From IMG/VR virus record IMGVR_UViG_3300045540_000020, positions 1 to 30,430 of that record: a stretch of 30,430 nt of DNA; one strand, given 5' to 3'. The stretch is from a virus. Taxonomy: Duplodnaviria; Caudoviricetes. A model generated the notes under the pieces. The model was given only the letters and a program-made list of their open reading frames with translations, did not search any database and was not told the origin of the DNA. The number at the start of each line of letters is the position of its first letter. Position 1 is the first letter of the stretch. Of the stretch, positions 1-30,430 are shown one piece after another. The translations under genes were made by a program, and so were the position numbers.

Positions 1-54
1 CAAGCTGATATTGTTCTTAAAGCAATTAAAGAGATTGGGAACATTACACGATGA
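1..54 (+). CDS. 3' end of an upstream gene, probably the portal protein (partial)
   Basis: Frame 1 is open (QADIVLKAIKEIGNITR*) and ends in an ATGA overlap with the next ORF. Identity rests only on its position before scaffold and capsid. Confidence 0.45.
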   Translation, partial: QADIVLKAIKEIGNITR

Positions 55-281
55 ACAAAGCAGACTGGGCTAATAACCTGACACTTGATCCTAACTGGCA
101 GGAGTTGATGTCAGAGCTGAGATCGGTAGAGTTAGCTAAGTTTACTAATAGCGACTATCACGATGTAGAGGCCAGAGAACAGGCTTACATTAGATTGAGA
201 ACGCTAGAGAGTATTACTGACCACTTGGAAGGGCTGAAAGCTCAGAAAGCCATTGACAAGAAGCGTTGGAAGATTTTGTAG
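51..281 (+). CDS. Small head-module hypothetical protein
   Basis: 76 aa helical ORF, ATGA-coupled to the upstream gene, lying between the putative portal and scaffold. Confidence 0.7.
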   Translation: MNKADWANNLTLDPNWQELMSELRSVELAKFTNSDYHDVEAREQAYIRLRTLESITDHLEGLKAQKAIDKKRWKIL

Positions 282-322
282 TCTGACATGGCAGTTCCAT
301 GTAAAATTAAGGAAATAACAAC

Positions 323-1303
323 ATGAGCGAAACGACTAGCGCGACACCTGAATCAGGTAGCGGAGAGTTGACAGTAAACGAAGCGGCTAACGCTTTCATG
401 GGTTTAATGGGTAGTGACGAAGGCTCCGACGAAGGACAACCAGAAGCACAGGCTCAATCCGATGAGGACGAAGGCGAAGAACCAGAGGAAGAATCTAGCG
501 ATGATTCTGAAGGTGAAGAACAGGAAGATAGCGAACAAGAAGAACAGGAACGTACTTACCGTGTGAAGGCTGCCGGTGAAGAAAAGGACGTTACCCTCGA
601 CGAGCTTGTTAAGAATTATCAACTTGGCGCTGACTATACGAAAAAATCGCAGGCTGTAGCTGAAGAACGCAAGGTTGTTCAGGCCGAATACCAGGCGATT
701 CAAGAGGCGAAGCAACTGAGAGATCAGTATGCACAGCGACTCCAGGTGACTGAGCAGATGCTTTCACGTGGGGAAGAACCAGAGAATCTTGACTACTTGA
801 AGGAGACCGATCCAATCGGTTACGCCGTTAAGGTAGCGGAACTCTCACAAAAGGAAAAACAAATTGCTCAGGTACGTGCAGAACAAGCACGAATCAATGC
901 ACAGCAAGAGCAAGATAGGCAGCAGTGGATGTCTAACCTAGTCCGGCAGGAATCGGAAAAGTTAGCAACTGTGTTACCTGACTATGTTGATCCTGAAAAG
1001 GGTGAGTCACTGAGAAAGTCAGTGCGCTCATACGGTAAAGAGTTAGGGTTTTCAGATGAGGAATTGGCAAGCGTTGTTGATTCTCGTCACGTTATTACGT
1101 TATATAAGGCTATGCAGTACGACAAGCTACAAGCGTCGAAGCCTGCTATCAATAAGAAACTAGCTGAAGCCCCGAAAGTTATGAAGTCGGGAGTCTCGCA
1201 GTCTCGAGATACCAATAACGAGCAGTATAAGAAACAGAAAGCTAAGGCTAGGTCTACCGGAAGGGTAGCTGACGCTGCGGCACTATTTGAACGATTTATT
1301 TAA
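323..1303 (+). CDS. Capsid scaffolding protein
   Basis: Very acidic N-terminus, VTLDELVKNYQLGADYTKKSQ motif, Q/E coiled coil, basic C-terminus; AAGGA RBS; immediately upstream of the capsid gene. Confidence 0.85.
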   Translation: MSETTSATPESGSGELTVNEAANAFMGLMGSDEGSDEGQPEAQAQSDEDEGEEPEEESSDDSEGEEQEDSEQEEQERTYRVKAAGEEKDVTLDELVKNYQLGADYTKKSQAVAEERKVVQAEYQAIQEAKQLRDQYAQRLQVTEQMLSRGEEPENLDYLKETDPIGYAVKVAELSQKEKQIAQVRAEQARINAQQEQDRQQWMSNLVRQESEKLATVLPDYVDPEKGESLRKSVRSYGKELGFSDEELASVVDSRHVITLYKAMQYDKLQASKPAINKKLAEAPKVMKSGVSQSRDTNNEQYKKQKAKARSTGRVADAAALFERFI

Positions 1304-1314
1304 AGGAAATAATC

Positions 1315-2259
1315 ATGCCTACATATCAAACATCTACCGCTATCGGTATGCGCGAGGACTTGTCCGACATCATCTATAATATCTCGCCTACTGAGACCCC
1401 AATCATGTCGTCGATTGGTCGTACCAAAGCTACCGCTGTTTACCACGAGTGGCAGACTGACTCGCTGGCCGCTGCTACCACTGCTAATGCAGCAGTCGAG
1501 GGCGCAGATGCAACGTCTGCAACGATGGCTCCTACGACCCGCGTTGGTAACTATACGCAAATCCTGCAAAAAACTGTCCAAGTTTCCGGCACTCTGGAGA
1601 CTGTCAACAAAGCAGGCCGTAAGTCTGAGAAGGCTTATCAACTGTCGAAGGCTTCGCAAGAACTGAAGCGTGATCTGGAAACCATCATCACGGCTAACCA
1701 AGGCAAGTCGGCTGGTACGTCTACGGTTGCTCGCACTATGGGTTCGCTGCTGTCGTGGATCAAGACTAACTCGTCGCAAGGTAGTGGTGGTTCGGCTCCT
1801 GCAACTTCCGGTACTTCGACCCGTACTGATGGTACGCAGCGTACTGCTACCGAAGCACTGCTCAAGACTGTTATCGCTTCGATCTTTGATGCGGGTGGCA
1901 ATCCTAAAGCTGTGTTTGTTGGCTCGGCTGGTAAGCAGAAGATGTCGACGTTTGCTGGTATCGCTGTCAATCGTTATCAGATCACCAAGCCTGAGGCTGG
2001 CGTGATTATCGGTGCTGCTGACATTTATCAGTCGGACTTCGGTCAACTGTCTATCGTGCCTGATCGTTTCATGCGTTCACGCGACATGCTGATCCTTGAT
2101 CCTGAGTACGCTGCTATGGCTTTCCTGCGCCCATTCATGACGAATGAATTGGCTAAGGCTGGCGATAGCGACAAGACTCAGATTCTTGCTGAAGTCACGC
2201 TGGAAGTGAAGAACGAAGCTGCTCACGGTATCGTGGCTGACTTGGACTTCTCACTGTAA
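1315..2259 (+). CDS. Major capsid protein (HK97 fold; DUF5309/SU10-like)
   Basis: REDLSDIIYNISPTETP, HEWQTDSL, NYTQI, ELKRDLE and LEVKNEAAHG motifs; AAAGGA RBS; followed by a terminator. Confidence 0.9.
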   Translation: MPTYQTSTAIGMREDLSDIIYNISPTETPIMSSIGRTKATAVYHEWQTDSLAAATTANAAVEGADATSATMAPTTRVGNYTQILQKTVQVSGTLETVNKAGRKSEKAYQLSKASQELKRDLETIITANQGKSAGTSTVARTMGSLLSWIKTNSSQGSGGSAPATSGTSTRTDGTQRTATEALLKTVIASIFDAGGNPKAVFVGSAGKQKMSTFAGIAVNRYQITKPEAGVIIGAADIYQSDFGQLSIVPDRFMRSRDMLILDPEYAAMAFLRPFMTNELAKAGDSDKTQILAEVTLEVKNEAAHGIVADLDFSL

Positions 2260-2266
2260 TGAAACT

Positions 2267-2294
2267 AGCCCCTGACTTCGGTTGGGGGCTTTTT
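2267..2294 (+). terminator. Rho-independent terminator after the major capsid gene
   Basis: AGCCCCTGAC-TTCG-GTTGGGGGCT stem (10 bp, 2 G-U, cUUCGg loop) followed by TTTT. Confidence 0.85.
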
Positions 2295-2304
2295 ATAAAG
2301 ACTA

Positions 2305-2604
2305 ATGACAAACTTTCGACATCAAAAAGTTCATGCAGATGGTGATGGCGGTATTATCATCGAGACTAACCAAGACATTAGCGATATTCTCGCTAGGAAC
2401 AAGGTACTCCAAGAGGTAGATAAGGCTAGGACAGGCGCAACAGATGACTTGCATTTGATTGGTTCCATACCGTTTACAGCGATTGATAAGCTAAACACTA
2501 TGGGCATCATGCGAGGATTTGCGATTATGGATGACAAGGCATTTAGAAGTTGGCTCAATCATCCTGACCAAGCTGGTTTGAAAATTTATCGGGGGACTGT
2601 ATGA
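2305..2604 (+). CDS. Hypothetical phage protein
   Basis: 99 aa ORF with ATGA overlap to the next gene. Confidence 0.7.
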   Translation: MTNFRHQKVHADGDGGIIIETNQDISDILARNKVLQEVDKARTGATDDLHLIGSIPFTAIDKLNTMGIMRGFAIMDDKAFRSWLNHPDQAGLKIYRGTV

Positions 2605-3275
2605 GAGTTGGCGTTTGTGTACCATGTCGTGATGAGGTTCATACTGGGTTCGCATTTGATTTTGCCCGTATGTGTGCGCATGATGCTTCAGTTAGATGCA
2701 AGGACGGTAAGGGCGGTTTAAGCCTTTATACAATGCCTGGCACGTTGATATTCGACCAGCGTGAGAAGTTAGCGCAGGTGGCTTTAAAAGAGGGCTGTGA
2801 CGCTGTTCTGTTTATTGATAGCGACATGAGATTCCCGCATGATTTGATTACGATTATGTTGAGCCGAGAGGTGGACATAGTTGGTGTGAACGCAGTGACA
2901 AGACGTAGACCATCATTCCCTACCGCTAAGTTATTGGTTAAGAGTGAGGATGAAAAGGGTATTCGGCATCATTGGTCTAATGTTGATTCACGCGGCAAAG
3001 AAGGTATTGAGGTCGTTACTGCTGTTGGATTTGGTGCGGTACTGATCCGTAAGAAAGTATTTGAAACACTGACAGCGCCGTGGTTTGACGCTGGATGGGG
3101 GCCAACGGGTGTTGTGGGTGAAGATGTGTTCTTCTGTGTAAAGGCTGGTGATGCAGGTATTGATACCTATGTCGATCATGAGCTTTCAATGCACATTAAA
3201 CACATTGGCACACACGAATATAGTTGGAATGACGTGGATGATAAAGCCTTAAGGGGCGATAATGGCACTAACTAG
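2601..3275 (+). CDS. GT-A fold (family 2-like) glycosyltransferase
   Basis: N-terminal beta strand VGVCVP, DxD motif in LFIDSDMRFP, GFGAVLIRKKVFE, GEDVFFC and a C-terminal HIG. Confidence 0.8.
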   Translation: MRVGVCVPCRDEVHTGFAFDFARMCAHDASVRCKDGKGGLSLYTMPGTLIFDQREKLAQVALKEGCDAVLFIDSDMRFPHDLITIMLSREVDIVGVNAVTRRRPSFPTAKLLVKSEDEKGIRHHWSNVDSRGKEGIEVVTAVGFGAVLIRKKVFETLTAPWFDAGWGPTGVVGEDVFFCVKAGDAGIDTYVDHELSMHIKHIGTHEYSWNDVDDKALRGDNGTN

Positions 3276-3876
3276 CTATTCTGACTTAACTAGCACCATC
3301 TCCAGCTATCTAGCTCGTAGCGACTTAGATAGCATTATCCCCACGTTTATCTCTTTGGCAGAGCAGCGCCTACGTAGAGAGCTGCGTATTCGGCAAATGC
3401 TAGTGATTGCCCAGGCTACTACTACAGGCGGTGATTCTACTGTTGGATTGCCTAGTGATTACTTAGAGATGCGTGATATTCATATTGCTGCTAATCCTAA
3501 TGGCACGCTTGTTTACGATACGCCTAACTCGTTTTATAAAAAGACTATTTCAACAGAATCAGGGCAGCCCAAGCGTTACACGGTACTAGCTTCTGAGTTG
3601 CAATTGGGGCCAGTGCCTGACGGTGCTTATGTCTTGCAAATGCTGTACTACGCGCAACCTGCTTTCTTAAGCTCTACGAATCCTAGCAATGTTTTTATGG
3701 CTAACTGTCCTGACGCTTTGCTTTATGCTGCGTTAGGTGAGGCAGAACCGTATCTAATGAATGATGTGCGACTACAGACATGGGGTACGTTGTACGAGAG
3801 AGCTATTGCAGCTATTAACGTCGCAGATGATTCTGGCGAATATAGCGGTCAACCAATGTCCATGTCTTTTAATTAA
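3262..3876 (+). CDS. Putative head-tail adaptor protein
   Basis: 204 aa with FISLAEQRLRRELR, LPSDYLEMR and PDALLYAAL motifs; position after the capsid gene. Confidence 0.65.
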   Translation: MALTSYSDLTSTISSYLARSDLDSIIPTFISLAEQRLRRELRIRQMLVIAQATTTGGDSTVGLPSDYLEMRDIHIAANPNGTLVYDTPNSFYKKTISTESGQPKRYTVLASELQLGPVPDGAYVLQMLYYAQPAFLSSTNPSNVFMANCPDALLYAALGEAEPYLMNDVRLQTWGTLYERAIAAINVADDSGEYSGQPMSMSFN

Positions 3877-3884
3877 GGATTATT

Positions 3885-4271
3885 ATGGCTGAAATGTCTA
3901 ACTATTTAGAGAACGCGTTAATTAATGTGACTCTACGCGCAACTAGCTACACGGCTCCTGCTGCTGTATATGTTGGTTTATATACAAGTGACCCTACTGA
4001 CGCAGATGCTGGCACTGAGGTCTCAGGTGGCTCTTATGCTCGTGTTGCTGCTACCTTTGGCGCTCCTAGTAATGGTGCAACAAATAACACAGCAGCTATT
4101 GAATTCCCACAAGCTACAGCATCATGGGGTACTGTAGGATGGATCGGTATTCTTGACGCATCTACTACTGGAAACCTTTTGTATCATTCGCCACTTGATG
4201 TAAGTAAGGCTATTGATACTGGCGATGTGTTTAAGATTGCTATTGGTAACCTGACTGTTACGCTTGCATAA
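3885..4271 (+). CDS. Virion structural protein
   Basis: MSNYLENAL, YVGLYTSDP, EVSGGSYAR and FPQATASWGT motifs typical of a small beta-rich phage virion protein; AAGGA RBS. Confidence 0.7.
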   Translation: MAEMSNYLENALINVTLRATSYTAPAAVYVGLYTSDPTDADAGTEVSGGSYARVAATFGAPSNGATNNTAAIEFPQATASWGTVGWIGILDASTTGNLLYHSPLDVSKAIDTGDVFKIAIGNLTVTLA

Positions 4272-4861
4272 TGGCTGACATCTGCGGCCCATTCACGCTT
4301 GAGGACTTAGACCAATTTGGTACGCTTGATGCGTTGCCATTTTCGCTAGATAGTAGCGTATGGGAAAGTGCTAACACTTGCATTATGTTTTTTGCAGGTG
4401 CGGTGAATGGTGCAGCGAATGTAACTGCGGCTCCTACTAGAATCACATTAGATTCTGCTGCTATTAATGGAGCTGCCACAGTATCAGGATTGGGTGGACT
4501 AGTCCTTTCTGGCTCTGGAAGTATTACAGCAAATGGAACAGTAACTGCTGATAGTGTACGAATACGTGATGCTACTGCTAGCATTACTGGCGATGCTGAA
4601 ATTACTGCATTAGGTGGTGTAATTTATAACGGAACTGCTTATATTGATGCTGAAGCTGTAATCGTTTGTTATCCAAATGCAATATGGTCTGGTGATAGCG
4701 CCATAATTTCAAATGCTACTGTGTCTACTATAGGCTACATTTATGGCGAAGAATGGTCAGATGTAACTGAAGAATCTAATACTTGGAGTATTGTTTCTGC
4801 TAATAGCAATACATGGACTAACGTACCTGCTGGAACTAATACATGGCTAAGACAAAACTAG
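4271..4861 (+). CDS. Ala/Thr/Gly/Ser-rich virion protein
   Basis: 196 aa, TAATG coupling, repetitive beta-strand composition, C-terminal NTW repeats. Confidence 0.65.
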   Translation: MADICGPFTLEDLDQFGTLDALPFSLDSSVWESANTCIMFFAGAVNGAANVTAAPTRITLDSAAINGAATVSGLGGLVLSGSGSITANGTVTADSVRIRDATASITGDAEITALGGVIYNGTAYIDAEAVIVCYPNAIWSGDSAIISNATVSTIGYIYGEEWSDVTEESNTWSIVSANSNTWTNVPAGTNTWLRQN

Positions 4862-6267
4862 CATTTGGTGAGTGGCTGCCAGACCAGCCTGGCATTACAG
4901 GTGCGTTGACTGACGCTAATAATTGCATTGCTGTTGCTACTGGCTACGCTCCTTTAGGTGCTGAAGCAGAATATAGTACCGCTGCTGGTCAAACTTTAGT
5001 GACTACATTTGCCGGTAAGTTTGCCGGATTATCTACGTTGTTTGCAGGTGGTTCTACTAATCTGTTTAAGTACGATAGTGGCGATAGAGGTCTTGACGCT
5101 TTAACGACGACAGGATACTCAACTACATTATTTTGGGATGTTACTCAGTTTGGCTCTGAGATGATTGTAGCTAATGGCACTGAAAAGCTACAGGCTTATA
5201 CGTTAAATGTAATAGGTGAAACATTCAGTGATTTGTCTGCTGACGCTCCTACTGCTAAGTATGTGACGGTAGTTCGAGACTTTGTGGTGGCTGCAAATGT
5301 TGAGGATTATGAGAACAAGGTTTATTGGTCTGACATCAACGACGAAACAAACTGGACACCTGGCGCAACAAGCCAAGCAGACACACAGGTAATCGCTGAT
5401 GGTGGTGACATTAAAGGTTTAACGGGTGGTGAGTACGGATTAGTGCTGCTTGAAAAAGCCATTTTCCGTATGTCCTATATAGGTAGCCCGTTGTTTTTCC
5501 AATTTGACGCTATTTCACGCAGTTTAGGCTGTATTTCTAGCGGTAGTGTGACGCAATACAACGGTTTGACGTACTTTTTGGCTACAGACGGTTTCTATGT
5601 GTGCGATGGTCAGACGGTTAAGTCGATTAGCGCAGGAAAGATAGACCGTTGGTTCTTTGATATTGCCAATACAGGTCAACTTGACCAAATGTCTAGTACT
5701 GTTGACCCAGTTAAGCGGTTAATTGTCTGGTCATTCAAGGATAATTTCGCTAATACCAATGTTTTGATCTATAGCATTGACTTCGGTAAGTGGTCGCATG
5801 GTGATACTACTGCTGACGCTATCTCTATTGTCATTACTCCAGCGGTAACGCTTGAGGGATTAGACCTTTTCAGCTCCAGTATTGATGCCTTGACGGTATC
5901 GCTTGATGATCGTCAGTGGGATGGCGGCCAATCATTGTTTGCTGGTGTACAAGGTCAGAAAATCATTACGTTTGGCGGTACTAACAAGCAATGCTCGATT
6001 GTTACTAATGATATTGATAACGGCAGGTCTGTGATTACCGCTGTTAGACCCATTATTGACAATGGAACGGCTGACATCTCAATCTGCAATAGAAACTTGC
6101 TAGGAGACCCGATAGCGTTTACTGCTGCTGTTAGTACAGATAGCGAAGGAAAAGCCTCTATGCGCGTTCCTGGTCGTTATATGAGGGTAAAGGCGTCTCC
6201 TGTTGGTAGTGCGTGGAAAACTGCCGTAGGGATGGAAGTTGATATTGTTACGCAAGGTCTGAGATGA
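4843..6267 (+). CDS. Tail nozzle / head-closure protein (P22 gp10-like)
   Basis: 474 aa beta-rich; FGEWLPDQP start, VYWSDINDETNW and SLGC motifs; lies before the ejection genes. Confidence 0.65.
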   Translation: MAKTKLAFGEWLPDQPGITGALTDANNCIAVATGYAPLGAEAEYSTAAGQTLVTTFAGKFAGLSTLFAGGSTNLFKYDSGDRGLDALTTTGYSTTLFWDVTQFGSEMIVANGTEKLQAYTLNVIGETFSDLSADAPTAKYVTVVRDFVVAANVEDYENKVYWSDINDETNWTPGATSQADTQVIADGGDIKGLTGGEYGLVLLEKAIFRMSYIGSPLFFQFDAISRSLGCISSGSVTQYNGLTYFLATDGFYVCDGQTVKSISAGKIDRWFFDIANTGQLDQMSSTVDPVKRLIVWSFKDNFANTNVLIYSIDFGKWSHGDTTADAISIVITPAVTLEGLDLFSSSIDALTVSLDDRQWDGGQSLFAGVQGQKIITFGGTNKQCSIVTNDIDNGRSVITAVRPIIDNGTADISICNRNLLGDPIAFTAAVSTDSEGKASMRVPGRYMRVKASPVGSAWKTAVGMEVDIVTQGLR

Positions 6268-7064
6268 CACAGTTTAGAACGCTTCCTCCGTTTGGTGGGG
6301 ATCAGCGAGCTGTCGCAGAAGTAGTGCGAGGCATCATGGACGGAAAAACCAATAATACTGGCTCCGTTACGTTGGCTACTGGTGGCGCTACTAGTACAAC
6401 AATCTACAATGAGCGCATAGGCTACGATAGTGTAATTCTATTAACTCCTACTGCATTGGTATCGTCAACATCTTATGTTCCGTATGGTGGCTTCCAAGAT
6501 GACACAGATCAAACTATTGCGAGTACGACAACTGCTTATCCAATGGAGTTAAAGACTACGGATTACGCGTTAGGTACGTCAATAGTAGATAACTCAAAGA
6601 TTAAAGTTGATTATTCTGGATTATATAATATTCAATTTAGTGCGCAATTTGCTAATACTGACTCTCAGATTCAAGATATTAGTATATGGTTCCGCAAGAA
6701 TGGAACAGATGTAGCTGCATCAAATAGTGAATTTTCTATTACTGAAAGACATGGCTCAATTGACGGCACATTGATTGCTGCACTTAATTTTTTCTTGCCA
6801 ATGGCTAAAAATGATTATGCGCAAATAATGTGGCGTGCTTCAAACGTCGCAGTGTCACTACAAAACATTCCAACGCAGACAAGCCCAACAAGACCGTCTA
6901 CGCCATCAGTTATTGCAACAATTCAACACGTTTCCTCTAATGGATACACAAGCAATACATTTGAAGACCCATTTGTAAGCTCAACATCGCAAGGTAGCGC
7001 TGTTATTACTCACGCAGCAAATACAGTAGCAGGGAGAACCTACGATTATGTTATTGTTGGCTAA
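6264..7064 (+). CDS. Virion protein with an internal C1q/BclA-like beta-sandwich
   Basis: 266 aa; the central YGGFQD...GLYNIQFSAQF...IWFRKNG...DYAQIMW pattern resembles a jelly-roll domain. Confidence 0.6.
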   Translation: MTQFRTLPPFGGDQRAVAEVVRGIMDGKTNNTGSVTLATGGATSTTIYNERIGYDSVILLTPTALVSSTSYVPYGGFQDDTDQTIASTTTAYPMELKTTDYALGTSIVDNSKIKVDYSGLYNIQFSAQFANTDSQIQDISIWFRKNGTDVAASNSEFSITERHGSIDGTLIAALNFFLPMAKNDYAQIMWRASNVAVSLQNIPTQTSPTRPSTPSVIATIQHVSSNGYTSNTFEDPFVSSTSQGSAVITHAANTVAGRTYDYVIVG

Positions 7065-7462
7065 TGGAAACTAAATACATTACTCCGCAAGAGCTAAGGT
7101 CGTGGTGGCCTTCCGTTAGACCAGGACTAGAGAATGTTAAGACGAAAAGCCCTGAAGATTGGATTGTTGAGGATGTATATGTAGATTGCTATAACGGTAG
7201 ATCGATGCTTTGGGCGTTAATTGATAACAGTAGAGTTATAGGATATTGGGTATTACAGCCAGACGGCGATAAATTGCACGTTTGGGCTGGTTGGTCGTTA
7301 GAAAATAGACATGATAACCTTGAAAATGGATTAAAATACATAAAAGAGGTTGCGCGTCAAGGTGGAGCGAAATACATAACATTTTCTAGCCATCGAAAAG
7401 GCTGGATTAAGAGGGCAAAGAGTCTTGGATTTAGCCCTAGAACATGGATAAGTGAGGTTTGA
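7064..7462 (+). CDS. Putative GNAT-like virion assembly protein
   Basis: 132 aa alpha/beta ORF ending FSSHRKGW; sits where podoviruses place a small acetyltransferase-like gene ahead of ejection proteins. Confidence 0.5.
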   Translation: METKYITPQELRSWWPSVRPGLENVKTKSPEDWIVEDVYVDCYNGRSMLWALIDNSRVIGYWVLQPDGDKLHVWAGWSLENRHDNLENGLKYIKEVARQGGAKYITFSSHRKGWIKRAKSLGFSPRTWISEV

Positions 7463-7463
7463 T

Positions 7464-8768
7464 ATGGCTGGTGGATCACAAGGTTCTACATTTACTCCAA
7501 CAGAGACAACTCTTGATCCTACGCTGCGTCCTTATGTTGACACAGCGCTAAGTGAGGCAGAGAGGCTTCGTCAAGCTGGTGGCCCTGCTTACTATGGTGG
7601 TGAGACCTACGTTAAGCCTAGCGCACAAACGCAAGTAGCATTATTTCAGGCACAGCAACGTGCAGCTAAAGGTAGCCCGTTACTCAAAGGCGCTCAAAGC
7701 ACTGTACAGGGTCTCATGGGTACTCAAAGCCCGTATGAGTCGCAGTATGCTGGCATGGCTGGACAAACTAGCAAGTACGGGTCTGTATTTGATCAGATTG
7801 GTCAGGCTGAAAGCCCGTATCAGCAGCAATTCTCAAACATGGCTCAAAACGCCTACGTTGATCCTAATCAATCCTTCTATGAAGGAATGCGTGGCGGTGC
7901 AATGCAGAATGAGGCATTGGCTGGCACTCGCGCAACATCACAAGGTGCGTATCTTGGCGGTAGTCCTTATCTTGAGGGTGCATTAGGCCAGGCTAATCGT
8001 CTAACGGCAGAATCGTTGCAAGAAGGTATCCGTGGTCTGCAAAGCAAGACATCATTAGCAGGTCGTTATGGTTCTGGTGCAGAGCAGCAATTAGCTGGCA
8101 AGATGGGTGATGCTGCGGCTCGTGCTTTGGCTGAACAGAATCAACAAGCATATCTGCAAAACTACCAGCAAGAGCGTGCATTGCAAGAACAAGCACTGCA
8201 ATCTCTTGGCGGCCTATCGCAACAAGGTTTTGTCAATCAACTCACAGGCGCTCAAGGTCTTGGCACTGCTGCACAGCAAGCCTATGCTAATCAAATGGGT
8301 GCTACACAAGCAGCTCAAGGTGTTTACGGCTCCGATCTTGCTAACCGTATGGCTGCGGCTCAAGCAGGTCAGAATGTGTACCAGAGTGATTATGCTAACC
8401 AAATGGCTGCACTGGCTGGCGCTCAAGGCGTAAGAGGCGAGGATATAGCTACACGTATGGCTGCTGCTGGCATGGCTCCTGGTCTTGCTGCTGCTGACTA
8501 TGCTGATCTTGATAGATTGATGGCTGTTGGTCAGGCTCAAGAAGGCTACACAGCGGCTCAACAGGCTGCTGATAAGGCTCGTTACGATTACACAGCACAG
8601 TTACCGTATCAAACGCTGCAAAACTATGGTGCATTTATCACTGGCTTACCGCGTGGTGGTATTACTAAAGAATACGTTGCTCCTAAGACTGCGGCTGAAC
8701 AAGCTGCTGCGGCTGCTAGCTCCGGTCAATACAGCGACACCGGCTGGACTTCTGCAATTAAAAGATAA
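7464..8768 (+). CDS. Internal virion / DNA ejection protein
   Basis: Gln/Ala/Gly-rich, helical, AGRYGSG motif. The ATG at 7464 follows GAGGT and is preferred over the GTG at 7452. Confidence 0.65.
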   Translation: MAGGSQGSTFTPTETTLDPTLRPYVDTALSEAERLRQAGGPAYYGGETYVKPSAQTQVALFQAQQRAAKGSPLLKGAQSTVQGLMGTQSPYESQYAGMAGQTSKYGSVFDQIGQAESPYQQQFSNMAQNAYVDPNQSFYEGMRGGAMQNEALAGTRATSQGAYLGGSPYLEGALGQANRLTAESLQEGIRGLQSKTSLAGRYGSGAEQQLAGKMGDAAARALAEQNQQAYLQNYQQERALQEQALQSLGGLSQQGFVNQLTGAQGLGTAAQQAYANQMGATQAAQGVYGSDLANRMAAAQAGQNVYQSDYANQMAALAGAQGVRGEDIATRMAAAGMAPGLAAADYADLDRLMAVGQAQEGYTAAQQAADKARYDYTAQLPYQTLQNYGAFITGLPRGGITKEYVAPKTAAEQAAAAASSGQYSDTGWTSAIKR

Positions 8769-8776
8769 GGAATACT

Positions 8777-9373
8777 ATGGCTGACCCAATTACACTAGCT
8801 GCTGTCGGTTCTGCAATGAGCGCTCCTGCTGCCGTTGCTGCCGCGACTCCTTTCACTATGGGTGCTATGGGTGCTGCTGGCGCTGCTGGTGCTGCTGGTG
8901 CTACTACTGCCGCTATGGGTGCAGGTGCAGGTGCGCTTGGAACTATGGGAGCAGTAGGTGCTAATCCACTAATTACAGCAGGAACTAATGCTGCACTAGC
9001 AGGAAATAGTTTGTTAAGTACGGCTGGAAATGCTGCTGCTGCAAATATCATCCCGACTCAAGTATTCCCTGCTGCTCTATCTTCCACTAATCCTGCATTT
9101 GTTGGGCCACAGACATTTATGGGGCCACAAGCGCCTACATTCATGCAGTCTGCTATTAACACAGGTCAAAACATTCAAGGATTGATGTCTGAGAATCCTG
9201 CATTAACTAGCGTTGCTAAACAAGCTGCTGGTGGAATGATGCAGCCTCCACCACCACGACAAGTATTGCAAGCACCACCAATTCAAAGCGGTCAATTCGC
9301 TCCTGTAGACTTTATGAGCTTACTTAGCCAAAAGCCACCACAGATGCAGCGTCGCACTTCACTGTTAGGATAA
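8777..9373 (+). CDS. Gly/Ala-rich ejection (pilot) protein
   Basis: MADPIT start, long hydrophobic GAAGAAG stretch, AAGGA RBS. Confidence 0.6.
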   Translation: MADPITLAAVGSAMSAPAAVAAATPFTMGAMGAAGAAGAAGATTAAMGAGAGALGTMGAVGANPLITAGTNAALAGNSLLSTAGNAAAANIIPTQVFPAALSSTNPAFVGPQTFMGPQAPTFMQSAINTGQNIQGLMSENPALTSVAKQAAGGMMQPPPPRQVLQAPPIQSGQFAPVDFMSLLSQKPPQMQRRTSLLG

Positions 9374-9375
9374 TT

Positions 9376-11025
9376 ATGGCAACTCAACAAGAACTTGATG
9401 AGCTTTACAATGCTTTCCCATCGTCAAAGCCTACTGGGTTGACTGGACTTGCTCAAAATGTCTTTGGCACTGTACCTAGTTACTACGAGGGATTACTTGG
9501 CCCTGCTGAGACACAAGCGCTGCAAAAGAGATCAACTAATCAAGGCTTGTTAGGTGCTGCTATCGGCTTACTAGGTGGTATGGGTACGCGTGGCACTACT
9601 GCTGCACAAAACATCGCTGGCGCTCTTAGCGGTGGTATGCAAGCCTCACAGGGTGCTATTCAGCAAGGTCTGACTAACTATCAGATGCAGCAACAATTAG
9701 CACAAACTAAAATTGCTCAAGATCAAGCTGCATCATTACGTGCTGACGTTGCTAAAGTCATGCAAATGCCAGAGGTTCGAAATAATCCTGCGTTGATTGC
9801 TTCATTGCGTGCTGATCCTGCTAAGACTTTGGCATGGATTAACGAGAACATGGCTGTTAGCCAAGCATATCAACCGCAAGCACCACAGCAAGCTCCACAA
9901 CAACCAGGCGCAGAAACGTCTATGGTTGAGCCTACGCCGCAAGCAGGAACATTGCCACAAGTTCCAGTTACGGCAAAAGTATCTCCATTACAAACACAAA
10001 AAGATAGATTGCTAACTGCTAATCAGCGTCTTACTGGATTGCCGGGCAAGACTGCACAAGATGCTATTAAGAATAACCTAGATCAAATTGCTGCACTTGA
10101 TAAGCAATTGATGCAAGAGAATGTATCTACATTTGATTTTAATGGCATTAAAGGTGCAGTATCTCCTGATCTATTGCCGCAAGTTAATAACTTACAACGT
10201 CTTGCTGAGACAGGTCAGATCACAACAAAAGACTTGCAGGATGGTCTTAAAGATATTCAAAAAGCTGATTATGAATTTAAAAATAGTCAGCGTGATTACA
10301 CTAAAGAATCTGTCAGGATTGCTGGAAAAATGTTTCCAAATGTTCCATTTAATTCACTTAATCCGCAGCAACTTGGCGAATTAACGGATGAGATGGACAA
10401 GCGTGAAATTGCTAAACGTAGAGCTGGTGCAGCTAATGTAAGCGTTAGCACAGGTAAGGCATTTGGTACTGAGTTTGGTAAAGGTGTTGCTGAATCAGTA
10501 GGCAATACATTTTCTGCTGCACAAGGCGCTCAATCAACTCTTAGTGCGATTCAGAATATTCGCCCATTGATTCAATCGGGTGTATATGCAGGCCCATTGA
10601 GTAGTGTTCCTAGAGTAGTAGATCAATTAGCTACAAGTCTTGGGGTAACTGGTAAAGATAATAGCGAAAAACTTAAAAATACCGCTGTTGCTATGCAAGG
10701 TCTTGCAAGTCTTGAATTGTCTGCTGCACAAGCAATGAAGGGTCAAGGCGCAATTACTGAAAATGAACGTGGCTTGATTAAGCGTGCTGCTGCTGGTGAC
10801 TTGCAGACATTTACACAGCCTGAAGTATTGGCTTTGCTTAATGCTCTTGAGAAAACATCGCAATTTAAGATTAAAGCACATGAGAAAAATTTAGGAAGAT
10901 TGCGTAATCGTCCTGATACTGCTGATCTCGCTGACTTTTATTCGCTAGAGCAGCAAGCTCCAGCAGCACCATCTGCTCCTGCTGGCGTAAGAAAATATAA
11001 TCCTGCGACAGGGAGACTTGAATAA
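9376..11025 (+). CDS. Internal virion / DNA ejection protein
   Basis: 549 aa; GLLGAAIGLLGG segment, helical Q-rich body, GQGAITENER motif. Confidence 0.6.
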   Translation: MATQQELDELYNAFPSSKPTGLTGLAQNVFGTVPSYYEGLLGPAETQALQKRSTNQGLLGAAIGLLGGMGTRGTTAAQNIAGALSGGMQASQGAIQQGLTNYQMQQQLAQTKIAQDQAASLRADVAKVMQMPEVRNNPALIASLRADPAKTLAWINENMAVSQAYQPQAPQQAPQQPGAETSMVEPTPQAGTLPQVPVTAKVSPLQTQKDRLLTANQRLTGLPGKTAQDAIKNNLDQIAALDKQLMQENVSTFDFNGIKGAVSPDLLPQVNNLQRLAETGQITTKDLQDGLKDIQKADYEFKNSQRDYTKESVRIAGKMFPNVPFNSLNPQQLGELTDEMDKREIAKRRAGAANVSVSTGKAFGTEFGKGVAESVGNTFSAAQGAQSTLSAIQNIRPLIQSGVYAGPLSSVPRVVDQLATSLGVTGKDNSEKLKNTAVAMQGLASLELSAAQAMKGQGAITENERGLIKRAAAGDLQTFTQPEVLALLNALEKTSQFKIKAHEKNLGRLRNRPDTADLADFYSLEQQAPAAPSAPAGVRKYNPATGRLE

Positions 11026-12560
11026 TGGCTAAAGTCATTGATGTACCAGGTCAAGGATTAGTTGAGTTTCCTGACTCAATGTCGGATGAACAGATTGTTG
11101 CGGCTATTCAAAAAGTATCTACGCCACAGCAAACTACTCCTATGCAAGACTTCACTCGTGGAGCTGGTTTGGCCGCTAGAGGCGCTGCGCCTGTTGCTGC
11201 TGGTGCTGGAGCTGGATTCTTGGCTGGTGGCCCTATAGGTGCGGTTGCTGGTGGACTTGCATTGCCATTGGCTGAAATGGCTACACAAGGCGCAAATGTA
11301 GTTCTACCTAAAAGTATGCAAATACCATCTCCGTCTGGTGCGGTTGAGGGATTGCTTACAAAGTTAGGTTTCCCTGTTGCTCAAACTACTAGTGAGCGAG
11401 CAATTCAAGCTGCTGGTGGTGCTTTAACTGGTACTGCTGGTCAATTAGCTGCATTGCCAAGCGTTGCTAAGACTGCTACTACCGAACTTGGTAGAAATAT
11501 TGCTGGAACATTAGCGCAACAACCTGGCCGTCAATTGGCTGCGGCTGCTCCTGCTGCTATGGCTGCTCAAACTGCTGGCGAGTCTTATGGCCCTGTTGCT
11601 GGTCAACTTGCTGGTGCTGCTGTAGGCGCTCCATTTGGTGTTGGCGTAAAGGTTCCTGGCGGTGTATCAAGAGAGCAATTAGCAGTTCAATCTAATGCGG
11701 CATTTAAACGCGCAGAACAATCTGGCATTGCTCTGAATCCGTTTAGGTTCAACAAGCAGATGGGTGATATATCTGTTGATCTTCGTAATGAAGGTTACAC
11801 GCCTACTGCTTATCCTAAAGTTGAATCGGCTATCAAAGAATTAACGCTTAATCCTAGACCAAAGGATTTTGTGGAATTACAGGCTTTACGTAAGATCATT
11901 ACAAATGCACAGGCTAGTATTGATCCTGCTGAAAAGCGCATTGCCACTATCTTAAAAGACAAGTTTGATGATTATGTATTAAATGTTCCAGCTAAAGATA
12001 TTATGGCTGGTGACGTTAAAGGTGGAGCCGAAGCATGGCAACAGGCACGAGGTGAATACTCAAAGCTAATGAAGGGCGAAGTATTTGAAAAGATGCTTGA
12101 GAATGCTCAATTAGACGTTAGTAAGTTTACGGCATCTGGCTCTGAGAATTCACTTGCACAGCAATTGCGCCAGTTAGCTAAAAACGATAAGAAGATGCGT
12201 TTGTTTACTGCTGGTGAGAGAGATGCAATTAAGGCTGCTGCTAAAGGCGGCAATACTCAAAACCTTCTTAAATTCTTTGGTAGGTTTGCTCCTACTGGCC
12301 CTGTTAGTGGTGCTTTTTCTGGTGGTGCTGCAATGTATGAGCCTACTATCGGCCTACCAATAGCTGCCGGTGCTACTTTATCAAGGATGGCTGCTACTAA
12401 AATGAGAAAAGGAAGTGTTGAGGATTTGGCTAACATGATGCGCTCCGGTGTAATGACTAAGCCACCTGCTTCACCTTATCCTGCTATTACCGCAACTCGT
12501 GGTTTGCTTTCTCCACAGATTACTTCTGAAGAACTCCAACAAATTTATGGTGGTCAATAA
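11025..12560 (+). CDS. Internal virion / DNA ejection protein
   Basis: 511 aa; N-terminal VEFPDSMSDEQI, several glycine-zipper hydrophobic segments, TAATG coupling on both sides. Confidence 0.6.
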   Translation: MAKVIDVPGQGLVEFPDSMSDEQIVAAIQKVSTPQQTTPMQDFTRGAGLAARGAAPVAAGAGAGFLAGGPIGAVAGGLALPLAEMATQGANVVLPKSMQIPSPSGAVEGLLTKLGFPVAQTTSERAIQAAGGALTGTAGQLAALPSVAKTATTELGRNIAGTLAQQPGRQLAAAAPAAMAAQTAGESYGPVAGQLAGAAVGAPFGVGVKVPGGVSREQLAVQSNAAFKRAEQSGIALNPFRFNKQMGDISVDLRNEGYTPTAYPKVESAIKELTLNPRPKDFVELQALRKIITNAQASIDPAEKRIATILKDKFDDYVLNVPAKDIMAGDVKGGAEAWQQARGEYSKLMKGEVFEKMLENAQLDVSKFTASGSENSLAQQLRQLAKNDKKMRLFTAGERDAIKAAAKGGNTQNLLKFFGRFAPTGPVSGAFSGGAAMYEPTIGLPIAAGATLSRMAATKMRKGSVEDLANMMRSGVMTKPPASPYPAITATRGLLSPQITSEELQQIYGGQ

Positions 12561-13315
12561 TGGCAAAGACAAAGATTAGTGAATTCGACACAGACCCTTC
12601 GTTAAATACTGACATTGACAGTATTAACATTGCAGAGGGATGCGCTCCTAGTGGCATTAACAACGCTATTCGTGAGCTTATGTCGCAGCTAAAGAATCAG
12701 CAAGATGGTAGCTCATTAGATACGTTTACTGTTGGCAATACGCTAACTGTTAATGCTGCTAACTCGTTGCGATTAGCTGATACTGATTCATCGCACTATG
12801 TAGGCTTAAAATCTCCTGGCACTGTATCGACTAGCTACACACTGACACTGCCTACTGCTGACGGTACTAATGGGCAGGTTCTTAGTACCAATGGCTCTGG
12901 TGTGCTTAGTTTTGGTAATGCTGGCGATGTAACGCTAACAGGCACTCAGACGCTTACAAATAAAACGATTGAGGCTGGTACGTTTACTAATGGTTATACT
13001 GAGGAAGTTTTTACCGGAAACAGCTCAACGGCTATTACGTTAGATTTAGCCAACGGCACAGTACAGATTATTACCTTGACAGGCAATTGCGTATATACAT
13101 TTCCAACACCCGTGGCTGGCAAAAGTTTTACCCTAATTCACTTACAAGACGCAACAGGCTCTCGTACAGTCACATGGCCTTCGACGGTTGATTGGCCTAG
13201 TGCAACTGCACCGACGCTGACAGCTACAGCATCTAAGGCTGACAAGTTTGTGTTTACAGCTATCAGTGGCACAAGTTGGCTTGGAAGTGTAGCTGGACAG
13301 AACTATACTGTTTAA
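12560..13315 (+). CDS. Tail fibre / adaptor protein
   Basis: N-terminal anchor EGCAPSGINNAIRELM, LTLPTADGTNGQVLSTNGSGVLSF and QTLTNKT fibre motifs, C-terminal beta domain (QDATGSRTVTWP). Confidence 0.8.
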   Translation: MAKTKISEFDTDPSLNTDIDSINIAEGCAPSGINNAIRELMSQLKNQQDGSSLDTFTVGNTLTVNAANSLRLADTDSSHYVGLKSPGTVSTSYTLTLPTADGTNGQVLSTNGSGVLSFGNAGDVTLTGTQTLTNKTIEAGTFTNGYTEEVFTGNSSTAITLDLANGTVQIITLTGNCVYTFPTPVAGKSFTLIHLQDATGSRTVTWPSTVDWPSATAPTLTATASKADKFVFTAISGTSWLGSVAGQNYTV

Positions 13316-13324
13316 GGAATATAA

Positions 13325-15355
13325 ATGTTTAGTTCAAATACTTCTGGGGTTACTTCTGGTGCTGCACCTAAAGCATTGGCGGTAGCACATGCTACATCCC
13401 CATTCATTACTGTTTATAGTTGGGGCGCAAGTGGGTTTAGAGGAACTTACAGTAATCCATCTACATTGCCTACTTCTGCTGCAAATGGTGTAGCCTTTAG
13501 TCCTGATAATTCTGCTATTGCAGTAGCACACAATAATGCACCGCATATTTCAGTTTATCCTTGGAGTAGTTCTGGTTTTGGCGCTAGGTATTCCAATCCA
13601 GCTACAACGCCTACAGCTAATGGACAACAAGTAGCATTTAGTCCTGATGGTTTAAATATTGCCGTAGCACATCTTACAACGCCATTTATTTCAGCTTACC
13701 CTTGGTCTAGTTCTGGGTTTGGAACTAAATATGCAAATCCAACTACTTTGCCTGCGGGTAGTGGAAACGGTGTCGCATTTAGTCCTAATGGTTCTTCCAT
13801 AGCAGTCGCACACACCACATCACCAAATATATCAGCCTATCCTTGGTCTGGCTCTGGTTTTGGGACTAAGTATGCAAATCCAGCTACTTTGCCTGCGGGT
13901 ACTGGACAACAAGTAGCATTTAGTCCTGATGGCTTAAATATAGCTGTAGCTCACGCCACAACGCCATTTATTTCAACTTACCCTTGGAGTGGTTCTGGTT
14001 TTGGAGTTAAATATACGAATCCAGCTACATTACCAGCCAGTACTGCAAATGGCGTAGCATTTAGTCCTGATGGTTTAAACATTGCAGTAGCTCACGGTAG
14101 TACGCCATTTATTTCAGCCTACCCTTGGAGTGGTTCTGGTTTTGGTACTAAATACAGTAATCCAGCTACATTACCTGGTGGTCAAGGATATGATGTAGCT
14201 TTTAGTCCTGATGGTTTAAATATTGCATTAGCATTTAATAGTGCATCACCATATATTTCAGTTTATCCTTGGAGTGCAGGTTTTGGGACTAAGTATGCTA
14301 ACCCAGGCGTACCACCTCCTGATAATGGATTTGGCGTAGCATGGAGTACAGTAGGCGATGCAAAATATCCGCAGTTTGTTGCAGTAGGACACGATACAAC
14401 TCCATTTGTTTCAACTTATTCTTTCGGTAATGGATTTGGAACTAAATACGCTAATCCATCTACATTACCTACTTCTAGTGGAGAAGATGTAGCTTTTAGC
14501 CCTAACGGTTCTGCTATTGCAGTAGCACACCCTGGGTCTCCTTATATTTCAGCCTATCCTTGGTCTAGTTTAGGTTTTGGGACTAAGTATGCTGATCCTG
14601 CCACATTACCTACTGGCACTGGGAATGGCATAGCATTTAGTCCAGATGGTTCAGCCATTGCAGTAGCACACGATACAACACCATTTATTTCAGCTTACCC
14701 TTGGAGTGCAGGATTTGGGACTAAGTATGCTGATCCATCTACGTTGCCTCCTAGCGTTGGGAATGGCGTTGCCTTTAGTCCTGATGGTTTAGTTATTGCA
14801 GTAGCTCACAATTCATCACCATTTATTTCAGCTTACCCTTGGAGTGGTAGCGGATTTGGAACCAAGTATTCCGATCCAGCTACACTACCTGCGAGTAGTG
14901 GAAACGGTGTAACATTTAGTCCTGATGGGTTAAATATTGCTATAGCACATACTAACTCACCATATATAGCAGCATATCCTTGGTCTGGTTCGGGTTTTGG
15001 AACTAAGTATTCAAATCCCGCTACACTACCTACTGGCAATGGATTTGGCATAGCATTTAGTCCTGACGGTTCATCTATTGCAATAGCTCACAGTAGCGCT
15101 CCTTGTATTTCAGCTTACCCTTGGAGTGCAGGTTTTGGGACTAAGTACAGCAATCCTGCTACATTACCAACAGGTACAGGATTTGACGTAGCATTTAGCC
15201 CTGATGGTTTAAATATAGCCGTAGTAAACAGCACAACACCATTTGTTTCAGCTTATCCTTGGAGTGGTTCGGGTTTTGGAACTAAGTATTCAAATCCTAC
15301 TACGTTACCTACAGGTCAGGGAAAAGGCGTAGCTTTTACACAAATAATCTCTTAA
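13325..15355 (+). CDS. Double 7-bladed beta-propeller (WD40/YVTN-like) protein, candidate receptor-binding protein
   Basis: 14 repeats of about 46-47 aa carrying VAFSPDG and AVAH, with a linker after repeat 7; between tail fibre and chaperone genes; AAGGA RBS. Confidence 0.8.
   Translation: MFSSNTSGVTSGAAPKALAVAHATSPFITVYSWGASGFRGTYSNPSTLPTSAANGVAFSPDNSAIAVAHNNAPHISVYPWSSSGFGARYSNPATTPTANGQQVAFSPDGLNIAVAHLTTPFISAYPWSSSGFGTKYANPTTLPAGSGNGVAFSPNGSSIAVAHTTSPNISAYPWSGSGFGTKYANPATLPAGTGQQVAFSPDGLNIAVAHATTPFISTYPWSGSGFGVKYTNPATLPASTANGVAFSPDGLNIAVAHGSTPFISAYPWSGSGFGTKYSNPATLPGGQGYDVAFSPDGLNIALAFNSASPYISVYPWSAGFGTKYANPGVPPPDNGFGVAWSTVGDAKYPQFVAVGHDTTPFVSTYSFGNGFGTKYANPSTLPTSSGEDVAFSPNGSAIAVAHPGSPYISAYPWSSLGFGTKYADPATLPTGTGNGIAFSPDGSAIAVAHDTTPFISAYPWSAGFGTKYADPSTLPPSVGNGVAFSPDGLVIAVAHNSSPFISAYPWSGSGFGTKYSDPATLPASSGNGVTFSPDGLNIAIAHTNSPYIAAYPWSGSGFGTKYSNPATLPTGNGFGIAFSPDGSSIAIAHSSAPCISAYPWSAGFGTKYSNPATLPTGTGFDVAFSPDGLNIAVVNSTTPFVSAYPWSGSGFGTKYSNPTTLPTGQGKGVAFTQIIS
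13379..15340 (+). repeat. Coding tandem repeat, 14 units of about 138-141 bp
   Basis: Recurring nucleotide blocks such as GCATTTAGTCCTGATGG, ATTTCAGC(C/T)TA(C/T)CCTTGG and GGTTTTGG(G/A)ACTAAGTA. Confidence 0.9.
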
Positions 15356-15371
15356 CTTCAAAGAAAACAAA

Positions 15372-15638
15372 ATGACAGACAAAACAATTGAAACTCCTAA
15401 AACCCGTGAAGAAATCTTGGCAATGTCGCTTGAGGCGCGTGAAGCAGAGGTAATGAATTACCAGATCAATATTGACAACTACGCTATTGCGCTAGAAGAA
15501 ATTGGTAACTTATCACCAGATGAACGCACTGAGCTTTCAGCTTTTACAGATCAACTTCGCACACTTTTGACTAGCGAGAAGTTAGAGCAAAAGAAAGCAA
15601 AAATTATGTTGTCAGTTATTAAAAAACAAGTGGGGTAA
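15372..15638 (+). CDS. Hypothetical coiled-coil protein
   Basis: 88 aa helical ORF directly after the propeller gene. Confidence 0.7.
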   Translation: MTDKTIETPKTREEILAMSLEAREAEVMNYQINIDNYAIALEEIGNLSPDERTELSAFTDQLRTLLTSEKLEQKKAKIMLSVIKKQVG

Positions 15639-15641
15639 TTT

Positions 15642-16097
15642 ATGCACGCACTTATTGAAAACGGTACTGTAAAGCAGTATCCATATAGTTTAAGCGATAT
15701 AAAAATTGCTAATCTAAATACCAGCTTTCCAAGCACTATTAGTGACGTATCAATGGCTGAATACGGCGCAATGCGGGTGTTCAATACAACCCCACCAGAA
15801 TTAACTGACACTCAAGTACTAGAAGAAAACACACCAATCTTTAGCAATGAAGATCAGCGTTGGACTCAGGTATGGCAAGTGCGGGATATGACTTCTGAAG
15901 AAATACAGCAGCGCAATGATGGTAAAGCATCGGAAGCTCGCATAGTACGAAATGAAAAATTAGCAGAATCCGATTGGACTCAATTAAGTGATTCAAATGT
16001 AGATAAATCAGCGTGGGCTACTTATCGTCAAGAATTACGCGATATTCCATCTCAACCTGGCTTTCCTTTGGAAGTTGTTTGGCCTACACAACCGTGA
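15642..16097 (+). CDS. Tail fibre assembly chaperone-like protein
   Basis: C-terminal RNEKLAESDWTQ...WATYRQELRDIPSQPGFP...WPTQP motif. Confidence 0.8.
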   Translation: MHALIENGTVKQYPYSLSDIKIANLNTSFPSTISDVSMAEYGAMRVFNTTPPELTDTQVLEENTPIFSNEDQRWTQVWQVRDMTSEEIQQRNDGKASEARIVRNEKLAESDWTQLSDSNVDKSAWATYRQELRDIPSQPGFPLEVVWPTQP

Positions 16098-16104
16098 GTG
16101 AATT

Positions 16105-16311
16105 ATGTCAGACGTTAATCCTCAAGAATTTGGCGCATTGCAAGCAGATGTTAAGACATTAACGGCTGAGATTCACTTACTCCGCAAAGAGATGGCCGAT
16201 GTAACGGCTATGCTCAATCAGGGCAAAGGCGGCATTTACATGATTGTATTTGCCGCTGGTGCTTTAGGTTCCGTTATTACCATGAGCGTTAAGAAACTAT
16301 TTGGTGGATAA
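16105..16311 (+). CDS. Small coiled-coil plus transmembrane protein (lysis region)
   Basis: 68 aa; heptad N-terminus, one C-terminal hydrophobic helix. Confidence 0.65.
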   Translation: MSDVNPQEFGALQADVKTLTAEIHLLRKEMADVTAMLNQGKGGIYMIVFAAGALGSVITMSVKKLFGG

Positions 16312-16851
16312 ATGGACCCCATAACTATCGGCGCAGCGGTTGCTATCGCTAAAACTGCTGTAGCCGGAGTTAAAGAGCTAATATCATTAGGTCACGAAAT
16401 TCAAGATTGCTATCACGACATAGCAACATTCTTCGATAAGCAAACAGAAGTTGAACTTGCTGTCATCGAGCAAAAAAAGCAGAAGCTAGAGGCCGTTAAA
16501 AGCGGTTCTCCGCAGCGTAGTGCTACCGCAGAGGCGTTAGAAGCAACATTTGCAAGTAGAGAGATGATCCGGCTAGAAAAAGAGCTTAAAGAGGCTCTAA
16601 TTTACGGTAGCCAGGAGTCAGGTCTTTATGACGAGATGTGCCAGCGTCGAGATGCAATTATCCTAGAACGAAAACAAGAGATCGAAGATGCAGAGCGTGA
16701 GGAACGTATGCGTCTGGCTGAAATTCGTCGCAAGAAAGAGCAAAAAATACAGGATATTCAGGAATGGTTAGCGGTAGTGCTAGGCGTTTCTATTAGTAGT
16801 TTCGTAATGTATGCAATATGGTGGATGTTTAAAAACGGGGGTAAAGACTAA
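16312..16851 (+). CDS. Membrane-anchored coiled-coil hypothetical protein
   Basis: 179 aa; MDPIT start, charged coiled coil, C-terminal TM segment. Confidence 0.7.
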   Translation: MDPITIGAAVAIAKTAVAGVKELISLGHEIQDCYHDIATFFDKQTEVELAVIEQKKQKLEAVKSGSPQRSATAEALEATFASREMIRLEKELKEALIYGSQESGLYDEMCQRRDAIILERKQEIEDAEREERMRLAEIRRKKEQKIQDIQEWLAVVLGVSISSFVMYAIWWMFKNGGKD

Positions 16852-17336
16852 TGATGACTCTAATTACTACGCTAATCTCTTTTCTATCGGGTGGCTTGCC
16901 TAAGCTCTTGGACTTCTTTCAATCTAAGCAAGACCAAAAGCATGAGTTAGCATTAGCGCAATTGCAGATGACGCAGCAGCTAGAGATGGCTAACAAGGGC
17001 TTTGAAGCTCAAGCGCACATTGAAGATATTAAGACTGAGCAGATTGGTATTCAGACGCAAGCAGATGAACGTATAGCGTTGTATTCTCACGACATTGAGA
17101 TAGGCAAAGGTGCTAGCCAATGGGTGATTAATGCTCGCGCTATGGTACGTCCTACAATTACTTACGGTCTATTCTTGCTACTCGTTGCTATTGATATTGC
17201 CGGCGTTTGGTATGCCTGGACGCAAGACGCTCCATTCAAGGAGATGATGGACTTGGTTTGGGATGACGATACGCAGACTATTTGGGCTTCTGTTATAAGT
17301 TTCTGGTTTGGCACACAGGCGTTTAGCAAGAAATAG
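16851..17336 (+). CDS. Putative holin (3TM, gene-transfer-agent type)
   Basis: Hydrophobic N-terminus, WV..RAMVRP.ITY motif, terminal ISFWFG; upstream of the lysozyme gene. Confidence 0.7.
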   Translation: MMTLITTLISFLSGGLPKLLDFFQSKQDQKHELALAQLQMTQQLEMANKGFEAQAHIEDIKTEQIGIQTQADERIALYSHDIEIGKGASQWVINARAMVRPTITYGLFLLLVAIDIAGVWYAWTQDAPFKEMMDLVWDDDTQTIWASVISFWFGTQAFSKK

Positions 17337-17892
17337 TCTCATCAATTAATGATGCCCATCTTTTTCCATTGCCTATAAGGTAAATTGTACTTGGATTTAG
17401 ATTTGTTATTATGGCTAACGAATTTGCGCTAACTCCTTTTTTTAAAGCCGATCTAATATGAAGAACTTGTCTTTGAGTTAACTTACTTGATTTTGAATTT
17501 TCTCCATTTAAATTAACTAATCCTGTTTCCCATTCATGTTTTGAATTATCAGATCGGCTTATCCACTCAAGATTTTCAATTCTATTATCAGTTTTTATGC
17601 CATTAATATGATTAATTGTTAATTCTTTTTTGTAGCCAGGAACAAATGCCATTCCAATTAATCTATGAACAAATACTTTAGGTCTTTTATCTTCAATTTT
17701 TTGTGAAACTACAAAATATCCAGATGATGAAATATACGGGCTTATTTTTTTACTTTTAATAGTTCTTTTATGGATGTCTTGTTTGTTAAATTTATTCCTA
17801 ACAATAATTGATTCTCTTTCTGAGCTTAAAATTGCACCATCTTCTCTAACAAGCCAAGTTACATTTTTTTCAAAAATAGAAACTGTTTTCAT
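17323..17892 (-). CDS. Free-standing HNH homing endonuclease with a C-terminal HTH-like domain
   Basis: VHRLIGMAF...INHINGIKTDNRIENLEW...N..H motif and a SKLT..QV..IR tail; AT-rich; antisense to its neighbours. Start at ATG 17892 preferred over 17934. Confidence 0.85.
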   Translation of the reverse strand: MKTVSIFEKNVTWLVREDGAILSSERESIIVRNKFNKQDIHKRTIKSKKISPYISSSGYFVVSQKIEDKRPKVFVHRLIGMAFVPGYKKELTINHINGIKTDNRIENLEWISRSDNSKHEWETGLVNLNGENSKSSKLTQRQVLHIRSALKKGVSANSLAIITNLNPSTIYLIGNGKRWASLIDETISC

Positions 17893-17935
17893 GATGTCAA
17901 TAGTTTGGTTGGACACATATAGAGCATAACACAAA

Positions 17936-18439
17936 ATGAAAATAAGTGAAAACTGTAAGAATGTATTGATACATCACGAAGGTTTGCGTTTGAAGCCTTA
18001 TTTATGCCCAGCGCATATTTGGACTTGTGGTGTTGGATCAGTTTTATATCAAGATCAAATTAAATTGCCAATGATTAGAAACTCAGATAACAATGCAATT
18101 ATGATTAGAAAAGAATACAAATTAAAAGACTGTGATAATAGGCTGTGGAGCAAAGATGAAGTCATTAAATTACTTGAGAAAGACTTGCAGCGTTTTGAGC
18201 GAGGTGTACTACGTTATTGTCCTATTATTGCTACTCAAGGGCAATTCGATGCTCTCGTCTCTTTTAGCTTTAATGTAGGATTGGGAACATTACAGCGCAG
18301 CACATTGCGCCAAAAACACAACCGAGGTGATTTTGAGGGCGCTGGTAGTGAATTCATGAAATATACACGAGGCGGTGGTAAGGTTCTCAAGGGTTTAGTT
18401 AATCGTCGTAAAGATGAAAGATCAATGTATGGCTACTAA
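17936..18439 (+). CDS. Endolysin, GH24 phage lysozyme
   Basis: HEGLRLKPYLCPAHIWTCGVG catalytic region, QFDALVSFSFNVG and GLVNRRKDE. Confidence 0.9.
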   Translation: MKISENCKNVLIHHEGLRLKPYLCPAHIWTCGVGSVLYQDQIKLPMIRNSDNNAIMIRKEYKLKDCDNRLWSKDEVIKLLEKDLQRFERGVLRYCPIIATQGQFDALVSFSFNVGLGTLQRSTLRQKHNRGDFEGAGSEFMKYTRGGGKVLKGLVNRRKDERSMYGY

Positions 18440-18632
18440 GAAAATACCTGCTGACTGTATGCCGATGTGCCAAAGCTGTTCATTTTTTGAACGTGAGAAA
18501 AATGAGGATGTTGGTATTTGTAGACGGTTTCCACCTAAGACAATCTATCTAGGTGACGATGAGTTTGATAGCTTTTTCCCTATTACGTCTGTTGCCGAAT
18601 GGTGCGGTGAATTTAAAAGGCAGGTGTCATAA
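18429..18632 (+). CDS. Small Cys-rich hypothetical protein
   Basis: CQSCSFF...CRRFPP...WCGEF pattern. ATG 18429 is the likely start (track gives 18414). Confidence 0.65.
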   Translation: MATKKIPADCMPMCQSCSFFEREKNEDVGICRRFPPKTIYLGDDEFDSFFPITSVAEWCGEFKRQVS

Positions 18633-19588
18633 TGACTCACCCAGTAACAGATGAAAAGTTTATAGCGGCATGGAACTCATGCGGATCAGTCACTAAGGTA
18701 GCTGATATTCTAGGCATTAATCACAGATTGGTTAATCGCAAGCGTAGAGACATCGAAAAGCGGCAAGGCATCCAATTGCTTGCCACTGCTAAAAATAGCC
18801 CTGATTTCAATGTAACTTTGCCAGCTAACGGCGTTAGAGTTAATGTTGGATTGGAATCAGGCGTTGTTATCGTTGGCTCAGATGCTCACTACTGGCCAGG
18901 CATTATCTCTACGGCTCATAGGGCCTTTGTGGTGGCTGTTAAAGAGCTAAACCCTAAGATGGTCATTATGAATGGTGACGCGTTTGATGGGGCTAATATC
19001 TCTCGTCATCCACGTACAGGATGGGAAGCCAGGCCTAGCGTTAAACAAGAGCTAGAGGCTTGCAGAGATCGTATCTGTGAGATTGAGGATGCTGCTGGTA
19101 ATGCCAAACTACATTGGACTTGGGGTAATCACGACATTCGCTGGAATAGCCGATTATCCTCACAGGCGCCAGAGTTTGAGGGCATCCACGGCATGAACTT
19201 GACGGATCACTTCCCACGCTGGAAGTTTTCTACTTCGGTGATGATAAATGACCACACTCAGATTAAGCACAGGAATTACAACGGAATTCACGCTGCTTAT
19301 AATGCTGTTGTTAAGTCTGGCGTGTCTACAGTCAATGGTCATCTACACTCTCTTAAAGTCACTCCTTGGACTGATCTGACAGGTACTCGCTACGGTGTCG
19401 ATACAGGCTCTCTAGCCGACGTATGGGGCGCTCAATTTGAATACACAGAGGACTCAACTCGCAATCATAGGAGCGGCTTTGTGGTGCTGACATTCTACGA
19501 AGGCAAGTTACTGCCTCCGGAGATGTTAGAGGTCATTGATGAGGATAAAGGTCTTGTGTGTTTTCGAGGGCAGGTGATCGCGGTTTAA
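18632..19588 (+). CDS. Calcineurin-like metallophosphoesterase with an N-terminal HTH-like segment
   Basis: SDAH, NGDAFD, GNHD and GHLH motifs in canonical order. Confidence 0.85.
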   Translation: MTHPVTDEKFIAAWNSCGSVTKVADILGINHRLVNRKRRDIEKRQGIQLLATAKNSPDFNVTLPANGVRVNVGLESGVVIVGSDAHYWPGIISTAHRAFVVAVKELNPKMVIMNGDAFDGANISRHPRTGWEARPSVKQELEACRDRICEIEDAAGNAKLHWTWGNHDIRWNSRLSSQAPEFEGIHGMNLTDHFPRWKFSTSVMINDHTQIKHRNYNGIHAAYNAVVKSGVSTVNGHLHSLKVTPWTDLTGTRYGVDTGSLADVWGAQFEYTEDSTRNHRSGFVVLTFYEGKLLPPEMLEVIDEDKGLVCFRGQVIAV

Positions 19589-19982
19589 TCCAGCTCGATG
19601 TCCAATCTGCTTTGACCGGCATAAGTCTGGCCCTGCGTTTAGCTAAATGCAGGTCTTTCTTATCTAAATCTTGATTAAGTCTATTCCTAGCTAATTGCGC
19701 TCTTTCCTTTGAGGTAAGAGGCGCAGGTCTAACAGCGTCGTTGTAGTTGCCAATACAAAACACAGGCACATAGACTTCTTTTATCTCTTTCTGTTCTTTT
19801 ATCCAGCTATCAATATAAACTAGCTTGATCTTGCGTAAATGCTTGACGTAGGATTTCATCCACTTGTTAGAGATAAAGAATTGCTTTTCTATCTCCGTGT
19901 ATGTTGATGGTGTCTCAAGTATTTTGAGCAACTTAGCCATTCTTATTTCTGATGGCTTTGTGTTGTATTTCATCTCATTCAT
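19533..19982 (-). CDS. Hypothetical protein, possibly winged-helix DNA-binding
   Basis: 149 aa basic ORF, last gene of the leftward operon; overlaps the convergent phosphoesterase gene by 56 nt. Confidence 0.6.
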   Translation of the reverse strand: MNEMKYNTKPSEIRMAKLLKILETPSTYTEIEKQFFISNKWMKSYVKHLRKIKLVYIDSWIKEQKEIKEVYVPVFCIGNYNDAVRPAPLTSKERAQLARNRLNQDLDKKDLHLAKRRARLMPVKADWTSSWIKPRSPALENTQDLYPHQ

Positions 19983-20280
19983 CTTTGACGAATACTCCGT
20001 TTGAATTTAAGAATCCTTTGCGGTCTTTAATCTCTGCATAAGCATCTTGCAAACAATGAACGATAGAAATGTCTTTGATGGCGCAATAGATTATTAGTGT
20101 CACTAAAACATCACCGACACCATCTCTAATTTGCAATGGATCATTTTTAATTTCAGCATCACATAGCTCACCTAGCTCACTAACTGTTTTCATTAGCTGG
20201 TTGGCTGCTTTACCGTTCTTAATAATCCCGCGAGCTTCTGCCCATCTAACAACATCTAACTCTAGTGATGTCCATGTCAT
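19975..20280 (-). CDS. MazG-like nucleotide pyrophosphohydrolase
   Basis: WAEARGI, K..SELGEL, DGVGDVLVTL and AYAEIKDRKG motifs. Confidence 0.85.
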   Translation of the reverse strand: MTWTSLELDVVRWAEARGIIKNGKAANQLMKTVSELGELCDAEIKNDPLQIRDGVGDVLVTLIIYCAIKDISIVHCLQDAYAEIKDRKGFLNSNGVFVKDE

Positions 20281-20480
20281 TTACATATCCTTTTCTTTGC
20301 ATCTCTAAAGTTAGACTCAAACATCCAGCCTACGCACTGTTTATCAATATCGGGTGATGTTACTGACGCTACACCTTCAGTAAATCCGCGATGATATTCG
20401 TTTTGCATTTTGTTCATGACAGCCAAGCCAATGCCAGGTATAGACGCAACAACCACAATTAAGATCATTCCCCAGCGCAT
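20277..20480 (-). CDS. Small membrane-anchored hypothetical protein
   Basis: 67 aa with a hydrophobic N-terminus; overlaps both neighbours in the operon. Confidence 0.6.
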   Translation of the reverse strand: MRWGMILIVVVASIPGIGLAVMNKMQNEYHRGFTEGVASVTSPDIDKQCVGWMFESNFRDAKKRICK

Positions 20481-20665
20481 AGCTGCCTAATCTTTTTAAC
20501 ATCAATGCCAAAGGTCTCATGTACTCGCAAGATGATTTCTGCTGATGGGACTATCTTCTTATTGCGAATCTTTGACAGCGTAGAGATACCGATCTTCATG
20601 TGTAAGGCAATAGCACGATCATTTTTGAAGCCATGATTTTTGATCAAATAATCTAACAATTCCAT
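20465..20665 (-). CDS. Cro/XRE-type helix-turn-helix regulator
   Basis: DRAIALHMKIGISTLSKIRN HTH pattern; AAAGGA RBS. Confidence 0.8.
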   Translation of the reverse strand: MELLDYLIKNHGFKNDRAIALHMKIGISTLSKIRNKKIVPSAEIILRVHETFGIDVKKIRQLCAGE

Positions 20666-20683
20666 TTTTATCCTTTGAAGGGA

Positions 20684-20714
20684 GGAATATTCTCAATTAT
20701 TTTGGAATATTCCA
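20684..20714. promoter_or_regulatory. Pair of GAATATTC palindromes, candidate operators
   Basis: GAATATTC at 20685 and 20705 (20 bp apart); the second extends to the perfect TGGAATATTCCA. Directly upstream of the HTH gene. Confidence 0.4.
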
Positions 20715-20728
20715 CTTAAATATTTAGT

Positions 20729-20800
20729 GCGGGGTCACCAGAACAAGCAAACATGAAGGAGAACTGGCCCCCGCTGCCGGAGTTACTCGCCACTACCGGC
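20729..20800 (-). ncRNA. Candidate two-hairpin structured RNA with an anti-SD loop
   Basis: GC-rich island. On the - strand: a GCCGG/CCGGC hairpin, then a GCGGGG-GCCAG / CTGG-TGA-CCCCGC stem with loop UUCUCCUUCAUGUUUGCUUGUU. Confidence 0.4.
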
Positions 20801-21244
20801 TAGGCGTGCAAACATCAAGCTATTTATTTCTTTATGCCTTTGTTTGTGGCATGGCTGACATAACCATACTACGTCTAAAGGCTTGTCATAATCTTCATGA
20901 TGAGCTAACGATTTTAATGAGTTGCATTTACAACATGGCTGCCTAACTAAAACTCCAGATTTAATTGCCCTTGCAACTGCGTTATGACATTTTGTGCGTC
21001 TTTTATCTGCTTTTCTCCATGCTGCATTCACCTCATCTGCTAATTTTTTTCTAGCAGGTAATTTTGATCTCTCTTTATCATAAGAACGTATTTTTTCAAT
21101 ATTTTTTAATCTATGCTCAAGAACATCTTTTTTATTACATTCTTTGCATTTATTTACATGACCATCAGCCATTGCTGAATGAGCATAAAACTCATCTAGT
21201 GGCTTGATGGTCAGACACTTAAAGCATTGTTTTGAATGAATCAT
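20783..21244 (-). CDS. Zn-binding HNH-like endonuclease
   Basis: CFKC...CKEC N-terminal finger and C-terminal CCKC...AHHEDYDKPLDVVWLCQPCH. Confidence 0.7.
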   Translation of the reverse strand: MIHSKQCFKCLTIKPLDEFYAHSAMADGHVNKCKECNKKDVLEHRLKNIEKIRSYDKERSKLPARKKLADEVNAAWRKADKRRTKCHNAVARAIKSGVLVRQPCCKCNSLKSLAHHEDYDKPLDVVWLCQPCHKQRHKEINSLMFARLAGSGE

Positions 21245-21287
21245 GCTATATCCTTTGTGTGGAGAATATAGCTATTATAGACCCATT

Positions 21288-21527
21288 CTAATTAAAAGGT
21301 ATATCGTCAATATCTAACGGTTTTTCTTCTACTGTTTTCTTTGCTTCCTTCAACTTAAATGAGCAGCTCATAAACTTGCCAGACTTACCTTCTTTTAGCC
21401 AAGCTGATACATAAACTGGATTACCTGCTAAGTCTTTACCGTCGCCTGAGTAGTCAGGATGTGTATCGCTTTGCTTTTGTTGATTCTTGAAAAGTGAGAA
21501 GCTGCCTGGTTTTGGATCGTATGCCAT
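21288..21527 (-). CDS. Small ssDNA-binding-like protein (DUF736-like)
   Basis: HPDYSG, SAWLKEGKSGKFMS and an SSB-type acidic tail DDIPF; adjacent to erf. Confidence 0.7.
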   Translation of the reverse strand: MAYDPKPGSFSLFKNQQKQSDTHPDYSGDGKDLAGNPVYVSAWLKEGKSGKFMSCSFKLKEAKKTVEEKPLDIDDIPFN

Positions 21528-21536
21528 GATTTACCT

Positions 21537-22199
21537 TTATCGTGTGGTGAATTTCTTAATTGCTGCGCGTTGCTTAGTTTCAAACAAAGACCAAAAAGCT
21601 GTTTTATGATCTGGGTCTAAATCTAATTCTTTAATCCAATCTACTGCACCTTCCAAGTCATCTTTTGCAAGCATTGAAAGAGCTGGCATTGCTGCATTTC
21701 GCAACATTTCTTGATCTTCAGGTGACATAGAATTAAATACATCTACTGTAATCGGTGTAGCTGATTTAGGTTTAGCAGGTATAGTTTCTGTAGGCTCGCT
21801 AGAATCAATTGCATCGTGTTCAACTATCTCAAGTGCTGTGACGTATAAGTAACGGCGGCTATAGGTCTCTACGGCCCCTAGATTCTGGATAGGGTGGCAA
21901 CCTTTAAGCTGCGCTTCTGCCATTGGGCTAGTAAACGTCACGCAGCCACCATTCTCAGTATCAATGATGCGTAGAGTAGCCAGTTCAGCACCAAACGATA
22001 CTACAGGACAAAGTTTTAACTCAAAAAAAATTGACTGAATGGCTGGCAGGAAGTCACCAAGCTCAAAGTATTTGTAACCTGCAAATTTATTATGGCCTGA
22101 TTTTTTTAACTCTGTGTGCTGCAATTTGATACGGGCTTTTTGCAGTTTTTCGTAGACTAGCCATTGTTGCTGTTCTTCTTGCTCTTGTTGCTGGCGCAT
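21537..22199 (-). CDS. erf: ERF-family single-strand annealing protein
   Basis: KKSGHNKFAGYKYFELGD and QNLGAVETYSRRYLY...EHD motifs. Confidence 0.85.
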   Translation of the reverse strand: MRQQQEQEEQQQWLVYEKLQKARIKLQHTELKKSGHNKFAGYKYFELGDFLPAIQSIFFELKLCPVVSFGAELATLRIIDTENGGCVTFTSPMAEAQLKGCHPIQNLGAVETYSRRYLYVTALEIVEHDAIDSSEPTETIPAKPKSATPITVDVFNSMSPEDQEMLRNAAMPALSMLAKDDLEGAVDWIKELDLDPDHKTAFWSLFETKQRAAIKKFTTR

Positions 22200-22211
22200 G
22201 ATTATTTACCT

Positions 22212-22385
22212 TTATTTGAATTTTTTAGCGATGACAGTATTGAGTGTCCGAAGGTTCGATACAGTTTGAATTTCCGCACTCTTAGCCTGCTCCTTGCGAA
22301 TACGGTCAAAAGTCTTAGCCACATTTGTCTTGCTAGAGTGAACATATTTAAACCTTGGGTCTAAGATTGATTTAGTGTCGTTCAT
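22212..22385 (-). CDS. Hypothetical basic protein
   Basis: Start MNDTKSILDPRFKY at 22385 follows TAAGGAG; the longer track ORF overlaps another gene. Confidence 0.65.
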   Translation of the reverse strand: MNDTKSILDPRFKYVHSSKTNVAKTFDRIRKEQAKSAEIQTVSNLRTLNTVIAKKFK

Positions 22386-22393
22386 TTCTCTCC

Positions 22394-22492
22394 TTATTGA
22401 ATGTAAGAAACTAAAAGATATCCTGCAATCAATAAAACTGCAATCACTTTCGGATGTCTTGCAAGCCAATCATCAGTAGCTAATAGTTTCAT
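22394..22492 (-). CDS. 32 aa single-TM peptide (not in ORF track)
   Basis: MKLLATDDWLARHPKVIAVLLIAGYLLVSYIQ*; ATGA overlap with the upstream gene; its stop runs into the next RBS. Confidence 0.55.
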   Translation of the reverse strand: MKLLATDDWLARHPKVIAVLLIAGYLLVSYIQ

Positions 22493-22680
22493 TGTTGTTC
22501 TTCTTTCATTTTTAAAAAGTTGGCTGTAGTGTATGGAACGCCGATAATTGTTGCTTTGCGTTGGACATCCCACAAGTGATTGATAAACTGTCCTAAATGA
22601 TTAAACTCAGTGCCTAGTTCCTCATTGATTTGATCTAGAGCTATTGCCATTCCTGCCTCAATTCCTTCAGAGTAAGTCAC
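22489..22680 (-). CDS. Hypothetical protein
   Basis: 63 aa; GTG start preceded by GGAGG. Confidence 0.6.
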   Translation of the reverse strand: MTYSEGIEAGMAIALDQINEELGTEFNHLGQFINHLWDVQRKATIIGVPYTTANFLKMKEEQQ

Positions 22681-22825
22681 TTTTCATGCCTCCAAAAAAC
22701 CATTTATCGAATTTTGCGTTATCTGATGATTCGCTTGCTTCTCTTGCTGCTACCCAAAGTGCGTCTGCTTCATCTTCTTGATACGCTGCCAGGCAAACTA
22801 ACAGGTCATCTAGTTCTTCAATCAT
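22667..22825 (-). CDS. 52 aa acidic protein, first gene of the leftward operon (not in ORF track)
   Basis: MIEELDDLLVCLAAYQEDEADALWVAAREASESSDNAKFDKWFFGGMKSDLL*; GGAG RBS; just downstream of the promoter. Confidence 0.6.
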   Translation of the reverse strand: MIEELDDLLVCLAAYQEDEADALWVAAREASESSDNAKFDKWFFGGMKSDLL

Positions 22826-22852
22826 TTCTATCTCCGTCGTTGGTATGACTGA

Positions 22853-22881
22853 ACTATAGCGATATACGTTATTCGCCGCAA
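22853..22881 (-). promoter_or_regulatory. Sigma70-type leftward early promoter
   Basis: TTGCGG-17 bp-TATAGT on the - strand with AT-rich sequence upstream. Confidence 0.65.
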
Positions 22882-22925
22882 GAAATACTTTTCTATGAAT
22901 ATTTGTTCATCGATAGCAACAATCA

Positions 22926-22953
22926 ATGACACAAAACTATAAACATGTATATT
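22926..22953 (+). promoter_or_regulatory. Possible rightward promoter
   Basis: ATGACA-16 bp-TATATT in the divergent intergenic region; weak match. Confidence 0.3.
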
Positions 22954-23086
22954 ATTTAGCTGTCTACCCGCCTAATTAGGGTTATTTAAGCGGGGGCAAA
23001 ATAGCAGGAATAGCACCGTCACACGGTCTAAGGTGTTTTTAAAAAAGAGAGATTTTTATGAGTTTGTGGCGCAAAAGGAGAAAAAA

Positions 23087-23473
23087 ATGGACTTACCAAA
23101 GAAAGATAGTCGCAGATACCAAATTTGTGTGGCTTTTGCTAATTCTGGCACGATGACATTACATAGTGTAGTGGAGGAATACGGTCTATTTGGCTTTAGA
23201 GACAAGAAGCGGCTTTCATCTGAGATGAACTACTTATGCACTACTGGCTGCATTAAGAAGCTCAAAGAGGCTTATATGCCTACCTATGAGCTGCGGCTGG
23301 CTGTACAGTCGTTTGATAAGCCTGGACTGGTTAAACCACGCGAAGCAGTCCCATTTCGGGAGCTGTCTGACAAGTTTATGCTGCCGAAGGTTAGCCCACG
23401 CGGTGAGCCACTTAGGGAAATTTCATACATTGGGTTAGGAGCAAGCATTGCAGATCATGTCTACCGCTTCTAA
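23087..23473 (+). CDS. Hypothetical protein, possibly winged-helix
   Basis: ATG 23087 follows AAGGAG (track start 23033 less likely). Confidence 0.65.
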   Translation: MDLPKKDSRRYQICVAFANSGTMTLHSVVEEYGLFGFRDKKRLSSEMNYLCTTGCIKKLKEAYMPTYELRLAVQSFDKPGLVKPREAVPFRELSDKFMLPKVSPRGEPLREISYIGLGASIADHVYRF

Positions 23474-23600
23474 AAAGCCTATTCCTGATTATGTTTTTAA
23501 ACAAAAAGCGTGTCCAGGATGCAAGAGAACAAGATCAGAAAAGAACTTTGAAGGTGGTGATCTATGTAGGATTTGCGTACTTAGAAAAGTTCAGATATAG
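23457..23600 (+). CDS. 47 aa zinc-ribbon protein (not in ORF track)
   Basis: MSTASKKPIPDYVFKQKACPGCKRTRSEKNFEGGDLCRICVLRKVQI*, two CxxC pairs. Confidence 0.55.
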   Translation: MSTASKKPIPDYVFKQKACPGCKRTRSEKNFEGGDLCRICVLRKVQI

Positions 23601-23601
23601 T
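23573..23601 (+). promoter_or_regulatory. Sigma70-type promoter for the structured leader and replication operon
   Basis: TTGCGT-17 bp-TATAGT, nearly the same hexamers as the leftward promoter. Confidence 0.6.
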
Positions 23602-23605
23602 TGTA

Positions 23606-23713
23606 GTGTGCTTGACGGCACACAAAACGAGTAAGCCTTAGATGGGACTCTGCTGGTTACTCACCAGTCCGTCAACACCAGAAATGGTGAGAGTCTCACC
23701 TAGGGCTTTTTTT
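23606..23713 (+). ncRNA. c4-antisense-like structured RNA (upstream target hairpin, three-way junction, U-tract)
   Basis: Four stems readable by eye, a GAAA tetraloop, a T7 tail, and two single-stranded seeds complementary to upstream sites. Structure is seen; the family assignment is by analogy. Confidence 0.6.
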
Positions 23714-23726
23714 ATTGGAAAAGCAA

Positions 23727-24344
23727 ATGAAAATTAAAAACTGGTCAAAATTTCAACATTTTAAAGACCGTAGACCACCTTGGGTAAAGCTGTATAGAGA
23801 CATTCTTGATGATGTTGAATGGTTTGAATTAGACCCGAAACTAGCAAAAATACTTGTAATGCTTTGGTTAATTGCAAGCGAAGAACAAGATGGAATTTTG
23901 CCAGATGCTAAAAAGTTAGCATTTCGTTTGAGACTTTCTGAAAAGGAAATTAATTCTGCAATTATCGGCTTGTCTCATTGGCTGGAACAGTCTGATATCG
24001 ATGGGATATCATCAGGATATCAAGATGATCTACCAGAGACAGAGACAGAGAAAGAGAAAGAGGAGAGAGAAAAGAAAGAAAAGTTAGCGCAAGATGTAAA
24101 ACTTGGCTTTATTGAGTTTTGGAAATGTTATCCAAAAAAGATAGCAAAGCCAAATGCAGAAAAAGCATGGATGAAGATTGCTCCAGATGTTGATTTAACG
24201 AAAAGAATAATTCATGCGATTTCTGAACAAAAACTTCTTGAACGTGAGGAGCAGTTTATTCCTTACCCTGCAAGTTGGCTCAATGCTCGACGTTGGGAAG
24301 ATCAAACTCAAGCAACTCAACAAAATCATAAGTGGTGGAAATAA
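23727..24344 (+). CDS. Phage replication initiator (replisome organiser-like)
   Basis: IKNWSKFQHFKDRRPPWVKLY N-terminus, low-complexity ETETEKEKE linker, C-terminal FIEFWKCYPKK...PYPASWLNARRWED; upstream of primase and helicase genes. Confidence 0.75.
   Translation: MKIKNWSKFQHFKDRRPPWVKLYRDILDDVEWFELDPKLAKILVMLWLIASEEQDGILPDAKKLAFRLRLSEKEINSAIIGLSHWLEQSDIDGISSGYQDDLPETETEKEKEEREKKEKLAQDVKLGFIEFWKCYPKKIAKPNAEKAWMKIAPDVDLTKRIIHAISEQKLLEREEQFIPYPASWLNARRWEDQTQATQQNHKWWK
23994..24083. other. Candidate replication origin inside the initiator gene
   Basis: GATATC at 23994, 24005 and 24016 (11-bp period), degenerate GATCTA at 24027, then a 49-nt purine tract. Confidence 0.45.
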
Positions 24345-24763
24345 TGAGCTTAGACAATCTTATCGGTAGGTTATCTAAGGTCAGAGGCAAGAACGGTTCT
24401 TATACCGCTTGCTGTCCAGCTCATGACGATAAACATCCATCTTTAGCGATTAGAGAACTTGATGATGGCCGAATTCTATTGAAATGCTTTTCTGGTTGTT
24501 CAGTGTCAGAAATTTGTGGCGCTGTTGGCATTGATCTGTCAGAGTTATTCCCCCCTGACGATAATTTTAGGCAAATAGCTTCCCCTGTAAAAAAACCTTT
24601 CTACGCTGCTGATCTTATCAAGTTATTAGCGTTTGAAGCTATGGTTGTTGGGGTTGCTGCTAATTCGTTGGCTAACGGTAACGCTTTAAGTCAGATTGAT
24701 CTTGATCGAATGAAAGTTGCTCAAATGAGAATTATGGAAGTAGTGGGGTATATCAATGATTGA
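24344..24763 (+). CDS. Primase zinc-binding-domain (CHC2-like) protein
   Basis: ACCPAHDDKHPSL...LLKCFSGC; no TOPRIM domain evident; TAATG coupling at 24344. Confidence 0.75.
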   Translation: MSLDNLIGRLSKVRGKNGSYTACCPAHDDKHPSLAIRELDDGRILLKCFSGCSVSEICGAVGIDLSELFPPDDNFRQIASPVKKPFYAADLIKLLAFEAMVVGVAANSLANGNALSQIDLDRMKVAQMRIMEVVGYIND

Positions 24764-25754
24764 GCAAATAGCTGAAAGGCTTGATGAGGCTAGAAAACTC
24801 AGATTGATTAAACCTCAAGATATTGACATTGATAAATATCTGAAGAACACTGACGTATCAGCTAAGGTGAAATCCGTGTCTGTCTACATGGATGGCGTAG
24901 TTGATGGACTAATTAATCCTAGCTCAGATGATATATGCCCTATGCCGTGGCCTATAACGCACCAGGACTTCAATTTCAGGCTAGGTGAGGTGACGGTATA
25001 TGCTGGCTCAAACGGAGGCGGCAAGAGCCTTATAACGGGCTTAATAGGCCTTCATTTGATAAAGCTAGGTAAGCGTGTTTGCATTGCATCGTTTGAGATG
25101 AAACCGCAGACCACAATTTTGCGGATGATGCGTCAATTTTGTGGTGAGAATTTAAACGATCCTTTGGTGAACGATAGAAATAACTATGTAAAAAGCATAG
25201 GCAATAGATTTTTATCATTTGCTTCTGAGAATTGTTTTATCTACGATCAACAAGGTAGCACCACGCCACAGATGACGATAGCAATGGCTAGGTATTGCGC
25301 TGTCGAGTTAGGAATACAGCACATTTTTATCGATAGTTTGATGAAATGTGTAATGTCTGAGGATGATCTGAACGAGCAAAAATCATTTGTGAACGAATTG
25401 TGTGCGGTTGCTAGAGATCATAACGTGCATATTCACTTAGTTCATCATATTCGCAAACTGCAAAGCGAGGAGGTACAACCTGGTAAGAATGATTTAAAAG
25501 GTTCAGGTTCTATTGCCGACCAGGTTGACAATGTATTTTTAGTTTGGAGAAACAAAAAGAAAGAAAACAATCGACGTAACGGTATGCAGTACGAAGAATC
25601 TGATCCAGATACGTTTTTAATGTGCCAAAAGCAGCGTAACGGTGAAGCAGAGGAATTTTACGGATTGTTCTATCACCACAATAGTCAGCAATTTATTGAG
25701 AAGTTAGGCGGTCAGCCATTCGATTTTGATAACAAAGGACGGTTTCGTGCATGA
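24756..25754 (+). CDS. DnaB-like (SF4) replicative helicase
   Basis: Walker A GSNGGGKS, SFEM, Walker B IFIDSL, HLVHHIRK, LKGSGSIADQVD and KQRNG. Confidence 0.9.
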   Translation: MIEQIAERLDEARKLRLIKPQDIDIDKYLKNTDVSAKVKSVSVYMDGVVDGLINPSSDDICPMPWPITHQDFNFRLGEVTVYAGSNGGGKSLITGLIGLHLIKLGKRVCIASFEMKPQTTILRMMRQFCGENLNDPLVNDRNNYVKSIGNRFLSFASENCFIYDQQGSTTPQMTIAMARYCAVELGIQHIFIDSLMKCVMSEDDLNEQKSFVNELCAVARDHNVHIHLVHHIRKLQSEEVQPGKNDLKGSGSIADQVDNVFLVWRNKKKENNRRNGMQYEESDPDTFLMCQKQRNGEAEEFYGLFYHHNSQQFIEKLGGQPFDFDNKGRFRA

Positions 25755-25950
25755 GTTTTTCGAAGAAGAACGTCACAGGTGTGAAGTCAGACAAGTAATC
25801 AAGTGGCGAGTGCAAGACAGAAACAAGGCAATGGAGTACCTGCAAGCGGTAGCAAATAAAAGAGGCCAGGATGCAGCGGACAGGTTAAGGAAAGATTCTG
25901 CTGAACAATGGGAACGTAAAAATAGAGGTCTACAAGGAGATTGGAAATGA
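25726..25950 (+). CDS. Hypothetical protein
   Basis: 74 aa, EEERHRCEVR motif; start uncertain. Confidence 0.6.
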   Translation: MITKDGFVHEFFEEERHRCEVRQVIKWRVQDRNKAMEYLQAVANKRGQDAADRLRKDSAEQWERKNRGLQGDWK

Positions 25951-26171
25951 CTAGAGATGACATTGTTAAATGGGCGCATGAAGCTGGAATGATTCCGCCT
26001 GGTTGGAGTGCTACTGAAAATCAATGGTACGCACTTGAGGTTTTTGCTGAGTTAGTTTCAATTGCACAAAATGAAAGATGTGCAATGATGTGTGTAGATG
26101 ATAGCGATAAAGAAGGTTGGGTTGGTAGACATTATGCTGACATGATACTTGCAAGATGGGGTGAGGAATGA
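25947..26171 (+). CDS. Hypothetical phage protein
   Basis: MTRDDIVKWAHEAGM start with ATGA overlap after GGAG. Confidence 0.6.
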   Translation: MTRDDIVKWAHEAGMIPPGWSATENQWYALEVFAELVSIAQNERCAMMCVDDSDKEGWVGRHYADMILARWGEE

Positions 26172-26461
26172 GGGCTGCTAGAGTTGACGTAAATCAAAAG
26201 CACATTGTCAATTGCTTACGTAAAGAAGGTTACACAGTACAACATTTGCATAACGTCGGTGAAGGCTGCCCAGACATTTTAGTCGGCTACAAAGGATTAA
26301 ATATCTTGATGGAGATCAAGGACGGTAGAAAGCCTGAGTCAGAACGAAAGCTCACAGCTCAACAAGTAATCTTTCATAAGATGTGGAAAGGACAAGTTGA
26401 GGTTGTCACTAGCCCAGAGCAAGCAATTCTGACTGTCTTAGCGCATACCAATGGCAAATAA
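26168..26461 (+). CDS. VRR-NUC-like PD-(D/E)XK nuclease
   Basis: GCPDILVG...MEIKDG...LTAQQ..F motif. Confidence 0.75.
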   Translation: MRAARVDVNQKHIVNCLRKEGYTVQHLHNVGEGCPDILVGYKGLNILMEIKDGRKPESERKLTAQQVIFHKMWKGQVEVVTSPEQAILTVLAHTNGK

Positions 26462-26909
26462 CAAAAAGCCACGTAAGCGTCATGTACCACGTAGGAACAT
26501 CTTGCCAATGACGATTCGACATAATGCACAGAGTGAGCAAACATTGCAATTAATACCGCATACCGAACTAATGAAGCTACGAGAAGGTGTAGGTGACGAA
26601 ATAGGCTGGAATACGATCACAGCTCGATTAAACGTCGGGTTAGTGGCTGCATACCAGGCAGATTTTGATCCTGAGTATTACTTGCTAATGGATAGTTTAA
26701 AAGCAATTGTTAATGTGCGAGAGAGATTTTTAAATACTGGCAGATGGGGGTTATCTGGCGATGATCTTAAAAGTATTGGCGATGGATTAGTCACTGTTGA
26801 TAATCTACAGCTATCAATAACAAGAAAACAATTATCAAAAGCTATTGACTATGTATTTAAAAACGCAGGGGCTTTAGATGATGTTTCTAACTTATACGTG
26901 CAAATATGA
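26451..26909 (+). CDS. Hypothetical protein
   Basis: 152 aa with a basic N-terminus; overlaps both neighbours. Confidence 0.65.
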   Translation: MANNKKPRKRHVPRRNILPMTIRHNAQSEQTLQLIPHTELMKLREGVGDEIGWNTITARLNVGLVAAYQADFDPEYYLLMDSLKAIVNVRERFLNTGRWGLSGDDLKSIGDGLVTVDNLQLSITRKQLSKAIDYVFKNAGALDDVSNLYVQI

Positions 26910-27382
26910 GGATAAATTTAACTGAAGCTGAGTTATTTGTTTGCAGAATGCTAGGTGTTATGCGTAGAGCTGAAGCAATGCACAAAGTATCAAACAAACA
27001 GGTCGGTAAAGATGATACATGGTCAATTGATATTGATGGCGTTGTTTCTGAATACTGCGTTGCTAAAATGTTAAATATATGTCCTGATTTAACTGTTAGC
27101 GTAAGAAGTGGTGGTGTTGATTTAATTAGCTCAAAAGGAAAAACAATTGATGTTAAATCTACGCGACATAAAAATGGCAGATTACTTGCGACATTAAAAA
27201 AAGTTGATGATCCTTGCGATATTTATGTTCTGGCTATTGTGGATGATTTTGGAGCTGATATTGTTGGGTGGTGTAGTAATGACGAGTTATTTTCTGATAA
27301 AAACAAAATTGATTTAGGTCATGGTATTGGATATGGATTAAATCAAGAATATCTAAATAAATTTAAAAATGACAAATCCTAA
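26906..27382 (+). CDS. Putative PD-(D/E)XK-fold nuclease-like protein
   Basis: G..SE...GGVDL...TIDVKST pattern; AT-rich. Confidence 0.55.
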   Translation: MRINLTEAELFVCRMLGVMRRAEAMHKVSNKQVGKDDTWSIDIDGVVSEYCVAKMLNICPDLTVSVRSGGVDLISSKGKTIDVKSTRHKNGRLLATLKKVDDPCDIYVLAIVDDFGADIVGWCSNDELFSDKNKIDLGHGIGYGLNQEYLNKFKNDKS

Positions 27383-27692
27383 TGAAGCAATTGACTACAT
27401 AATCAAGCACTCACAGGCTTATGCTAAAGCTAAAGCTCAAGTTGCTTACTTGACTGAGTACCGCAAGACTAAGAAAGCTATTTGTTTCCAATCAAGCCTA
27501 AGATCAACAATGGCAGAGAAAGAGGCAGACGCTTATGCTCATTCAGAGTACCAGGCTGTATTGGAAGGTCTTAGGGAGGCTGTAGAGGAGGCTGAAAGGC
27601 TTCGCTGGATGCTGATAGCAGCACAGGCTAGAGTTGATGTTTACAGGACACAAGAAGCTAGCAATAGATCAATAGATAGGAGTACAAGATGA
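27369..27692 (+). CDS. Helical hypothetical protein
   Basis: 107 aa coiled-coil-like; AEKEADAYAH and RTQEASNR motifs. Confidence 0.7.
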   Translation: MTNPNEAIDYIIKHSQAYAKAKAQVAYLTEYRKTKKAICFQSSLRSTMAEKEADAYAHSEYQAVLEGLREAVEEAERLRWMLIAAQARVDVYRTQEASNRSIDRSTR

Positions 27693-28168
27693 TTACTCAA
27701 GAAATAATTAAAAATATTTTTATTTATGAAAATGGAAATTTAATTAGAAAATCTAAAAAAAATATTACTTCATTTGCTGGATGGATAAATACAGTAAATA
27801 GAGGAAAAAAATATATAAGACTTAGTATTAATAAAAAACAGCTATATTTACGTCAAGTAATTTATTTGTATTTTTATGGATATATTCCTAAGTATATAGA
27901 TCATATTAATGGAAATTCTCTTGATAATAGAATTGAAAATTTAAGAGAAACAAATCAAAGTTTAAATACAGCAAATAGTATGCTTTCAAAAGCAAATACA
28001 AGTGGATATAAAGGAGTTGTTTGGAGAAAAGATACAAATAAATGGATGGCTCAAATAACTAAAAATAGAAAAAGTTATAAACTTGGCTGTTTCGATAATA
28101 TTGAAGATGCTGCAAATGCTTATAAAATCGCATCAAAAGAATTTTTTGGCGAATTTGCTAGGTCATAG
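27689..28168 (+). CDS. HNH-AP2 homing endonuclease
   Basis: IDHINGNSLDNRIENLR...N (HNH) and NTSGYKGV.W...WMAQI...LGCF...AANAY...FGEFA (AP2); very AT-rich; AGGAG RBS. Confidence 0.9.
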   Translation: MITQEIIKNIFIYENGNLIRKSKKNITSFAGWINTVNRGKKYIRLSINKKQLYLRQVIYLYFYGYIPKYIDHINGNSLDNRIENLRETNQSLNTANSMLSKANTSGYKGVVWRKDTNKWMAQITKNRKSYKLGCFDNIEDAANAYKIASKEFFGEFARS

Positions 28169-28204
28169 GCTTCTAATCGCAGCATAGATAAAAGGACAAT
28201 GTAA
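28169..28204 (+). pseudogene. Displaced 3' end of gene 27369-27692
   Basis: Reads ASNRSIDKRTM*, matching the current end ASNRSIDRSTR* at 27657-27692. Confidence 0.75.
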
Positions 28205-28389
28205 TGGATAAAAATGTACAGCAAGTTAGACAAAAGTTAGCAAATCGAGCCGAGTTCGGCATGATGAAATACGGTGTCAGCACAGAGCGTACAGACTTAT
28301 CTGCAAAGCAATGGCTTATTCATGCACAAGAGGAAGCGATGGATTTAGCTGTCTACCTGCAAAGACTTATAGACGATATTGATGACTAA
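28204..28389 (+). CDS. Small helical protein, possibly NTP-pyrophosphatase-like
   Basis: G..KYG...WLIHAQEEAMDLAVYL motif. Confidence 0.6.
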   Translation: MDKNVQQVRQKLANRAEFGMMKYGVSTERTDLSAKQWLIHAQEEAMDLAVYLQRLIDDIDD

Positions 28390-28678
28390 AGATGAAAAGA
28401 AATACCTATCGAAACTGGTAGACATTGGCTGTATAATTTGCTATAGGAATGGCTATCCTCAGACACCGGCAGAAGTGCATCATGTCAGGGGATTAGGGCT
28501 AGGTATGGGTGTCAGAAGTGGGCATTACGACACTATCCCACTGTGTCCTAGCCACCACAGAGGTAATGATGGGTATCACGGTATGGGTCGCAAAGCCTTT
28601 GAACGGAAGTACCAGATAACCGAAATTGACTTACTTGTACAAGTTAAGGGGTTGCTAAATGAAAAAGACGAAAGCTGA
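28379..28678 (+). CDS. Ref-like / DUF968-like HNH-fold nuclease
   Basis: GCIIC...AEVHH...IPLCPSHH...H.G...FE.KY pattern. Confidence 0.7.
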   Translation: MMTKDEKKYLSKLVDIGCIICYRNGYPQTPAEVHHVRGLGLGMGVRSGHYDTIPLCPSHHRGNDGYHGMGRKAFERKYQITEIDLLVQVKGLLNEKDES

Positions 28679-28823
28679 AAAGAAGGTCAGTAAGGTGATG
28701 ACTGAGTTTAAGGGCGGTACATTGCACTCAGGCAAAGGCGGCCCTGTAGTAAAGAATCCTAAGCAAGCTATCGCAATTGCATTATCAGAGGCAAAAATTG
28801 CCAAGAAAGGGAAGAAAAAATGA
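28659..28823 (+). CDS. 54 aa Lys-rich protein (DUF6496-like; not in ORF track)
   Basis: MKKTKAEKKVSKVMTEFKGGTLHSGKGGPVVKNPKQAIAIALSEAKIAKKGKKK*. Confidence 0.7.
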   Translation: MKKTKAEKKVSKVMTEFKGGTLHSGKGGPVVKNPKQAIAIALSEAKIAKKGKKK

Positions 28824-29014
28824 AAGGTTTAAAAAGCTGCGGTAAATGCAAGGGCGGTGAGTGCAAAGGCGGTAAGGGTTGTATGAGGGAAGAAAAAGAA
28901 GAAAGCATGGAACATTCCGGTAAAAATGGCAAAAAAGGCATGACTGTAGCGATTATGGTTGCTATGCCTAAGCGTGGTCAGCGTACAGCTACTAATAAGG
29001 CGAAGAAGAAATGA
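28820..29014 (+). CDS. 64 aa Lys/Gly/Cys-rich protein
   Basis: CGKCKGGECKGGKGC repeat-like N-terminus; ATGA overlaps at both ends. Confidence 0.6.
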   Translation: MKGLKSCGKCKGGECKGGKGCMREEKEESMEHSGKNGKKGMTVAIMVAMPKRGQRTATNKAKKK

Positions 29015-29160
29015 AGCCTGGACTTTACGCAAACATTAACGCAAAACGCAAGCGTATCGCTGAAGGTTCAGGCGAAAAGATGCGTAAGGTAGGCGCTAAA
29101 GGCGCTCCGACTAAAGCTGATTTCAAAGAATCGGCTAAAACTGTAAAGAAAAAGAAATGA
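29011..29160 (+). CDS. 49 aa Lys-rich protein (not in ORF track)
   Basis: MKPGLYANINAKRKRIAEGSGEKMRKVGAKGAPTKADFKESAKTVKKKK*; ATGA overlaps at both ends. Confidence 0.7.
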   Translation: MKPGLYANINAKRKRIAEGSGEKMRKVGAKGAPTKADFKESAKTVKKKK

Positions 29161-29408
29161 TTAAGCGAGGCAAAGAGGAGTTTGCTGGCTATAACAAGCC
29201 TAAAAAAACACCTAGCCACCCTACTAAAAGCCACGTGGTATTGGCTAAAGAGGGTGATGAGGTTAAGTTGATTAGGTTTGGTCAGCAAGGTGCTACAGGT
29301 AGCCCTGACGGTTCAAAGCGTAATGAGGCATTTAAAGCTCGTCATGCCAAGAACATCGCTAAAGGCAAGATGTATGCTGCTTTCTGGGCCAATAAGGTGA
29401 AGTGGTGA
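29157..29408 (+). CDS. 83 aa basic phage protein
   Basis: KLIRFGQQG...FKARH...AAFWANKVKW motif. Confidence 0.7.
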   Translation: MIKRGKEEFAGYNKPKKTPSHPTKSHVVLAKEGDEVKLIRFGQQGATGSPDGSKRNEAFKARHAKNIAKGKMYAAFWANKVKW

Positions 29409-29926
29409 GCCATCAAAGCCAGCTTGATTTCGTTGCAGGTGTAAAAGCTAGATTCCCTAATTACTTTACCGACAAAAAGGTATTAGAAATTGGCTCTCTT
29501 GACATCAATGGCTCTATTCGTGCCTTTTTTGATACTACTAGCTATATTGGCGTGGACGTTGGAGAGGGTCGTGGAGTTGACGTTGTAGCCAGGGGAGAGG
29601 ATTTAGTATTTCCTGAGAGCTACTTCGATGTAGTGGCAAGCTGTGAATGTTTTGAGCATAACGAACAATGGGTTAAAACCTTTGAGAATATGGTCAGAAT
29701 GGCTAACGGATTAGTATTTTTTAGTTGCGCTACTACTGGGAGGCCTGAGCATGGAACCAGCAGGACTAGCAGGGCTGACAATCCTTTTCTTGGCGATTAT
29801 TATCTTAACTTAACAGAGCAAGACTTTAGAGATAAGTGCGATTTAAGCAAGTTTGAGCAATACGAATTTTCGACTAATGACTCACCTGCTGATCTTTACT
29901 TTTGGGGCTTATGCAAGCAATCGTGA
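29405..29926 (+). CDS. Class I SAM-dependent methyltransferase
   Basis: VLEIGS, YIGVD and FDVVASCECFEH motifs; GTG start at 29405 or 29402. Confidence 0.85.
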   Translation: MSHQSQLDFVAGVKARFPNYFTDKKVLEIGSLDINGSIRAFFDTTSYIGVDVGEGRGVDVVARGEDLVFPESYFDVVASCECFEHNEQWVKTFENMVRMANGLVFFSCATTGRPEHGTSRTSRADNPFLGDYYLNLTEQDFRDKCDLSKFEQYEFSTNDSPADLYFWGLCKQS

Positions 29927-30430
29927 TATGTAGTACAGGGAACGTCGGCTTAACGGTACTGGTAACTGCTTTAGAGGTCTATGCACCTCATATACCAGTG
30001 TACATAAGCTGCAATACGCCTAAATGTTTCGGTAAGCATATAAAGATGATTCCGAACATGGAGTCTAACTTTGGTGATGCCTACAATGTAGCTACAGACT
30101 ATGCGTTTGCTCAGGGATATGATTCTGTGATCCTGGCTAATGATGATGTAGTACCTACGCCTAGCACTATTACTAAAATGGCAGTAGATTGGGATTTGCT
30201 CAAGAACGCAGGGTATAAGGTTGGCTTTTTGGGTACTAGGTCTGACTTTGTATTGCCTGAGCAGAATATACGTTATCCTATCGTCGATGATGATTTTGTA
30301 GGTTTACGCTATCGCAGCGAGGGATTTATAAAGAAGGCACAGACTATTGCACCTATCTTTGCGTCAGTCTCTAAAGAAGCATGGAAAGCAGCTAAGTTTC
30401 CTAGTGTAAACTGGTATTCTGATAACATTA
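29911..30430 (+). CDS. GT-A fold glycosyltransferase (partial, runs off the window; not in ORF track)
   Basis: Open frame MQAIVICSTG...SNFGDAYN...VILANDDVV...WYSDNI; the NFG..YN and NDD motifs are GT2-like. Confidence 0.7.
   Translation, partial: MQAIVICSTGNVGLTVLVTALEVYAPHIPVYISCNTPKCFGKHIKMIPNMESNFGDAYNVATDYAFAQGYDSVILANDDVVPTPSTITKMAVDWDLLKNAGYKVGFLGTRSDFVLPEQNIRYPIVDDDFVGLRYRSEGFIKKAQTIAPIFASVSKEAWKAAKFPSVNWYSDNI

What the first reader, a model, noticed from the sequence alone, without database searches (positions are those of the whole stretch)
23573..23727. c4-like two-seed RNA switch placed in front of the replication initiator
Seen: a promoter (TTGCGT-17-TATAGT) is followed by hairpin GTGTGC/GCACAC exposing TTGACG(G) (23612-23618), then single-stranded GAGTAA (23629-23634). 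Next is a three-way junction: closing stem GCCTTAG-A-TGGGACTCT / AGAGTCTCA-C-CTAGGGC, arm GCTGGT/ACCAGT, arm CACCA-GAAA-TGGTG, ending in T7. Its two exposed segments, TTACTC (23657-23662) and CCGTCAA (23669-23675), are exact complements of the two upstream sites. Known: P1/P7 c4 antisense RNA is a three-stem junction with a' and b' seeds, upstream a1/b1 and downstream a2/b2 targets, and it controls the antirepressor operon. Inference: here I find no downstream target copies, and the next gene (ATG 13 nt after the U-tract) is the initiator-primase-helicase operon. Seed pairing in cis or trans may therefore tune termination or translation, giving RNA-based control of phage replication or superinfection immunity.
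Basis: partly seen in the sequence, partly recalled or inferred. Interest (0 to 1): 0.8.

Follow-up and report, generated by a model that had tools for sequence, protein, structure and literature searches.

The report
Circularly permuted c4 self-attenuator of phages
In front of this phage's DNA-replication genes lies a 110-base RNA, shared by hundreds of other phages and missing from the Rfam catalogue, that is a rearranged relative of the phage P1 c4 antisense RNA with its own stop signal; its two short boxes change in step with their partners, so it is likely a switch that lets the first copy read on and lets accumulated copies shut later ones off.

Summary
The leader (-10 box, hairpin showing target a, target b, three-way junction closed by a 17-bp stem, U tract, start codon) recurs in 117 of 118 distinct leaders from one IMG/VR scan (about 410 estimated) and in cultured phages AH02 and Lbo-JY16. 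Seeds and targets covary: a:a' is complementary in 116 of 117, b:b' pairs 5 or more bases in 111 of 117, with dozens of b alleles on identical scaffolds. No Rfam model detects it, yet its seed-bearing core matches P1 c4 at 15 of 17 positions. The arm order is a circular permutation of C4, the closing stem doubles as a predicted terminator, and downstream a2/b2 targets are absent. Most likely, pairing in cis delays the terminator and pairing in trans restores it. That direction is inferred; at equilibrium the terminator always wins, and no RNA data settle it. Carriers mostly lack integrase and CI. It also precedes recombination and other early genes. The scan noted what is probably this family before (e1-5840255), and it may be an anonymous candidate in Fremin 2023. 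Verdict: new variant of the C4/CI kind.

The parts
23573..23601 (+). Predicted sigma-70 promoter: weak -35 TTGCGT, 17 nt, -10 TATAGT
   Evidence: Sequence. A TAnnnT hexamer with 4 or more of 6 matches lies 9-17 nt before the target loop in 133 of 144 distinct upstream regions, against 1-12 in nine control windows. Not listed by the consensus scan; start site not mapped.
23606..23623 (+). Hairpin H1 that displays target a
   Evidence: Stem pairs covary, 100% of cells paired; loop UUGRCG / UUGGCA resembles the second hairpin loop of the Rfam isrK consensus.
23612..23618 (+). Target a (TTGACGG); P1 a1 is TTGACAG
   Evidence: Complementary to a' in 116 of 117 leaders; P1 a1 from the annotated record.
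23629..23634 (+). Target b (GAGTAA), the hypervariable specificity site
   Evidence: All 7 b:b' column pairs show changes on both sides, 97.9% of cells paired; the target follows the seed on identical scaffolds.
23635..23651 (+). 5' strand of the 17-bp closing stem
   Evidence: 15 of 17 pairs show compensatory changes; G-U pairs are common.
23652..23668 (+). Seed hairpin GCTGG / CCAGT with loop seed b' (TTACTC, 23657-23662)
   Evidence: Both arms identical to P1 c4.
23669..23675 (+). Single-stranded junction seed a' (CCGTCAA); P1 a' is CTGTCAA
   Evidence: Median unpaired probability 0.97 in the full-length fold; Rfam C4 consensus uUgCcAA.
23676..23689 (+). Short capped arm CACCA-GAAA-TGGTG, in the place where C4 has its open closing stem
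   Evidence: 3 of 4 counted pairs covary; arm order compared with the C4 structure line.
23690..23713 (+). 3' strand of the closing stem and U7 tract: predicted intrinsic terminator with a branched loop
   Evidence: U tract of 6 or more in 115 of 120 leaders; termination not measured.
23727..24344 (+). Replication initiator, first gated gene
   Evidence: phrog_9474, phrog_270, phrog_26426.
24332..24763 (+). CHC2 zinc-finger primase-like protein
   Evidence: PF01807, phrog_6088.
24756..25754 (+). DnaB-like helicase
   Evidence: PF03796, phrog_239.
23448..23600 (+). Small upstream ORF with two CxxC motifs; its stop codon lies in the -10 box
   Evidence: no PHROG match.

Best explanation
The element is a conserved, promoter-led leader RNA whose seed-bearing core is homologous to P1 c4 but circularly permuted, and it likely works as a self-sensing transcription attenuator for the genes behind it. 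Shown: structure, seed-target covariation, homology to c4, U tract, absence of downstream targets. Inferred: in a lone nascent transcript targets a and b capture seeds a' and b' before the 3' strand of the 17-bp stem is made (the permutation puts a short arm between a' and that strand, which buys time); this would tether both ends of the stem's 5' strand, delay the terminator and let polymerase read into the initiator-primase-helicase genes. Transcripts that do terminate would accumulate as a 73-76 nt closed junction with a' and b' exposed, bind a and b of new transcripts in trans, and so restore termination. The result would be negative feedback on replication-gene expression and seed-specific interference with co-infecting phages that carry the same b allele.
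For: Covariation of all helices and of both seed-target pairs; same result in 24 distinct seed/target pairs from loci outside the training alignment, mean 5.75 bp against 3.14 +/- 0.22 permuted, maximum 4.33 of 20000. Seeds change on identical scaffolds and targets follow. G-U pairs within b:b' and the stems point to RNA. Core identical to P1 c4 at 15 of 17 positions. Both targets lie upstream, none downstream (b 0 of 118, both 0 of 118), so the cis fold and the terminator are the only parts the seeds can act on. In truncated transcripts a:a' reaches P>0.5 in 117 of 120 leaders; in 40 random leaders both helices hold (median about 0.95) until 6-8 nt of the stem's 3' strand have emerged; blocking a and b brings stem closure forward from a median of 8 to 5 nt, earlier in 116 of 119 and later in none. 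Precedent: P4 CI causes premature termination of replication genes by pairing with seqA and seqC (PMC4825925, passages).
Against: At full length the terminator fold beats the forced a+b fold by about 19 kcal/mol (-49.1 against -30.2), so read-through needs a kinetic or topological trap that these programs cannot model. The computed delay is only about 3 nt, and 1 nt (7 against 6) for the window's own leader (L001), where P(b:b') never exceeds 0.37. No transcript ends, strand or levels were obtained. A terminator with a 38-nt branched loop is atypical. An intact terminated RNA might quench its own a' unless its 5' part is cut off; no processing site was tested. A resident state that would make immunity useful is not shown: integrase in 1 of 17 near-complete records, AH02 is described as lytic (PMC8567786, whole text). 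The related IsrK RNA activates rather than represses in trans (PMC4825925).
Confidence: 0.6

Rival explanations
1. The terminator is constitutive and leaky; the short RNA acts only in trans and after transcription, binding a and b on read-through mRNA to trigger cleavage or decay, or its own processing.
For: The terminator fold dominates at equilibrium. C4 and CI are processed RNAs (PMC5499578, passage). The a-b linker is A/U-rich and single-stranded.
Against: The targets are about 100 nt from the start codon and cover no ribosome site; the fixed nested spacing predicts a cis fold in nearly all members.
Confidence: 0.2
2. Same pairing, opposite sign: the short RNA raises downstream expression in trans (IsrK-like positive feedback), for example by freeing a fold that cis pairing makes inactive.
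For: IsrK, whose hairpin loop resembles target a, raises read-through about 8-fold and translation about 140-fold in trans (PMC4825925, passages). Positive feedback would suit a lytic phage.
Against: Blocking a and b speeds terminator closure in 116 of 119 leaders and never delays it. No helix that masks the ribosome site was seen in the window's folds, and starts follow the U tract by 7-16 nt in nearly all members.
Confidence: 0.1
3. A countertranscript from the opposite strand (Inc/CopA type) is the real regulator, with rc(a') serving as its -35 box; the cis pairing is an activating pseudoknot as in ColIb-P9.
For: On the minus strand TTGRCG is followed after 16-18 nt by CAGAGT or similar in most members. 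The loop is the UUGGCG motif named in the titles of the ColIb-P9 papers (reference list of PMC10724649).
Against: The hexamer starts with C and lacks the final T in about a fifth of members (CAGACA 21, CAGGAC 3 and others of 120); a countertranscript is complementary by construction and would not require b' to follow b; the core is c4-derived.
Confidence: 0.07
4. The repeats are DNA operator half-sites or a cruciform, not an RNA switch.
For: a...b and b'...a' form an interrupted inverted repeat.
Against: G-U pairs are tolerated throughout; strand-specific -10 box and U tract; dozens of unrelated b alleles; homology to a known RNA.
Confidence: 0.03

Closest known systems
C4 antisense RNA of phages P1/P7 (Rfam RF01695) with targets a1/b1 (RF03163) and a2/b2
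   Same: Three-way junction with 0/0/7 unpaired linkers, 17-bp closing stem, GCYGG/CCRGU seed hairpin followed by a 7-nt a' seed (P1 CUGUCAA), target order a then b, hairpin-displayed a, made from the same strand as its targets.
   Different: Chain break moved to another arm (circular permutation); closing stem followed directly by a U tract; a and b abut the stem instead of lying about 65 nt upstream; no a2/b2; no icd/ant; the C4 model scores P1, P4 and three viral loci at 55-75 bits but none of 7 family loci at E<=1.
CI RNA of satellite phage P4 (C4 family) with seqA/seqC; isrK (RF01394)
   Same: Same-strand RNA that gates a replication operon by premature termination (PMC4825925, PMC10111431, passages); loop UUGGcA in the isrK consensus.
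   Different: No seqC or kil frame; target, effector and terminator are folded into one 110-nt unit; carriers are 30-60 kb tailed phages, not satellites. That P4's t1 terminator lies between seqA and CI is recalled, not read here.
c4-2 RNA motif (RF02944)
   Same: Described as a likely distant homologue of a known RNA (PMC5737381, passage).
   Different: No match in 5 records at E<=1, but no positive control rang; no match in the all-family scan. Its structure could not be read (supplement too large).
Inc RNA / repZ pseudoknot of IncI plasmid ColIb-P9 and I-complex RNAI
   Same: UUGGCG target loop upstream of an initiator; cis activation competing with trans inhibition at one site; few loop changes define compatibility (PMC10724649, passages and reference titles).
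   Different: There the regulator is a countertranscript and control is translational; here the seed is on the same strand, there are two seeds, and the predicted output is termination.
int-alpA RNA (RF02996)
   Same: Occupies the same slot before homologous initiators, even behind the same promoter.
   Different: Different junction and sequence; model R1 does not score it; its loop complements sites downstream, near the start codon.
Anonymous candidates DNAVirus_4653 and DNAVirus_187 (Fremin et al. 2023, PMC10690425)
   Same: Freshwater tailed phages, within 25 bp of DUF1376 / DUF4373 genes; 124 nt with 43 sequences and 49 nt with 122 sequences (supplement tables).
   Different: Identity unverified: the alignment files could not be read. 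The tables give no seed-target, c4 or mechanism annotation and mark both as having no terminator.

Membership tests
C4 antisense RNA (RF01695) | Scores at or above the gathering threshold of the covariance model | tested here: not met
   No match in the window or in 7 family loci at E<=1; P1 68.8 and P4 74.9 bits as controls.
C4 antisense RNA (RF01695) | Seed hairpin GCYGG/CCRGU followed by 7-nt single-stranded a' | tested here: met
   15 of 17 positions equal to P1 in the family majority; P1 itself matches the family core pattern.
C4 antisense RNA (RF01695) | Arm order: closing stem, short hairpin, seed hairpin, a', closing stem | tested here: not met
   Order here: closing stem, seed hairpin, a', short hairpin, closing stem (against the structure line).
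C4 antisense RNA (RF01695) | Upstream targets a1 and b1 complementary to the seeds | tested here: met
   116 of 117 and 111 of 117.
C4 antisense RNA (RF01695) | Downstream targets a2 and b2 (seqC in P4) | tested here: not met
   Within 150 nt after the U tract: b 0 of 118, a 6-mer 9 of 118, both 0 of 118; P1 control positive.
C4 antisense RNA (RF01695) | Gates icd/kil and antirepressor genes | tested here: not met
   First genes are initiators, endonucleases, recombination or small unknown proteins.
C4 antisense RNA (RF01695) | Mature RNA released by RNase P | not testable with these tools
   Only contigs of RNA runs were available.
c4-2 (RF02944) | Covariance-model match | tested here: inconclusive
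   No match, but no positive control; none.
isrK / seqA (RF01394) and c4-a1b1 (RF03163) | Covariance-model match (two tandem hairpins, separate terminator) | tested here: not met
   Models score P1 and P4 leaders but no family locus; only one hairpin precedes b.
int-alpA (RF02996) | Covariance-model match | tested here: not met
   Hits only the other leader class: L007, L056, L035.
I-complex plasmid Inc/RNAI control | Countertranscript from an opposite-strand promoter | tested here: inconclusive
   Only a poor minus-strand -10; no stranded reads.
Intrinsic terminator | Stable stem directly followed by a U tract; 3' end at the tract | tested here: inconclusive
   Stem and U tract conserved; branched loop outside the scan's rule; 3' end not mapped.

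The most novel reading that the evidence does not exclude
A natural circular permutation turned the c4 antisense RNA into a one-piece, protein-free concentration sensor: target, effector and terminator in 110 nt, with the permutation creating the kinetic window for self-antitermination. With at least 59 seed alleles it would give phages that have neither integrase nor CI repressor an RNA-only system for counting genome copies and silencing like-seeded co-infecting phages, and would be a ready-made library of orthogonal attenuators.
Probability: 0.4. Interest if true: 0.87.

Novelty: new variant of a known kind. Interest (0 to 1): 0.72.

Why it matters
It extends C4/CI-type RNA control from temperate and satellite enterobacterial phages to a large group of environmental phages that mostly lack integrase and CI, and shows a regulatory RNA rebuilt by circular permutation with a plausible functional gain. 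The hypervariable seed predicts, from sequence alone, which phages should interfere with each other in a shared cell. Two cultured carriers (Pseudomonas phage AH02, Leptolyngbya phage Lbo-JY16) make this testable now. Many natural seed alleles on one scaffold are also of use as orthogonal transcription attenuators.

Tried and rejected
Rfam at gathering and at E<=10: only chance hits. RNA runs: 10 of 13 listed runs held a small share of the stretch, all as contigs; 4 were laid; one run holds a relative's leader inside a 976-nt contig, and ends, strand and level cannot be read, so this is no evidence either way. The stretch laid covered the leader and only the start of the initiator gene. GTDB pattern scan: 120 matches examined, 2 real, both on short MAG contigs; model R1 found 0 of 151 genomes in the genus of L203 and 1 of 151 in the order of L201, with only 25 candidates scored per genome, so no host or prophage state is established. 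PLSDB: no match with one query. Downstream a2/b2 copies: rejected; the TTGG after the U tract does not follow the a allele and is explained by U tract plus ribosome site. GAGTAA at 20783-20788 (minus strand) has no a site near it and its region folds weakly (z -1.82): not counted as a target. Obligate link to the initiator: rejected. Junction-flanking letters match P1 at only 8 of 16, so the permutation rests on arm order and core homology, not on those letters. Dropped rows: L123 (no hairpin, chance match) from 118; L124 and L001 (same leader as the window) left out of alignment A1; L207, a genome match without junction or model score, is still inside the 120. The scaffold tree (13 changes of a, 62 of b) rests on 40 columns and is not relied on. 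Paper searches returned nothing relevant.

Full report
Observation. The window is a 30.4-kb tailed-phage record, 87% complete. The leader sits between a small CxxC ORF and genes that match initiator, CHC2 primase and DnaB helicase families. Rfam gives nothing at gathering and only chance hits at E<=10. The a+b pair occurs once in the window.

Family. Among 62 loci with homologues of the initiator, the 58 upstream regions printed showed two kinds of leader or none: this one, and one that Rfam calls int-alpA (3 hits in 13 loci scanned). A pattern made only from the junction core, without target a or b, returned 120 loci from 19 of 64 parts of IMG/VR (about 410 estimated). With the earlier loci these gave 118 distinct leaders, 117 with the full architecture. 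Target a was complementary to a' in 116 of 117 (100 TTGGCGG, 16 TTGACGG; L003 mismatched). Target b paired 5 or more bases with b' in 111 of 117; over 35 distinct b' seeds the mean helix was 5.83 bp against 3.12 +/- 0.17 permuted (maximum 3.83 of 20000). On the 109-row alignment 98.6% of cells pair and 30 of 43 pairs change on both sides, including all 7 b:b' pairs and the one variable a:a' pair; slid controls fall to 32-42%. Mutual information ranks b:b' pairs 2nd, 4th and 5th of all column pairs, and RNAalifold recovers the hairpin and junction unaided. Relatedness does not explain this: within groups sharing an identical 16-nt stem strand up to six seeds occur and the target follows. Looser scans added members: all 26 loci score with model R1, and their 24 distinct seed/target pairs (two cultured phages included) average 5.75 bp against 3.14 permuted. 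Over everything fetched there are 125 distinct cores, 59 b' loops and four a:a' allele pairs, 124 of 125 complementary (in the looser scans an a-like site was part of the pattern). A -10 hexamer lies 9-17 nt before the loop in 133 of 144 regions against 1-12 in control windows, and a U tract of 6 or more follows the stem in 115 of 120.

Relation to c4. The P1 row of the C4 alignment in Weinberg 2010 (PMC2864571, passages and supplement rows) and the annotated P1 record show the same core: GCTGG, seed loop, CCAGT, then CTGTCAA, with a1 = TTGACAG. The family majority equals P1 at 15 of 17 core positions but only 8 of 16 flanking junction positions. Both have a 17-bp closing stem and linkers of 0, 0 and 7 nt. 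The arm order differs. C4: stem, short hairpin, seed hairpin, a', stem. Here: stem, seed hairpin, a', short hairpin, stem. This is the same junction with the chain break moved from the arm after a' to the arm before the seed hairpin, which is a circular permutation in form; the route by which it arose is unknown. It explains why the C4 model scores P1, P4 and three viral loci (55-75 bits) but none of 7 family loci at E<=1. Downstream a2/b2 copies are absent (b 0 of 118, both 0 of 118, P1 positive).

Context. Of 112 leaders with a downstream frame of 30 aa or more, 80 fall in clusters whose representative matches an initiator or primosome family of several unrelated kinds, 12 are HNH, GIY-YIG or T5orf172 proteins, 4 ParB-like and 16 unassigned (about 14 of these loci came in through the initiator search, which inflates the first class). 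The link is not obligatory. In Pseudomonas phage AH02 a full member (86.6 bits) lies after ninB, downstream of the replication genes; in Leptolyngbya phage Lbo-JY16 (74.5 bits) it lies one gene before Erf and exonuclease genes; others precede RecE- or RecT-like genes. Tyrosine integrase was found in 2 of 30 carrier records (1 of 17 that are at least 90% complete), 1 of 5 further ones and not in the window; S24 peptidase and resolvase in 0 of 31. One record is classed as a provirus, and the window has a 66-aa HTH gene, so a protein repressor is not excluded. AH02 is described as lytic (PMC8567786, whole text). The host of the window's phage is not established.

Mechanism. Shown: fold, covariation, homology, layout. 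Inferred: the rest. Since both targets precede the seeds and nest with them, they can pair in cis before the stem's 3' strand exists. Nested-model folding of growing transcripts gives P(a:a')>0.5 in 117 of 120 leaders; in 40 random leaders both helices hold until 6-8 nt of the 3' strand are out, then the stem takes over. Masking a and b, as a trans-acting copy would, moves closure from a median of 8 to 5 nt, earlier in 116 of 119 and never later. With b:b' formed the stem's 5' strand is tethered at both ends, and a 17-bp helix cannot wind while the 3' end is held by polymerase; this topological argument is mine and untested. In C4 the closing strand follows a' at once, whereas the permuted order inserts the short arm, so the permutation would create the time window. 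Either kind of trans pairing removes the cis fold, so the sign is cis on, trans off. Against this: the full terminator is about 19 kcal/mol more stable, the computed shift is small and only 1 nt for the window's leader, and RNA runs were uninformative. Precedents are P4 CI, which stops replication-gene transcription by pairing with seqA and seqC, and IsrK, which acts on its own read-through transcript with the opposite sign (PMC4825925 and PMC10111431, passages), and the ColIb-P9 competition at a UUGGCG loop (titles only, in the reference list of PMC10724649). That P1/P7 heteroimmunity maps to c4 seeds, and that P4 t1 depends on seqA, is recalled.

Novelty. Not in Rfam 15. Ten full-text searches showed no description of a permuted or terminator-fused c4; passages of a paper on RNA permutations did not mention it (PMC10085705). 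The library lacks most older subscription papers. The c4-2 supplement (PMC5737381) and the alignments of Fremin 2023 (PMC10690425) could not be read and bear on this claim: DNAVirus_4653 and _187 have a matching habitat and downstream domain and may be anonymous versions. I file the element as a new variant of the C4/CI kind: it works like c4 and descends from it, but fails the defining tests of model score, arm order, downstream targets and gated genes. Interest 0.72.

Noticed in passing
L005-L058 leaders, e.g. L007:2896-2990, L017, L030, L057: The int-alpA-type RNAs before the same initiator family have a variable loop that complements one or two sites between the RNA and the start codon: 19 distinct pattern matches (one probably chance), mean 6.16 bases against 4.07 permuted, maximum 4.89 of 2000. 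This suggests int-alpA is also a seed-programmed switch.
   Followed up: partly
L005-L013, L015 (e.g. L007:2860-2900): Close relatives share the window's promoter region and keep a hairpin with a TTGGCGG loop, but then carry int-alpA and another initiator allele, with no nearby CCGCCAA: leader and initiator appear to be swapped as a cassette, leaving an orphan target.
   Followed up: partly
L003:949-1058: Near-identical relative of the window with target a TTGGCAG but seed CCGTCAA (one mismatch); L316, L353 and L407 have the matched TTGGCAG/CTGCCAA pair with the same b seed, so L003 looks like a recombinant.
   Followed up: no
L041, L106, L119, L121, L140, L156, L166, L175, L185, L568, L569, L573, L576, L579: Free-standing HNH, GIY-YIG or T5orf172 genes often sit directly after the U tract, as if the slot behind the leader were a favoured insertion site.
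   Followed up: no
L559, L575: Distant, GC-richer members carry the same b pair as the window (GAGTAA / TTACTC) with a different a allele.
   Followed up: no
L436:1501-1611: A member in an unnamed bacterial genome with a fourth a allele, TTGGTCG / CGACCAA, and altered seed-hairpin arms.
   Followed up: partly
L318, L366, L376: Canonical C4 RNAs with isrK or c4-a1b1 leaders in IMG/VR contigs share the a' seed (CTGYCAA) with this family, so cross-talk or common ancestry is possible.
   Followed up: no
window 23033-23473 and 23448-23600 (+): Two genes upstream of the leader have no Pfam or PHROG match; many relatives have a Cro-like gene ending in a WQL-x-x-LRP-x-WF motif here instead (the Cro label is recalled).
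   Followed up: no
window 20465-20830 (-): A 66-aa HTH gene is preceded by a GC-rich hairpin region (z -1.82) with a loop containing GAGTAA; no matching a site.
   Followed up: partly
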